Below, piece after piece: positions 1-64,000 of a stretch of DNA of 64,000 bases. The stretch is from Candidatus Kapaibacterium sp. (lineage in GTDB: Bacteria > Bacteroidota > Ignavibacteria > Kapaibacteriales > UBA2268). The position numbers and the translations under genes are program-made. Each line of letters begins with the position of its first letter. The first letter of the stretch is position 1. The notes beneath the pieces were generated by a model. That model worked only from the letters and a program-made list of their open reading frames with translations, did no database searches and had not been told where the DNA came from. Location of the stretch: NCBI GenBank assembly GCA_963664875.1, contig OY761611.1, positions 2,176,001 to 2,240,000 of the forward strand, given 5' to 3'.

Positions 1-395
1 ACTGTAGTATTGAAATTTTCAAGATGTAGATTTAGATACAAAAACTATTTCATCATCTAATCGCACCACTGTAGTATTGAAATTTTTGAGCAAGATTTGT
101 CCCCATAGAGTTTCATTTTCATCTAATCGCACCACTGTAGTATTGAAATATAGATTTGATTAGTATATTTAACCTTGCTCACTTCCATCTAATCGCACCA
201 CTGTAGTATTGAAAGGACTGCAATTTTACATTTAGGCTATACGAAACAAAAAGCTCTAATCGCACCACTATAGTATTGAAATCCGAATTTTTCGGCAAGT
301 TGCTGAGCTTTTCCGCCACATCTAATCGCACCACTGTAGTATTGAAATATAATAGCGATATTAAAAAGAAATCCCCGGATAATGCATCTAATCGA
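1..395 (+). CRISPR. CRISPR array, trailer end (continues left of window); repeat CATCTAATCGCACCACTGTAGTATTGAAAT
   Basis: Partial repeat 1-16; full 30-bp repeats at 54-83, 120-149, 186-215, 253-282 and 319-348; degenerate terminal repeat from 385; six unique 36-37 bp spacers. The 3' ATTGAAA(N) end is typical of type I-B/III repeats. No cas genes in window. Confidence 0.97.
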
Positions 396-498
396 ATCAA
401 TCTTGCAGGCGGAATACATGGTAAAAGAAGCTATTGAGCTATATAATACTTATAGACCTCACTTAGCTTTATAGATAATAACTTCAGATTATATATAT

Positions 499-530
499 AA
501 AATCCCCGATAAAAATTTTACCAGGGATTA
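499..530 (-). terminator. Intrinsic terminator of permease operon
   Basis: Minus-strand stem AATCCCTGGTAA/TTATCGGGGATT followed by Ts, 45 bp past the stop codon. Confidence 0.6.
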
Positions 531-574
531 TTTTGATAATTAAATCTGTCAACTTATTTTAGGACTTTATATCT

Positions 575-1870
575 CTATTCCATGATAAACTTCAATACAA
601 ATAGTGCTGCAAGGACTATCGTTACCCATGACAAATCTTTGAATTTGCCGGATAAAAGTTTAAGCACGACATAAGAAAGCATACCAAATACTACACCTTC
701 TGCTATGCTATATGCCAATGGCATCATGATAACAGTTAGGAATACCGGAATTGTTTCTGTGATGTCATCAAAGTTAACTTTCAAAATTGGAGATAGCATA
801 AATGCACCCACCAAAATAAGTGCCGGTGCGGTAGCCGCCGCAGGAACCATTAGGAAGAGAGGTGCAAGGAACAAAGCAAGGAAAAACATTCCGGCTGTTG
901 TAAGAGAAGTAAGACCTGTGCGACCTCCTGCAGTTACACCTGATGCTGACTCTACATAAGTAGTTACAGTAGAAGTACCAAGCATAGCACCAACTGTAGT
1001 ACCAACTGCATCGGCAAATAATGCTTGTTTTACTCTTGGTACTCTGCCTTCTGCGTCCAACATATTTGCTTTAGAAGATACACCTACTAAAGTGCCCACA
1101 GTGTCAAACATATCTACAAAAAGGAAAGTAAAAAGAATTACAAGCATATCAATTGTAAATACCTGAGAAAAATCAAATTGAAAAGCTATAGGAGCAATGC
1201 TCGGAGGCATAGAAATTAGTCCACCTTCCGGCAAATGTGTTACATCAAGTGGGATACCAAGCACTGTGGTCGCAAAGATACCGATTAGCAATGCACCTTT
1301 GACATTTTTAGCAAGCAAAACACCACTAAGTATCAAACCAAATAACATAAGCAATACTTTTGTAGAATGAATTTCTCCAAGTCCGACAAGCACTGCATCG
1401 TTATTGACAATAAATCCTGCATTCTGCATACCGATAAAAGCAATGAATAGGCCGATACCGGCAGATATGGCGTGCTTCATATTTATTGGTATTGCATTTA
1501 CAATCAGTTCTCTGATGTTGAAAGCTGTTAATAGAAGGAAGATAATACCTTCCAAAAACACTGCAGTCAACGCAAACTGCCACGAATATCCCATGCCAAG
1601 GCAAACAGTAAATGCAAAAAATGCGTTTAGGCCCATTCCGGGAGCAAGTGCAAATGGCAGCTTTGCAACAAGTGCCATTACCAATGTCGCGATTATAGAA
1701 GCAATCGCTGTGGCTGAGAAGACAGCGTGTTTATCCATACCGGCAGCCGATAATATGTCGGGGTTGACAGCGAGGATATATGCCATAGTCATAAAGGTAG
1801 TAATACCTGCTATAACCTCAGTCTTTATCGTTGTCTTGTTTTCTGATAATTGAAAGAATTTTTCTAACAT
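575..1870 (-). CDS. NCS2/AzgA-family purine (xanthine/uracil/adenine/guanine) permease
   Basis: TEVIAGITTFMTMAYILAVNP, APGMGLNAFF, DMFDTVGT and TTYVESASGVTAGGRTGL motifs; many TM segments. Confidence 0.95.
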   Translation of the reverse strand: MLEKFFQLSENKTTIKTEVIAGITTFMTMAYILAVNPDILSAAGMDKHAVFSATAIASIIATLVMALVAKLPFALAPGMGLNAFFAFTVCLGMGYSWQFALTAVFLEGIIFLLLTAFNIRELIVNAIPINMKHAISAGIGLFIAFIGMQNAGFIVNNDAVLVGLGEIHSTKVLLMLFGLILSGVLLAKNVKGALLIGIFATTVLGIPLDVTHLPEGGLISMPPSIAPIAFQFDFSQVFTIDMLVILFTFLFVDMFDTVGTLVGVSSKANMLDAEGRVPRVKQALFADAVGTTVGAMLGTSTVTTYVESASGVTAGGRTGLTSLTTAGMFFLALFLAPLFLMVPAAATAPALILVGAFMLSPILKVNFDDITETIPVFLTVIMMPLAYSIAEGVVFGMLSYVVLKLLSGKFKDLSWVTIVLAALFVLKFIME

Positions 1871-1904
1871 GATTCAATATTTTTTATAGTTGACAATACT
1901 CTGT

Positions 1905-2582
1905 TTAGAAAGTCCATCTTACTGCAAGGGTAGGATTGACCATAAAGCCTTTGTGAGCTGCAAAATTGTTGCTCAGTTCTATTTCTGTACCTACCGAAAA
2001 CTGTTTCGTAGGGTTGTACCAAATTTGGGGCTCTGTCAGGAATACATAATCTTCCATACCCGGATTCCCATCCTCGTCAGCAACATAGACTTCCTCTTTC
2101 CAGAAATCAGCAAATCCGGAAAATGTTATCATATTGTCAAAGAAATTCAAAGTCCAAACACCTGTAAGCTGGAACGAAGCATAATCAGTACGCTCTATGT
2201 TTTTGTACATAGCTTGTATAGTGAAAATGCGTGAGAAATCCTGTGAAGCAAAAGTGTAATGAGCACCAAAGAGCCATGCATTGTTAAAATTGATTATACC
2301 GCTGGTACCCCCATTAAATTCGATATGTACTTCTAAAGGTTCATCCCAAAACTTAATACCTCTTGCAATTTCCATATAAGCACCTGAAACACTGCCGTTG
2401 GCAGCATAATCTAAGTCAGTAAAGGTAAAAGTGCTGCCATACTTATCTACTTTGAACATTTCGAATGTAGTAGTATAGTATTCGCGATCTTCGCCAAAAT
2501 CATAGTGAAGCTGTAAATTTTGAGCATTTGCATAGATTGAAATAGCAAACACAGCAATAAGGGTTAAAAGAATCTTTTTCAT
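1905..2582 (-). CDS. Outer-membrane barrel, DUF5020 / Tsx-like nucleoside channel
   Basis: Signal peptide from MKKILL (ATG 2582 preferred to 2627), QNLQLHYDFG start, TTTFEMFKVDKYGSTFTFTD motif, terminal WTF beta-signal; co-oriented with purine permease. Confidence 0.8.
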   Translation of the reverse strand: MKKILLTLIAVFAISIYANAQNLQLHYDFGEDREYYTTTFEMFKVDKYGSTFTFTDLDYAANGSVSGAYMEIARGIKFWDEPLEVHIEFNGGTSGIINFNNAWLFGAHYTFASQDFSRIFTIQAMYKNIERTDYASFQLTGVWTLNFFDNMITFSGFADFWKEEVYVADEDGNPGMEDYVFLTEPQIWYNPTKQFSVGTEIELSNNFAAHKGFMVNPTLAVRWTF

Positions 2583-2881
2583 ACCCATCCAATATATTGT
2601 TATAAAACCACCTAATATTCTATTCATAAATATATTTCAATAATATAATAAATATTTGCAGTACGACAAACTAATTTCTATTTGGAAACAAATTGAGTTT
2701 AGTATAGAGAATATTTTCGCAATATAAAGTTTTTTTGTTTTTCCAAAGCGTTGATTTTTCGACAAGTTCAATAATGCAGCTCAGTGATTAAGTAAATACT
2801 TTATTTTTTGACTACAATATTTTGTGTATTTTGTTGTATAAATGATATATTGTTTATCTTTCCATTCCGGCAGGTATAGCT

Positions 2882-4270
2882 ATGAAAGATTTGCTACTTT
2901 CTCTCTTCAGCTATTTCAAAGATATGTTTATAGAAGTAGTTTCCATCAAAGACGGAACTGATGTTGATGGTACTATCGATAGTATTAAAAAAGATGTCGG
3001 GGTTCGTGGTGCTAACGTTTGGATCTTGGTAAGTGCAGCAATGCTGGCTTCAATAGGTCTCGATGTTTCCTCTAGTGCTGTAATTATTGGTGCCATGCTT
3101 ATTTCACCGTTAATGGCTCCTATCCTCGGTATTGGATTGAGTATTGGCATAAGCGACCGCACCTTTCTTGAGGACTCACTTAAAAATTTTGGGATAGCAG
3201 TATTTGTTTCTTTAGCTACAAGTTTTGTATATTTTACGTTAACCCCTTTGGGGCAACCTACTGCAGAGATGCTGGCACGCACACGTCCGACTCTATTAGA
3301 TGTGGGTGTGGCAATATTTGGTGGTGTTGCTGGCATTGTAGCAAATTCAAGAAAATATAAAACAAACGCAATTCCGGGTGTTGCTATCGCAACTGCTTTG
3401 ATGCCTCCTTTGTGTACAGCCGGATACGGACTTGCAAGCGGGGACGGAGCATTTTTCTGGGGAGCATTCTATTTGTTTTTTATCAATGCCGTATTTATTG
3501 CACTTTCCACTTATGCAATAGTTCGATTCTTAAACTTCCCGCTTGTTGAGTTTTTGGATGTTAAAATCAAAAGAAAAATGCAAAGTTGGATTGCAATTTT
3601 TGCAACCATCGTTATAGTTCCGTCTGCATATATTTTCTATGGTGTGGTAGTAGAAGCCAAACGAGAAAAGGACACAAATTCTTTCGTCAAAAATAGATTC
3701 AATACTGCAAAATATGAAGCTATCAGAACTGAATTTATAGAAGGAGACAGCACAACTACTCTCAAGCTATATGCTATAGGTGAACCTATTCCGAAAGATA
3801 CTGTAAAACAGCTTCAAAAAGATCTCGAAAAATACGGATTGGAAGATATTACATTAAATCTGGTTCAAATGAATGTGCCTGAAAGCGAACGTGAACAGAT
3901 CAAAAACGAAGCGATGGTAGCAGCAGCTACTGACGTAATGAGAAAGATATCAATGACAAAGGAAGTATATGATGCAAAAGACAGACAAATAGATTCTTTG
4001 AAAAAACATATACAATACGTATCTTTGGATTCGGGTACAGTGGCTCAGCTGAAAAAAGAATCTTTTGCTCTTTATCCTGAAATCAAAAAAATATCCTTTG
4101 GTATGATTGATGATTATCAGGACAGCACAGGGTACAAACCAATACCGGTAGCTCTGATAGAACTTATCGGCAATGGTAAGTCTCGAGACAAAGACGAAAT
4201 ATTCAAAAGATATTCTGAATACTTTAAAGTCAGAATGGGACGCCAAACAGCAAGAGTTTTTTTGAAATAA
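2882..4270 (+). CDS. DUF389 (TIGR00341-like) membrane protein
   Basis: SAVIIGAMLISPLMAPI, ARTRPTLLDV and PGVAIATALMPPL motifs. Confidence 0.9.
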   Translation: MKDLLLSLFSYFKDMFIEVVSIKDGTDVDGTIDSIKKDVGVRGANVWILVSAAMLASIGLDVSSSAVIIGAMLISPLMAPILGIGLSIGISDRTFLEDSLKNFGIAVFVSLATSFVYFTLTPLGQPTAEMLARTRPTLLDVGVAIFGGVAGIVANSRKYKTNAIPGVAIATALMPPLCTAGYGLASGDGAFFWGAFYLFFINAVFIALSTYAIVRFLNFPLVEFLDVKIKRKMQSWIAIFATIVIVPSAYIFYGVVVEAKREKDTNSFVKNRFNTAKYEAIRTEFIEGDSTTTLKLYAIGEPIPKDTVKQLQKDLEKYGLEDITLNLVQMNVPESEREQIKNEAMVAAATDVMRKISMTKEVYDAKDRQIDSLKKHIQYVSLDSGTVAQLKKESFALYPEIKKISFGMIDDYQDSTGYKPIPVALIELIGNGKSRDKDEIFKRYSEYFKVRMGRQTARVFLK

Positions 4271-4297
4271 TTTTTTTTGATCTTGTATAAAAAAATA

Positions 4298-4329
4298 CTT
4301 GCATCAATCACAAAAACTCCTTAAGTTTG
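4298..4329 (+). promoter_or_regulatory. Bacteroidota-type promoter for tRNA-Gln-prs-rplY
   Basis: (C)TTG at 4298-4301, 20-nt spacer, TAAGTTTG at 4322-4329, 25 nt before the tRNA. Confidence 0.6.
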
Positions 4330-4354
4330 TACTCCTAATTGAGACGGGGAATAC

Positions 4355-4427
4355 AGGGATGTCGCCAAGTGGCTAAGGCACCGGTTTTTGGGTCCGGCAT
4401 TCGCAGGTTCGAGTCCTGCCATCCCTG
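4355..4427 (+). tRNA. tRNA-Gln (UUG), CCA not encoded
   Basis: Acceptor AGGGATG/CATCCCT, D arm GCCAAGTGGCTAAGGC, anticodon loop TT-TTG-GG, T arm GCAGG-TTCGAGT-CCTGC; classic position upstream of prs. Confidence 0.93.
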
Positions 4428-4465
4428 CTTTTTTTTTATTTATACATTACGACGATAAATAAAAA

Positions 4466-5407
4466 ATGCCTGAATTTAAAATAGCTGGTGGCAGAGCAAG
4501 TCAGTCATTAGCAGAAAAAGTAGCGACTCATCTGGGTATTAAGTTAGCTAAAACATCAATTCGCAATTTCTCCGATGGCGAGATTTGGGTTAAATACGAA
4601 GAGAATGTTAGAGGCGTTGATTTGTTTATAGTACAATCAACTTTCGCTCCATCTGATAATATCATGGAGCTTTTAATGCTTATAGATGCAGCAAAGAGAG
4701 CTTCCGCCAGTAGAGTAACAGCTGTTATTCCTTACTTCGGATACTCACGACAAGACAGAAAAGATCAGCCCCGCGTAGCACTAACTGCAAAATTAGTTGC
4801 TAATTTGCTCGAAAGAGCAGGAGCTGACAGAGTCATTACAATCGATTTGCATGCTTCGCAAATCCAAGGTTATTTCGATATTCCTATGGATCACTTGTAT
4901 GCCTCTCCTGTGATGATTAGACGTCTGAAAAAATTGAGCGGATTAGATCCGTTAGCAGTAGGTGCCCCTGATGTAGGTGGTGCCAAAACAGCACGCTCTT
5001 ACGCGAATAAATTAGGTGCAGACTTAGTTTTGGTCGATAAAAGAAGACCAGAGCATAACGTAGCAGAAATCATGCATATAATTGGTAACTGCGAAGACAA
5101 AAACGTGCTAATAGTTGATGATATGATTGATACCGGGACTACTTTTGTCAAATGTGCTGAGGCTTTGAAAGCCCAAGGTGCTAAAAGGGTTCTCGGTCTT
5201 TGTGTGCATCCGGTGTTTTCCGGTCAGGCTCTTGACAAAATCGAAGCTACAGACGCTGTAGAAAAAGTCTTTGTTACTGACACTATTCCTCTGAAAAGAC
5301 AGTCAGACAGAATAGAAGTAGTTTCAGTTGCAGAACTGCTTGCAGAGGCTATCATTCGCACACACGACAATCGCTCAATCAGCTCGCTTTTTGAGATAGA
5401 AAGATAA
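4466..5407 (+). CDS. prs: Ribose-phosphate pyrophosphokinase
   Basis: FSDGEI, PYFGYSRQDRK, DLHASQIQGYF and VDDMIDTGTT motifs. Confidence 0.98.
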   Translation: MPEFKIAGGRASQSLAEKVATHLGIKLAKTSIRNFSDGEIWVKYEENVRGVDLFIVQSTFAPSDNIMELLMLIDAAKRASASRVTAVIPYFGYSRQDRKDQPRVALTAKLVANLLERAGADRVITIDLHASQIQGYFDIPMDHLYASPVMIRRLKKLSGLDPLAVGAPDVGGAKTARSYANKLGADLVLVDKRRPEHNVAEIMHIIGNCEDKNVLIVDDMIDTGTTFVKCAEALKAQGAKRVLGLCVHPVFSGQALDKIEATDAVEKVFVTDTIPLKRQSDRIEVVSVAELLAEAIIRTHDNRSISSLFEIER

Positions 5408-5443
5408 AATAATTTAATAAGCTATATTCTGAAGGGTGTTGCT

Positions 5444-6025
5444 ATGAAAGAGGTAGCATTAAAGGTTCAAAAAAGAGATACAGGCAAAAAAGAAGTAAAA
5501 CAAGTAAGAGCTGAGGGACTTATCCCGGGTATCTGCTATTCTAAATCAAACGAACCAGTTGCAATTGCTGCAAAGCCTTTGGATATGCGTTCTGTTGTAT
5601 TTACTCCTTATACTAAAAAAGTATGCTTGGAAATCGAAGGTGGTCAAAATTTGGAATGTGTATTGAAAGAAGTTACTTTCGATCCTATCACTGACGAAAT
5701 CAAACACTTTGATTTGCAGGTTTTGGAAGAAAATACTCCAATTACAGTTAGCGTTCCATTTGTTCTTGTAGGTCAGTCAAGCGGTGTTCGTGCCGGTGGT
5801 ATTATGCAACACGTTTTGCGTAAATGCCCGGTTACATGTATGCCTAAAGATCTTGTAAGTGCTGTCGAAGTTGACGTTAAAGCACTTGAAATCGGCAAAT
5901 CTATTCACATTAAAGATGTGAAAAAAGAGAACATCAAATACGGTGTACCTGATCATACTATTATTTGCTCAGTTGCTGCTTCAAGAGCTTCTCGTTCTGC
6001 TGCAGATGCTGCTCCTGGCAAATAA
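5444..6025 (+). CDS. rplY: 50S ribosomal protein L25/Ctc
   Basis: RAEGLIPGICY, HFDL and GVRAGG motifs; follows prs. Confidence 0.95.
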   Translation: MKEVALKVQKRDTGKKEVKQVRAEGLIPGICYSKSNEPVAIAAKPLDMRSVVFTPYTKKVCLEIEGGQNLECVLKEVTFDPITDEIKHFDLQVLEENTPITVSVPFVLVGQSSGVRAGGIMQHVLRKCPVTCMPKDLVSAVEVDVKALEIGKSIHIKDVKKENIKYGVPDHTIICSVAASRASRSAADAAPGK

Positions 6026-6051
6026 TAAGTTATATATCTCTAGTTTTTATG

Positions 6052-6082
6052 CAAATAGCTGTCATCCAATGACAGCTATTTG
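6052..6082 (+). terminator. Hairpin terminator after rplY
   Basis: Perfect 13-bp stem CAAATAGCTGTCA/TGACAGCTATTTG. Confidence 0.7.
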
Positions 6083-6212
6083 TGTATATCTATGGTCTGT
6101 GTGAACCTTTTTATGGCTTGTTCTTCTTGCAATATAATAGTGCACATAGATCCGTAAAAAAAGGTACTAAATAATATTTAGCACCCTTAATTTGACGAAT
6201 TTTGCGACAGTA

Positions 6213-7379
6213 TTAGATCATCATTTTAAATATTTCTAAGACATCGTCTCTATCCAATTTTCTAAATTGACCTATCATACCAAATTTTGTAGCTTTGTCT
6301 GCCATTTCTTCTATTCTGCTATCATCGATGTCAAAATCTGATAGCTTTGTAGGCAATCCCATTGCTTTAAAGAAAGCACGCAACTTGCTAATACCTTCTT
6401 TTGCAGCAATGATTTTATCTTCGTTTGCTGGTACTCCCATAACATTAACTGCAAAATTGTAGTATTTCTCTACATTTTTCTCAGTCATAGTATATTCCAT
6501 CCAATAAGGAGTAATTAGAGCCAAGCCTGCACCGTGGGTTACATCATATATTGCACTGACTGCATGCTCAATCATGTGAACTGCCCAATCACCATATCTG
6601 CCGGTGGAGAGCAGTCCATTGAGAGCTAGAGTTCCGGTCCACATAAGGTTTGCTCTTGCTTCGTAGTTCTCAGGTTCTTTAATCGCAATTGGTCCATAAT
6701 GCATCGCAGTTTTTAGCATTGCTTCGCACATTCTGTCTTGAATATGAGTGCCGCCGATTGGAGAAAAGTATTGCTCTAAAATGTGACTCATTATATCTGC
6801 AGTTCCGGAAGCTGTTTGCCATTCATTCACTGTGTAGGTGTTTTCCGGGTCGAGTATTGAAAATTTTGGAAGTACTAATGGAGAGCCGGCTGGAAGCTTG
6901 TCTTGAGTTTCCCAATTAGTAACTACAGTGCCGCTGTTCATTTCCGAACCGGTAGCAGCCAAAGTCAGAATAGAAGCTACAGGGACTGCATCCATTGGAG
7001 TAGCTTTTCTTAAAAAGAAATCCCATACATCTCCATCATACTTTATACCCATAGAGATAGCTTTTGCTGCATCGATTACAGAGCCTCCGCCTACTGCTAG
7101 AATAAAGTCGCATTTATCTCTTTTGGCTACTTCTATTCCTTTATTGACAGACGAAAGACGTGGATTAGGTTCGATTCCACCAATCTCGGAGTGCTCTAAT
7201 CCTGCAGATCGAAGAGAGCTTGTAACCTTTTCAAACATACCGTTTATTTTAATGCGTTCGCTACCATAAACAATCAGTACTTTAGTTGCACCATGTTTTT
7301 TTGCAGCGTCGCCTACATGATCCATTTGTCCTTTGCCAAAAAGAATTTCTGTTGGTTGTGTAAAATTAAAGTTCAGCAT
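6213..7379 (-). CDS. Iron-containing alcohol dehydrogenase (NADH-dependent butanol dehydrogenase-like)
   Basis: GIEPNP, AVGGGSVIDAAK, TLAATGSE, HMIEH and HGAGLA metal-binding motifs. Confidence 0.93.
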   Translation of the reverse strand: MLNFNFTQPTEILFGKGQMDHVGDAAKKHGATKVLIVYGSERIKINGMFEKVTSSLRSAGLEHSEIGGIEPNPRLSSVNKGIEVAKRDKCDFILAVGGGSVIDAAKAISMGIKYDGDVWDFFLRKATPMDAVPVASILTLAATGSEMNSGTVVTNWETQDKLPAGSPLVLPKFSILDPENTYTVNEWQTASGTADIMSHILEQYFSPIGGTHIQDRMCEAMLKTAMHYGPIAIKEPENYEARANLMWTGTLALNGLLSTGRYGDWAVHMIEHAVSAIYDVTHGAGLALITPYWMEYTMTEKNVEKYYNFAVNVMGVPANEDKIIAAKEGISKLRAFFKAMGLPTKLSDFDIDDSRIEEMADKATKFGMIGQFRKLDRDDVLEIFKMMI

Positions 7380-7661
7380 AAGAACAATCTCCTATATTTA
7401 TAATATCAATTATCCAAAGCTTAATACGAAAGAAAGGGCTAAGTAGTTCAAAATATTAATGGCATGCAGTTGCGTGATAGCGAAACGTGATAGGGGTCAT
7501 GTGCTGATACATGGATTCTAAAGTATATACAAGGGACAATAATGAGCCCCAGTATATCTATAAGATTTATGGAGGTAGCTAAAAGTAACACAGCCCCCCA
7601 ACCCACAAACAAAAAATCCTTATAACTTTATCAGCTATAAGGATTTATAAGTTTCTTCCAG

Positions 7662-7734
<73 letters not shown>

Positions 7735-7750
7735 TCCTTAAAAAGGAATA

Positions 7751-7782
7751 CAAATTTAAGTGGATTTTTCTTTTTATCCAAA
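7751..7782 (-). promoter_or_regulatory. Bacteroidota-type promoter for tRNA-Phe
   Basis: Minus strand TTTG-N20-TAAATTTG, 16 nt before the tRNA. Confidence 0.65.
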
Positions 7783-7784
7783 CT

Positions 7785-8507
7785 TTATTTTTCACTATCT
7801 ATATTTTTTTCAGATGCAAGATTAGATTGTATAATAGAATGCAGCTTTTTCATTAGCTCATTTTCTGCAATTCTGTCCAATTTACCCTTGTTTTCTATAG
7901 GTTCCCCGATAATTAGATTTACTTCTGTCGGGATTATCTTTCTTGTAGTAGGTTCGTAAACTTTCCATGCATTGATAAGGGTTATGGGCACAATTGACTT
8001 TTCTGCTTTAGAGGCAAGCATGAACGCACCTCTCTTGAATTCACCCAATACGCCATTTCCGGAGCGTGTCCCTTCAGGAAAAATTACTATCGAGCTTCCA
8101 CTGTTTATTTCATTAACTGCAGTCTCTATGGATTGCATTGCTTTTCTTGGATCTTCCCTCACTATCGGAATAAAAGGCGATTTTTTTAAAGCATAACCGA
8201 AAATCGGAATCTTTTCTAATTCCTGTTTATATATCATTCTAATATCATCGCCAAGACCATAGATGAGTAGCGGGATGTCAAACATACTGGTATGATTGCT
8301 TATATAAATGTAAGTTTCGTCTTTTGCTAAATTCTCTTTTCCGATAATATTTAATTTTATTTTGCTTTTTTCAACAATATTCCTTGCCCATCTTTTGGAC
8401 AAAACGTTGAAAGAACGCTTGCCAAATAGTATCATACCGATGGCTACAAGGGCACTGTCAAAAATGGTGAAAAAAAGTATATTTGCAATTCTAAAATACG
8501 AACCCAT
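7785..8507 (-). CDS. plsC: 1-acyl-sn-glycerol-3-phosphate acyltransferase
   Basis: NHTSMFD (HX4D), FPEGTRS and FKRGAF motifs. Confidence 0.92.
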   Translation of the reverse strand: MGSYFRIANILFFTIFDSALVAIGMILFGKRSFNVLSKRWARNIVEKSKIKLNIIGKENLAKDETYIYISNHTSMFDIPLLIYGLGDDIRMIYKQELEKIPIFGYALKKSPFIPIVREDPRKAMQSIETAVNEINSGSSIVIFPEGTRSGNGVLGEFKRGAFMLASKAEKSIVPITLINAWKVYEPTTRKIIPTEVNLIIGEPIENKGKLDRIAENELMKKLHSIIQSNLASEKNIDSEK

Positions 8508-8509
8508 GA

Positions 8510-8839
8510 CTATTCCTTTGCTGCTTCTAAGCAGTTAGCATCTTCGGACGAACAGAGTATGGTACAGATTTTTTTAACTGTCTGGTCTTTAACAGAGTAA
8601 TACCTTTGAAGTCCCTGCGCCCGGCATTCCAAAATGTTATTAGTAAGAAATAGCTTTAATTGTTTGGATACATTAGCCTGCAGCAAGCCTGTTTGCTCGA
8701 TTATTTCAGTTACGCACTTTTCACCGGCAAATAGAGTCCTAAGAATTTTTAATCTTGAAGGCTCTGATAATATTTTGAATTTGGTAGCTAAAATATCTAA
8801 CTCTTCGTCAGTAAAGATTTTTTTTTCGGAAGATTCCAC
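8510..8839 (-). CDS. ArsR/SmtB-family transcriptional regulator
   Basis: FKILSEPSRLKIL, EKCVTEI, LQANVSKQLK winged-HTH pattern; Cys-rich C-terminus; GTG start. Confidence 0.88.
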   Translation of the reverse strand: MESSEKKIFTDEELDILATKFKILSEPSRLKILRTLFAGEKCVTEIIEQTGLLQANVSKQLKLFLTNNILECRAQGLQRYYSVKDQTVKKICTILCSSEDANCLEAAKE

Positions 8840-9113
8840 AACAAACCCCCTACAATAAAAGGATTAGAGATTATATAAAGCAGATTTAGTTCTGTTTTCT
8901 GTTCGCTTAATGCATCAATTGCAGCTATTAAATACAATTTGTCATTTTTATGATAAGTAAAGATATTCTAAATATTTATAAAAAACAAATAGTCCTTATA
9001 CATTTTCGATATTTGTTGTAACGAGTAAAAATTATAACAATAGTTATTAAAATATTTCGTATATTTTTGCAAGACTAATTTGTATTTTTGTTGCAACTAA
9101 AGAAAAGTGAATC

Positions 9114-9308
9114 ATGGCTTTGCATACTTATACATGTGCCAAATGTGGCAGAGAAAAACAAATCGAAATACAACCCGGGCAATCTATCGAAGATGCCAAA
9201 GGCGGTTGCGGATGCGGAAGCAAATCTGATAAAATAAACGGATTGGATATCATGTCTGATAATAAATCAGGCTGTGGATGTGGCGGCGGTGGATGTGGTT
9301 GCCACTAA
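9114..9308 (+). CDS. 64-aa Cys/Gly-rich small protein (zinc-ribbon N-terminus, metallothionein-like GCGC repeats)
   Basis: YTCAKCG knuckle, three CGC motifs and terminal His; upstream TAnnTTTG boxes and own terminator. Confidence 0.75.
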   Translation: MALHTYTCAKCGREKQIEIQPGQSIEDAKGGCGCGSKSDKINGLDIMSDNKSGCGCGGGGCGCH

Positions 9309-9360
9309 TCAAATTAAATTGTTGATTTAACAGAATCCCAATCATATATAACTCTCTAAG

Positions 9361-9392
9361 AGGCTATCTGTACCAAGCAGTAGCCTTTTTTT
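9361..9392 (+). terminator. Intrinsic terminator after small Cys-rich gene
   Basis: AGGCTA-TCTG...CAG-TAGCCT stem plus T-tract. Confidence 0.7.
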
Positions 9393-9451
9393 ATTTTCTG
9401 CTATTACTTATATATATTTGCATAGATTCAATTTCGGATAAGGAAATTTCA

Positions 9452-10381
9452 ATGACAAAGCCTAAAATAATATTTATGGGAACTCCCGATTTTGCGGTCC
9501 CTACTATGGAAGCTATCCACACAAAATGGGGCATTACGGCTGTTGTAACTGTGCCTGATAAGCCTCAGGGGCGTGGCAGAAAGCTTGTTCCGTCTCCTGT
9601 CAAAGCTAAGGCTCTTGAGCTTGGATTGCCCGTGTTGCAACCTGAGAAGCTGAAAGATCCTGAGTTTGAACAGCAAATTGCAGAATTAGATGCTGATATT
9701 ATCTGCGTTGTGGCTTTTAGAATTTTGCCAAGACAGATTTATACAAAATCGAAAATAGGTACTTTTAATATACATGGTTCGCTTTTGCCAAAATACAGAG
9801 GTGCAGCTCCGATAAATCACGCTATCATCAACGGTGACAAAAAAAGTGGTGTTACCTCTTTCCTTTTGCAGGATATTGTTGACACAGGCGATATGCTTCT
9901 CAGAAGAGAAGTTCAAATACCTGACGGCAGCACTGCTGGCGACTTGCATGATATGCTAATGCCAGAATCTGCTTCGTTAGCTGTTGAAACAATAGACTTG
10001 TTACTCTCCGGCAACTACAAAGCCTTGCAGCAGGACGACACTCAAGCTACTCCTGCTCCGAAAATCTTCAGAGAGGATATTAAAATCAACTGGAACACTG
10101 ACGCACTAACTCTAAGAAATTACATACATGGTATGTCTCCTGTTCCGGGGGCATGGACAATGTGGGGCGATAATAACTTTAAAATACTTAAATGCAGCCT
10201 TGCTGAGGATTTAAACCTTGAGCCGGGCGAGTTCATATGTAAAGACAATTCAATATACGCCCAGGCTGTCGGTGGCTCTTTAAAACTCGAATACTTCCAG
10301 CTACAGGGCAAAAAAGCCTTAGCCTGCGAAGATTTTATGCGTGGGTATAGAGGCGAAGCATCAGGTAAGTTTGAGTTTTAG
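9452..10381 (+). CDS. fmt: Methionyl-tRNA formyltransferase
   Basis: IFMGTPDFAV, PDKPQGRG and NIHGSLLPKYRGAAPI motifs. Confidence 0.97.
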   Translation: MTKPKIIFMGTPDFAVPTMEAIHTKWGITAVVTVPDKPQGRGRKLVPSPVKAKALELGLPVLQPEKLKDPEFEQQIAELDADIICVVAFRILPRQIYTKSKIGTFNIHGSLLPKYRGAAPINHAIINGDKKSGVTSFLLQDIVDTGDMLLRREVQIPDGSTAGDLHDMLMPESASLAVETIDLLLSGNYKALQQDDTQATPAPKIFREDIKINWNTDALTLRNYIHGMSPVPGAWTMWGDNNFKILKCSLAEDLNLEPGEFICKDNSIYAQAVGGSLKLEYFQLQGKKALACEDFMRGYRGEASGKFEF

Positions 10382-10437
10382 GAGTAGAGCAAATTCACTT
10401 TTATTTTTAATGTACGGCTACAAATAATACTTTTTCT

Positions 10438-10468
10438 TTTGCATTGTAAAATATTTTGTATATTTTTG
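10438..10468 (+). promoter_or_regulatory. Bacteroidota-type promoter for tRNA-Thr array
   Basis: TTTG 10438-10441, 19-nt spacer, TATTTTTG 10461-10468, 20 nt before first tRNA. Confidence 0.65.
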
Positions 10469-10488
10469 TAAACCTTTTTTAAGGACGT

Positions 10489-10561
10489 GCCAACGTAGCT
10501 CAGCTGGTAGAGCAGCTGATTTGTAATCAGCCGGTCGGCGGTTCGACTCCGTTCGTTGGCT
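10489..10561 (+). tRNA. tRNA-Thr (UGU) copy 1
   Basis: GCCAACG/CGTTGGC acceptor, anticodon arm GCTGA-TTTGTAA-TCAGC, TTCGACT loop. Confidence 0.96.
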
Positions 10562-10603
10562 CTCTCTTTGAAAATTTATCGCTTTTTTCGATTAAAGCAC
10601 TAA

Positions 10604-10676
10604 GCCAACGTAGCTCAGCTGGTAGAGCAGCTGATTTGTAATCAGCCGGTCGGCGGTTCGACTCCGTTCGTTGGCT
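10604..10676 (+). tRNA. tRNA-Thr (UGU) copy 2
   Basis: Identical to copy 1. Confidence 0.95.
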
Positions 10677-10720
10677 CTCTCTTTTGAGAAATTTATCGCT
10701 TTCTTCGATTTAAGCATCAA

Positions 10721-10793
10721 GCCAACGTAGCTCAGCTGGTAGAGCAGCTGATTTGTAATCAGCCGGTCGGCGGTTCGACTCCGTTCGTTGGCT
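10721..10793 (+). tRNA. tRNA-Thr (UGU) copy 3
   Basis: Identical to copy 1. Confidence 0.95.
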
Positions 10794-10835
10794 CTCTCTT
10801 TGAAAATTTATCGCTTTCTTCGATTAAAGCACTAA

Positions 10836-10908
10836 GCCAACGTAGCTCAGCTGGTAGAGCAGCTGATTTGTAATCAGCCGGTCGGCGGTTCGACTCCGTT
10901 CGTTGGCT
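10836..10908 (+). tRNA. tRNA-Thr (UGU) copy 4
   Basis: Identical to copy 1. Confidence 0.95.
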
Positions 10909-10951
10909 CTCTCTTTGAGAAATTTATTGCTTTCTTCGATTTAAGCATCAA

Positions 10952-11024
10952 GCCAACGTAGCTCAGCTGGTAGAGCAGCTGATTTGTAATCAGCCGGTCG
11001 GCGGTTCGACTCCGTTCGTTGGCT
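10952..11024 (+). tRNA. tRNA-Thr (UGU) copy 5
   Basis: Identical to copy 1. Confidence 0.95.
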
Positions 11025-11033
11025 CACAAATAT

Positions 11034-11071
11034 AAACCGAAATACTAAACTTATAGTGTCTCGGTTTTTTT
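11034..11071 (+). terminator. Terminator of tRNA-Thr array
   Basis: AAACCGAAATACTA...TAGTGTCTCGGTTT stem plus T-tract. Confidence 0.8.
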
Positions 11072-11335
11072 GTATCCTCTCTCTCAAGTCCCATCTTTTA
11101 CTTCCTTTGATATCTAAAGGCTTTACATTTTTGATGCTCGGAAAAGTTAGATAACAAAGACGTCGAGTCTAATATTCAATATTATGAAGCTTAGTTCGTA
11201 TCCAGATTATAAGCTCTCTTACACTTCGCTGATATTGTTGCGTCGTTTAAGAGATTTTTTTTTGAATATTTTAATTGTTTCTCTTTACAATAATAACAAT
11301 TTTGAATATCTTGTAACAAGAGATTACTGCTTTTC

Positions 11336-14300
11336 ATGATATATCTAAGAGATCAGAAAATGGCAATTAGTTCAGATTTTAACAGCGAAATATTCGGGAA
11401 CAAAAACTTATTAGAGTTTCCGGTTGTTGGTATAGGGGCATCTGCAGGCGGATTAGAAGCTATGCAGGAATTTTTCAAAAAAATGCCTTCGAAGCCGGGT
11501 GCTGCTTTTGTGATTGTGCAACACCTTTCTCCTGATTATAAAAGTCTAATGGACGAATTGCTCGCCAGATATACGAATATGAAGATTCATGTAGTGAAAA
11601 ACGGCATGGAGATTATCGAAAACAATGTATATCTGATACCTCCCAAAGCGAATATGACTATACAGGGAGGAAAATTGTATCTCACTGAAATTAGCGAAAA
11701 AAGATCTCTTAATCTTCCTATAGATGTTTTCTTCCGCTCACTTGCTCAGGATCAGGAAAAAAATGCGATTGGTATTATCCTCTCGGGCACTGGTTCTGAC
11801 GGTACTTTAGGTATCCGCTCCATTAAAGAATACGGTGGGATAATAATGGTGCAGGACGACAGAAGTGCTAAATTCGACGGCATGCCTCGAAGCTCAATTT
11901 CAACCGGATTGGTTGATTTTATCCTGCCTCCTGACAAATTAGCTGAAGAACTTATTATATATATCAAACATCCTTTTGTCAAAAGCAAAAATGAAATTGA
12001 AAATTTATTAAATACAGACCAAAATAGCCTTTCCAAAGTAATCGCAATACTCCGAGACCTAAAGGGAGTGGATTTTGGCTTGTACAAACAAAATACAGTT
12101 ATAAGACGGCTTGAGAAAAGAATAAGCATCAATCGGTTCGACAATATTGATGCTTATGTTAATTACCTTGCTGAAAATTCCAAAGAAGCTAATATCCTCT
12201 TTAATGAGCTACTTATTGGCGTTACCCGTTTTTTCAGAGATACAGAGGCTTTCAATAAAATCAAAGATGAGATAGTTCCTGAAATAATAAATAACACCGG
12301 TACAAAGCAGGAAATCAGAATTTGGGTTCCGGGGTGTTCTACCGGGGAGGAAGCATACTCTCTTGCGATGCTTTTCAAGGAGTATATGGATGAAAACTCT
12401 ACCTATAAGGATATTAAAATCTTTGCAACGGATTTGGACTCCATGTCTCTTGAATTTGCAGGCATTGGGCTATATCCTGATAGCATAATTAGTGACGTAG
12501 CTCCCGAAAGGCTTGCAAGATTTTTTACAAAAAGAGAATCCGGTTACCAAGTAAATGAAAATATAAGAAGCATGATTATATTCGCAAGACACAACCTCAT
12601 GCAGGATCCGCCTTTCTCCAAAATTGATTTAATATCATGCAGAAATTTGCTCATTTATTTTAATACAGATGTTCAGCAAAAAGTACTTTCAATGTTTTAT
12701 CTCTCTCTCAATCCAAACGCGTTCATGTTCCTTGGCAATAGCGAATCGCTTGGCAATCTTTCAGACGGTTTTTTAGTCTTAGACTCTAAAAACAAAATTT
12801 ATCGAATGCTGCAGGGATTTAAACCTGAAATAGTATATAACTACGGCACATCTGCCCTATACAAAAGCAGGAGCGAGCTAAAAAACATCAGTGCTTTCCT
12901 TAAAAACGCAAAGCCTAAGCCAAAAATTCTTGAAGGCGTGATTGATGACATTCTTTCTGATTATATTCCGCCTTCTGTGATTATTGATGAAAACTATGAA
13001 GTGATACATACTATTCATAGTGTAAGTAGTTATTTATCTCTGCCTATAGGTCAGGTATCGCTCAATTTAATGAAAATGTTAGAAAAAGAGTTGGCAATTA
13101 TTGTCAATAGCTTGATTAGAAAAAGCAGCTCAACGGACTCCAAAGTTGTAATCGAAATAAACATCGGTGAAGATCGCAAAAACCTCTCCATTTCCTGCAA
13201 ACGCCTAATCAACAGACCAACCGGCGAGATGTTCTATCTGATTTCTTTCTTAGAAATAAGCCTGGCAGACAAACCTACTCAATTGAAAAAAATTGAATCT
13301 ATTGAGCTTAGCTCGCAATATCAGGAAAGAATAGAAGAGTTAGAAAAGGAACTTCAATATAAAAGCGAAAGTCTGCAGGCTACGGTCGAAGAACTTGAGA
13401 CTTCTAATGAAGAGTTGCAATCTTCCAATGAAGAACTAATTGCTTCAAACGAAGAACTACAGAGCACAAACGAAGAGCTACAATCAGTAAATGAAGAGTT
13501 ATATACAGTCAACTCTGAGCATATAAGAAAAATCGAAGAGCTTACAGAGTTGAATGCAGATATGGACAATCTTCTAAAAAATACAAGAGTTGGCAATCTG
13601 TTTTTAGACCGAGAACTTAATATCCGCAAAGTGAACGAAGTTGCCTCAAGAATTACTAACGTGCTCCCTACTGACAGAGGACGCCCTATATACCATCTTT
13701 CGGTTAAACATCTATATGATAAATTCATTGATGATGTTAAGTCAGTAATACAAACACTTCAACCTGTCGAGCGGGAAATACAATCTCAGGATAAGTATGT
13801 TTATCTGATGCGAATAATACCTTACCGAACAGCTGAAAATGCAATAAATGGTATCATAATTACTTTTGTTGACATTACAATGCTTCAGCAATCGAGAGAG
13901 CTTGTAGATTCACTTCGCAATCGTCTGGAAAATGCTTTAGTGATGGGTGAAATGGCATGGTGGGAATGGGACTACCAACAAAATATTGTCATCACAGGGA
14001 AAGGCAAATATGAAATGCTGGGGTACAGCAAAAATGAAATAGGTACTTCATATCAGGATTGGACAAATTTGATTCATCCTGAGGATTTGCCTCTAACAAT
14101 GCACGCTATGAAAGAATATCTTGAAAATAAACGCGAGATATACTTTGTCGAATACAGAATTAAAGCAAAAAGCGGCCAATATGTATGGTATAGAGATAAA
14201 GGCGGTATCGTAGAATTTACGGAAGACGGCAAGCCTAAAAAGTTGATTGGTATCGTGATGAATATTGACAAAGAGAAAGCCATCAATAGTAAGTATGAAG

Positions 14301-14731
14301 ATAAAATTCATTCTGCAAATACCGAATTAGCAAGAACAGATTACAGATATAACTTACTCTTTACATCAATGCACCAAGGGGTTGTATTCCAAGATAAAAC
14401 AGGAAAAATTATTGATATCAATCCTGCGGCAGTATCCATATTAGGTGTAAATCCGGCTTTAGCTAGTCAAATGGATTCCAATTCCGAAGAATGGCAATCT
14501 TTAGACAAAAACAAAAAGCCTTTCCCGGGCGATAAGCACCCTTCGATGGTTGCATTAAGCACAGGGCAAAAAGTAGAAAATATTATCATGGGTGTTTACA
14601 ATCCAAAGCGTCAGTGCTACGTTTGGATTAAGATAAATGCTGTGCCTATCTTTGACGAAGAAGGAAAAGTGAGCCAGGTTTATACTGTTTTTGATGAAAT
14701 CGATTTTAAGGACGACAACAATGCTCAATAG
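11336..14731 (+). CDS. CheB methylesterase-CheR methyltransferase fusion with coiled coil and PAS domains
   Basis: GIGASAGG, VQHL and GTGSDG (CheB); VTRFFRD, GCSTGEEAYS and SCRNLLIY (CheR); EELQSxNEEL heptads; C-terminal PAS (IHPED). Start may be 11360. Confidence 0.93.
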   Translation: MIYLRDQKMAISSDFNSEIFGNKNLLEFPVVGIGASAGGLEAMQEFFKKMPSKPGAAFVIVQHLSPDYKSLMDELLARYTNMKIHVVKNGMEIIENNVYLIPPKANMTIQGGKLYLTEISEKRSLNLPIDVFFRSLAQDQEKNAIGIILSGTGSDGTLGIRSIKEYGGIIMVQDDRSAKFDGMPRSSISTGLVDFILPPDKLAEELIIYIKHPFVKSKNEIENLLNTDQNSLSKVIAILRDLKGVDFGLYKQNTVIRRLEKRISINRFDNIDAYVNYLAENSKEANILFNELLIGVTRFFRDTEAFNKIKDEIVPEIINNTGTKQEIRIWVPGCSTGEEAYSLAMLFKEYMDENSTYKDIKIFATDLDSMSLEFAGIGLYPDSIISDVAPERLARFFTKRESGYQVNENIRSMIIFARHNLMQDPPFSKIDLISCRNLLIYFNTDVQQKVLSMFYLSLNPNAFMFLGNSESLGNLSDGFLVLDSKNKIYRMLQGFKPEIVYNYGTSALYKSRSELKNISAFLKNAKPKPKILEGVIDDILSDYIPPSVIIDENYEVIHTIHSVSSYLSLPIGQVSLNLMKMLEKELAIIVNSLIRKSSSTDSKVVIEINIGEDRKNLSISCKRLINRPTGEMFYLISFLEISLADKPTQLKKIESIELSSQYQERIEELEKELQYKSESLQATVEELETSNEELQSSNEELIASNEELQSTNEELQSVNEELYTVNSEHIRKIEELTELNADMDNLLKNTRVGNLFLDRELNIRKVNEVASRITNVLPTDRGRPIYHLSVKHLYDKFIDDVKSVIQTLQPVEREIQSQDKYVYLMRIIPYRTAENAINGIIITFVDITMLQQSRELVDSLRNRLENALVMGEMAWWEWDYQQNIVITGKGKYEMLGYSKNEIGTSYQDWTNLIHPEDLPLTMHAMKEYLENKREIYFVEYRIKAKSGQYVWYRDKGGIVEFTEDGKPKKLIGIVMNIDKEKAINSKYEDKIHSANTELARTDYRYNLLFTSMHQGVVFQDKTGKIIDINPAAVSILGVNPALASQMDSNSEEWQSLDKNKKPFPGDKHPSMVALSTGQKVENIIMGVYNPKRQCYVWIKINAVPIFDEEGKVSQVYTVFDEIDFKDDNNAQ

Positions 14732-17231
14732 TGATGAATTACGCAGAAAAGCGGAGGAACTTCTTTCCAGGGAGGGAATAATTGATAACTCGCTATTCCA
14801 AAAAGATTTAAAAGAACTTGTGGAAGAGCTCTCCATCTACAAAATTGAGCTTGAACATCAGAACAATGAACTTAAAAGATCTCAGTTAGATTTGAGTAGA
14901 GCAAAAGAAAGATATTTAGATTTATTCCAAAATGCTCCACTTGGCTATGTTGTTCTTGATTCGGATTTCAAAATCAAAGAAATCAACAACACCGCTTGTA
15001 CAATGCTGAAATTGGACTATCCTAAGATAATTGGTAAAGAAATTACTAAATTTATTCATCCGCTCTATCAGGATACTTTTTACTTTTTCTTTCAGGATAT
15101 ACTAAAGCAAGCTGCTGTGTATGACAAAAGTTGTGATTTGGAACTCAGGAAAAGCGATTTCTCTTTCTTTAGTGCAAGGATCCATAGAACAGAAAATCAA
15201 GGCAAAGATACTCCCGAGAATATTCGTCTTTCTATAACTGACATTAGTAACGAAAAGTTTTTAGAATCATCTCTTGTAAAAGAAACAGAGAAAGCTATTA
15301 AAAGTGAACAAATGTTCCGCCTGATTGCACAAAACACCTCGGATGGGATAATTTTGATAAACTCAGGTGGTGAAATAGAATATACGTCTTTAGCCTATCT
15401 TAGCCAAATAGGCTTGAGTGAACAAAAAGAACTTGGAACAAATATCTACAACGCAATTGATTTTGTACACCCGGAGGATAGAGCATTTATTCTTGAAACT
15501 TACAAAAATGCGATAAGCAATAATTTAGATACTATTACTTATGCTTTTAGAATCAAACATAAAGCCGGCTACTACATCTGGCGTGAAAATCATACACGAT
15601 TTTTGTATGACGAGAATGGGAATCACACTAAAACAATTGAAGTCTGCAGAGACATTACTAAACGCAAGGCTGCTGAAAAGTTATTGCAGGAACAAACGAG
15701 TGCTCTTAATCAAATATTTGACAACGCTCCTTATGTCTTACTGTTATTAGACAAAAACCTAAAGGTCGAAAATATAAACAAACAGGGAATACAATTCACT
15801 GGAAAAAAAGTGAACGAAGTATTTGGTAATTTGAGCGGTGCAGTTTTTAATTGTGTAAATTCTATGGCTGGAGGAGGTTGTGGTCTCAATCCTGATTGCA
15901 ATAAATGTCCGATAAGAACATCTGCAGTTTCAACCTTGAGTAACGGGAGCGAAATATTCTCTCAAGAAGCAAGAATGAAGCTAATTTTCGGTGGAGAGGA
16001 AAGGGATATTGATATGATTATCTCCACAAGTCTTCTAAATATTAACGGTGAAGACAAGATCCTGCTTTCCATAGCTGATAATACAGAACGTAAAAAGGCA
16101 GAAAGGGAATTGCACAAAACCGCCAAGTTGGAATCGCTTGGAGTTCTGGCAGGCGGGATTGCACATAATTTTAAAAATATCTTGACGGCAATGAGTTTGT
16201 CTCTCGAAATTATTAAAATCAAACCAAACAGATTAGAAGAGCATCTCCACAAAATTGCAATAAGTATTTCTCAGGCGACTGCTCTTGTAACTAAGTTTCA
16301 GACATATTCTAAAGGTGGCGGTCCTGAATTGCGTCCAACCAATCTGCATGAACTAATAGAAGATTCGGCAGACATGGTACTGTCAGGTTCAAGTTCTACA
16401 GTTGAATTCAATTTCGCTTCTCAAATCGAGAAAGTAATGCTTGATGACAAACAAATGCAGGAAGTATTTGCAAATTTATTAATTAATGCCGATCAGGCTA
16501 TGCCAAGAGGCGGAAAGATAAAAATCAGCACGTGGCTTGATGATATTGACTCAAATAATAAATTCAAACTTTCTCCTGGGAAATATATTCATGTCGATGT
16601 TGTTGATAAAGGCATGGGTATCCCTTCGTCGCATCTGGAAGAAATCTTTACACCATTTTTCACAACTAAAGATAAAGGTCAGGGTTTAGGCTTATCCTCG
16701 GTATTTTATATCATTAGCAAGCATAATGGGCATATTTCCGTTTCTTCAAAAATAGACGAAGGTACGGTTTTCAGTATTTATTTGCCTTATGTGCCGACGA
16801 CTGAGAAACTAATCCAAAAAGACTTACAACCGGAGATAAATCTTCCGGAAGGACATTTGATTTATCTTTTAGATGATGATTTGGAGATAATTGATAATCT
16901 CAATGATTTGGCTGAAAGTCTCGACATCAATCTTGTTACATTTTCAAATCCGAATGATATAATCAATGCTTTTGCTCAGGATAATAATTCCGAAAAAGTG
17001 TCTGTGGTTATTCTCGATTTGACGTTAAAGGGCTTTAGTCTCAATGGATTTGATGTATTGAACGAACTGAAAAAAATCAAATCTGATGTGAAAGCTCTTG
17101 TATTCAGTGGACATTCTACTATGCCAATAGTCGCTCAATATCGCAAATATGGATTTTTTGGCAGAATTGAAAAGCCATTTGACTTACATCAATTTTTGCA
17201 TGCTCTCGAATTATCAATGAATGATGCTTAG
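14721..17231 (+). CDS. Multi-PAS hybrid histidine kinase with C-terminal receiver
   Basis: ELSIYKIELEHQNNEL coil, three PAS, GGIAHNFKN H-box, NLLINA, DKGMGI, PFFTTK and GQGLGL boxes, receiver DDD...D...KPF; ATG 14721 overlaps the upstream stop. Confidence 0.92.
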   Translation: MLNSDELRRKAEELLSREGIIDNSLFQKDLKELVEELSIYKIELEHQNNELKRSQLDLSRAKERYLDLFQNAPLGYVVLDSDFKIKEINNTACTMLKLDYPKIIGKEITKFIHPLYQDTFYFFFQDILKQAAVYDKSCDLELRKSDFSFFSARIHRTENQGKDTPENIRLSITDISNEKFLESSLVKETEKAIKSEQMFRLIAQNTSDGIILINSGGEIEYTSLAYLSQIGLSEQKELGTNIYNAIDFVHPEDRAFILETYKNAISNNLDTITYAFRIKHKAGYYIWRENHTRFLYDENGNHTKTIEVCRDITKRKAAEKLLQEQTSALNQIFDNAPYVLLLLDKNLKVENINKQGIQFTGKKVNEVFGNLSGAVFNCVNSMAGGGCGLNPDCNKCPIRTSAVSTLSNGSEIFSQEARMKLIFGGEERDIDMIISTSLLNINGEDKILLSIADNTERKKAERELHKTAKLESLGVLAGGIAHNFKNILTAMSLSLEIIKIKPNRLEEHLHKIAISISQATALVTKFQTYSKGGGPELRPTNLHELIEDSADMVLSGSSSTVEFNFASQIEKVMLDDKQMQEVFANLLINADQAMPRGGKIKISTWLDDIDSNNKFKLSPGKYIHVDVVDKGMGIPSSHLEEIFTPFFTTKDKGQGLGLSSVFYIISKHNGHISVSSKIDEGTVFSIYLPYVPTTEKLIQKDLQPEINLPEGHLIYLLDDDLEIIDNLNDLAESLDINLVTFSNPNDIINAFAQDNNSEKVSVVILDLTLKGFSLNGFDVLNELKKIKSDVKALVFSGHSTMPIVAQYRKYGFFGRIEKPFDLHQFLHALELSMNDA

Positions 17232-17399
17232 TTATGTTAACTCTCAGGGATGGATTCTTTTCGAGAGTTTTGAGCAAAAAGCAATTGCATGAGATTTAGT
17301 TTAAGATTCAACTTAGTGCTCTATAACAAGAAGCCAAAAATGTCATTAGAAGATTAAACAATGGTAGATTCTTATAAATAAGTGTCTGCTACATTTGAA

Positions 17400-17685
17400 C
17401 ACCCCGTCACGTCTTCGACGTGCCAGAGGCTGTCTCAGAAGTCAAAATGTGCTCTGTATAAATGTAGAATCATTTTTCCACCCCGTCATGCTTCGCATGC
17501 CACCCCTCAAGAGGGGAATTTGTAAACACCTCAAATAAAAGCAGTTATAATACAATGTAGCACTATTGTAGTTGTTGAATTATAAATATCTTAAATTGAT
17601 TACAAGACAGCCTCAATTTTGATTCCCCTTCTTGGGAAGAAGGGGTGCCCGAAGGGCGAGGCGATGCACTGAGCTTGCCGAAGTG
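17400..17685. repeat. Cluster of REP-like palindromes
   Basis: CACCCCGTCA-hairpin-GCCA units at 17400-17425 and 17478-17520, inverted related unit 17622-17663, ACTGAGCTTGCCGAAGT at 17668-17684 (near-copy at 58094-58110). Confidence 0.7.
17426..17614. mobile_element. Putative MITE (non-autonomous, ~189 bp)
   Basis: Terminal inverted repeats GAGGCTGTCT.../...AGACAGCCTC; the same TIR bounds 57954-58201; no ORF. Confidence 0.6.
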
Positions 17686-17844
17686 TAGTTGATGCTTTAT
17701 GATTATAAACTTACCTCAAAATGGTAAGCCAATCTTACTCATTTGACAACCTTTTATTGTTATAACTCAAAATCAAATAAGAATTTAGATTGAATTTGCT
17801 TTTTCTAATTACAAATCTCCGATGAAGCAAGCAATAATTGCATA

Positions 17845-18693
17845 CTATCTTTTCCTGTTATAGAGATACATGGCGGCAGATACTATAATCATTATCGAGC
17901 CACCTATGATGCTATATACATCTGAGACTTCACCCCAGAACATAAAGCCTACTGCTGCAGAAAACAGTATATGGGAATAGTTGTAAATAGTTACTTCCGA
18001 AGCAGGTGCGTATTTATAAGCATAAGTCAAACCAAACTGACCACCTGCAGCAAAAATTCCGGTTGCTAATAGTGCAGCTAATTCTATCCATGTTGGCATC
18101 ACAAAGTTTGCTGCGACTGCAGGAATCATACCAAGTACAGAAATCAGGCTGAAGAAAAAAACAATTGTTGCAGGCTTTTCCCTCGAACCAAGGTATCTGA
18201 CAAGGGTGTAGGCAGCTCCGGCTACTGCTGCTCCTACGAAACCGGCAAGGGCAGGCAGCACTGACAAATCAAATTTCGGTTTAATAATCAGAGTTGCTGC
18301 AGCAAATACCAATATAAGTGCAGGTATTTGCATTTTTGATATTTTTTCCTTGAGAAATATGTATGCAAAAAGCACTACAAAAAAAGGAGACAGTTTATTG
18401 AGCATGGAAGAGTCGGCAAGGTACATATTATCAATCGAATAAAAATACAGCACTACACCGGTGAGACCAAATAAAGACCTTGCAAGTAGAAACTTTCTGT
18501 TCTCAGGCTTGCCGAAAAGCAAATCTCCCGACTTCCTAATAGAAATATAAGCAATTACCAGACTAACCAAGTTCCTAAATAACACTTTCTCAAATATCGG
18601 CAAATCTCCTGCAAATTTGACCATTGCTCCCATAAATGCAAAGGAGAGTGAAGACGCAAGCATTAAAAGAACTGATTTAGTCTTATCCGACAT
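17845..18693 (-). CDS. DMT/EamA family transporter
   Basis: Ten hydrophobic segments in two EamA repeats, FLKEKI and AYKYAPAS motifs; start MSDKTK (18693) preferred. Confidence 0.9.
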   Translation of the reverse strand: MSDKTKSVLLMLASSLSFAFMGAMVKFAGDLPIFEKVLFRNLVSLVIAYISIRKSGDLLFGKPENRKFLLARSLFGLTGVVLYFYSIDNMYLADSSMLNKLSPFFVVLFAYIFLKEKISKMQIPALILVFAAATLIIKPKFDLSVLPALAGFVGAAVAGAAYTLVRYLGSREKPATIVFFFSLISVLGMIPAVAANFVMPTWIELAALLATGIFAAGGQFGLTYAYKYAPASEVTIYNYSHILFSAAVGFMFWGEVSDVYSIIGGSIMIIVSAAMYLYNRKR

Positions 18694-18783
18694 CTGATTC
18701 CTAATAACAATATTGAATAAAATAGTTAGTGCAGAGTATTTTACCGCAAAGAGTCCGTTTTGCAAATACTGATACAATAGCGG

Positions 18784-19677
18784 TTACATTTTCGCTCTTT
18801 TGGTTAGATATTCCCGAAGAGCTTTGTCGAATGTATCTTCAGTGCTGACCAAATGGTAGTCTATTTTATGTAGCTGACATTCACGTTTGACCTGATTGAT
18901 AAAGTCACTCACGGCTCCTTTGTAAGCTTTTTGGATTTGGTAAGGCTGAGTAACAATTTCTTCGCCCGTTTCCAAATCAATAAAATTAGCACCGTCCCCG
19001 AAGTCAAAGTTAATTTCTTTCGGATCGAGCAACTGCATAGCTAAAACATCATGATTTCTGTGTCTGAAATGTTTTAGAGCATCAGTAACTGATTTAATTT
19101 CATCGAAGAAATCACTAATAATTATCACTAAGCCCCGGCGTTTGATTCTTTCTGCAAGTTCATCTAAGGCTTTGGCTGTCCCTGTTTCGTTTGCAGGTTG
19201 GTAATCATCTAAGGTTTTTAATATTGGATGTATAAACGAAGGCTTAGAATTTGGAGGTAAAAATACCTTGAGCTCCGAATCGTACAAAGCAAGACCTACT
19301 GCATCTCGCTGACGTATAAGCAATGTAGCGAGGGCAGCTGCTAAATAGGTAGCATATTCGAATTTACTTATATTGCCTTTAGATGCATATCTCATTGAGG
19401 CTGATGCATCGATTGCAATTACTGCTCTTAGATTTGTTTCTTCTTCATATTGCTTTACATAGTATTTGTTTGACCTGCCGTACACTTTCCAGTCGATGTG
19501 CTTTATTTCATCACCCGGTCGGTATTGCCTATGTTCAGCAAACTCTACAGAGAACCCATGGTAAGGAGACTTATGCAAGCCTGTGATAAAACCTTCGACC
19601 ACGAGCTTTGCTTTCATCTCGATATTGGCAATCTGTGCTATTACTTCAGGTTTTAGATACTTTTTATAATCGTTCAT
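18784..19677 (-). CDS. DUF58 (MoxR-associated vWA-like) protein
   Basis: GLHKSPYHGFSVEFAEHRQYRPGDEIKHIDWK, DASASM and IISDF motifs. Confidence 0.93.
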   Translation of the reverse strand: MNDYKKYLKPEVIAQIANIEMKAKLVVEGFITGLHKSPYHGFSVEFAEHRQYRPGDEIKHIDWKVYGRSNKYYVKQYEEETNLRAVIAIDASASMRYASKGNISKFEYATYLAAALATLLIRQRDAVGLALYDSELKVFLPPNSKPSFIHPILKTLDDYQPANETGTAKALDELAERIKRRGLVIIISDFFDEIKSVTDALKHFRHRNHDVLAMQLLDPKEINFDFGDGANFIDLETGEEIVTQPYQIQKAYKGAVSDFINQVKRECQLHKIDYHLVSTEDTFDKALREYLTKRAKM

Positions 19678-19794
19678 TTAAAGCTCTTTTGTTTTTTGCA
19701 GTTTCCGTATTGATTAGTATAGCGGAAGACAATCTTGTTCAAAAATATGGAATAAACAGCACTGATAAAAATATTTTGGGAAGCTGTTTTGTAT

Positions 19795-21330
19795 TTACTT
19801 TATTATGCAACATCGCTTTCTGATTGTTTGACTTCCTATATCAAGCCTGTAAAAATAAACACCTGAGCTGAGTTTCCCTGTGTCATAAGTAAAACTATGC
19901 TGCCCGGCACTCATTTCTTTATCTATAGCAGTATCTGCCAATCTACCGTCCAAGCTTTCTATGTATAAGCTAACGTGAGCGTTTGATTCTAAGGTAAATT
20001 CAATATTAGACACTTCCTCTGACGGATTAGGTGATACTTTGACTTTATGACTCTCAGCATCTTCTTCCACAGAGTAACATTTATCAGATAGGAATGCGGC
20101 TATAGCAGAAGGACTTGAAATATTGCTCCTATAAGTCCAGGCTATCCATACATTGCCGTCATAAGAATCGATGCCTAAGTAATCGCCCAAAAAATATTCT
20201 GAATTGGGGACTATTGGCAGAGCATTTATTTTCATTACCTGAAAAGTTTCTCCGCCATCTTTAGAAACCGATAAATAGATGTCACTTTTGCTATTATCTT
20301 CATAATTTCTATTGTCATAGTATGCTGCATAAATATAGCCCGTTATAGGATCTACATCCATCCATGCCATAAACTGATGACTATCGCCGTAAGCGTCGCT
20401 TATGTCTTTGGGTTGGCTCCAAGTCTCTCCGCCATCATCTGACATGGTAAGGTAAACATTTGTATTTATGCTGCTTACTTGAGCGGAATATAATATATAT
20501 ATTCTGCCATTGTACTGAGAGTTTGAAATGTCGCAGGCTGTTACCGGTAAGCCATTGCATCTTTTATAGTTTGGTATGTCATAAGTCCAACCTCCGGGTT
20601 GGTCAGTTACAAATATATCTTTACCAAATGAGAAGCCTCCATCAAGAGATTTGTCGAACATTATACCAAGAGGTCCTGACCAGCTTACATAAATTTCTCC
20701 GTTTGGGCCGGTGCATGGCACTGCGCCCTCCACTGTCTCGTCCAAATCTATACAATTACCGGAAACATCTGAGATAACTATTGGTTCAGACCAAAACTCC
20801 CCCGAGCTCTCGCTACTCGAAAATAGAATTCGAGTACTGTCCCCAGGGTCTTCACTGCCATATAAATCAAACTCTGTCCAAGTTGTATATAGATTGCCAA
20901 ATCTTGGCGATTCGGGTAAGACATCAGCAACAATCCATTCTTTGTCATGTTGAGTTACGCCATTATAACCGATGCCTTTATCTATATCCCACGACTTACC
21001 GCCGTCTGTGCTTCTTTGGATAACTATCCTGTCCAGCCAAAATTCGGAATTGGATAAATGAGCATAGTAAACATTACCCTTAGCATCAAATTCCAGTGCA
21101 GGATCTCCCCAGACACCGTTCTGTGAGGAAATTGAGGAAGAAATCCATGTGTTACCCATGTCAGTAGTGTACCACAGCTGCTTCAAGTTGGCACCTACTA
21201 CTACGTTATATGGATCTGTAGGATTGATTGCAATTGAAATTTCATTGCCACTGCCAAGGTAATAATTTGGGATGTCCGAAGCTAATGCCACGAAACAATT
21301 TAATATAAACAGAAAAAGCATTTTTTTCAT
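19795..21330 (-). CDS. BNR/Asp-box (sialidase-like) beta-propeller with T9SS type-A CTD
   Basis: Signal peptide, repeated SxDGGxTW boxes, FLGDY, C-terminal SPNP...LSSGVYFYRL...K. Confidence 0.88.
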   Translation of the reverse strand: MKKMLFLFILNCFVALASDIPNYYLGSGNEISIAINPTDPYNVVVGANLKQLWYTTDMGNTWISSSISSQNGVWGDPALEFDAKGNVYYAHLSNSEFWLDRIVIQRSTDGGKSWDIDKGIGYNGVTQHDKEWIVADVLPESPRFGNLYTTWTEFDLYGSEDPGDSTRILFSSSESSGEFWSEPIVISDVSGNCIDLDETVEGAVPCTGPNGEIYVSWSGPLGIMFDKSLDGGFSFGKDIFVTDQPGGWTYDIPNYKRCNGLPVTACDISNSQYNGRIYILYSAQVSSINTNVYLTMSDDGGETWSQPKDISDAYGDSHQFMAWMDVDPITGYIYAAYYDNRNYEDNSKSDIYLSVSKDGGETFQVMKINALPIVPNSEYFLGDYLGIDSYDGNVWIAWTYRSNISSPSAIAAFLSDKCYSVEEDAESHKVKVSPNPSEEVSNIEFTLESNAHVSLYIESLDGRLADTAIDKEMSAGQHSFTYDTGKLSSGVYFYRLDIGSQTIRKRCCIIK

Positions 21331-21651
21331 TCTTTAGGTCTCTTATTAGATAAGTTCATAGCAATATAAAAAAATATAAGCGTATTTGCTATTTCCTCTT
21401 TACTGCTTATTCTATTTTATACTTTACCAAAGAGAATGTATATATTATTTTTACACTTTAGTTATTCAATCTATATTGAAGAGACTTTAAATTTGCACTC
21501 GAAAACGAGCTTGTATTCAATAAATTGCCAGATGGGAATTTAATTTTGAAACAAAGGCAAATACTAAATCGTATTTAATCCTACAAAAGAAATATATGAC
21601 TATTTTGTCTGTTTAATTATTAGGTTTTGGAATGTAAAAGGAGATTATGAG

Positions 21652-23190
21652 ATGAAAAAGACCATTATGGCTTCGGTTCTGTTTACCACCATTGGTATCG
21701 TGATGGGTGTGCTTCTTGTATCCAGCTTTAATTCTAACTCAATTGAGCGTTTGTTTGCCTCTGAAGATATGAAAATTGGCAAAGACGATGCACCTGTGCA
21801 TCTTCAGGCAAATGCAAAAACAATAAATGATGCCTTAGTCGCAGCAAGCGACGCTGTTATTCCTTCCGTTGTTTCTATAGGTGTAGTCACCGAAGCAAAA
21901 AATCCTCATCAGGGAATGGATGAATTTAGAGAGTTCTTCAAATTCTTTGGTATGCCTCAGGAAGAAAATAACGACGAAACTTTCAAATCTCGAGGCTATG
22001 GCTCAGGCGTTATCATCAATGAAGACGGATACATTGTTACAAATAATCATGTGGTGCAGGACGCCTCTGAAAATGGCATCACAGTCAGCCTCTCTGACCA
22101 GAGAGAATACAAAGCCGAATTGGTTGGAACTGATCCATTGACAGACCTCGCTGTTATTAAAATTGACCCTAAGGGAGAAAAGATTGAACCTGCTCATTTT
22201 GGGGATATCGCCAATGTCAAAATCGGACAGATGGTGCTTGCAGTCGGCAACCCTTTGGGACTCACTTCTACAGTTACCAGCGGTATAGTTTCTGCTATAA
22301 GCCGTGGTAATATTGGTGGCGGTAGATCCGGGGGATATAACATCGAAAATTATATCCAAACTGATGCTGCTATCAACCCGGGGAACTCCGGCGGCGGACT
22401 TTTTAATGTAAATGGTAGCCTTATTGGTATCAATACTGCTATCGCTACACGAACCGGCACTTACATTGGCTATGGATTTGCCATCCCTATTGATATTGTT
22501 AAATCGGTGGTTGCTGACATAATGGACGATGGTATGGTTAGCCGAGGATATATCGGAGTTACTATCAGAAGCGTTGATGCCACTTTTGCAAAATCGCTTG
22601 GACTCGAAAAAGCCGGTGGTGTTTTTGTAAATGGAGTGCTCGAAGATTCTCCTGCTGAAAAAGCCGGAATTAAAGAAGGAGATGTGATACTCTCGCTCAA
22701 CGGCAAAGAGCTCAATAGCTCTAATGAACTACAAGGGCAAATTGTGCTACACAAAGCCGGAGACGTTGTAGATTTGGTCGTATGGAGAAATGACAAAAAA
22801 ATCAATCTGAAAGTCAAGCTCGAATCGCGAGACGAAAAAGAGGAAATTGCTATCAAATCTGACAGCAAGGAAAAAGATGAAACAAAAGAAAAATCTGATG
22901 AGCCGTTAGAATTTGACAAACTTGGCTTTTCTGTCAAGCCGCTTAGTAAACAAATGAAAAAAGACTTTGAAGTGGAATCCGGCGTTTACGTTCACTCTGT
23001 GAAAAGATTTAGTGCTGCTGCAGAACGCGGACTTTTCCCTAATGGAGTAATCATTGAAGCTGACAGAAAAAAAGTCAGCTCAACCGGAGGGCTGCAAAAA
23101 ATAATTGATTCTAAAAGCTCCGGCGATGCCATCCTACTGCAAGTTAAATACAAAGAAACTACACAGTTTGTGGCAATCGAAATTCCATAA
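21652..23190 (+). CDS. degP: HtrA/DegP (Do-family) serine protease with two PDZ domains
   Basis: GSGVII, TNNHVV, DLAVIK and TDAAINPGNSGG catalytic motifs. Confidence 0.93.
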   Translation: MKKTIMASVLFTTIGIVMGVLLVSSFNSNSIERLFASEDMKIGKDDAPVHLQANAKTINDALVAASDAVIPSVVSIGVVTEAKNPHQGMDEFREFFKFFGMPQEENNDETFKSRGYGSGVIINEDGYIVTNNHVVQDASENGITVSLSDQREYKAELVGTDPLTDLAVIKIDPKGEKIEPAHFGDIANVKIGQMVLAVGNPLGLTSTVTSGIVSAISRGNIGGGRSGGYNIENYIQTDAAINPGNSGGGLFNVNGSLIGINTAIATRTGTYIGYGFAIPIDIVKSVVADIMDDGMVSRGYIGVTIRSVDATFAKSLGLEKAGGVFVNGVLEDSPAEKAGIKEGDVILSLNGKELNSSNELQGQIVLHKAGDVVDLVVWRNDKKINLKVKLESRDEKEEIAIKSDSKEKDETKEKSDEPLEFDKLGFSVKPLSKQMKKDFEVESGVYVHSVKRFSAAAERGLFPNGVIIEADRKKVSSTGGLQKIIDSKSSGDAILLQVKYKETTQFVAIEIP

Positions 23191-23216
23191 AAGCAAAAAC
23201 ATAATTAAAACCTTTC

Positions 23217-23252
23217 AGCCTTCGGATGATTTTAGTCCGGAGGCTTTTTTTT
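23217..23252 (+). terminator. Terminator after degP
   Basis: AGCCTTCGGA...TCCGGAGGCT stem plus T-tract. Confidence 0.8.
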
Positions 23253-23404
23253 GATACTAATTAAAGCTGCACCTCAATAAATAGTTAGAAATACACTTGA
23301 TAAAAAAACCTTTCTAAATTAACTGATATTTTAATTTTATTATTCCAATATAAATATTATGTTGAATATGCCATAATGTTAATATAATTTTTAGAGAAAG
23401 CTTT

Positions 23405-24733
23405 ATGAAATCCTTACGTATGATTTTGATTTTATGCTGTATGTTAGTTCTATCTGCTCCTGCTTCACAGGCAGGTGAAATGAAGTTTTTGTGGTCAGAG
23501 GCATTGGATGAAGGATATGTTTCTGATATAGAATTTATGCCTGATAATGATTATTGTGTTATTGCAAGATACAATGTTCTCGAAATACGGGAAGTTCTTA
23601 CAGGACAAGTAATCTTGAGTAGAGAAGAAAATTTAACAGATATAGAATTTTCTGCTGACAGCACAAAAATGATTACAAGAAAGAATACGATCCTCGAAAT
23701 ACGTGATATTGAAACATTAGAAGTGGTACAAAGCATAGAGATGCCAACTGAAGATGGTGATTATCATTTGTTTTATGGTCAAATGCAAATAGATCCGATT
23801 AGACCACTTTTGTACTTAAGAATAGAATACATTATAAATCAGCCTGATAAAGAAGAAAGTAAATCTAAGATAGTTATATACAACTCTGAAACATTAGAAT
23901 ATGTAGGTGAGCTTACAGATGAAAGTCATTTTGATTTGTGGTTGATAAATCTTGCTGTTTCGTATGATGGTAAATACCTCGCTTCCATCAGCGAAGGCAA
24001 ATCAAAACTCTTAGTTTGGGATTTGGAAACAAGAGAGCAGATTGTTGACCACTATATGGCAACTCAAACTTCTAAAGAATTGGGAGAGCCTGGAGATTTG
24101 AAATTTTCAAGAGTGAACACAGATAATATTTATATAACAGGTAAGTTTCGACATTTTGCAAGTGATAAAGATCATCAAGGATTATCGGTTTACAATGTTT
24201 TTGAGAATAAAATTGTTGATGAAAGATTTAATATAGAAGAATCATCTTTTGGCATGAGCAAAATATCACTTTTTACTTTAGAAAGATATATATTATGTAC
24301 TTCAAGCAACTATACAAAAGTAATAGATTTTAAGGAAAACAGAGTGTTGTACGCTGTATTCCATAAAAAACCTTATTATTGGGGTGGTATTCACAAAATA
24401 TCGCAACAAAATAGAATAATTGGATATATGCCCAATACTTTCTCCGCAGGTTACTACGATTTTGATACATCTATAGAAGAAGAAATACATAAAGATGTAA
24501 TCTATCCCAATCCTACTACAAGTATAGTAACAATACCTTTTATCTGCGAAACAAGTGAACCAAGTTTATCAATTTTTGATTCCAATGGTGCAGATGTAAC
24601 ATCTCAGGCAGAATGGGATTACAACGGTGAAGATATTACTGTTGATTTAAGTCATATTAGTGTAGGAATCTATATCGTTAGAGCTGCTTGTGGTACTACT
24701 GTTGCGGATTATAAAGTTGTCAAGGAGAATTAG
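23405..24733 (+). CDS. Secreted WD40/YVTN-like beta-propeller with T9SS type-A CTD, paralogue 1
   Basis: Signal peptide, SxDGKYLA and LVWDLET blades, IYPNPT...GIYIVR...KVVKEN CTD. Confidence 0.85.
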   Translation: MKSLRMILILCCMLVLSAPASQAGEMKFLWSEALDEGYVSDIEFMPDNDYCVIARYNVLEIREVLTGQVILSREENLTDIEFSADSTKMITRKNTILEIRDIETLEVVQSIEMPTEDGDYHLFYGQMQIDPIRPLLYLRIEYIINQPDKEESKSKIVIYNSETLEYVGELTDESHFDLWLINLAVSYDGKYLASISEGKSKLLVWDLETREQIVDHYMATQTSKELGEPGDLKFSRVNTDNIYITGKFRHFASDKDHQGLSVYNVFENKIVDERFNIEESSFGMSKISLFTLERYILCTSSNYTKVIDFKENRVLYAVFHKKPYYWGGIHKISQQNRIIGYMPNTFSAGYYDFDTSIEEEIHKDVIYPNPTTSIVTIPFICETSEPSLSIFDSNGADVTSQAEWDYNGEDITVDLSHISVGIYIVRAACGTTVADYKVVKEN

Positions 24734-24734
24734 A

Positions 24735-26060
24735 ATGAAAAAGTTGCTCATTGTTTTAACTATACTCGCATCTATTGCCCATTCCACCGCCGGTGAAATG
24801 AAGTTTTTATGGTCTCATAGCTTCCAAGACGGCTATCTTTGGGATATAGAATTTATGCCTGATAACGATTACTTTGTTTTAGGGTATTTAGATAGAATTG
24901 AGCTGAGGGAGACAGGTACGGGAAATTTAGTCAAAGTTGATAGTGTAAATGCAAGAAATATCGAAATATCATCTGACAGTTCAAAATTCTATGTTAACAA
25001 CTATGGAACATTCCAAGTAAGAGATGTAAATTCATTTGAAGTCTTACAATCTGTAAAATTACTTGATGAAATTGATGGTTATCCAACATATTATGCAGAT
25101 TTTTGTGTTGATCCAGTTAGACAATTCCTTTATATAGAAAGAGCTATAGAATATGATAGAGACATAAATACCAATCCATTATTTTGGTTGTCAATCTGTA
25201 TTTATGATGCTGAAACTTTAGAGTTCATTACAGAGTTAACTACAGAAGATCAAAAGTTGATGCGATTTTCCAAAATGGATATATCATCTGATGGAAAATA
25301 CTTTGCACTAATCACAGAAGGCAAATCAAAACTCTTAGTTTGGGATTTAGAAACAAGAGAGCAGATAGTTGACCACTATATGGCACCTCACGCTTCTAAC
25401 GAGAAGGGAGAGCCTGGAGATTTGAAATTTTCAAGAGTGAACTCGGATAATATTTATATAACAGGTAGGTTTCGACATTTTGAAAGTGATAAAGATCATC
25501 AAGGATTATCGGTTTACAATGTATTTGAGAATAAAATTGTTGATGAAAGATTTAATATAGAAGGGAATCAGATTGCAACAGCACGGATATCATTTGTTGA
25601 AAATGAAGAATATGTTTTATCAACCCACTCATATTCCACAAAAATTCTTAATTTAACGGATGGTAAAATCGAATACTCTAAAGCAAATCATTATACTTAT
25701 GGCTGGGGTGGAATGCAGAGAGTTTCAAAAAAGACAAACAAAATTATTGGTTTTATGGCAAATTTCTTTTCCGCAGGTTATTACGACTTCGATACATCTA
25801 TTGAGGAACAAAATAAAAACGAAATAATATATCCAAACCCTACTACAAGTATAGTAACAATACCATTTATCTGCGAAACAAGTGAAGCAAGTTTATCAGT
25901 TTTTGATTCTAATGGCGAAGATGTTACAGTACTAACAGAATTGAATTACAACGGTGGAGATATTACTGTTGATTTAAGTAGAATAAGTGCAGGTGTCTAT
26001 ATTGTTAGAGCTGCTTGTGGTGCTACTGTTGCTGATTATAAAGTCGTCAAGGAAAATTAG
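24735..26060 (+). CDS. Beta-propeller T9SS protein, paralogue 2
   Basis: Starts at MKKLL after TAG-A-ATG junction with AAGGAG; same architecture. Confidence 0.85.
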   Translation: MKKLLIVLTILASIAHSTAGEMKFLWSHSFQDGYLWDIEFMPDNDYFVLGYLDRIELRETGTGNLVKVDSVNARNIEISSDSSKFYVNNYGTFQVRDVNSFEVLQSVKLLDEIDGYPTYYADFCVDPVRQFLYIERAIEYDRDINTNPLFWLSICIYDAETLEFITELTTEDQKLMRFSKMDISSDGKYFALITEGKSKLLVWDLETREQIVDHYMAPHASNEKGEPGDLKFSRVNSDNIYITGRFRHFESDKDHQGLSVYNVFENKIVDERFNIEGNQIATARISFVENEEYVLSTHSYSTKILNLTDGKIEYSKANHYTYGWGGMQRVSKKTNKIIGFMANFFSAGYYDFDTSIEEQNKNEIIYPNPTTSIVTIPFICETSEASLSVFDSNGEDVTVLTELNYNGGDITVDLSRISAGVYIVRAACGATVADYKVVKEN

Positions 26061-26061
26061 A

Positions 26062-27387
26062 ATGAAAAAGTTGTTCATTATTTTAACTATAATCGCATCT
26101 ATTGCCACTTCCACCGCAGGTGAAATGAAGTTTTTATGGTCACAAAGCTTCCAAGACGGCTATCTTTGGGATATGGAATTAATGCCTGATAACGATTACT
26201 TTGTTTTGGGATATGACGATAGACTTGAACTAAGAGAGACTTCGACAGGAAATTTAGTTAAAGTAGATAGCATTATTGCAAGAGATATTGAAGTTTCATC
26301 GGATAGCACTAAGCTGTATGTAAATTGTTTTGGTAGTTTCCAAGTAAGAGATGTTAATTCATTCGAAGTCTTACAATCAGTAAAATTACCTGATGTTACA
26401 GATGGATACCCAACTTATTATTCAGAATTTTGTGTAGATCCTGTAAGACCACTAATTTATCTCAGAAGAGCAATAGAATACGATAAAGATATTAATACCA
26501 ATCCATTATTTTGGTTGTCAATCTGTATTTATGATGCTGAAACTTTAGAGTTCATTACAGAGTTAACTACAGAAGATCAAAAGTTGATGCGATTTTCCAA
26601 AATGGATATATCATCTGATGGAAAATACTTTGCACTAATCACAGAAGGCAAATCAAAACTCTTAGTTTGGGATTTAGAAACAAGAGAGCAGATTGTTGAC
26701 CACTATATGGCACCTCACACTTCTAACGAGAAGGGAGAGCCCGGCGATTTGAAATTTTCAAGAGTGCACTCGGATAATATTTATATAACGGGTAGGTTTC
26801 GACATTTTGCAAGTGATAAAGATCATCAAGGATTATCGGTTTACAATGTTTTTGAGAATAAAATTGTTGATGAAAGATTTAATGTAGAAGGGAATCAGAT
26901 TGCAACAGCTCGGATATCATTTGTTAAAAATGAAGAATATATTTTATCAACCCACTCTTATACATCAGAAATTCTAAATTTAATGAATGGTAGAATTGAA
27001 TATACTATCGAAAATCACTATTCATATGCTTGGGGAGGATGCCAGAGAATATCACAAAAAACAAAAAAAATTATTGGCTATATGTATAAAAGTTTCTCCG
27101 CAGGCTATTACGACTTCGATACATCTATTGAGGAACAAAATAAAAACGACATTATCTATCCCAATCCAACTACAAGCATAGTAACAATACCTTTAATCTG
27201 CGAAACAAGTGAACCAAGTTTATCAGTTTTTGATTCGGACGGCAAGGATGTTACAGCACAAATTGAATGGAATTATAACGGTGCAGATATTACTGTTGAT
27301 TTAAGTAGAATAAGTGCAGGTATCTATATCGTTAGAGCTGCTTGTGGTGCTACTGTTGCTGATTATAAAGTCGTCAAGGAGAATTAG
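26062..27387 (+). CDS. Beta-propeller T9SS protein, paralogue 3
   Basis: Starts at MKKLF; same architecture and junction spacing. Confidence 0.85.
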   Translation: MKKLFIILTIIASIATSTAGEMKFLWSQSFQDGYLWDMELMPDNDYFVLGYDDRLELRETSTGNLVKVDSIIARDIEVSSDSTKLYVNCFGSFQVRDVNSFEVLQSVKLPDVTDGYPTYYSEFCVDPVRPLIYLRRAIEYDKDINTNPLFWLSICIYDAETLEFITELTTEDQKLMRFSKMDISSDGKYFALITEGKSKLLVWDLETREQIVDHYMAPHTSNEKGEPGDLKFSRVHSDNIYITGRFRHFASDKDHQGLSVYNVFENKIVDERFNVEGNQIATARISFVKNEEYILSTHSYTSEILNLMNGRIEYTIENHYSYAWGGCQRISQKTKKIIGYMYKSFSAGYYDFDTSIEEQNKNDIIYPNPTTSIVTIPLICETSEPSLSVFDSDGKDVTAQIEWNYNGADITVDLSRISAGIYIVRAACGATVADYKVVKEN

Positions 27388-27388
27388 A

Positions 27389-28708
27389 ATGAAAAAGTTG
27401 CTCATTGTTTTAACTATACTCGCATCTATTGCCCATTCCACCGCAGGTGAAATGAAGTTTTTGTGGTCAGAGGCATTGAATGAAGGGTATGTTTCTGATA
27501 TTGAATTTATGCCTGATAATGATTATTGTGTTATTGCAAGATACAATGTTCTCGAAATACGGGAAGTTCTTACAGGACAAGTAGTCTTGAGTAGAGAAGA
27601 AAATTTAACAGATATAGAATTTTCTGCTGACAGCACAAAAATGATTACAAGAAAGAATACAATCCTTGAAATACGTGATATTGAAACATTAGAAGTGGTA
27701 CAAATCAAAGAAATGCCAACTGAAGATGGTGATTATCATTTGTTTTATGGTCAAATGCAAATAGATCCGATTAGACCACTATTGTACTTACGAATAGAAT
27801 ACATAATAAATCAGCCTGATAAAGAAGAAAGTAAATCTAAGATAGTTATTTACAACTCAGAAACATTAGAATATGTAGGTGAGCTTACAGATGAAAGTCA
27901 TTTTGATTTGTGGTTGATAAATCTTGCTGTTTCGTATGATGGTAAATACCTCGCTTCCATCAGCGAAGGCAAATCAAAACTCTTAGTTTGGGATTTAGAA
28001 ACAAGAGAGCAGATAGTTGACCACTATATGGCACCTCACACTTCTAACGAATTTGGCGACCCTGGCGATTTGAAATTTTCAGAAGTGAACTTGGATAATA
28101 TTTATATAACAGGTAGGTTTCGACATTTTGCAAGTGATAAAGATCATCAAGGATTATCGGTTTACAATGTTTTTGAGAATAAAATTGTTGATGAAAGATT
28201 TAATGTAGAAGGGAATCAGATTGCAACAGCTCGGATATCATTTGTTAAAAATGAAGAATATATTTTATCAACCCACTCTTATACATCAGAAATTCTAAAT
28301 TTAATGAATGGTAGAATTGAATATACTATCGAAAATCACTATTCATATGCTTGGGGAGGATGCCAGAGAATATCACAAAAAACAAAAAAAATTATTGGCT
28401 ATATGTATAAAAGTTTCTCCGCAGGCTACTACGATTTCGATACATCTATAGAAGAAGAAAATAAAAACAAAATAATATACCCAAATCCAACTACCAGCAA
28501 AGTAACAATACCAGTTATCTGCGAAACAAGTGAACCAAGTTTATCAGTTTTTGATTCGAACGGTAAGGATGTTACAGCACAAATTGAATGGGATTACAAC
28601 GGTGAAGATATTACTGTTGATTTAAGTCATATTAGTGTAGGAATCTATATCGTTAGAGCTGCTTGTGGTACTACTGTTGCGGATTATAAAGTTGTCAAGG
28701 AGAATTAG
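27389..28708 (+). CDS. Beta-propeller T9SS protein, paralogue 4 (chimera of paralogues 1 and 3)
   Basis: N-half nearly identical to paralogue 1; 28112-28428 identical to 26791-27107 of paralogue 3. Confidence 0.85.
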   Translation: MKKLLIVLTILASIAHSTAGEMKFLWSEALNEGYVSDIEFMPDNDYCVIARYNVLEIREVLTGQVVLSREENLTDIEFSADSTKMITRKNTILEIRDIETLEVVQIKEMPTEDGDYHLFYGQMQIDPIRPLLYLRIEYIINQPDKEESKSKIVIYNSETLEYVGELTDESHFDLWLINLAVSYDGKYLASISEGKSKLLVWDLETREQIVDHYMAPHTSNEFGDPGDLKFSEVNLDNIYITGRFRHFASDKDHQGLSVYNVFENKIVDERFNVEGNQIATARISFVKNEEYILSTHSYTSEILNLMNGRIEYTIENHYSYAWGGCQRISQKTKKIIGYMYKSFSAGYYDFDTSIEEENKNKIIYPNPTTSKVTIPVICETSEPSLSVFDSNGKDVTAQIEWDYNGEDITVDLSHISVGIYIVRAACGTTVADYKVVKEN

Positions 28709-28709
28709 A

Positions 28710-30032
28710 ATGAAAAAGTTGCTCATTGTTTTAACTATACTCGCATCTATTGCCCATTCCACCGCAGGTGAAATGAAGTTTTTATGGTCACAAAGTTTCC
28801 AAGACGGCTATCTTTGGGATATAGAATTTATGCCTGATAACGATTACTTTGTTTTAGGGTATGACGATAGAATTGAACTAAGAGAGACAGATACAGGAAA
28901 TTTAGTTAAAGTAGATAGCATTATTGCAAGAGATATTGAAGTGTCTTCAGATAGTACTAAGCTTTATATAAATTGCATCAACTCTTTCCAAGTGAGAGAT
29001 GTTAATACGTTCGAAGTCTTACAATCTGTAACTTTACCTGATACTATAGATGGATATCGTGCTTATTATTCAGACTTTTGTGCTGATCCTGCAAGAGCAC
29101 TAATATACCTGAGAAGAGCTTTGCAATATGATGAAGACAATAACGGCAATGCTTTGCTATGGCAATACATTTGTGTTTATAATTCTGAAACTTTGGAGTT
29201 TATCACAGAGCTAAGCTCGGAAGCTCATAAAATGATGAATTTTACTAAAATGGATGTCTCTGCTGATGGAAAATATTTGGCAGCAATCAATAGCGGAAAA
29301 TCCAAGCTAATGGTATGGAATTTAGAAACAAGAGAGCAGATTATTAATCATTATATGGCTCCTGAAACATCTACTGAGTATGGCGATCCTAAAGATTTGA
29401 AGTTTTCAAATGTAAACACTGATAATATTTATATATCAGGTTCTTTTAGACATTTTGAGAATGATAAAGACCATATGAGCTTGTCTGTCATTAATATTGA
29501 GAAAGAAGAAGTTATTGATGATAGATTTAATGTTGGACAAAATCAGTTTGGAGCTACAAGACTAACATTTATAGATAATGAAAAGTATGTATTGGCATCA
29601 TCATCTAATCTTACAATTATGATTGATTATTTAGATGGGACTATTTTATATAAAGCAATTCATCATAGAGATTATAATTGGGGAAGAAATAGATTTAGTA
29701 AAGATAAAAACGTTATTATTGGTCACGGTGGAAATTCGTTTTCATCAGGCTACTACGACTTTGAATCTTCCATAGAAGATCCAAATAATGATGAAGTTAT
29801 TTACCCCAACCCTACTACAAACGAAGTAAATATTCCATTTTCTTGTACTTCACCAGAATTTACAATTTCCATGTTTGACTATAATGGTAATGATTTAACT
29901 ACTCAGATTCAGTGGCAGTACACAGGTGAAATGTACACTATTGATTTAAGTAATATAACAGCAGGGGTTTATGTTGTAAGAATTAATTGTGGTGAATCTT
30001 CTTCTGATTATCGAGTAGTGAGGGAGAAATAA
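28710..30032 (+). CDS. Beta-propeller T9SS protein, paralogue 5 (most divergent)
   Basis: N-terminus like paralogues 2/3; divergent C-half and CTD (YRVVREK). Confidence 0.85.
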   Translation: MKKLLIVLTILASIAHSTAGEMKFLWSQSFQDGYLWDIEFMPDNDYFVLGYDDRIELRETDTGNLVKVDSIIARDIEVSSDSTKLYINCINSFQVRDVNTFEVLQSVTLPDTIDGYRAYYSDFCADPARALIYLRRALQYDEDNNGNALLWQYICVYNSETLEFITELSSEAHKMMNFTKMDVSADGKYLAAINSGKSKLMVWNLETREQIINHYMAPETSTEYGDPKDLKFSNVNTDNIYISGSFRHFENDKDHMSLSVINIEKEEVIDDRFNVGQNQFGATRLTFIDNEKYVLASSSNLTIMIDYLDGTILYKAIHHRDYNWGRNRFSKDKNVIIGHGGNSFSSGYYDFESSIEDPNNDEVIYPNPTTNEVNIPFSCTSPEFTISMFDYNGNDLTTQIQWQYTGEMYTIDLSNITAGVYVVRINCGESSSDYRVVREK

Positions 30033-30033
30033 G

Positions 30034-30303
30034 ATGTATAAATATCTATTTGCATTTTTCTTTTTGCCAATAATTCTTTTTGCACAAGAGCCACAGCCAA
30101 TAAGCTTAGAGTTTAGTAATCAGGCTTCACACATATTAAATCCAGATGATTACAAACAAAATAGTATTTATCATGGATTTCAATGGTCAGGTACACCTGC
30201 CATGGATGAGGCTCTCGGAAATAATCTAAGAACCTCGGGAAATATACATGCTGTAAACTTAAAAGCAAATATTTTTTCGCATTATACACCCTATACATCC
30301 TGA
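30034..30303 (+). pseudogene. Probable truncated secreted-protein gene
   Basis: Coupled to array by TAA-G-ATG, clean signal peptide, stops after 89 aa with no CTD; frame continues FAKILAPFIEYELWL after the TGA. Confidence 0.5.
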
Positions 30304-30487
30304 TTCGCCAAAATACTAGCTCCATTTATCGAGTACGAACTGTGGCTTTAGTCAACTCAAAGATTGAGATAGCATAATTTTTTACTCTAAGTAAAATAGA
30401 CAGTCTCGCTTCTAGTTTGCATATTTGCTATACATGAGTGTAGATTTCTTATTATTTTGTATATTTTGAAAACTTATACAACATACT

Positions 30488-31882
30488 TTGGTAAATGATA
30501 TGATTAGCAATAAAGCTTCTTTTGACATGTACGAATTATCCGTCATTTTTGGCGAAGACAATGTTATCTGCGACGATACTTTTAGTTGCCTTTCTGTTTC
30601 GACTGACTCTAGAAAGATCTCAGGTGGAGAACTGTTTGTGGCTTTAAAGGGTGAGAGCTTTGACGGACATGACAAAGTGATTGATGCTTTCGATTCGGGT
30701 GCAGTAGCAGCCTTGGTTAGCAAGGATTGGTACGATAGTTTGAAGACTAAACCCAATAATAATTATATACTCTGCAAAGACACACTCGACGGGCTGGGTA
30801 AACTCGCCCGATTCCATAGAGATAGGTTCCGTTTGCCTGTGGTAGCAATTGCCGGATCTAACGGCAAAACAACTACTAAAGAAATTTGTTCTTCGATACT
30901 AGAATTAAAATTCAAAACTCTAAAAACATATAAAAATTTCAACAACAGAGTCGGTGTTCCTTTAATGCTTTTGTCTTTAGATGAGACTTACGAAGCTGCA
31001 GTTCTCGAGATTGGCACAAACGAGCCGGGAGAAATTGCTATGCTTTCTAATATCTGCAACCCTACTCATGGATTAATCACCAATATTGGCAAAGAACATC
31101 TCGAATTTTTGTTGAATCTTGATGGCGTAGAAATGGAAGAGACTTTCCTTTTTGGCTACTTACGCAGTAAGGGAGGAATAGCTCTTATAAATATGGATGA
31201 TGATCGTCTGTCGAGATATGAACCAATTTTAGACAATAAGCTTTCTTTCGGTAGTAATGATTCTTCAGGACTGAAGGCATCTTATTCATTTGATGAGACA
31301 TTATGTGCGACTATATCTTTTGAATACGAAGAAACGAAACTATCTGCAAAATTACAGATACCCGGAATTGCTCCGGCTCTTAATGCAATAGCTGCTGCTG
31401 CTGTCGGCTTCATTCTGGAATTACCGGCTGAAACAATAGCACAGGGCATAGAGAGATTTAACAATCAAGATGATTCTGACTATGGCAGGATGAAGGTAAT
31501 CAACTATAAAGATTGTATTATTCTCAATGATACATATAACGCAAATCCTTCGTCTATGATGATGTCTTTACAGACATTGGACAAGATGTCTTCAAAATCA
31601 AATAAAATCGCTGTACTTGGCGATATGTTCGAATTAGGCAAAGAAGCTGAGGCTGAGCACCTAAATATTCTACTAATGGCTGCTAATTTTGCAGATGAAG
31701 TATTGCTTCTTGGAGACAATATGAGAGCAGCACACAAGAAAACAGGAAAAGGGCAACATTTTGAGAATCATGAAGGCATTGCAGAATATTTAAAAAATGC
31801 GACTCTAAACTCTGCCATTCTTGTCAAAGGATCTCGCGGTATGAAAATGGAAAAGGTAGTAAATATATTATTAGGCAAGTAA
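30488..31882 (+). CDS. murF: UDP-N-acetylmuramoyl-tripeptide--D-Ala-D-Ala ligase
   Basis: STDSR, GESFDGH, AGSNGKTTTKE, NFNNRVGVP, NDTYNANPSSM and LVKGSRGMKME motifs. Confidence 0.97.
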   Translation: MVNDMISNKASFDMYELSVIFGEDNVICDDTFSCLSVSTDSRKISGGELFVALKGESFDGHDKVIDAFDSGAVAALVSKDWYDSLKTKPNNNYILCKDTLDGLGKLARFHRDRFRLPVVAIAGSNGKTTTKEICSSILELKFKTLKTYKNFNNRVGVPLMLLSLDETYEAAVLEIGTNEPGEIAMLSNICNPTHGLITNIGKEHLEFLLNLDGVEMEETFLFGYLRSKGGIALINMDDDRLSRYEPILDNKLSFGSNDSSGLKASYSFDETLCATISFEYEETKLSAKLQIPGIAPALNAIAAAAVGFILELPAETIAQGIERFNNQDDSDYGRMKVINYKDCIILNDTYNANPSSMMMSLQTLDKMSSKSNKIAVLGDMFELGKEAEAEHLNILLMAANFADEVLLLGDNMRAAHKKTGKGQHFENHEGIAEYLKNATLNSAILVKGSRGMKMEKVVNILLGK

Positions 31883-31902
31883 TTGCACGATGTTATTGAT
31901 TT

Positions 31903-31929
31903 AAAAAAAGGGGCTAATGCCCCTTTTTT
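31903..31929. terminator. Bidirectional terminator between murF and vWA-OmpA gene
   Basis: A-tract GGGGC-TAAT-GCCCC T-tract between convergent genes. Confidence 0.85.
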
Positions 31930-33256
31930 ATTTAGATATTATTATTATCTCGGTTCGTCGATTTAATTTTCTTCCAAATTGAGTGAGATTACTTGCAATC
32001 GGTCTTCGCTCACCTTGACCTATCGTTTTGATTCTGTTTTCTGCTACTCCCCTATCTACTATGTATTGCTTGACGCTTTCAGCTCTTTTTTTAGAGAGAT
32101 AGTCATTTACTGCGTCCGGGCCAACTGAATCAGTGTGACCTTCGACTACAATAGCAATGTTCTGTTTGTCTCTCATAAACTTTGCCATAATGTCAAGTTC
32201 AGGTACATTATTAGGAAGTGATGCATCATTTGTTTCGTATAGCAAGTTTTCAATTATAAGCTTTCTTCCGAGCTCTACTATAGGGATTTTTCTTTTCACT
32301 AATTTCTGAGTTTTTTCATCATATAGTGCTATCTCTATTTCATCAGGAATTGCGTCCTGATCTGAGCGATAGTACATAGCAAAAAGATTTGTCAACTGTG
32401 TAGAGAAATTATTCAAAATAAAAGAAAAATCTGATTCAATGTCATAAGCCGAGCCACGGGTAGATCTTGCCATCGAAGCATACTGTTTGAATTTGGGCGG
32501 AACAATCGGAAATATCCTGATGTTTTTTGTCATAAACAAGTCAACTATTGACTCAGTTGTCTGATTAGTTACACCATTGCCCGGCACATTTTTCTGATGG
32601 TAAGAAGCATCAGTAATCAGTACAGTAACTTTGTCTGCGAAATCTCTGTATTTGATTTTTGCAGCAGCTTCAAGTGCTTCGAGAGCGTTTTCTGGTTCGT
32701 CTCCACCGCCTTTTGTTTTTACTTCCGAAAGCCATTGCTGGAATTTCGTTACATCTGTAATAGGCTGGTAAACCATTTCTAAATCGTCTGAAAAAAGTAC
32801 TAGACCAAGTCTGTAATCGATACCTTTAAGGTTTAATACCTCAGTAAATTTTACGATATTAGCTTTGAGCATATCGATTTTATTTTGCATTGAACCGGTA
32901 ATGTCCAAAACAAAAACGAAGTCAACAGGCACAACCTCAGCCGCAGGGATTTTTTCGACTCTAAGTACTTTTTTTTGTTTCCCGTCTTCATAAACGTAAA
33001 GGTTATCAGCAGAAAGCTCTTCTAAAGGTTCGCCTTCTTTGTTGTAAGCCTCAATGATTATTTTAATTTCGGGAAACTTAGTGATATCAACGTTTCTAGC
33101 TGTAATTTCAATTTCGTCTTCGGTATAGGAAAGCTTAGCACCTTCCAATACTTTTCTTTTTTGCTCTAATGTGTCTATTTTGCTGACTAATGCTGCATTC
33201 AAAAAAGGGGGGGATACTATCAGCAGTAGGCATAATAAGTACAATATGCGATTCAT
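31928..33256 (-). CDS. vWA domain + OmpA-like peptidoglycan-binding domain protein
   Basis: Signal peptide; FVLDITGSM MIDAS, GGGDEPENALEAL, LITDA; C-terminal EGHTD, LSKKRAESVK and NRRTE. Confidence 0.9.
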   Translation of the reverse strand: MNRILYLLCLLLIVSPPFLNAALVSKIDTLEQKRKVLEGAKLSYTEDEIEITARNVDITKFPEIKIIIEAYNKEGEPLEELSADNLYVYEDGKQKKVLRVEKIPAAEVVPVDFVFVLDITGSMQNKIDMLKANIVKFTEVLNLKGIDYRLGLVLFSDDLEMVYQPITDVTKFQQWLSEVKTKGGGDEPENALEALEAAAKIKYRDFADKVTVLITDASYHQKNVPGNGVTNQTTESIVDLFMTKNIRIFPIVPPKFKQYASMARSTRGSAYDIESDFSFILNNFSTQLTNLFAMYYRSDQDAIPDEIEIALYDEKTQKLVKRKIPIVELGRKLIIENLLYETNDASLPNNVPELDIMAKFMRDKQNIAIVVEGHTDSVGPDAVNDYLSKKRAESVKQYIVDRGVAENRIKTIGQGERRPIASNLTQFGRKLNRRTEIIIISK

Positions 33257-33305
33257 GTGCTTTTATAACCCTACTTTTATATATTAAAATTTTACAGTAA
33301 TAAAT

Positions 33306-33350
33306 AATGCCCCCTGCTCTTTCTAATCGAAAAAACTAACGGGGGCATTA
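33306..33350. terminator. Stem-loop between barrel gene and vWA-OmpA gene
   Basis: TAATGCCCCC...GGGGGCATTA 10-bp inverted repeat, T-rich tail on minus strand. Confidence 0.6.
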
Positions 33351-33366
33351 TAACTTTATATTTTTA

Positions 33367-34866
33367 TTATATAGTAAGTCTAAGAACAGGCGAAATCATG
33401 AAGAAGTTACCAACTTCATAAGGGCGTTTGTCGCGCAATACTGTAGAGTATTTACCTTCGAGGTAGAACCAGTTGCCAAACAACGGTAGATAGATTCTTG
33501 CCATCAATACCTGATTAGCTAACTGCACGCTTGCACCAAACGGATAAGCTGCCTGATTTCTATATTCAACTTTAGCAAACATCCAATCACCAAATGATTC
33601 CGGTTTATAGAATTTAAGACCATCTACTTCATTTGTTGTGATGAAGTAGTTAGAAGATTTTTCAGATTGGTCATATTGTTTGTAAAGTCCGTATTCTTGT
33701 ACTTCATTGTAGCTAAGACCTAAGTCAAATCTAAAGTAGTTTTCAGGATCTTTGGGATCCAACCACCAGTGGTAAAAAGCAGAAATTCTACCTGCAGTAC
33801 CTAAGATAGGAGCTACAGCCATAATTTCTTCCTGAGTACCAGAATTTGGTGAAAAAGCTACATTATTGGTGTTAGCAAGAAAACCGAATGAAGTTACATC
33901 AATTTGTTCTGTAGTAATTTTCGATACAGGGAATTGGAAATCAGCTGCCAAACCTGCTTCAGGATGAAACGGCATGTGGAAATCCATACCAAGAACGATT
34001 TTACCTTTAGGTTCAGCATTTAATATTCTTTTCTGCATCCAGTCAACCACACCACTTGTTCCGCCGGCATCTTTTGCATCTGTAACTTGTTCAGGAATCA
34101 AATCTCTATTGATACCTGTAGAAATTTTATATGCACCACCAAGATAAGCGTTGATAAGGTAAGGCACTTTGTCAGTAGTTCTTTCATCTGTGTTTACATA
34201 AAGAGGTCTCTGCAAAGTAATGCTTCCCTGGCCTGCTTGCCAGAAATGGTAACCAATATCATCAATACCGATTTTTGAACGCAACCAGAAGCCTGTTTTA
34301 CCGATTTTAATAGCCTGCTCAAACATAGACAAAGTAAATGCATGAGTAACGTTAGAAGGCTGTAAATAATCAATAATAGCAGTTGTCTGCGAGTTAGTTA
34401 ACGGAATTTCCTGTGGAATTTCGTTAAAGCAATAATCACGAGTAGCTATGTCAGATCTGACACCGCGATCCTGACCATTGTAAACCAATTCGCCGGAAAG
34501 GAATCCGACTAAGATTTCAGTTAGCTGAACATCTATATCATAAGCAGACATAGACTCTTTACCGCAACTGATAGTAATGATTTCGAAAGGTTCGTCATCA
34601 AAAGATCTCGGTGCGGCAAGGATTTCAACGTTGTTCATATCCAAATTTTCTTTTGGAAACTGAGCATTTACGAATGATCTATAAATTTGGAACTGTAAGT
34701 CTCTTTCACATACTTTCCATCTTGGGAAGTATCCCTTGATTTCTGAGTCAATAGTAGTAAGAGAATCTATGATTGCTCTTTTGTCCGGTATCATTGTCTG
34801 AGCATCAGATTTATAATATCCGAAAACAAACGCAAGTACTAACAAGAATAAGATATTTCTTTTCAT
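33367..34866 (-). CDS. Hypothetical outer-membrane beta-barrel protein B
   Basis: Signal peptide, amphipathic strands, C-terminal ISPVLRLTI; paralogous to 34911-36644. Confidence 0.65.
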   Translation of the reverse strand: MKRNILFLLVLAFVFGYYKSDAQTMIPDKRAIIDSLTTIDSEIKGYFPRWKVCERDLQFQIYRSFVNAQFPKENLDMNNVEILAAPRSFDDEPFEIITISCGKESMSAYDIDVQLTEILVGFLSGELVYNGQDRGVRSDIATRDYCFNEIPQEIPLTNSQTTAIIDYLQPSNVTHAFTLSMFEQAIKIGKTGFWLRSKIGIDDIGYHFWQAGQGSITLQRPLYVNTDERTTDKVPYLINAYLGGAYKISTGINRDLIPEQVTDAKDAGGTSGVVDWMQKRILNAEPKGKIVLGMDFHMPFHPEAGLAADFQFPVSKITTEQIDVTSFGFLANTNNVAFSPNSGTQEEIMAVAPILGTAGRISAFYHWWLDPKDPENYFRFDLGLSYNEVQEYGLYKQYDQSEKSSNYFITTNEVDGLKFYKPESFGDWMFAKVEYRNQAAYPFGASVQLANQVLMARIYLPLFGNWFYLEGKYSTVLRDKRPYEVGNFFMISPVLRLTI

Positions 34867-34910
34867 GTGATTTCTTCTTTATTTCTTTGACTAATTCAAC
34901 AACCATTTAA

Positions 34911-36644
34911 TTAAAATACAAAGATAAATCGAGCCATAGGGATAAATAGATTTTCTTCTACTTCCCAAGCTTGAGGTGTATCTTTCAACGCTGTAAAGAA
35001 TGATTTGCCTTCTAATCTAAGAGCGAACAAATCTTTGATTACCGGGATGTGAATCCAAGCACTTGCATATATTGATTCATCAAAGTATTGCACTGATACG
35101 CCATAAGGAGTAGCAATATTTTTAACCATGAAGTCCATTTTTGCAGAGATGCCGCCGATTGTTTCTTTGTCTAACTCTTTATAAACAGCTGTTTCTATGT
35201 TAGTTTCAGGATCGGCTTCCATTCTGTCTCCCCATGTTTCTATAGTATAGACAGTACCGCCCAAACCAAATCTCAAGTGATAATCTTTATCGATAGCTAA
35301 ACCAAATGTATAATGCAATGTAGCATTTGCTCTAACTAAATAGTCGTTTCCGGATTCGTCTTCCGGATTGATAGTCAAAATCTGATCTAAGTCAATTTTA
35401 TCTTTGTATCCTGCTCTTTCTGCATCGCCAAACACCCAGCCAAAACCTAAGTGGAACACACCACTTTGAGGAATAACTTTGAATGGAAAGTCTAATTGAC
35501 CTGCGATACCAAGACCACCATGTGTAAATACTCTATCGTATTCCAACATTTCTTTGCCTAATTCTGACCAGCCGTAAGTTGGAAGAATAGCACCGATTTT
35601 AATATTTTCCCATAATGCAGAGAAAGTCATCCTTTCGCTCCACATAGAAGGCATATTGATATCGTCGATACCGTATTTCAATTCAAGACCGAATTTTGGC
35701 AAGCTACTGTTTGTAATAAAAGAAAGTGTATCTACAAAACCGTCTTCATAAGTATATGTTTCGATTTCGTAGCGTTTCCAGCTAACTAAATCAGGAGAAA
35801 CTATGATTTCGTGGTTTTGAGTATAGTCCATTGGTTCTGCATTAGAGATTCTAACAAATTTTTGAACATCTGCAGAAGAAATATCGCCTTCTCTTTCTAT
35901 CAAAGAGCGGGAAACACCATACTGAGGGTCAGTCCATTTTTTCATGGTACCGATACCTTGAGCTTCGCTTGTTCTTTTTTCTACGTTAGACTGCATAAAT
36001 GCATTTTCTAAAAGCTGATACATGTTTTCAGCATTGTATTTTTCAGGATCCAAATCAAACTGAACAAGTTCAGGCCAAGTAAAAACGTTTTTGCCTGAAG
36101 CATTATCAACATTTTTGCCAATATCAGTGTTGTCTTCATAAGAAATTATCATAGCGATAATAGTATTCGGAACAACCTGATCTCTGTCGGCTTTTTTAGT
36201 AGTTACGATATAAGCTTCTCTCACTACTTGTTGAGAGCCCTTGTTAGGGCTCAGGATTTCAACAAGTGCGTCAAAGTTTTTAGGTAATTCGCCGTAACGA
36301 CCAATCAACTCTCTTTGGATTTTAGTTTTAGTAGAACCTGATAGCAACTGGTTTCTAATTGAAGAAACAACCTGTGGATCAGTTTCAGCTAAAATTTTAT
36401 CTGCATCACCTACTGCAGCAGTAGTGTTTTCTGATGCTTCTTTATCTTTAATTATCTGTCTTACGTCTCTTACATCTTTCAAAGAATATAAGTCAACTGT
36501 AGAAAAGCGATAGTTTTTATATCTGTTAAGAATACTTTCAAGTTTAACCCTGAACGATTCGTCACCTTGTGCCTGCACAGTCAAAGGCATAACTATGCTT
36601 AGCATAAGAAGGCTTAACAACAAACTGGATGCTTTCTTCATCAT
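34911..36644 (-). CDS. Hypothetical outer-membrane beta-barrel protein A
   Basis: Signal peptide from MMKKASS, N-terminal soluble region, amphipathic strands, terminal PMARFIFVF beta-signal. Confidence 0.7.
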   Translation of the reverse strand: MMKKASSLLLSLLMLSIVMPLTVQAQGDESFRVKLESILNRYKNYRFSTVDLYSLKDVRDVRQIIKDKEASENTTAAVGDADKILAETDPQVVSSIRNQLLSGSTKTKIQRELIGRYGELPKNFDALVEILSPNKGSQQVVREAYIVTTKKADRDQVVPNTIIAMIISYEDNTDIGKNVDNASGKNVFTWPELVQFDLDPEKYNAENMYQLLENAFMQSNVEKRTSEAQGIGTMKKWTDPQYGVSRSLIEREGDISSADVQKFVRISNAEPMDYTQNHEIIVSPDLVSWKRYEIETYTYEDGFVDTLSFITNSSLPKFGLELKYGIDDINMPSMWSERMTFSALWENIKIGAILPTYGWSELGKEMLEYDRVFTHGGLGIAGQLDFPFKVIPQSGVFHLGFGWVFGDAERAGYKDKIDLDQILTINPEDESGNDYLVRANATLHYTFGLAIDKDYHLRFGLGGTVYTIETWGDRMEADPETNIETAVYKELDKETIGGISAKMDFMVKNIATPYGVSVQYFDESIYASAWIHIPVIKDLFALRLEGKSFFTALKDTPQAWEVEENLFIPMARFIFVF

Positions 36645-36723
36645 ATTTATTTGCCCTTGCAATTAAATTACTTACTAATTTTTTTAAAACTAATGATTAT
36701 AACAAATCTACTATACTAACTGT

Positions 36724-39021
36724 TTATCTTCTTCTTCTGCCACCTTGTGCAGCCCCGCCTCTAGAGTCAGGTTCGAAGTCAATCCTTACAGGAACTATTG
36801 TCTGGTTAGGATCAGCAGCAACACCGTTGATTGCGTTGACAGCAGTAGCTCTAAGTTGTACGTTTACAGTTCCACGAACTTTTTTCTCGCCGGCAGGCAA
36901 TTTACCTGACAATTCGAATTCCATTTCGTAAACTCCGTCACCTGTTTTGTCAACTGTAGGTTCTACAGCAACGCTATAGCCTGATAAGCCTTCAGCAATT
37001 TCAGTGTTTAATACGTTAACCTGAACATTTGCGTTAGTACCTTTTTTATCACCACTTGTAGGTGAAGTAACAGTTAGACCGGTAACGCGTACTTTAACTT
37101 TGCTTGAAGTACCGGAACATTCAGTAACAACATTAGTATTGATACTTGCTTCTTCCTGTTTCAAAGCAATTGTTTTCTGAGGATAAATATCAACCATTCT
37201 TCCTGTGTGCGGTTGTTCCCAAGCAACTCTGAATTTCACTTCCTTAGCATCAGGAGTATATTCAATGTTATCATTAAGAGTAACTGCCAATCCGGAAATA
37301 ACTGTTGGTTGAGATTGTGCGTCAGTAGAAACATAGATTTTGAACTCTTCAGGTTTAATAGCACCCTGAGAAGCAGGTTCTACGTTTACAATCATTTTCC
37401 AGCCATAGTAAGTCATGAAATCAAGCTTTTGAGCAACGTCTTTCATAGAGCCCGGAGTCAAGCCTGTTTTGTAAACATTAAGTGCAACATTTGTTTCAGC
37501 AGTTTTGTTTGAACCACTAATTGAATGAGTAAGCTTAATTGTGTATGATCCCTCAGGTAGTTTCTTATTCAAAGTACCTTGGTATCTACGTTCACCACCT
37601 TTTATAGGTTCAGCATTTCTGGAAGCCATATCGTTTACAGGAGCGTAATTAACAGAAGCAACCTGAGCACCGTTTTCATCAACTACATAACCAGAAACTC
37701 TATTGCCGTCGCCTTGATAAGGTGCTATACCAAACATAAACACAGGCTCTACAGCATCGAAGCAGCTAAGTTTGTTAGCAACATTGATAATAGGATCTGC
37801 CATAGGTGGTTTAGGTTTAATCACACGAATGTCAAATTCGATATAACCTTTGTTCTGGTCGAAGTGAACAGACATACCCGGAGCAATAAGTTTAGCTATA
37901 TATCCATAAAGCTTGATTTTAGATTGAATATCATTTGCTTCGCTTTCTGTAGATGCTTTATCGGCAGCAGCACGAAGACCTGCGTCAAATTTTTCTAAGT
38001 CAGCTTCTTTTGTAAGGATTTCAACATCCGGCAATTCATATTTTTCAAGTTCTGATTTCAAAGATTTATGCACTTTACGCAATTCCTTTACGCTAAGCTG
38101 AACTGTACCAATATTTACAGTCGCATCGTCATCCAACTCTTTGCCTTGATATTCACCACGAATACCAAGAATTTTGTTAGTTTTTGATGCAAATCTTAGT
38201 TTGTACCAGCCTTCTCTGTCAGGAGGTTGGAATTGAACTACGAAAGCACGTTTGTTTTTTTCTTTACCTTGCAATGAGTTTACACTCAAATCATGGTTGT
38301 AATAAAATACACTATCGGCACTCACATCTTTTGGTTGGAAAGTAGGGCCGACTTGAATTTCAGTTTCTTTAGGATAAACAGGTCTGAAATCATCAGGACT
38401 GATGTTAGACATATCAAGCTGATTGAAAGTAGCTTCATTGTCCATATCCAATTTTCTGAGAGACAAAAATTCCCACTGAGTGCCATCTGCAGCAGTAACT
38501 TTCTGACCTTCAGTAAAGTCATCGAAACCTGTGATTCCCTGAGCTAACAAATCTTTGTCAGAAGGGAATGATGGAGTAACACCCGGAGTGTTATCGGTAT
38601 TATAAAACACCTGATACTCTAACTCTTCAACGTTAGAAAGTTTTACCAAAGTTTTTATTCTTTGGAAATATTCTTTCTCGGATTCACCCTCTTTTCTTTT
38701 GACAGAAGCAGAAACGTCAGTAACACCAACCTCAACGATATATTTACGCCAAGATTTAATGTCTGTTCCTAATACCTCTTTGATATTAACTCCTGCTGGT
38801 GGGATGGTTATCTCATCCTGTGGGCGCGTGTTGATACCTTCGGTACCTGCACCTGATTGAAGCTGAGAAAGGATGGACTGCACGATACGCATAGTTTCTT
38901 TTTGCTTAAGGTGCAAACCTTCTTCTGCCTCATCACGCTCCACGATGATGATAAGCAATTCCAATACCACGGCTAAGTACAATACGAAATATACTTTACC
39001 TGCACCGCCTGATCTTAACAT
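36724..39021 (-). CDS. Single-TM-anchored periplasmic protein, possible divergent GldM/PorM-like protein
   Basis: GGAGG SD; MLRSGGAGK-VYFVLYLAVVLELLIIIV TM, helical stalk, then ~700 aa beta-rich region; GldM likeness is inference only. Confidence 0.5.
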   Translation of the reverse strand: MLRSGGAGKVYFVLYLAVVLELLIIIVERDEAEEGLHLKQKETMRIVQSILSQLQSGAGTEGINTRPQDEITIPPAGVNIKEVLGTDIKSWRKYIVEVGVTDVSASVKRKEGESEKEYFQRIKTLVKLSNVEELEYQVFYNTDNTPGVTPSFPSDKDLLAQGITGFDDFTEGQKVTAADGTQWEFLSLRKLDMDNEATFNQLDMSNISPDDFRPVYPKETEIQVGPTFQPKDVSADSVFYYNHDLSVNSLQGKEKNKRAFVVQFQPPDREGWYKLRFASKTNKILGIRGEYQGKELDDDATVNIGTVQLSVKELRKVHKSLKSELEKYELPDVEILTKEADLEKFDAGLRAAADKASTESEANDIQSKIKLYGYIAKLIAPGMSVHFDQNKGYIEFDIRVIKPKPPMADPIINVANKLSCFDAVEPVFMFGIAPYQGDGNRVSGYVVDENGAQVASVNYAPVNDMASRNAEPIKGGERRYQGTLNKKLPEGSYTIKLTHSISGSNKTAETNVALNVYKTGLTPGSMKDVAQKLDFMTYYGWKMIVNVEPASQGAIKPEEFKIYVSTDAQSQPTVISGLAVTLNDNIEYTPDAKEVKFRVAWEQPHTGRMVDIYPQKTIALKQEEASINTNVVTECSGTSSKVKVRVTGLTVTSPTSGDKKGTNANVQVNVLNTEIAEGLSGYSVAVEPTVDKTGDGVYEMEFELSGKLPAGEKKVRGTVNVQLRATAVNAINGVAADPNQTIVPVRIDFEPDSRGGAAQGGRRRR

Positions 39022-39557
39022 AACAAATTACCTCCACATGGTGCTTGTTTTATTAAACTAAAATTTTTTCTTCTGTCTTAGAAAATTGAGTGTAGCCTTT
39101 TTGCAACTTGATGTGTATCTAATATATAAAGTAACAATCATTGGCTCGACTGTTTACCAATACTTAACACGAAAATCTCAATTTTGGCAAAACGCCTTAC
39201 AAATTATCTTAAATATAGCATTTATACAAGCAATTTTTGTTAATAATCCAAAATAATAAAAAATTGCATATAATAAGACTATTTCTAATTACCATGCTTC
39301 AATAATTTTTTAATACAAATCAACAAATATGAAGCAAAGTACTCAGCAAGCCAATATACAACTATATTATTCGGAAAAAAATACTATTTTGCTTTAGCTA
39401 TAAATCTAAAGGACATTTGAGTTTTTTAAAAACGAGGTAGAAAAAATTTCATCGGCGTCCGTGGTTTGTTTTTTATATGGGTTATTCGTCAGAAGACTAA
39501 TTATAATAAAATACGCATTTTTCAAATTAAATCACAATTATTTTTTTAACAGTCTAT

Positions 39558-40388
39558 ATGCAAACTGCTATGAACATAGATTACAGCTATATTTTGCACA
39601 ATTTGAACAATACACTTCTTTTTGAAAAAAATCCTACATCTGCATTATCAGAATCTTTATTTTCTGATTTGTGTAAGATTCCTCACGTTGCTGCTATGAT
39701 AGATTGCCCTCAAGATCCTGAGTGGCATCCGGAAGGAGATGTATGGTCGCACACAATTCTTGTAGTCGAAAAATCAACAAAGTATCGTCATTTGTTCTCA
39801 ACAGAAGCAGAAAGATCAGCATTTATGCTTGGTGCATTCTTCCACGATATTGGCAAACCACTTACTACTATATATAAAGATGATAGATGGCGCTCCCCTT
39901 CGCATGATGTAAAAGGAGCAAAAATTTGCCGAGATTTACTTTTATCGGCTAATTTTCCTGAATACATAGCAAATAAAGCAGCATCATACACACTTGAGCA
40001 TCTGAAGCCAATAAATTTATATAAAAACAGAGACAAAGTTTCAAACTCAGCGATAAGAAGACTTGCTGCCAGAATAAACATCTCCGACTTGATACTCCTT
40101 GCCGAATCAGATCATTTCGGAAGAACTACGCAAGACGCAATAGATGAAGAATTTCCAGCGGGTGACTGGCTCTTAGCAAAATATAATAATATTCTCAAAT
40201 ATGACAACAAGCCTAAACCATTGCTAAAAGGAAGACTCCTTGCAGGATATGGTTTAAAACCGGGGAAAATAATGGGACAAATTCTAAGCGAAAGCATCAA
40301 AGCCCAAATAGACGGAGAAATCAATAACAAAGAGGAAGCAAGATTGTGGGCTAAAGAAAGGTTAAAACAACTAGGATATCTCAAATAA
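39558..40388 (+). CDS. Stand-alone HD phosphohydrolase related to the C-terminal half of multifunctional CCA enzymes
   Basis: CPQDPEWHPEGDVWSHT, FHDIGKP, SDHFGR and PLLKGRLL..G.KPG motifs; no nucleotidyltransferase head. Confidence 0.8.
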   Translation: MQTAMNIDYSYILHNLNNTLLFEKNPTSALSESLFSDLCKIPHVAAMIDCPQDPEWHPEGDVWSHTILVVEKSTKYRHLFSTEAERSAFMLGAFFHDIGKPLTTIYKDDRWRSPSHDVKGAKICRDLLLSANFPEYIANKAASYTLEHLKPINLYKNRDKVSNSAIRRLAARINISDLILLAESDHFGRTTQDAIDEEFPAGDWLLAKYNNILKYDNKPKPLLKGRLLAGYGLKPGKIMGQILSESIKAQIDGEINNKEEARLWAKERLKQLGYLK

Positions 40389-40498
40389 TTCGTAAAATAA
40401 AAGCAAGTAGTAATATTCCCTAAGGATGTAGAAGTTGTTTATTTTTTGCGTAATTTGTATTTTCTCAAATTTTGACTTTCCCAGATTAGGTTAGCTTA

Positions 40499-41839
40499 AT
40501 GAATCTTATAATAATTGGTGCCGGAAGTGTAGGTGTCAGGCTTGCTCAGCGTTTATCTTTCGACAAACATAATATAACAATAATAGAAAAAGCTCCTGCC
40601 AAAGTAAAATACGCACAGGAACATTTAGATGCAATGGTCATAGAAGGAAATGCAACTTCTATTGATATACTTAAAGCTGCAGATATTCAACATACTGATG
40701 TATTTGCTGCTATGACCACAAATGACGAAGTCAATCTAATCACTTGTAAGATTGCCAAAATGTTCGGAGTTCCTACGACAATTGCGAGGGTTAAAAATCC
40801 TGATTACGCAGCTGATTCGTTTATCATCCCCAAAGATGAGTTAGGTGCAGACTATATTATACACCCTGAAAAAGAAACAGCAGATGCTATCATCAGGCTT
40901 ATTAAACAGTCAAATGCAACTGATATAGTAGAGTTCGACGAAGGGAAAATTCAATTCCTCGGCATAAGATTGGATGCTGACTGCCCTGTGCTACGTACTC
41001 CATTGAAAGATTTGGGTAAAACTCACGGCAATCCTCCTTTACGAATTGTTGCTCTCAAAAGAAAACAATTTACAATAGTTCCCCGAGGTGAAGACAGATT
41101 GTTCGAAGGCGACCAAATTTTTATTATTTGTGCTCCGGACTTTATGTCTCAGGCTTTAGCTTATTTCGGAAAGACAAAAGCAATCATTGAAGATATAATG
41201 ATAATAGGTGGCGGGCAGGTAGGTAGATTCATTGCTAAAGCCTTGCAGTCAGAAATGAAAATAAAAATTATTGAAAAAAATCGCAAGAAAGCCGAAAAGT
41301 TAGCAGAAGACCTGAAAAAAACACTTGTAATAAATGGTGACGGTTCCGATTTGGATTTGCTTACTTTCGAAAATCTTAGCGATATGGATGAGTTTATAGC
41401 TGTCACAGGCGATGACGAAACAAATATTATCACAAGCCTTATAGCTCGGCATCTAAAAATCCCAAGAACAGTAACGCTTATCAAAAAGAATGAATATATG
41501 CCGCTTACTCCGACTATAGGTATGGATGCTGTGGTAAGCAAGCAGATGATAACTGTAAATGCCATACAAAAATTTATTAGGAGCCGTCAGGTAACTCAGT
41601 ATGCAGAGCTACCCGGCATGGATGCAGAAATTATTGAATTTGAAGCTAAAGACAAAGCTGCCATCTGCAAAAAACCACTTATGGAATTAAAATTCCCTCA
41701 GAATAGTCTGATTGCAGCGGTTCTAAAACAAGGCAAGTTCCTCGAAATACCTACGGGGCTTACTCAAGTGCAGCCAGGCGACCGAGTTGTCGTCTTTGCT
41801 TTGCCGGGTGCAGTAAAAAATGTAGAAAAGATGTTTTAA
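40499..41839 (+). CDS. trkA: Trk potassium uptake NAD-binding subunit
   Basis: Two RCK repeats with IIGAGSVG and IIGGGQVG Rossmann motifs. Confidence 0.95.
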   Translation: MNLIIIGAGSVGVRLAQRLSFDKHNITIIEKAPAKVKYAQEHLDAMVIEGNATSIDILKAADIQHTDVFAAMTTNDEVNLITCKIAKMFGVPTTIARVKNPDYAADSFIIPKDELGADYIIHPEKETADAIIRLIKQSNATDIVEFDEGKIQFLGIRLDADCPVLRTPLKDLGKTHGNPPLRIVALKRKQFTIVPRGEDRLFEGDQIFIICAPDFMSQALAYFGKTKAIIEDIMIIGGGQVGRFIAKALQSEMKIKIIEKNRKKAEKLAEDLKKTLVINGDGSDLDLLTFENLSDMDEFIAVTGDDETNIITSLIARHLKIPRTVTLIKKNEYMPLTPTIGMDAVVSKQMITVNAIQKFIRSRQVTQYAELPGMDAEIIEFEAKDKAAICKKPLMELKFPQNSLIAAVLKQGKFLEIPTGLTQVQPGDRVVVFALPGAVKNVEKMF

Positions 41840-41848
41840 GAAGGGACT

Positions 41849-43291
41849 ATGAGATATAAAATAATAATAAGGATTTTGGGCTTTATTACAATGTTTTTGG
41901 GAGCATCTATGCTCCTTTCTCTGCCTTTTTCGTTTTATTACGGCAGCAACGACATAATCCCTATTTCTTTAAGTGCAGCAATTACAATGGTAATCGGAGC
42001 ACTTGGTTTTTTCCTTTTTAAATCGAAGCAGGAAGTACGCCCCAAAGAAGGCTTTATGATAGTCGCTCTTGGGTGGATAGTTTTTTCTGCACTGGGTTCA
42101 TTGCCATATATGCTCGGAAACTATATTCCTCCTTTTACAGATGCTTTTTTTGAAACCATGTCCGGTTTTACAACAACCGGAGCTACTATATTAACCGATA
42201 TAGAAATCTTGCCGGAAGGCATACTTTTTTGGCGAAGTTTTACTCACTGGCTTGGCGGTATGGGAATTATCGTGCTTGGCATTGCAATATTGCCTTTGCT
42301 CGGCGTGGGCGGTATGCAGCTTTTTAAGGCAGAAGTACCCGGACCGATAGCAGACAAACTCACCCCTCGCGTTACAGAAACAGCCAAAATATTATGGATA
42401 GTTTATGTTCTGCTTACAGCAATAGAAACAGCACTTTTGATGATAGGCGGTATGAATTTACATCAGTCACTATGCCACACATTTGGCACGATGGCAACCG
42501 GAGGTTACTCTACCTTAAACAAAAGCGTTGGTGGTTTCGATTCCGCTTATATTGACTATGTGATAATTATCTTTATGATTTTGGCAGGTATGAATTTTTC
42601 TTTGCATTACCGTATGCTAAAAGGCAATGTCAAAGAGATGTTTATAAATCGCGAAAGTCAGTTTTACTTCGCAATCATAGGCTTTGCTACTTTAGTAATC
42701 GGAATAGATACATATATAAATAATTACTCTTCAATACTTGAAACTCTCAGATATACATTATTTCAAGTAGTCTCAATAATTACTACTACCGGCTTCGGAA
42801 CTGCTGATTATGAGCAATGGTCTATCAGCTCGCAGTTAGTATTGTTTCTGCTTATGTTTATAGGTGGCATGGCGGGTTCTACAGGTGGCGGTATGAAAGT
42901 AATGCGTATATACCTTTTATTCAAATTTGTGTATGCAGAAATAGTCCGATTGGTTCACCCGCAGGCAATAGTCCCTGTTAGGATGGGAAACATAACTGTC
43001 AATCGCGATGTAATGATGAATGTACTTGGCTTTTTTGTGTTATATATGCTGATAGCAGCATTTTCTTCGCTTTATTTATCATTCTATGAAATCGATATTG
43101 CGACTTCCATAGGAGCAGTTGCAGCGACTCTAAACAATATAGGTCCCGGTTTGGAGTTGGTAGGTCCTACTGATAATTATGCTTTTTTACCAAGTCCTGT
43201 TAAGTGGCATTTATCTTTTTTGATGCTATTGGGGAGATTGGAAGTATATACGGTAGTGATATTATTAGCACCTTCATTCTGGCAGAAATAA
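41849..43291 (+). CDS. trkH: Trk potassium uptake membrane subunit
   Basis: FETMSGFTTTGAT, WLGGMGII, TTTGF, GSTGGGMK, NNIGPG and MLLGRLE motifs. Confidence 0.96.
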   Translation: MRYKIIIRILGFITMFLGASMLLSLPFSFYYGSNDIIPISLSAAITMVIGALGFFLFKSKQEVRPKEGFMIVALGWIVFSALGSLPYMLGNYIPPFTDAFFETMSGFTTTGATILTDIEILPEGILFWRSFTHWLGGMGIIVLGIAILPLLGVGGMQLFKAEVPGPIADKLTPRVTETAKILWIVYVLLTAIETALLMIGGMNLHQSLCHTFGTMATGGYSTLNKSVGGFDSAYIDYVIIIFMILAGMNFSLHYRMLKGNVKEMFINRESQFYFAIIGFATLVIGIDTYINNYSSILETLRYTLFQVVSIITTTGFGTADYEQWSISSQLVLFLLMFIGGMAGSTGGGMKVMRIYLLFKFVYAEIVRLVHPQAIVPVRMGNITVNRDVMMNVLGFFVLYMLIAAFSSLYLSFYEIDIATSIGAVAATLNNIGPGLELVGPTDNYAFLPSPVKWHLSFLMLLGRLEVYTVVILLAPSFWQK

Positions 43292-43418
43292 TTTTGAAGA
43301 TGGTATTGTCTCCAATATTTGTATTGGGGTAAATAACATATAATACAAAGTGCACCATCAGAAGCAATTTTTTGTTTAAAATGGTGCACATTTAATTCCT
43401 TTCTCTTTGTAAAATATC

Positions 43419-44792
43419 TTAAGATATTCTTACAAACCTAACTCCGAACGCACCGTCTATACCATGGATATGAGGGAATGTCTGGAGCATGCCGTCTTTA
43501 CAGTATCTTTCCGGCAAATAGTTTTCTGCAGAGTCTAATTCGAAATTTGGAAATTTTTCGAGAAACCATTTTGCTATGTCTGTATTTTCTTCAGGCTCTA
43601 TCGTACAAGTTGAGTAAACAAGGGCTCCGCCTACTTTGACAAGTTCTGCTGCATTTTGTAAAATAGATTTTTGCAGATTGGCAATTTTTTTCAAATCATC
43701 TATATCTCTTGCCCATTTAATGTCGGGCTTTTTGGATATAATCCCAAATCCTGAGCAAGGAGCATCGCAAATTACTACATCTGCTTTTTCATCAGACTTG
43801 TATGTTTCAGCATCAGCTTCCATAGCTTCTATGATATCAAAGCCTAATCTTTCTTTTCCGTAATTGATAATTGCAAGTTTTGATTCATACTTATCAAAAG
43901 CAACAACCCTACCTTGATTTTGCATCATTTCCGCAATGTAAAAGGACTTCCCACCTGGAGCAGCACACAAATCATAGACCAAATCTCCTGATTTTGCATT
44001 TGTCAGCTTTGAAGCTAAAGTAGCACTTGGATCCTGAATAGATATTTTCCCTGTTTTGTATAAGTCAGTAGAAGTAATGTCAAATTTTGTATTATAGACA
44101 TAAATAGAGCAATCCATGTCAGGAATTTTTTCATACTCAAGTTCATGCACGTCAAATAATTGCAAAATATCTTCCACGTCAGCACGCATCATATTTACAC
44201 GCACGGAGACTGGAGGGTGTTCATTGCTTCTAATCAGTAACTTTTCTGTTTCTTCTTCGCCAAATCTTTCCATCCATCTCTTGACCATCCACTTTTGGTG
44301 CGAATGAAGTATTGCATAGTAATATGTTCGGTCATCTTCTATGTTAGGGTATCTGATATTGTGCAGATTGCGAGCTATGTTTCTAAGAACACCGTTTACA
44401 ATTGCAGCAGTTTTTTCGCCTTGGATTTGCTTGACAATTTCTACAGATTCGAATATTGCTGCCGGAATAGGAATTCTATCCATAAACATTATCTGATATA
44501 ATCCAACACGCATGGCATTTTTGACTATATTCAAACATTTTTGATACTCACCGTGATAAAAACCAATAAGCACCCAGTCGAGTTTAGCTTTCCATCTCAC
44601 GATACCATTGACAAGCTCAGTAAGCAAAGCTTTATCTCGGGGCTCTAAACCACCACTTTTTAGCTCATTATTCAAAAGTTTATCAATATATGCATCACTT
44701 CGTTCGTATCTATTTAAAATCTTCACTGCTTTATATCGTGGAGTTTTTTTGTAGCTACCGGGTGAAATATTTTGTTCGTTAGTTGTAACCAT
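43419..44792 (-). CDS. rsmB: 16S rRNA m5C967 methyltransferase (NusB-like domain + Sun)
   Basis: DLCAAPGGKS, DAPCSGFG, YSTCT and HGIDG motifs. Confidence 0.95.
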   Translation of the reverse strand: MVTTNEQNISPGSYKKTPRYKAVKILNRYERSDAYIDKLLNNELKSGGLEPRDKALLTELVNGIVRWKAKLDWVLIGFYHGEYQKCLNIVKNAMRVGLYQIMFMDRIPIPAAIFESVEIVKQIQGEKTAAIVNGVLRNIARNLHNIRYPNIEDDRTYYYAILHSHQKWMVKRWMERFGEEETEKLLIRSNEHPPVSVRVNMMRADVEDILQLFDVHELEYEKIPDMDCSIYVYNTKFDITSTDLYKTGKISIQDPSATLASKLTNAKSGDLVYDLCAAPGGKSFYIAEMMQNQGRVVAFDKYESKLAIINYGKERLGFDIIEAMEADAETYKSDEKADVVICDAPCSGFGIISKKPDIKWARDIDDLKKIANLQKSILQNAAELVKVGGALVYSTCTIEPEENTDIAKWFLEKFPNFELDSAENYLPERYCKDGMLQTFPHIHGIDGAFGVRFVRIS

Positions 44793-44901
44793 TTTAAGAC
44801 TAATTTGTATATTTATAATAATAGTGTCAAAAGTAAAAGAATTTGACTAAAGTTTTTAGTTTTGAGGTAAATTTAATAGTAAATACTTAACGGAAATAAT
44901 T

Positions 44902-45696
44902 ATGCGTTTATTGTCTATCGCTGTTGCTTTTTTATTCTTTTATAGTCTGCTTCCGGCTCAAACAAGAACTGATGTAGATTTTAAGCTCACACCTCTAACC
45001 CTAAAAGATGATCGCCCGCAACAAGATTACGGCTTTATTCTCGGATTGGGGCAGACCTTTCAAACAGGCGAGCAGTATGCTGCATGCCCGGAATGTCGAT
45101 TTAAAGGAGGAGCAGGATTTTCTTTTTCTTTGGGTATGCTATACGAGTGGGAAATATTCAGAGGTATCAGACTCGGGGCTCTTGGTGTCTATAATGATTT
45201 CAGTTTTCTTTCCAAATTTCAGGAAACGGAAATGCTACACGACCCTGAATCAGGAGCAGTACTCCCGTTTGAATTTTTCCATGAGGGACATTTCAAATTG
45301 AATTCTCTGATAGTTGCTCCATATACAAAATTTTACCCTTGGGATTTTGTTTTTTTCAGAATGGGATTGCCGATTTCGTATATTTTTTCAAATAATTTTA
45401 AACATGATAAAATCTTAGTTAGCCGCAGTATTAGCCAAAACGGAATAACTTATGCGGTCAAAGCAGAAGATACAACAGTAGAAGATGGTGAAATCATAGG
45501 TCTGAATCAAATTCAGATATTTTTATCTACTGCACTTGGCTTTGATTTTAGATTATCCAAAAACATCTACCTTTCTCCAATTTTTGAATATTACATACCA
45601 TTTACAGAATTGAGCTCGAATGGAGATGCCTCAAAAATAAACAACTGGAAAATCAACTTTGAACTCAGAGTCGCTTTAAAAGAGCGTAGCCGTTAG
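44902..45696 (+). CDS. Small outer-membrane beta-barrel (OmpA-TM/PorT-like)
   Basis: Signal peptide, alternating aromatic strands, CPEC in the first loop; resembles the N-domain of 58367-60301. Confidence 0.7.
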   Translation: MRLLSIAVAFLFFYSLLPAQTRTDVDFKLTPLTLKDDRPQQDYGFILGLGQTFQTGEQYAACPECRFKGGAGFSFSLGMLYEWEIFRGIRLGALGVYNDFSFLSKFQETEMLHDPESGAVLPFEFFHEGHFKLNSLIVAPYTKFYPWDFVFFRMGLPISYIFSNNFKHDKILVSRSISQNGITYAVKAEDTTVEDGEIIGLNQIQIFLSTALGFDFRLSKNIYLSPIFEYYIPFTELSSNGDASKINNWKINFELRVALKERSR

Positions 45697-45907
45697 CTAA
45701 TTGAACCAACAGAATAAAATACTTGCCTATTAAGGAGTTATTATCTAAATTAACCCTTAGGTAAGTGCATAATTTTACAGCCTTGCACTTTTGATATTAT
45801 GTTTTACATAAGTTATATTTTTACTATTTGTTTTTTTTAGTGAAAATATTTATGTAAATTATAGTAATTCGATACAAAATTGCTATATGTATATATTTAA
45901 ATTATTT

Positions 45908-46027
45908 TACAAGGGGTGCAGATAGGGAACTTGCTACACAATTCTTCCAATTAAAAATTCAAATTGACATTTTAGTCTTGAATGCCGGTCAGTTGGGCAA
46001 TTCCTTATACGCATATACCCTATTGTA
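45908..46027 (+). ncRNA. Candidate structured RNA (long imperfect rod) in leader of double-OmpA gene
   Basis: Nested helices UACAA/UUGUA, GGGGUG/UACCCU, AUAGGGAA/UUCCUUAU, UUGCU/GGCAA, CAAUU/AGUUG, AUUCAA/UUGAAU and GAC/GUC, with several G-U pairs. Confidence 0.45.
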
Positions 46028-46091
46028 GTTACATTGCTATTACTATAGAAAATGAACATATAATATTAAAAAACAAAATGGGTAGGAACTT

Positions 46092-48722
46092 ATGCGAGGT
46101 TTATTTACAAACTCCGTTTTTGCAATTATCTTGATTGCTATATTTGGTTTGCATAGTTACGAAGCCAAAGCTACAAAAAACACTGAAGCCACATCTACAA
46201 TCTACTGTATCACATTAGATAATGGCGACGAAGAAACAGGCGATATTTTTAGTAATAAAAATATCCGAATTATTAACTTAGGTCCCGGTGTGAACTCAAG
46301 CAGATTTGACTATGCACCTACTATCAGTGCAGACGGTAAAACTATTTACTTTGTTTCAGACAGAAAAGGTTCTACTCCTTTTATCTCTGATCCTGACAGA
46401 GTTTCTCACGACTTTTGGGCTGTGAAAAAGCAGCATCGCAATGATACTACTTTTTCTGAGCCTTATAATATCGATCCTAATTCAGAATTCGGCGATCAGG
46501 GTGTAAATACGAGATACCACGAAGGTGTTGCTTCTATAGCTGCCGATGGTCAAACTTTGTATTTCGCAGCGTCAAACAGATCAGATGGTCTCGGCGATTC
46601 AGATCTTTATCTTTCTCGCATCGAAGGTGATAAATGGACTCGTCCAGTAAACTTAGGCAAAAATGTTAATACTAAATATACCGAAACGATGCCTTCGATT
46701 GCTCCTGACCAGTCTAAATTGTTCTTCGCTTCTGATAGACCTTTGCCTGGTGAAGAAGACAGACAGGACAACACAAATTTGTGGTACTCAGATTATGACT
46801 TTGATATGGAAGAGTGGCTCCCTGCAAAAGTTTTGACAGAATTGAACACTGAAGATTTTGACGAAGCTCCTTTTATTGCAGCTGACAACCAAACTTTGTT
46901 TTTCTCGTCAGATGGCAGAGATGACTCAAAAGGCGGAAAAGATTTCTATATGACTAAATGGGATCCGGTTTCTAAAAAATGGTCAACACCAAGAAACCTC
47001 GGAGAGCCTATCAATAGTGAAGATAACGAATTGTTTATTACAATGCCTGCCTCAGGCGACATTATCTATTTTACTTCTGACCGCGAAGATATCAAAGGTT
47101 ATCAGGGATCTTTAGATAACTACATGGCTTTTGTGCCAACTTTCTTCAGAAACGTGTCATTGACAGGTACAGTAGCTGATGAATGTTCTGACGAATTTAT
47201 TCCGGCAGTTATCTCTGTTAAAAATCCTATTACAGGTAAAATTTTCAAAGACAGCTTAAACGAATCTCATGCTGAATTTTCTATGGTAGTTACTAATGAT
47301 GCTTTTGGCGATCCAAGAGACTCTGTCAAATACATTGATTATGAAATCACTGCTACACACCCTAAATATGGTTCAAAAACTATAGTGCAGAGAGTAGAAA
47401 AACCAACAGTAACTCAAGATCAGTCTAAAGCAGGCGAAGTTGTAGAAACTTATCCGACTAAAGTTACATTAGGTCAAAGACCTGTGGTATCTTCATTGAT
47501 AGACGAAGCAGAATATATTGCTCAAATCAAAGCTGTACAGCCTGAATTTATTAACTGGCGTGGGCTTGTGATGTCTGAGGTTCTATCTTGGAACTTGTAT
47601 CCGCTCCTTAATTATGTATTCTTCGATGAAGGCAGCTCAGAATTGCCAAGCAGATACAAAACTCTTTCTAAAGCTCAGACTTCTATGTTTAGCGATACAA
47701 CTATCCCGGGCGGAACTTTAGATAAATATTACCACATTTTGAACATTTACGGTTTCCGTCTTAACAAGCACCCTGAAGTGAAAATTACTGTATTGGGTAC
47801 TAACGACAACAAATCAGAAAAAGAAAAAGGTAACACAAACCTATCAAAAGCTCGTGCTACTTTAGTATATAACTACCTTAGAGACGTTTGGGGAATCAGC
47901 GAAGAAAGAATGAAGTTAGAATTTACTAACCTTTCTCCTAACGCTTCTCAAACAAAAGTAAGCGATGACAGAGACTTGGCTGATGAAGAAAACAGACGCG
48001 TAGAACTTTTAACTGACGAATGGGAAGTTAAAAAACCTGTATTTGAAACTGATCCTAAAATCTATCCTCAGCCTGAGTTGATGAAATTTAAACTTGAAAA
48101 CGGTATAGAAGATGCAATCGTTGCAAACAGAAGATTGGAAGTTACTCGTGGTGGCAAACCTTGGAATACTTTCACTGAAATCGGTACTACAGAAGGCGAA
48201 TACGTTTGGAACTGGCAAAACACAGATTTGGAATACCCAACTGACGAAGTTCCTTTCACAGCACAGTTGATTGTAACTACTAAATCAGGTGCAGAATGTA
48301 AATCTGACCCGATTAATATACCGGTTAAACAGGTATCTTCTCGCGAACGTATCGTAACAACCGGCTCTGACTCAACAGACGAAAAATATTCATTGATTCT
48401 CTTCCCGTTCAACAGATTTGATGCAGGTCCGTTCAACGAAAGAATCTTGAAAGATTATGTTTATAACCGTGTAACTCCTGAATCTAAAGTAACTGTAATT
48501 GGTCACACAGACGTTGTTGGTCTTGAAAATCACAACCAAAAATTATCTGAAAGACGTGCGAATACAGTATCTACCGGTATCAAACAAAAATCTAAACAAA
48601 TTGGCGAACTTAATTCAGTAGGTGTTGGCGAATCTGCCCCACTTTACCCTAATGAATTACCTGAAGGTCGCTTGTACAACCGTACAATCCAAGTGTTGAT
48701 TAAAACTCCTCTTAAACAATAA
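46092..48722 (+). CDS. PD40/TolB-like propeller + two OmpA-like domains (PorE-like architecture)
   Basis: Repeated PxISADGxTLYFxSDR and NLGxxVN motifs; ENRRVE first OmpA-like domain; IGHTD, LSERRA and YNRTI second domain. Confidence 0.85.
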   Translation: MRGLFTNSVFAIILIAIFGLHSYEAKATKNTEATSTIYCITLDNGDEETGDIFSNKNIRIINLGPGVNSSRFDYAPTISADGKTIYFVSDRKGSTPFISDPDRVSHDFWAVKKQHRNDTTFSEPYNIDPNSEFGDQGVNTRYHEGVASIAADGQTLYFAASNRSDGLGDSDLYLSRIEGDKWTRPVNLGKNVNTKYTETMPSIAPDQSKLFFASDRPLPGEEDRQDNTNLWYSDYDFDMEEWLPAKVLTELNTEDFDEAPFIAADNQTLFFSSDGRDDSKGGKDFYMTKWDPVSKKWSTPRNLGEPINSEDNELFITMPASGDIIYFTSDREDIKGYQGSLDNYMAFVPTFFRNVSLTGTVADECSDEFIPAVISVKNPITGKIFKDSLNESHAEFSMVVTNDAFGDPRDSVKYIDYEITATHPKYGSKTIVQRVEKPTVTQDQSKAGEVVETYPTKVTLGQRPVVSSLIDEAEYIAQIKAVQPEFINWRGLVMSEVLSWNLYPLLNYVFFDEGSSELPSRYKTLSKAQTSMFSDTTIPGGTLDKYYHILNIYGFRLNKHPEVKITVLGTNDNKSEKEKGNTNLSKARATLVYNYLRDVWGISEERMKLEFTNLSPNASQTKVSDDRDLADEENRRVELLTDEWEVKKPVFETDPKIYPQPELMKFKLENGIEDAIVANRRLEVTRGGKPWNTFTEIGTTEGEYVWNWQNTDLEYPTDEVPFTAQLIVTTKSGAECKSDPINIPVKQVSSRERIVTTGSDSTDEKYSLILFPFNRFDAGPFNERILKDYVYNRVTPESKVTVIGHTDVVGLENHNQKLSERRANTVSTGIKQKSKQIGELNSVGVGESAPLYPNELPEGRLYNRTIQVLIKTPLKQ

Positions 48723-48750
48723 AAGTTTACGCAGGACATATTTAGCTGAG

Positions 48751-48783
48751 ACACTCTGCTCGAAAGGGCAGAGTGTTTTTTTT
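48751..48783 (+). terminator. Intrinsic terminator
   Basis: ACACTCTGCTC-GAAA-GGGCAGAGTGT plus T-tract. Confidence 0.88.
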
Positions 48784-49163
48784 ATATACAATACTGACCC
48801 TTCCTAAATGTGGAATATAGCTTCCATTTGCAATTGAATAGATATTGCCTATGATTCGAGATAATAATTGAATACGCTATTGGAATTTTATCTTGTATAA
48901 TGCCAAGTATTTGTACTTTACTTCTGCTTTGCTATGCATAATCTTTCAGATCATCCTTCTTTTCTTTTTCCAAAGAAGCAATAAGTAATCTTTTTAACAC
49001 TGTAAATTTTAGTATATTTTAAACAAAGGCAGAACACAATATCATTAAAATTGCTCTAGTAATATTTTTGGAAAAGCACAACACAAAAATAAAGGCTGCT
49101 CACATAATACAGAACAGCCTATAATTCCTATATGAATTTGCTTGTCAATATAAAAAAAACAAT

Positions 49164-52100
49164 CTAAGGATTTAGATACCTGCCTCCTTTGCTGTAATTT
49201 TCTTTGCTTTTATTTCCCTGGCCTTGGGTATTGATTTTAAACTGATTGACTACTACATTCAGCTGAGAAGTGTAGTCAGTCATTCTGTTTGCTGCTTCTG
49301 CAATGTAAGATATTTGCTCAGATGTTTCCTGCGAGACGCTGCTGATACCGGTAATATTTTTTGCAACCTGTGCAGTCGTAGAAGATTGTTCATCGCTTGC
49401 AGCTGCAATGTGCATAATCATTTCTATAAGCTGGTTAGTACTTTGTACGATATCAGAAAGAGACTCCCCTGCCTCATCCGCAAACTTGATACCTAATTTT
49501 ACTTCTTCGTTTCCTTTATTCATAGTAGAAACAGCTGCTTGAGTTTCTTCCTGTACACCCTTTATCATGACAGATATCTGTTTTGTAGCATCAGTAGTGC
49601 GTTCTGCCAATTTTCGTACTTCATCGGCAACAACGGCGAAACCTCTTCCCTGCTCGCCTGCTCTGGCAGCTTCTATTGCTGCATTGAGAGCAAGAAGATT
49701 TGTTTGATCTGCTATTTCTTCGATTACTGCAATAATTTGACCGATTTGCTTTCCTGATTCTCCCAATTTTTGAATATTCTGAGCAGATTGGCTTACAACT
49801 CCGGCAATATCCTGCATTTTGGTAACGGTTTGTGATACAATTTTCCTACCTTCTGAGGCAATATTTCCGTTGGTTTTAGCAACATCAGAAGTATTAGCTG
49901 CATTATCTGCATTTTCTATAACTGTACGAGCCATTTCTTCCATAGCAGCAGCTATCTCCTCAGCTTGAGAAGTTTGCATTTGCGAAGCAGAAGCTACAGA
50001 GCTTGAATTAGCACTAATTTCGTTTGAAGCATCCGACACAGCATTAACAACTTCGATAACGTTAAGAATCAGATCTTGAAGAGAAGAGCCAAGTTTATTG
50101 ATGTTTCGACTAAGTTCGTCGAACTCACCGGAATAAAGTCCTTGCATCCTGACTGTAAGATCGCCTGAAGCAAGACTTCCAAGGACGTTTCCTGCTTCAT
50201 GCAAAGGAGCTGCCATAGCATCCATGATATTATTCATGCCCTCAATCATAAACTGCCAGTTGCCAAGGTATTTATCGGATGCAGCCCGCTTATCGAGTTC
50301 ACCATTTATAGAAGATTGTGTTTGAAATTTAATATCTTCAGCAAAATTTTCAATGACATTTAGACAGTCATTTATATTATCCGCCATCACTTTATATTCG
50401 CCAAGAAACTGCTCTTCGATTTTTGAGAAATGCTCACCTTTACTTGTAGCGTCAGCAAAAGCAGCAGCAATTCGAAGGGGTTTGACGAGATTATCGATAC
50501 TTTTATTCAATTCAATTATTACTTGTTTGAATTCGCCATTGTGCTGTTCAGTATCAGCCCTTTCATCTAACTTTCCTTCTGCGGCACTTACAGAAATCCG
50601 GGTAGCATCCGAAACAAGCATTTGTATCGATTGTATCATTTTTACAAAAGCAGGTATAAGTTCGTCATTTTGGCTCCTCTTACCTATTGTAACCAGATGC
50701 TCAAGGTCTTCGAGCTTGCCGTTACTAACGTTTCGGGCTATTTGCAATATTTGGCGAAGTCCTTCAATTACTTCTTTAGTGTGTTGCTGCTGTTCAAGCC
50801 AAATACCGGTGTAACCTTTTTCGAGTGTGATATCGTAATCGTTTTTTGAGATATTTAATAGAATGGAATTCATCGCATTAACAGGCTTTGCGACAGACTC
50901 TTTCATATTATTTAAGCCTTCGACAAGCTCTTTCCAGCCATTTCTGAACTTATTAGTGTCGCAACTATAGCTCAAATTCCCATTCCGAATTTCTGATGCA
51001 AGCAAATCCAATTCCGATACAACATTGAGCAGATTATCCCTAAGAAGATCACACCTCTCGTTTGCCAGTACTTGCTTGCCAGGAAGCTTTTTAAGTACAG
51101 GAGCAAAGTTGCCCTCCGCATACTCTTTGATAATGTCGAGTATCAATAATTCATTTTGTACATGTATCAAAACGGATTTGTTAACACCATCAGCCATTGT
51201 CTGATAAGCTCCCTGAAACTTAGAAACATCGATAGTAAACTCTATGTCGCCGGCAAGGTGCAGATTGTACATTTGCTGCATACTTTCAATAAATTCGTTT
51301 AGGTTGCTAATGAGCTGATTCAAATTCAATTTGATAAGATTAAAATCACCTTTGTACTCTTCAGCTATAAGATCAGGAATATTGCCATGCGAAATCATAT
51401 CAACGTAATCTGCAGTCACTTTAAGCGGAGTAATTACAGAGTCTAATGTGATATTTACTCCCGTAGCTATTTCTTTAAATGCTCCACGGAATTTGTTTTC
51501 CTCAAGCCTAGTAGCTAAACTACCATTACTCACAGCTTTGGAAACTTGATTCAATTCATTGATTACAAGAAGCAGAGAGTCTCTCAAAACATCTAATTTT
51601 TCGTTAGCCTCAGCCTGATTGCCCGGTAATTTTTCCATTACAACAGAGAAATCCCCAACAGAATAAGCACTAAGCACACTTAGCATTTTTCTTACATTAT
51701 TGATGTGAATATTTGCAATATTATTCACACCTGAAGCCATACTTGCAAAGACACCTGTGTAGCTCTGGGAATCAATTGTGTGGTCAGAGTTGCCTTCCTT
51801 TTGGGCATTATACATAGCGGTCATATCAGCTACAAATAAATCAAGATTTTGAATTAGCTTATTGATATTGTTTTTGATTTCGTTGTAATCACCTAAATAT
51901 TCCTCTTCAATGATATGAGGAATATCACCTTTAGAAATTCTGTCGATATACTCAGCCGTAATATTAAGTGGCTTTATTACTGCATCGAGAGTATGATTAA
52001 GTCCCTGAATAATTTCTTTGAATTCTCCTGCAAACTTATCAGTCATGCCACGCTTATCTAACCTACCTTCGATAGTTGCTTCAGTAACTTGTTTAATTTC

Positions 52101-53261
52101 TGCGGTAATTGACTTAATAGTCATTTGCATGGTACTAAATGACCTGGCGAGTATTGCAATTTCATCTTCCGATTGCTTGTTTAAGAATAATTCAAATGGA
52201 GAGTTTGCAGAAAAATATTCAAAATTCCCTGCAGTTAGTGCGGTATTTGCTTCAAGAAGTACTTTCAGCCTCTTTGAAACCAATCGGTTAATAATAATCA
52301 GAAGTGCGACTCCCAGTAATAACAGAATGCTGTAAATTATTATTATGATTCTATCAATCGAGGCAAACTGCAGAGAAAGATTTTTACTTAAAACGATAAA
52401 GCCAACTACGCTGCCGGAGTAGTCAAGCATCGGGATGTAACTCATTGCAGTTTCGCCCGACAGAACAGTCTCAATGCCTTTGCTTGTGACTAATTTCTCA
52501 GCTAACTTTTCGTCGAATAGCTTTGATGGAGAAACAGTGCTGTTTTCTACCTTTGAGATATAGTAATTTCCTTTTGTGCCTTCGTAAGCATCTTTGAGCT
52601 GTTCTTCCAAAAACAAGGTTTCAGCCAAATCTTTATTTACAACGTAAAAATTATTGAACAAAGTATCGCCAGCAGTAACAAGAGGCAATATATCAAATGG
52701 ATTAAAAAACAACTCAACAGAACCAAGATATTCGCTACTATCAATTATAGGAACGATACTTCTTATCGCTACGCCTCCTCTGCCAATTTCCGTAGCTTTA
52801 AGGCTTTGTTTAGTCTCAGCAACTCTAAGGATAGTATGCCTAAAGGAACTTAGATCATCGAATCTTTTCTTTGACCATAGTCTAAGAAGACTTTTGGCAG
52901 GTGGTCTGTGAAAATGGAGTCTTAGGATGTCTCCTTCATTTGCAGCTCCTATGGAATTGCTTAGTGGTAGGGCATAGTCGGTAAGTAGCTGAGCTGCCGT
53001 TTCATCATCTAATTTATACGCTTCCTTTACTCTCGGGTCATCGGCTATAAAGGTGAGAGTCTCGAGTGTCTTGCTTTGCATATTAGCCATAAGTGCCGCA
53101 AGCTGGTTTGATGCCTTGTCGGTTTCTCTTAATACTTCCGATTCGATTTGTTTTCCCATATTATCGCGAATCAACCAACCACTCAAAAAGAGGAGGACGA
53201 TAAAAAATGGAGCAAGCATAAAGAGGATTTTCAAAGAAATCCGGTTAATTTTAAAAATCAT
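49164..53261 (-). CDS. Methyl-accepting chemotaxis protein, Cache sensor + long poly-HAMP array
   Basis: Two TMs around a Cache-type domain (LHFH...LLRLW, EIGRGG), ~16 HAMP-like units, [38 protein letters not shown]; start MIFK (53261) preferred. Confidence 0.95.
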
Positions 53262-53582
53262 TATCAACCCCTTAAATTGTAATAGAAGCATTATCTATAA
53301 GAAGGATGAATAGAATATTTGTTTTTATCTCATCCGATAACAAATGATGCAATACTTTCATCTATCTGTTGTTTATATATAAAGACTTATTTTTTGGTAA
53401 AGCAAATAAAAGGAAAATTATTTGTTTTAAGTTTATGAGCCTTCGTATTGAAAAGTCCCTTATAATATAATTCTATAAGAGAACTAATAGTCTATTACTA
53501 TATTTATTTTGTTTCAAATTATGTCAATTATGACTATATTTGATTTGTAACTGTCTATCACATGTTTTTTTTAGGAGCATTT

Positions 53583-56500
53583 ATGAGCTTACGTGTACGA
53601 AGTAAAATTGTATTGCTTGCCAATATTTGTATTACGCTGCCTTTGGCTATCATCATTTCCATAATTTTTATTGAAAAAAATGGTGCCGCAGAAGAAAATC
53701 TCACTATTATCAATGAAATGACTAAAGATAATTTGTCTCAGATTAGTAAAAACGTTTATGCTATATGTAATGCATCAAATAGTGTTATAAACTCTAAGCT
53801 AAATAGTAGCATCAAACTACTCGAAGAAAAAATTGCTCAAAAAGGTGGCTTAAATCTCTCTGATGAAACTGCCTCATGGGAAGCGATAAATCAATTCGAT
53901 AAAAGTAGCCTCAGCTTAGATTTGCCCAAAGTATTACTTGGTAAAAACTGGCTTGGACAAAATGCGGATGTAAATACCGAAACACCATTGCTTGATAACG
54001 TTGCAGATATTATGGATGCTACGTTTACCATTTTCCAAAGGATGAATGAGCAAGGTGACATGCTTAGGGTTGCGACTACTATAAGGAAATTGGACGATAC
54101 TCGTGCTATCGGGACTTTCATTCCTGCAACCAACCCTACCGGCGAAGCCAACCCTGTAATTAGTAAAATAATGAATAAAGAAGAATATCGTGGTTCTGCA
54201 TTTGTAGTAAATAAAGTTTACCAGACTGTTTACAAACCTTTGCTTGATGATGCGGGTGAGGTAATAGGAATACTTTATGTAGGGGTAAGGCAAGAGCAGG
54301 ATGAAGGCTTGCGTCAAAGCATTATGGATATTAAGGTAGGTAAAACCGGATATGTATATATCTTGCAGGGCAAGGGACCAAAACAAGGTGAATATGTTAT
54401 ATCTTACTTAGGCAAAAGAGATGGGGAAAATCTCATGACTTCTGACAATCCGGCTGTTGCTAAGGTTGGCAAAGATGTAGTTGAGATTGCTCTTAAACTC
54501 AAAGGCAATGAAACCGGCTTGTACGAATATGGATGGAAAAACGAAGGCGAATCAGAGCCAAGAGACAAAATTACACTTATCAATTACTACGCTCCCTGGG
54601 ATTGGGTAATCGGAGTTGGAGCTTACAAAGAAGATTTTATGACAATTAGTGAAAAAATGTTGGCTTCTTTGGATAAATTGATATTGATTAGTGTTGTTAC
54701 TGCTCTTATAGTGAATGGGATACTCGGTTTATTTGTTTTTGGCTATATCAAACGTATGATGAAGCCTCTTGAAGACATGGCGATTGCAGCTAAAAATCTT
54801 GCACTTGGCAACATCAATAATAAAATCGATTACGCAAATGAAGATGAAATAGGAGAACTTGCAGATTCATTTAGAGCGATGCAAGGAAGCCTTACAAATA
54901 TTATTGATGAAATCGCTATTGTAACAGAAAGTGTTTCCAACGGACAACTCGACAGAAGAGGCAAAGCCGGATCTTTCAATGGTTCGTATAGAGACATTGT
55001 CGAAGGACTTAATGGCACACTTGATGCTGTAATCAAACCTCTTAATGTAACTGCTGAGTATTTGGACAGAATCTCTAAAGGAGACATTCCAACAAAAATA
55101 TCAGAAGATTACAAAGGCGATTTTAACGAAATCAAAAACAATATAAACCAACTTATCGATAGTTTGAATTTCTTTGTTGATGACATGCTTGGTATGTATG
55201 AAAACCAGAAAGCCGGCGAACTTGATGTAATGATGCAATCTGATAAACTACTTGGTGTATATCACAAAATGGCAGAAGGTGTAAACAATGTTGCAAAAAT
55301 ACATATCAACAACATTTTAAAGATTCTTGACATTCTGAAATCTTATGCAGAAGGCGACCTGACACCTGTGTTGGAAAAACTTCCGGGCAAACAGATAATT
55401 GCTAATGAAAGGCTGGACTTGCTTCGCAATACTCTAAATAAAATCATCACAGAGCTAAATTCGGTTTCTGTAAATATTGAGGCAGGACAATTGGCATACA
55501 GAGCCAACTCTGACAGTTTCGAAGGTGCCTACAAAGAAATCATTCTTGGCCTCAACGGAAGTCTGGAAATGGTAATTTCTCCTTTGAATATTACTGCTGA
55601 ATATCTAAGCAAAATTTCAAGAGGTGAAATACCACCGAAATTTGAAGATGAAGCAAAAGGAGACTTCATCCTAATCAAAAACAGCGTAAATACGCTTATA
55701 GACAATTTGAACTTGTTCATTTCCGACATGCTTCACAATTACAAAGAGCATGAAGCCGGTGATTTTGATGCGTTTATAGACTCTTCGCAGTATCAGGGTG
55801 CCTTTGCAGATATGACAATAGGAGTCAATAACTCTATCAACCTTTATTCTTCACTGCTCGGCGAAATACTAAATATTGTAGAATCTTATGCGAACGGTGA
55901 CTTTGATAAATTACTCAAAGAGCTGCCCGGCAAACAAAAAGATGCTAACAACAGAATGAATCTTCTCAGAACAAATCTGCTTAATGTGGTGACTGAATTG
56001 GAAGACCTTTCTGCAGCAGTTCGCAGAGGCGATTTGGCTTATAACTGCGATGCAAGTAAGTTTAAACAGGATTGGGCAAAACTTGTAGCAGGTCTAAATG
56101 CTATGAAAGATGAAGTAGCCAAACCGGTTAATGAAATCAATAATATTTTGAGTAAAATTGCAGTGAATGACCATGTTGTAGAATTTAGTCCCGGCTACGA
56201 AGGCTTGTGGTTAGAGCTGCAAGACTATACTAAAGGAGTTCTCTCTAGAATCCAAAACGTAGTCCGCATACTTAAAAATATTAGTGTAGGCAATTTGGCT
56301 GATGTTGTAGATCTGAAACGTGTAGGAAAGCGTAGCGATAATGACGAATTAATTCCATCTATGATTCTAATGATTGAGTCAATACAAGCACTTGTTGATG
56401 ACGCAGAATTGCTCGCGAAACACGCAGCAGACGGCTCCCTTGACAAACGTGCAGACGAAAATGCCCACAAAGGTGAATATAAAAATGTAATCGCCGGATT

Positions 56501-57842
56501 TAATAAAACTATTGACAATCTTGTGTCACCACTTAGGATAGCAGCTTCGTTTGCAGATGCTATAAGCAAAGGCAGCAAATTTGAAAAGCTTGCTGATGAT
56601 TATCAGGGTGAATACAAAATCATGGCAACTAATATTAATATTTGCTTAACCGTAATGGAAAACTTCGCAGAGGATATTTATAATCAGACACAAGCATCAA
56701 TCAATGGACAACTGGATCTTAGGACTGATGTGACCAAATACGATGGTAATTGGAAGTCCATGGTAGCGGGCATGAATAATATTATGGATGCTATGTCAGC
56801 TCCACTTTCTGAAGCCGGAAATGTCCTCGAAGAACTTGCTTCAGGTGATTTGCGTTCTAGGATGCAAGGGGCTTACGAGGGAGAATTTGATAAACTCAGC
56901 AATAATGTAAACAAGCTTGGTAATTCTCTTCAAGATTTAATCAGAAATGTGGTTGAAGTTGTAGAAGCAGTCTCAGTTGCGTCTAATCAAATCAGCATCA
57001 ATTCCAATACTGTTGCCACTGCCTCGCAAGAGCAGAGCTCACAAGCGGAAGAAATTGCAACTGCAATTGAACAAATGGCAAGAACCGTTATGGAAAATGC
57101 AGATAATGCCTCCAGCACTTCTGATGAAGCAAAAACAAACGGTAATATTGCCCGAGATGGCGGAGAAATTGTAGCACAGACAGTTTTAAAAATGCAGGAC
57201 ATAGCTACTGTTGTAAGCCAATCCGCTTCAAACATTCAAAAACTTGGAGAATCAGGAAAGCAGATAGGTCAGATTATTTCAGTTATCGAAGAGATAGCCG
57301 ATCAAACAAATCTACTTGCTTTGAATGCCGCTATTGAAGCAGCCCGAGCCGGAGAGCAAGGTCGTGGCTTTGCAGTTGTTGCCGACGAGGTAAGAAAATT
57401 AGCAGAAAGAACCACAGAAGCAACTAAGCAAATATCCAACATGATAAAAGGGGTTCAAAACGAAACAGAATCAGCAGTAACTATAATGAACAAAGGAAAT
57501 CAAGAAGTAAATCTTGGTATCCAGTTTGCAGATAAAGCAGGTCAATCTCTGTCAAATATCGTGAACAGTACAAACAAAGTAATAGAGATGATAATGCACA
57601 TAGCAGCTGCAAGCGAAGAACAATCTGCTACTACAGAAGAAATAGCCAAAAACATAGCAGCTATCTCTAATGTATCGCAGGATACTGCAGAGCAAATTTC
57701 TCACATAGCAGAAGCAGCTAATAGAATGAACGAATACACTTCTCAGCTAAATTTGGTCATCAATCAATTTAAAATAGACGATTTTGCAGGCGATGAAGAT
57801 TTTAGAATTGATGCAAGTCAATCAAAGTACTTACTTTCATAA
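53583..57842 (+). CDS. Methyl-accepting chemotaxis protein, different Cache sensor + same poly-HAMP array
   Basis: AGGAG SD before ATG 53583; TIFQR...MLRVATT, RAIGT and YAPWDWVIG Cache motifs; MCP signalling signature. Confidence 0.95.
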
Positions 57843-57860
57843 TCACAAACAACACTAACA

Positions 57861-57894
57861 CAAAAGGTCGCAGGTTTACATCTGCGACCTTTTG
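57861..57894 (+). terminator. Terminator after MCP
   Basis: CAAAAGGTCGCAG/CTGCGACCTTTTG perfect stem. Confidence 0.85.
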
Positions 57895-57953
57895 TATTAT
57901 TGCAGTTTTTTACATTTGACGACCAATTTACTTCGTTATCTTGTTTCTTGGTG

Positions 57954-58201
57954 GGAGCTGTCTCATAAGTCAAAAACTGAATGGCATTCCAAAATTTGGC
58001 GACTTTAACCGCAAGCTACGCTACGACTCGCTTTGCTTGCTCAGTAACTTTATGTGGTTGGACTGATGTAACTCCTTGCAAACGAGAAAGGTTACTGAGC
58101 TTGTCGAAGTATAGCCGTCTGCAGAAACAAGTTTGACTTTTTTATAAGTTACTGTATCTACAAGATTTTTAATGTAAAAAGAGCACTTATGAGACAGCCT
58201 C
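57954..58201. mobile_element. Putative MITE (~248 bp) enclosing a REP-like inverted pair
   Basis: 14-bp perfect TIR GCTGTCTCATAAGT/ACTTATGAGACAGC; internal GCTCAGTAAC (58039-58048)/GTTACTGAGC (58091-58100). Confidence 0.65.
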
Positions 58202-58299
58202 TTCAATGATTCAATAAGTAGGAGTTGCCTACAAGAATCTTAAAATTGTAATGACAAATTTCAGTTTATCTATCATTATAGCTATATGCGATAAAATCA

Positions 58300-58346
58300 A
58301 AAAAGCAGCTAATTCAAAACTGTTATTTACGAATTAGCTGCTTTTT
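58300..58346 (-). terminator. Terminator after OmpA-family gene
   Basis: 16-bp inverted repeat AAAAAGCAGCTAATTC/GAATTAGCTGCTTTTT. Confidence 0.85.
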
Positions 58347-58366
58347 GTTATTCACAATAAGGGGTA

Positions 58367-60301
58367 CTATTTTGCTAAAGGAATCACATCTACTATAACA
58401 TTTCGGTTATAAAATCTGCCCTCAGGCAAATCATTATTAAATGTTGCAGGAGTCATTGCTTCGCCGTAACCAATAGCTTCTGTATATATATTTTTTGATG
58501 ACTTTTTAAATTCATCGTCAAAAATATCCTTTACTTCATTAGCTCTTTTTAGAGATAAAGTTTTATTCCCTGAAGTTGAGCCAATCAAATCTGTATGCCC
58601 GTGAATCATAACTTTATTGCCTTCGGCTATTCTACCAGCCATATCGTTGCGAATAGTCTGTTCATTGGCAATTACAGCATCAGATTGAGCATAATTAAAT
58701 ATTACAGAGAATCTATTGCCGATTGATTCAGAGTCAACAATTTTTTTGAGGAAAAATTCGCCGGATTCGACTACATCCCCGCTTGAAGTGTTCATGGTGA
58801 TGTTAGCAGTGAAATCACCTTCTTCTTTGCCTTTAAGCATATCAATAGGATTGATACGTTCGTTATTAGTTTCAAAAGGTCCGTATGTAAAAGATTTTCC
58901 ATTATCATCAGTAACTACGACATTCCAAGAATTAAAAGTTTGCGACGGATCAATGGAGACAATAATATCATTATCAACAGAAGCCTCGTCTATAGTACGA
59001 ATCCAAATAGGTGCATACATTTCGATTTTGTCAAACATAAAAGAGACCCGTCTGTTTTCCTGACGGATTCTTGTTTTTTCAGCTGCAGGAGTAGCAGATG
59101 TTCCTGAAGGAATATCCGGCATTTCCTGACCGATGACTTCAATTCTGTTTGCGTCGATTCCGCCAATATTTACCATATAATCTTTGATTTTGTTGGCAAG
59201 CATTTCACCGTCTTTGCTTACAGGAGCAGAACCAACAAGTTTAACTGTAGCGTCGTCATATTCTCTCATTCTGGCGATATAAATATTCAAAAGATTGTAG
59301 TACACGTACATTTGCTGTTCTGTTCTGCTCATTGTTTTTAAGTTCTGGTTTTCAGTCAAATCTTTAAGATCTTCTTCTTTGAAGGTGCCGGCTTGCTCTT
59401 TAGTAAGCAACATATAACGCTGCGGTATCTCTTGATTATCAATATCAAAAAACACATGGCTTGCAAGCGGGAAAGCTTCATCAACTTTTCTTATATAAAC
59501 ATTGCCGTTTTGCGGAGTGTTAAGTCTTGCTTTGTTGTAGTTATTGCGATACTCTTTTTCTGCAAGCGGAGTGTGAATGTAAGCCATTAGCCCCAAGCGG
59601 ATAGTGGAAGTTGACCAGACATCATCAAACGAGTTCTGAAAATCTGTGAAGTCGCTGCCTTTCTGGTTGGCAAGCAAAGCATACTCTACAAACGGAGAAA
59701 GCATAAAACTACTTGATTTGCCAACTTTACTTACTTCGAAATCATAAGATGCACCAAGATTAAAGCCATAAGCCATAGAACTGATATTTTCTATATCAAC
59801 ATCTTCCTCTGTAGGGTTTGAAGCTCCTGAAGGTGTGAAAGAATATTTGCCGCTCATTTTAAATCCGAGCACCGGGCCAAAATAGGGCTCAAATCCACCA
59901 AGAGCATCTGTGCTTAATTTGAGCATTGGCTCAAAAGTGAAGTAAGAAGCCTTGAGATCGAATTCAGGATTAGGAGTATATGTTTCGTCTTTCACTGATG
60001 CGTTTCGCGAATCAAACGCGAGTCTTAGCTGTAGATTCCACCAGTCACCTGAGCGGTACTCAGCGAATGCTCCTAAGTAAGGAGCCAAAGAAGTGCCGTC
60101 ATTAGTAACCTTATCAATAAAATCGCCACCCTGCGAACTTAGGTTCTGGTAGCCTAAGCCTGCCATATTGATGTTGATTCCGGGAACAATACCGTAGCGT
60201 ATTGCTTCATTTGATGATGCCTTGCCGGCTGTAATGACTTTCTGAGAAAAAGCATTGACAGAGAGCAAAGCGAATGCTAATACCAAGAATATTTTATACA
60301 T
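58367..60301 (-). CDS. Outer-membrane barrel + two OmpA-like domains
   Basis: Signal peptide from MYKIF (60301), N-terminal barrel strands, ENRRVS, HGHTD, LSLKRA and PEGRFYNR; C-part paralogous to 46092-48722. Confidence 0.85.
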   Translation of the reverse strand: MYKIFLVLAFALLSVNAFSQKVITAGKASSNEAIRYGIVPGININMAGLGYQNLSSQGGDFIDKVTNDGTSLAPYLGAFAEYRSGDWWNLQLRLAFDSRNASVKDETYTPNPEFDLKASYFTFEPMLKLSTDALGGFEPYFGPVLGFKMSGKYSFTPSGASNPTEEDVDIENISSMAYGFNLGASYDFEVSKVGKSSSFMLSPFVEYALLANQKGSDFTDFQNSFDDVWSTSTIRLGLMAYIHTPLAEKEYRNNYNKARLNTPQNGNVYIRKVDEAFPLASHVFFDIDNQEIPQRYMLLTKEQAGTFKEEDLKDLTENQNLKTMSRTEQQMYVYYNLLNIYIARMREYDDATVKLVGSAPVSKDGEMLANKIKDYMVNIGGIDANRIEVIGQEMPDIPSGTSATPAAEKTRIRQENRRVSFMFDKIEMYAPIWIRTIDEASVDNDIIVSIDPSQTFNSWNVVVTDDNGKSFTYGPFETNNERINPIDMLKGKEEGDFTANITMNTSSGDVVESGEFFLKKIVDSESIGNRFSVIFNYAQSDAVIANEQTIRNDMAGRIAEGNKVMIHGHTDLIGSTSGNKTLSLKRANEVKDIFDDEFKKSSKNIYTEAIGYGEAMTPATFNNDLPEGRFYNRNVIVDVIPLAK

Positions 60302-60377
60302 TTTGTTATCCCATAGTAGTTTAAAAAAATATACCACAAGACGGTGAATATTGTTATATATTTCTCGGTATTATTAC

Positions 60378-61457
60378 TTAATTGACTATTTCACTTGGAT
60401 TTAGTCCGGTCTTAACATTTGCAACCGGTTTAGAAAAATTCTTATATTTGAAAATGAAAACTTCCCCGCTATTCTGATAGTCCTTAGCATTAGACACCGC
60501 TACAGCATCTAAAGCAGGCAATATTCCTAAACCGTAAAGATTGGCTCGGCTGTCTCCGATGTCCCATAATTTGATTAGTGTCCTGTCAGCAGAAACAAGG
60601 TCAATAACATACAAAGCAGACTTATCAATAACAAACAAACTATCTTGAGTTGAGCTAAGTTCCATCTCTACAGGATGAACATCCCATTCCGCAGTTATTA
60701 CTTTGCTATCAGGGGAGTATTCTATAATCTTCGGCATTGCAGGGTCTGCAGACGGATAATCTGTAGATCCGAAGTAAAGTTTATTGTGTTTATTACTTGC
60801 CAAAGCTCTCATAGGATTGTGAGGCACTGCAAAATTATCAACTTCCGCAAAGTTATTGATATCATAAACAGAAACAGTCCCGGCTTTTTCTTTATCCTTC
60901 AAAAAATCTCCGTAACCGGAATTTACTACGTAAACAAATCCATTTAAATAAGCTACTTCCTCAGGAGCAGGACCTGTTGGGATGCCGTATTGGAGGATCT
61001 CCATAGTGCTTGGATTAAATGCATGCATTGTATGTGCAAAAATATCAGTTACAAAAGCCAAATCTTTGTTTACATATACCATTTCTTTTAGACCTTTAGC
61101 CGGCGAGTCAAATACTAATCTTCCAATAGCTTTGCCTGAATGTATATCGATTTTTAAAATATATTTTGAAGTGGTCATAGCTATCCACAGCGTATCTTCA
61201 ATGTTAATCATAGAATTTGCCAAATCTCCGAGCTCGAATTCAGGATTGTGATTTTTAAACCAGTATTGCTCGGCTTCGAAGGTCTCAGGATTAATAGCTG
61301 TAAGCGAAGAATTTGCTTGCCCCCACAAACCTTCGTTCATTACAAAAATCGGATTGACATTTTTGTCGATAGGTGGGTTCGTGATAGAATCAGGTTCGTC
61401 TGTACACGAAGCAAATAGCAATACAAAGCCAAATAATATATATCTGAGAGATTTCAT
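60378..61457 (-). CDS. YncE-like beta-propeller lipoprotein, BtuG-like
   Basis: Lipobox FASC, VMNEGLWG, LGDLANSM, VVNSGYG and AKDYQNSG motifs; downstream of a TonB-dependent receptor. Confidence 0.75.
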   Translation of the reverse strand: MKSLRYILFGFVLLFASCTDEPDSITNPPIDKNVNPIFVMNEGLWGQANSSLTAINPETFEAEQYWFKNHNPEFELGDLANSMINIEDTLWIAMTTSKYILKIDIHSGKAIGRLVFDSPAKGLKEMVYVNKDLAFVTDIFAHTMHAFNPSTMEILQYGIPTGPAPEEVAYLNGFVYVVNSGYGDFLKDKEKAGTVSVYDINNFAEVDNFAVPHNPMRALASNKHNKLYFGSTDYPSADPAMPKIIEYSPDSKVITAEWDVHPVEMELSSTQDSLFVIDKSALYVIDLVSADRTLIKLWDIGDSRANLYGLGILPALDAVAVSNAKDYQNSGEVFIFKYKNFSKPVANVKTGLNPSEIVN

Positions 61458-61544
61458 TTTATTTATTCCGGTTTTTATGGCAAAGTCGCAAAAATATTAT
61501 CCGTTTACATCTATTCCAAGGTAATCTCAGAGTTAATTACCTAA

Positions 61545-62408
61545 CTATCTAATCATCAGCTTTTTGGCATATACCTTGCCTTCTGTAAATACCTGAAGGA
61601 AATAGATACCTGCCGGCAATGAGTTGGTTGCAATTATAGGATTGCTGCCCTCTATGACAGTCTCTCCGGCTAAGTTGTAAAGTTTATATTCGATTTTCAG
61701 AGATGATTCTATCGCAATATAGTCAGAGTAATATCTTAGATTTATATTGTCAGGTAATTCATTGATACTATTGGTTTGGTGTCTCACATAGTGAGCAAGC
61801 ACAGCATCTAAATCAAAGCCCGATAGCATTACTAAAGGACTATAATAGAATGAGGTAGGATCTAAGGAAGCATAGTGAGCTACGTCTTTGATTTTTATAT
61901 ACGATATTTTTTCCAAACCTAAATCTGCGAGATCGTAACTGTCGCCACCTAATCCGGCATCAGGTGTAGTATCGCCGGGTGCATAAGTCGGAGTCTTACC
62001 CGCGAGGCCATCTAAAGTCAAAGAATCATACGGAAATTCTACGAAATTTACACCGTCTTCGCTGACAGAAATTATTGCAGGTTCTGCAAATATTCTATCC
62101 GCAGCTTCGATATAAAATGCGTTTTCAAAGATAGTAAAATCATTGCCATCGCCGTCAACAATGTAAAAATCTTTGATACCTACTACTATTTCACCTCCAA
62201 GCCCTAAGGAGACTACTTCTGTTTCAGCAGATGCAGGCACAGTGCGGCTTGCCTTGCTGCTGGGGAAACCGAATATGTTTGCAGGGAATACCTCTTCTCC
62301 TCTTCCGTAATCCTGACCTTCGCCCGGGGTAAATGAGTAAACGGTGTCAATCGGCATCTCTGCATGAACAGAAGCGCAAAAAGTAAGTAGGACAAATAAA
62401 AACTTCAT
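61545..62408 (-). CDS. Cell-surface protein (BtuJ-like, inferred) with short T9SS CTD
   Basis: VSLGLGGEIVV, IVDGDGNDFTIFENAF, EPAIISVSEDG, GGDSYDL and GFDLDAV motifs; LPAGIYFL...KKLMIR CTD. Confidence 0.65.
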   Translation of the reverse strand: MKFLFVLLTFCASVHAEMPIDTVYSFTPGEGQDYGRGEEVFPANIFGFPSSKASRTVPASAETEVVSLGLGGEIVVGIKDFYIVDGDGNDFTIFENAFYIEAADRIFAEPAIISVSEDGVNFVEFPYDSLTLDGLAGKTPTYAPGDTTPDAGLGGDSYDLADLGLEKISYIKIKDVAHYASLDPTSFYYSPLVMLSGFDLDAVLAHYVRHQTNSINELPDNINLRYYSDYIAIESSLKIEYKLYNLAGETVIEGSNPIIATNSLPAGIYFLQVFTEGKVYAKKLMIR

Positions 62409-62412
62409 TATA

Positions 62413-63999
62413 TTATCTCCAATCATACGATATTTTTAGATTCCAATATCTGCCCGGCATTGGGTAGTTTTTTATTATCTGATATTCTTTGTTGTCAAAT
62501 AGATTTTTGAGATCAAACCTTAGAGAAATAGTGTTTTTACCTATCTCATAAGTGTATTTTAGCCCAACATTAGCCAGAAAGTAGCGTCCGAGCATATTGT
62601 CTGTAGTGTTCTCAGCGGTAGTAAATCTATGTGAAATATATTCGCCTTCAAGCGCTAGCAAGGTGTTGTATTTTTCAAAAGCCAGAAGCATATTCAACAT
62701 TTCCTCCGGAGAGTAAACAAGCTGCTTGTTGAAGTTATAGCTGACACCGTCTTGAGTTTTGTCTATCGCAGATTGTAGAGTATAGGCGATGTCAAATTTT
62801 ACCCATTCAAAAGGTGTATATGTGGTATTAAACTCTACACCTTTTGTTTCAACTCGACCAAGGTTTTGAGCAGACCAGGTTATAGGCGATTTGGGCACTG
62901 CTACAATTTGGTCTTTAGTATTTATAAAAAACAAATTACTTTCTATGCTTATGTTTTCAAGTGGAGTAAAGGCAAAACCAAGATTATAAGAATGCGATCT
63001 CTCCGGTTTTAAATCCATGTTCCCAAAATTCATATAATACATTTCGTTGAAGCTTGGAGGACGGAAATTGTATGAATACGAAAACTTAGTTTCAAGTGAA
63101 ATTGCTTCAAAATCATAACTTACACCAAGCATAGGCGAAATAGCAGACATATCTTCAATATAGTCATATCGCAAGGCAACATTGTAATTTAATTCTTGCG
63201 ATTCAGATAGATTTGAACTGCCATAATAAGCCGCACTCATGGCTAAATTGCCTCTTTCGGCTTTTGTTCCAGCCGCTTCCTGTAGCATTTCTCCACGTAA
63301 CTCGTTATACTCCATAGATGTTTCAAAATCCATGACCCCAAATTCACTCATTGAGCTTAGTTTTGCTTTTATTATAGCATTCCTGTCAAAGTAGGTATTA
63401 TCTACTTTATCAGAATTTAGTCCAATTTGAGTACTATCTTGGTAGTTCAATTCTCCAAATTTTGTATAAGCCTTTATAGAGTATATCAAATTATCATTTA
63501 TAATTTTATCAAAATTGAAAAAAGAGTATAAATCTTTTGAATTTAGAGCTGCAGGGGAATATAATTTATTGAGATATGCCGCCCCGGGCACACCTCTGTC
63601 AGAATAAGAGACAACATTCCGAAGGCTAATAGAGTAAGTTTCAAAGCATTTTCCAATTACAATGTTGCCCCGGAGTGATTCGGACTGTGCATTTTCTCTT
63701 TTATATTCCTTTCTGATAGGTTCTTGCCGGTTGTCGAAGCCAAGGACCTCAAAGGGGAAATCTCCATCGCTTTTAGCATATTCGGCATTTACTATCCAAA
63801 AGTATCCACCATCGGAATCGGAGTACTTCGCAGCATATCTCTGAGTGCTAAAAGCACCATGCGTGGCACTCAGAGATAGATTTCTGCGAGGGTTGTTGTC
63901 TGTTAGGACATTTATAGCCCCACCTATGGCGTTGCCGCCAAATAGAGCAGAGGCACCTCCGCGAATGACTTCTATCCGATTTGCTATGTCAGTGGATAA
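62413..63999 (-). CDS. TonB-dependent receptor (BtuB-like), 5' end beyond window
   Basis: Frame stays open from 63999 to 62413; plug signature IEVIRGGASALFGGNAIGGAINV; RPPSFNEMY, LKPERS and NLFD...YPMPGR barrel motifs. Confidence 0.9.
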   Translation of the reverse strand, partial: LSTDIANRIEVIRGGASALFGGNAIGGAINVLTDNNPRRNLSLSATHGAFSTQRYAAKYSDSDGGYFWIVNAEYAKSDGDFPFEVLGFDNRQEPIRKEYKRENAQSESLRGNIVIGKCFETYSISLRNVVSYSDRGVPGAAYLNKLYSPAALNSKDLYSFFNFDKIINDNLIYSIKAYTKFGELNYQDSTQIGLNSDKVDNTYFDRNAIIKAKLSSMSEFGVMDFETSMEYNELRGEMLQEAAGTKAERGNLAMSAAYYGSSNLSESQELNYNVALRYDYIEDMSAISPMLGVSYDFEAISLETKFSYSYNFRPPSFNEMYYMNFGNMDLKPERSHSYNLGFAFTPLENISIESNLFFINTKDQIVAVPKSPITWSAQNLGRVETKGVEFNTTYTPFEWVKFDIAYTLQSAIDKTQDGVSYNFNKQLVYSPEEMLNMLLAFEKYNTLLALEGEYISHRFTTAENTTDNMLGRYFLANVGLKYTYEIGKNTISLRFDLKNLFDNKEYQIIKNYPMPGRYWNLKISYDWR

Positions 64000-64000
64000 G

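Follow-up and report, generated by a model that had tools for sequence, protein, structure and literature searches.

Our analyses indicate that four co-oriented genes of an uncultured Kapabacteria-type bacterium, whose genome is complete, encode proteins that match no described machine and that probably form a new envelope-crossing bridge, possibly one driven by a motor. The genes lie within the stretch of 64,000 nucleotides that was analysed (the window). The fuller reading that we put forward, namely that the four genes encode a lineage-specific, motor-driven complex bridging the whole cell envelope, is a real possibility to which we give somewhat short of an even chance. What the analyses show directly is gene structure, conservation, synteny, folds and co-occurrence. 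Three of the four operon proteins and the candidate partner match no described family, and a literature search found no paper describing the gene module.

The initial annotation had listed three co-oriented genes with gaps of about 80 and 44 bp, a strong SD sequence and more than 500 bp of upstream region, and all of these features were recovered (Table 1). The second minus-strand ORF spans 34911-36662, and its likely start is the ATG at 36644; with this start, the gaps are 79 bp between genes 1 and 2 and 44 bp between genes 2 and 3. A GGAGG (39031-39035) lies 9 nt before the ATG of gene 1, and the upstream region measures 536 bp. A sigma-70 scan of this region gave scores no better than those of shuffled sequences. 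Beyond it, the upstream neighbour of the operon is an HD-domain gene on the opposite strand. A fourth co-oriented gene, which the first reading had overlooked, follows gene 3. The inverted repeat ahead of it consists of 9-bp arms (AATGCCCCC / GGGGGCATT) around a 26-nt loop; no T-run follows it and a terminator scan did not flag it, and it may serve as an attenuator or a processing site. The genes are real rather than chance ORFs, since 622 homologues of gene 1 (among 8000 candidates scored) and 376 of gene 3 (among 6003) were found at E<=0.001. One metatranscriptome contig spans 38548-39075 with 2 mismatches, and contigs from two metatranscriptome studies span parts of genes 1-3. This is a weak sign that the operon is expressed, as RNA libraries can contain carried-over DNA from which such contigs could derive.

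Table 1. Features of the operon and its surroundings, in window coordinates.
Feature	Coordinates	Strand	Description
Leader/promoter region	39022..39557	(-)	AT-rich, non-coding; no ORF >=60 aa; GC about 0.31-0.34
Gene 1 (P0001)	36724..39021	(-)	765 aa; predicted bitopic inner-membrane protein
Gene 2 (P0002)	34911..36644	(-)	577 aa; C-terminal barrel part predicted by homology to gene 3
Gene 3 (P0003)	33367..34866	(-)	499 aa; modelled outer-membrane beta-barrel
Inverted repeat	33306..33349	(-)	GC-rich; in the 110-bp gap between genes 3 and 4
Gene 4 (P0004)	31928..33256	(-)	442 aa; Pfam VWA + OmpA_C

P0001 carries a strongly conserved anchor. The translation begins with a short Gly/Lys tail followed by a single hydrophobic helix carrying Tyr11, Tyr15 and a buried Glu21, as had been noticed at the outset. 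The conservation of these residues, which had been proposed as a check, was confirmed in 52 aligned homologues that are 25-82% identical to the window's protein: Y11, F12, L14, Y15, L16, A17, E21-L23, I25-D30, A32 and E33 are invariant, and conservation is 90% or higher across G5-K9. Glu21 sits about two thirds of the way along the helix toward its periplasmic end, after which the helix continues into ERDEAEE. The 54-column anchor is common to otherwise unrelated periplasmic proteins (hhalign 99%, E 2.4e-18). An AlphaFold2 model of P0001 (pLDDT 85.4) predicts a helix at 7-57 that includes the stalk, then a mixed alpha/beta region (68-310) and a helical one (311-386), and finally a tandem array of Ig-like beta-sandwich domains (393-750). 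The earlier description of a helical stalk followed by about 700 aa of beta-rich sequence is roughly right. Fold searches returned generic Ig/FN3 chains only (Z 8-10), with residues 60-400 barely covered, and no Pfam or NCBIfam family matched. According to the model P0001 is elongated, and the suggestion that it is anchored in the inner membrane and long enough to cross the periplasm is supported.

The initial annotation had further placed P0001 with GldM/PorM, and here the evidence points the other way. GldM HMMs matched 0/52 members of the P0001 family, and GldM was absent from the 25 Pfam families most often matched by these members at E<=1. GldM_1st (PF12081) and TIGR03517 matched neither P0001 nor any other protein of the genome; as a control, the GldM HMM matched 62/251 genomes of the phylum, with 0/101 genomes of the class above the cut-off. 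When P0001 was compared with a profile of 16 real GldM proteins, the probability was 6.7%, on the Ig-like stretch, and the N-termini were left unaligned; a 535-aa sister family reached 29.6% (E 5.7e-4, 91 columns). Neither GldM nor PorM was listed in either P0001 fold search, in which residues 60-400 were barely covered. In GldM/PorM a helical D1 precedes three beta-sandwich domains in the periplasm; the P0001 model places its Ig-like domains at 393-750. The anchor motifs also differ, with R9, Q10, M12, I13, M16 and Y17 invariant in the 16 GldM proteins; P0001 has K9, Y11, Y15, E21 and ERDEAEE. P0001 is not encoded directly after gldL in a gldKLMN operon, as no L-like gene adjoins it here or in 12/12 relatives. 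HMMs, profile comparison, fold search, anchor motif and gene context all leave membership of the GldM/PorM family unsupported. Membership of the ExbD, TolR or MotB families was likewise not borne out: no Pfam or NCBIfam family matched, and the acid is a Glu toward the periplasmic end rather than an essential Asp near the cytoplasmic end.

The remaining three proteins are predicted to act at the outer membrane and the cell wall. The "two barrels" of the first reading were borne out, one by modelling and the other by homology. The AlphaFold2 model of P0003 (pLDDT 83.5) shows, after a signal peptide, a small periplasmic alpha/beta domain (about 40-150) and a barrel at 163-499. Its best VIA-align matches were the FadL homologue 3dwo (Z 13.1, 255 aligned, rmsd 4.5), TodX (Z 12.4), FadL (Z 12.0) and PorV (6h3i_F; Z 12.0, 217 aligned, rmsd 4.3), and Foldseek returned porins, AlgE and FapF. 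By its modelled fold P0003 is a FadL/PorV-type barrel, an assignment to be read as one of fold and not of descent, there being no sequence-family match. P0002 starts with a signal peptide whose cleavage probably follows VQA (Gln at +1); a periplasmic N-terminal part comes next, and the C-terminus ends in an aromatic residue (...FIFVF). The alignment of its C-terminal 134 profile columns with the gene-3 family (hhalign 98%, E 2.7e-13) identifies this part, by homology, as an outer-membrane barrel paralogous to gene 3. Neither P0002 nor P0003 matched a Pfam or NCBIfam family. In P0004 a signal peptide lacking a lipobox precedes an N-terminal domain. Further along lie a VWA domain (112-273), whose DxTxS motif resembles a metal site, and OmpA_C (340-432), a domain that binds peptidoglycan. 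Its Pfam matches were OmpA (2.7e-19, 69.8 bits against a cut-off of 27.2), VWA_4 (1.2e-14, 54.7 bits) and VWA_2 (2.9e-10, 41.2 bits), the last two with cut-offs of 27.

The operon is retained across relatives. Of 13 loci in the same order and one sister family, 12 have the four genes colinear, and the 13th is cut by a contig edge. The triad of an anchor protein and two P0003-like barrels was also seen at a second f9 locus and throughout the loci of f47 (3/3), and gene 4 adjoins the triad in 12 of the 16 related loci that extend far enough to show it. Proteins of the P0001 type accompanied by barrels were seen in families f1-f4, f9 and f47 only. The initial annotation had named loss of synteny elsewhere as one finding that would count against it; the three-gene set is kept in every relative whose sequence extends far enough to show it, and nothing else on its list of adverse findings was observed.

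A candidate partner for the anchor was found away from the operon. In sister lineages, a protein with two membrane helices is encoded directly upstream of the anchor-bearing gene (loci L042, L043, L064-L073 and L075), and in L063 and L074 an extra ORF lies between the two. Helix 1 of this module ends with an Arg, helix 2 contains a Glu and a cytoplasmic tail follows; G31, L35, G40, R42, E62 and L66 are invariant in 30 sequences. Three unlinked copies are present in this genome, A448 (448 aa, C1:1141337-1142683), B341 and C283, but only two anchors, a mismatch that weighs against the proposed motor; C490/C283 forms the second anchor/module pair. The anchor profile and the A448 protein were each found in 49 of the 101 genomes of the class, and these are the identical 49. 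Both vary together inside families (f6, 2/3; f8, 1/8; f49, 1/2), and each of 10 f47 genomes sampled has exactly one match to the module and one to the anchor, 58-320 kb apart on one contig in three genomes and on separate contigs in the other seven. In a tree, the A448-type modules from families f1-f4, f9 and f47 fall together in a single clade (support 85/96), while B341 groups with the modules of the L042/L043-type operons, which carry barrel pairs (support 91/89, long branches). These analyses point to A448 as the best candidate partner of P0001 in this genome, although the partner could be B341 instead. Since the module is unlinked to the operon, the pairing of A448 with P0001 rests on co-occurrence among related, non-independent genomes. 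The module shares with GldL two membrane helices, an invariant helix-2 Glu and a cytoplasmic tail. An hhalign alignment placed its two helices on those of GldL and its Glu on the invariant Glu, with 1% probability (P 0.052). The GldL HMM (TIGR03513) gave best E values of 0.08-0.77 across the genome, none of them at A448, B341 or C283; no NCBIfam or Pfam family matched the module proteins and a PDB profile search returned nothing relevant, so that none of these sequence methods ties the module to GldL. The notion of an energy transducer in the initial annotation nevertheless gains indirect support from this GldL-like module, which co-occurs with the anchor and adjoins it in sister lineages.

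From these results we infer the following physical contacts, ion coupling and output. P0001 would be an inner-membrane-anchored shaft, whose stalk probably dimerises and whose Ig-like rod would reach the outer membrane. There, P0002 and P0003 would form a paralogous pair of FadL/PorV-like barrels with periplasmic N-terminal domains, and P0004 would tie the assembly to peptidoglycan through OmpA_C while offering its VWA metal-site domain to a protein ligand. The polar helix of P0001 (Lys9, Tyr11, Tyr15, Glu21, ERDE) most likely docks into an ion-conducting ring built of the separately encoded two-helix module, whose helix 1 ends in an invariant Arg and whose helix 2 holds an invariant Glu. Ring and shaft would then be arranged like the GldL/GldM (5:2) proton motor. 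In that motor, GldL E49 is reported to be essential for function (PMC8986121), and in our alignment the Glu is invariant at E47 in 15 GldL sequences. Driven by ion flow, the shaft would turn or flex and thereby perform work on the barrel pair, and the output would most likely be movement or release of surface or secreted material.

The four proteins might instead be a passive tether that staples inner membrane, wall and outer membrane together in the manner of OmpA/Pal-type stabilisers, the helix serving for oligomerisation or insertion. The OmpA_C domain of P0004 and the rod of Ig-like domains in P0001 would suit such a role, as would the lack of a stator-like or module gene in or beside the operon, both in this genome and in 12/12 relatives inspected, and of a sequence-level link to any motor family. 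We nevertheless consider a tether unlikely. A mere anchor helix would not stay near-invariant across proteins otherwise 25-50% identical, nor would it be common to unrelated periplasmic proteins, and this one tracks the Glu-bearing module genome by genome and shares operons with it in sister lineages.

Another alternative is that the operon supplies the missing motor and shaft of the lineage's type IX secretion or gliding apparatus, with P0001 and the module replacing GldM and GldL, and the barrels and the OmpA_C protein standing in for PorV/PorP- and PorE-type parts. The HMM inventory proposed by the initial annotation is compatible with this: SprA (786 bits), PorV, PorU and numerous proteins with a CTD are encoded in the genome, searches of it for canonical gldL, gldM and gldN came back empty, and gldK gave weak, partial, below-cut-off matches of the FGE-sulfatase type without L/M/N-like neighbours. 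The earlier remark that no gldK, gldL or gldN is adjacent is also correct at the locus. PorV shares a tied place with the top fold matches of P0003, but FadL-type transporters score as high. SprA_N is present in 101/101 genomes of the class, as against 49/101 for anchor and module, and a link between the module and type IX secretion is therefore not demonstrated. Furthermore, P0001-type proteins with barrels are confined to the families listed above, sprA is about 67 kb away from the operon and porU/porV about 1.5 Mb, and C490/C283 would be an equally good candidate. We judge this identification to be quite improbable. TonB-like uptake, in which P0001 would carry stator energy to FadL-type barrels importing hydrophobic or bulky substrates, fits the top folds of P0003 and the layout of the operon, in which outer-membrane barrels are encoded beside a bitopic protein that spans the periplasm and has a conserved polar helix, but it is the least probable alternative, as Pfam and NCBIfam found no TonB_C, ExbD or ExbB domain in the operon, the genome's three MotA/ExbB-family genes lie elsewhere, the VWA-OmpA protein has no place in it and FadL-type barrels are not known to require energy.

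There are few trans-envelope motors (flagellar stators, Tol, TonB, GldLM, Agl), and every one of them has opened a field. The module described here has the hallmarks of such a system: an extremely constrained polar helix, a co-occurring buried-Glu partner, a rod long enough to span the periplasm, dedicated barrels and a wall anchor. It also bears on the puzzle of what energises type IX secretion in a class in which all 101 sampled genomes carry the SprA translocon and none a recognisable GldM. As a tentative and rather speculative proposal, the P0001 anchor and the Glu-bearing module may represent an unrecognised branch of ion-driven, 5:2-type envelope motors that diversified into several machines in Kapabacteria/Ignavibacteria; here it would drive a PorV/FadL-like barrel pair, and it might provide the otherwise missing power for secretion or surface motility in a lineage with the type IX pore but no recognisable GldLM. 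Our work provides pairs that can be tested (P0001 with A448 or B341) and point mutants for this purpose (Glu21 and the helix-2 Glu of the module).

Among known systems, GldL/GldM includes a bitopic protein resembling P0001: its cytoplasmic tail is very short, its single helix strongly conserved and its periplasmic part elongated and furnished with Ig-like domains. A similar two-helix partner and, in sister lineages, the same partner-then-shaft gene order add to the likeness; GldL/GldM belongs to the same phylum, and the genome studied here has SprA, PorV and PorU. In contrast, no HMM, profile or fold match connects the two, the anchor motifs are unlike, a buried Glu is present in the P0001 shaft itself, this genome encodes the partner away from the operon, and two barrels and a VWA-OmpA gene take the place of the GldK/GldN ring genes. 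Tol-Pal and TonB-ExbBD draw their energy from a separately encoded stator, and they too combine an inner-membrane-anchored, periplasm-spanning protein with outer-membrane partners and, as in Pal, an OmpA_C peptidoglycan binder. The operon differs from them in having no TolA, TonB, ExbD or TolR domains, a rod of Ig-like domains rather than a long helix or Pro-rich stretch, and FadL/PorV-like barrels rather than 22-strand TonB-dependent receptors. The Agl-Glt machinery of Myxococcus gliding comprises a TolQR-type motor, periplasm-spanning inner-membrane proteins, the paralogous barrels GltA/GltB and the VWA protein CglB. These are the same kinds of parts, a likeness of description and not of compared sequences; Agl-Glt belongs to another phylum, and the VWA protein P0004 carries OmpA_C and a plain signal peptide. 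Finally, the FadL/TodX transporters and PorV are 14-stranded outer-membrane barrels whose fold P0003 resembles over residues 163-499 (Z 12.0-13.1). P0003 differs in lacking a sequence-family match and in its extra periplasmic alpha/beta domain of about 110 aa, and the barrels of this operon form a conserved paralogous pair behind a shaft gene.

Our analyses have shown that the four-gene operon of this Candidatus Kapaibacterium sp. is a real, strictly conserved and undescribed envelope-spanning module. Its genes encode an inner-membrane rod protein (P0001), two outer-membrane barrels (P0002 and P0003) and a VWA/OmpA_C protein (P0004). All four are co-oriented on the minus strand of the window and are separated, in that order, by 79, 44 and 110 bp, the first two values agreeing with the gaps of about 80 and 44 bp in the initial annotation. 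Its Shine-Dalgarno sequence (GGAGG, 9 nt ahead of the P0001 ATG) and its upstream region of more than 500 bp (536 bp without an ORF of at least 60 aa) were likewise found. As listed, the P0002 ORF starts at a TTG at 36662, upstream of the ATG. Promoter and terminator scans of the operon gave scores not above those of shuffled sequence. Given the inverted repeat between genes 3 and 4, P0004 may be regulated or transcribed separately. Metatranscriptome contigs from two studies match parts of genes 1-3, with DNA carry-over possible, and one contig of 528 nt spans the P0001 start and extends 54 nt upstream. No such contig matches gene 4, an absence that carries no weight. The genome carrying the window is complete (3.83 Mb, one contig), and the operon's neighbors are unrelated to it: murF and then a CTD-bearing beta-propeller gene on one side, and an HD-domain gene plus trkA/trkH, on the opposite strand, on the other. 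The product of the beta-propeller gene, two genes past P0004 with murF in between, carries a type IX sorting tail of type A (Por_Secre_tail, 4.7e-12).

Features of the window and of the host genome's single contig (C1, own coordinates)
Feature	Location	Strand	Description
P0001	window 36724-39021	minus	765 aa
P0002	window 34911-36644	minus	577 aa counted from first ATG
P0003	window 33367-34866	minus	499 aa
P0004	window 31928-33256	minus	442 aa
Inverted repeat	window 33306-33349	minus	GC-rich, in the 110-bp P0003-P0004 gap; 9-bp arms, 26-nt loop, no T-run
Beta-propeller gene	window 28665-30032	plus	455 aa, WD40/beta-propeller-like
A448	C1:1141337-1142683		module protein
B341	C1:3000779-3001804		module protein, 341 aa
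B341 and phosphatase genes (L061)	C1:2999389-3001804		adjacent pair
C283	C1:911096-911947		module protein
C283/C490 pair	C1:909624-911947 (L062:3625-5948, minus)		module and anchor genes
sprA	C1:2282358-2288867		type IX
porV-porU	C1:3725439-3729973		type IX
GldK candidates	C1:2883592; C1:1270816		weak, rejected

The operon is syntenic elsewhere: of 13 loci fetched from its order and a single sister family, 12 show all four genes in colinear arrangement, and the 13th is cut off by a contig edge. In three of three loci of family f47 and in a second f9 genome, a protein with the N-terminal membrane helix of P0001 (the anchor) is followed by two P0003-like barrels and no P0004. Because these loci keep the barrels without P0004, the conserved core is the triad, which P0004 adjoins in 12 of the 16 loci with room to show it. 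Loci of f2-f4 (L032-L038 and L040) also encode, in seven of eight cases, a small exported Cys/Ser/Ala-rich protein (~90-160 aa) just upstream of the P0001 orthologue, on the opposite strand in L033; in f3 and f4 a ribonucleotide-reductase-like gene precedes it. This protein is absent from the window.

P0001, P0002 and P0003 have no family in Pfam or NCBIfam, while P0004 consists of a signal peptide, then VWA, then OmpA_C in these databases. Homologues that are named in the sources are all annotated as "hypothetical" and come from MAGs of Kapabacteria, Ignavibacteria or Bacteroidota. Of 1.84 billion representative proteins searched with P0001, just 146 matched at E<=0.001. An ESM Atlas search was uninformative (top score 0.77). 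A Zorya-type defense reading was dropped, since the PADLOC likeness to ZorB/MotB comes only from the generic OmpA_C of P0004. The AlphaFold2 model of P0001 (pLDDT 85.4) comprises a helix (7-57), a mixed domain (68-310), helices (311-386) and beta-sandwich domains (393-750), and in this model the serial domains are plausibly long enough for crossing the periplasm. Residues 405-750 matched only generic tandem Ig/FN3 chains (Foldseek, VIA-align; Z 8-10).

The best conserved part of P0001 is residues 4-75, which also occur in 200-650-aa proteins of other architectures. Across an alignment of 52 homologues (25-82% identity to P0001), Y11, F12, L14, Y15, L16, A17, E21, L22, L23, I25, I26, V27, E28, R29, D30, A32 and E33 are invariant, and G5-K9 is conserved at >=90%. 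The membrane Glu and Tyr residues highlighted initially (Y11, Y15 and E21) thus proved to be conserved throughout. The helix is preceded by two positive residues and followed by an acidic stretch, ERDEAEE. This charge distribution suggests a cytoplasmic N-terminus, in which case Glu21 would sit in the membrane's outer half. We predict, tentatively, that the envelope-spanning module would be coupled to a GldL-like ion-conducting partner; this is the best-supported mechanism, with somewhat less than an even chance of being correct. The most likely rival is a passive tether, favored by the Ig-like rod of P0001; against it stand the near-invariant membrane helix and the co-occurring candidate partner described below.

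The candidate partner is a two-helix module bearing an Arg and a buried Glu. In two distant genomes from other families of the class (L042, 1-8640; L043, 1-8040), an operon opens with a 172-181-aa protein of two membrane helices, its second gene encodes a 204-208-aa protein bearing the P0001 anchor, and signal-peptide proteins come next, one with a P0003-like C-terminal motif. The third gene encodes a 365-380-aa exported protein, and two tandem copies of an exported-protein pair (~510 and ~466 aa) come after it; none of the operon proteins has a Pfam family. In f46, f48, f49, f54 and f56, a 235-336-aa module protein is encoded directly upstream of an anchor protein of ~490-560 aa, an adjacency seen in 11 fetched loci; an extra ORF lies between the two genes in L063 (f46) and L074 (f51). 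The anchor profile matches 49 of the 101 sampled class genomes, and the A448 module protein matches the identical 49. Anchor and module presence also covary within f6, f8 and f49. This co-occurrence is suggestive and not a statistical test because related genomes are not independent.

The host genome has three module proteins (A448, B341 and C283) and just two anchors (P0001 and C490), and none of its module genes is near the operon. The C490 gene directly follows that of C283. C490 (490 aa) carries a related anchor without the buried Glu; the pair is laid out like GldL/GldM, with an LptF/G-type permease gene on one side and a TolC/HlyD/MacB-type efflux cluster on the other. With matches in just 20 of the 101 class genomes (in f1-f4 and f9), the C490-type anchor was rejected as a class-wide motor. 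A448-type proteins of f1-f4, f9 and f47 form one clade (support 85/96). All 10 f47 genomes have exactly one module match and one anchor match, never adjacent (58-320 kb apart in three genomes, on separate contigs in the other seven). Taken together, this pattern and the clade make A448 the best candidate partner of P0001 by elimination. The sole conserved neighbor of A448 within the order is a 446-aa gene, transcribed divergently from it, of no known family or evident envelope link. B341 is a possible alternative partner, clustering in the tree, on long branches, with the L042/L043 modules. The next gene downstream of B341 encodes a SpoIIE/PP2C-type phosphatase (Pfam 2.1e-41), an adjacency that hints at regulation by phosphorylation.

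A type IX role is the next rival. The host genome has SprA, PorV, PorU and many CTD tails, and for Ignavibacteriae, type IX systems are suggested by BLAST according to PMC5837995. GldL, GldM and GldN were undetected in the host genome, and its three MotA/ExbB-family genes lie away from the operon. The two GldK candidates were rejected as FGE-sulfatase-type lipoproteins with no L/M/N-like neighbors. The P0003 model (pLDDT 83.5; a small alpha/beta domain, then a beta-barrel at 163-499) has the type IX translocon protein PorV (6h3i_F, Z 12.0) among its tied best matches. However, SprA_N occurs in 101/101 class genomes and the anchor does not, so the operon is not assignable to type IX secretion at present. 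An uptake role could be read from the other tied matches, 3dwo (a FadL homologue, Z 13.1), TodX (12.4) and FadL (12.0), and is the least likely rival. The top P0003 matches also include accessory chains of Bacteroidota BAM complexes (Z 11.3-11.4). The P0002 family profile aligns with the P0003 family across its final 134 columns (98%, E 2.7e-13). P0002 and P0003 have Gln at +1 of cleavage sites predicted by eye (VQA|Q and SDA|Q, respectively), in agreement with the Bacteroidetes "Q-rule" of PMC5837995.

The initial annotation likened P0001 to GldM, the shaft of the GldLM motor. This likeness is architectural, homology not being demonstrable by HMM, profile or fold searches. With 16 gldL-gldM loci from other Bacteroidota as positive controls, the GldM HMM matched 62 of 251 phylum genomes and had no match in the host genome; GldM_1st was above cut-off in 0/101 class genomes. 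GldM is absent from the listed families of the 52 P0001 homologues and of the 12 sister-family members. Profile-profile comparison with GldM gave 6.7% for P0001 and, over 91 columns within a single Ig-like domain, 29.6% (E 5.7e-4) for the sister family of 535 aa. Since the HMMs found no match and both values are under the acceptable level, GldM membership is unsupported. GldM/PorM was also absent from the listed fold-search matches of the whole 765-aa model, in which residues 60-400 were barely sampled. A very distant relationship is possible.

Literature searches on Ignavibacteria/Kapabacteria type IX or GldL, bioRxiv supplements aside, found no account of the envelope-spanning module or of a GldLM-like motor in these lineages. 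PDB profile searches with the module and anchor profiles returned coiled-coil noise only, and a complex prediction of four A448 modules with two P0001 anchors, run without controls where the natural ratio is 5:2, scored 0.01 (mark 0.32), a result that counts neither for nor against the pairing. Among 30 module sequences, G31, L35, G40, R42, E62 and L66 are invariant, and hhalign placed the module helices on both GldL helices, Glu on Glu, at a non-significant level (1%, P 0.052). The residue of GldL that can be protonated and that the GldLM motor requires is E49, as described in PMC8986121, where the GldL-GldM helix contacts are also treated.
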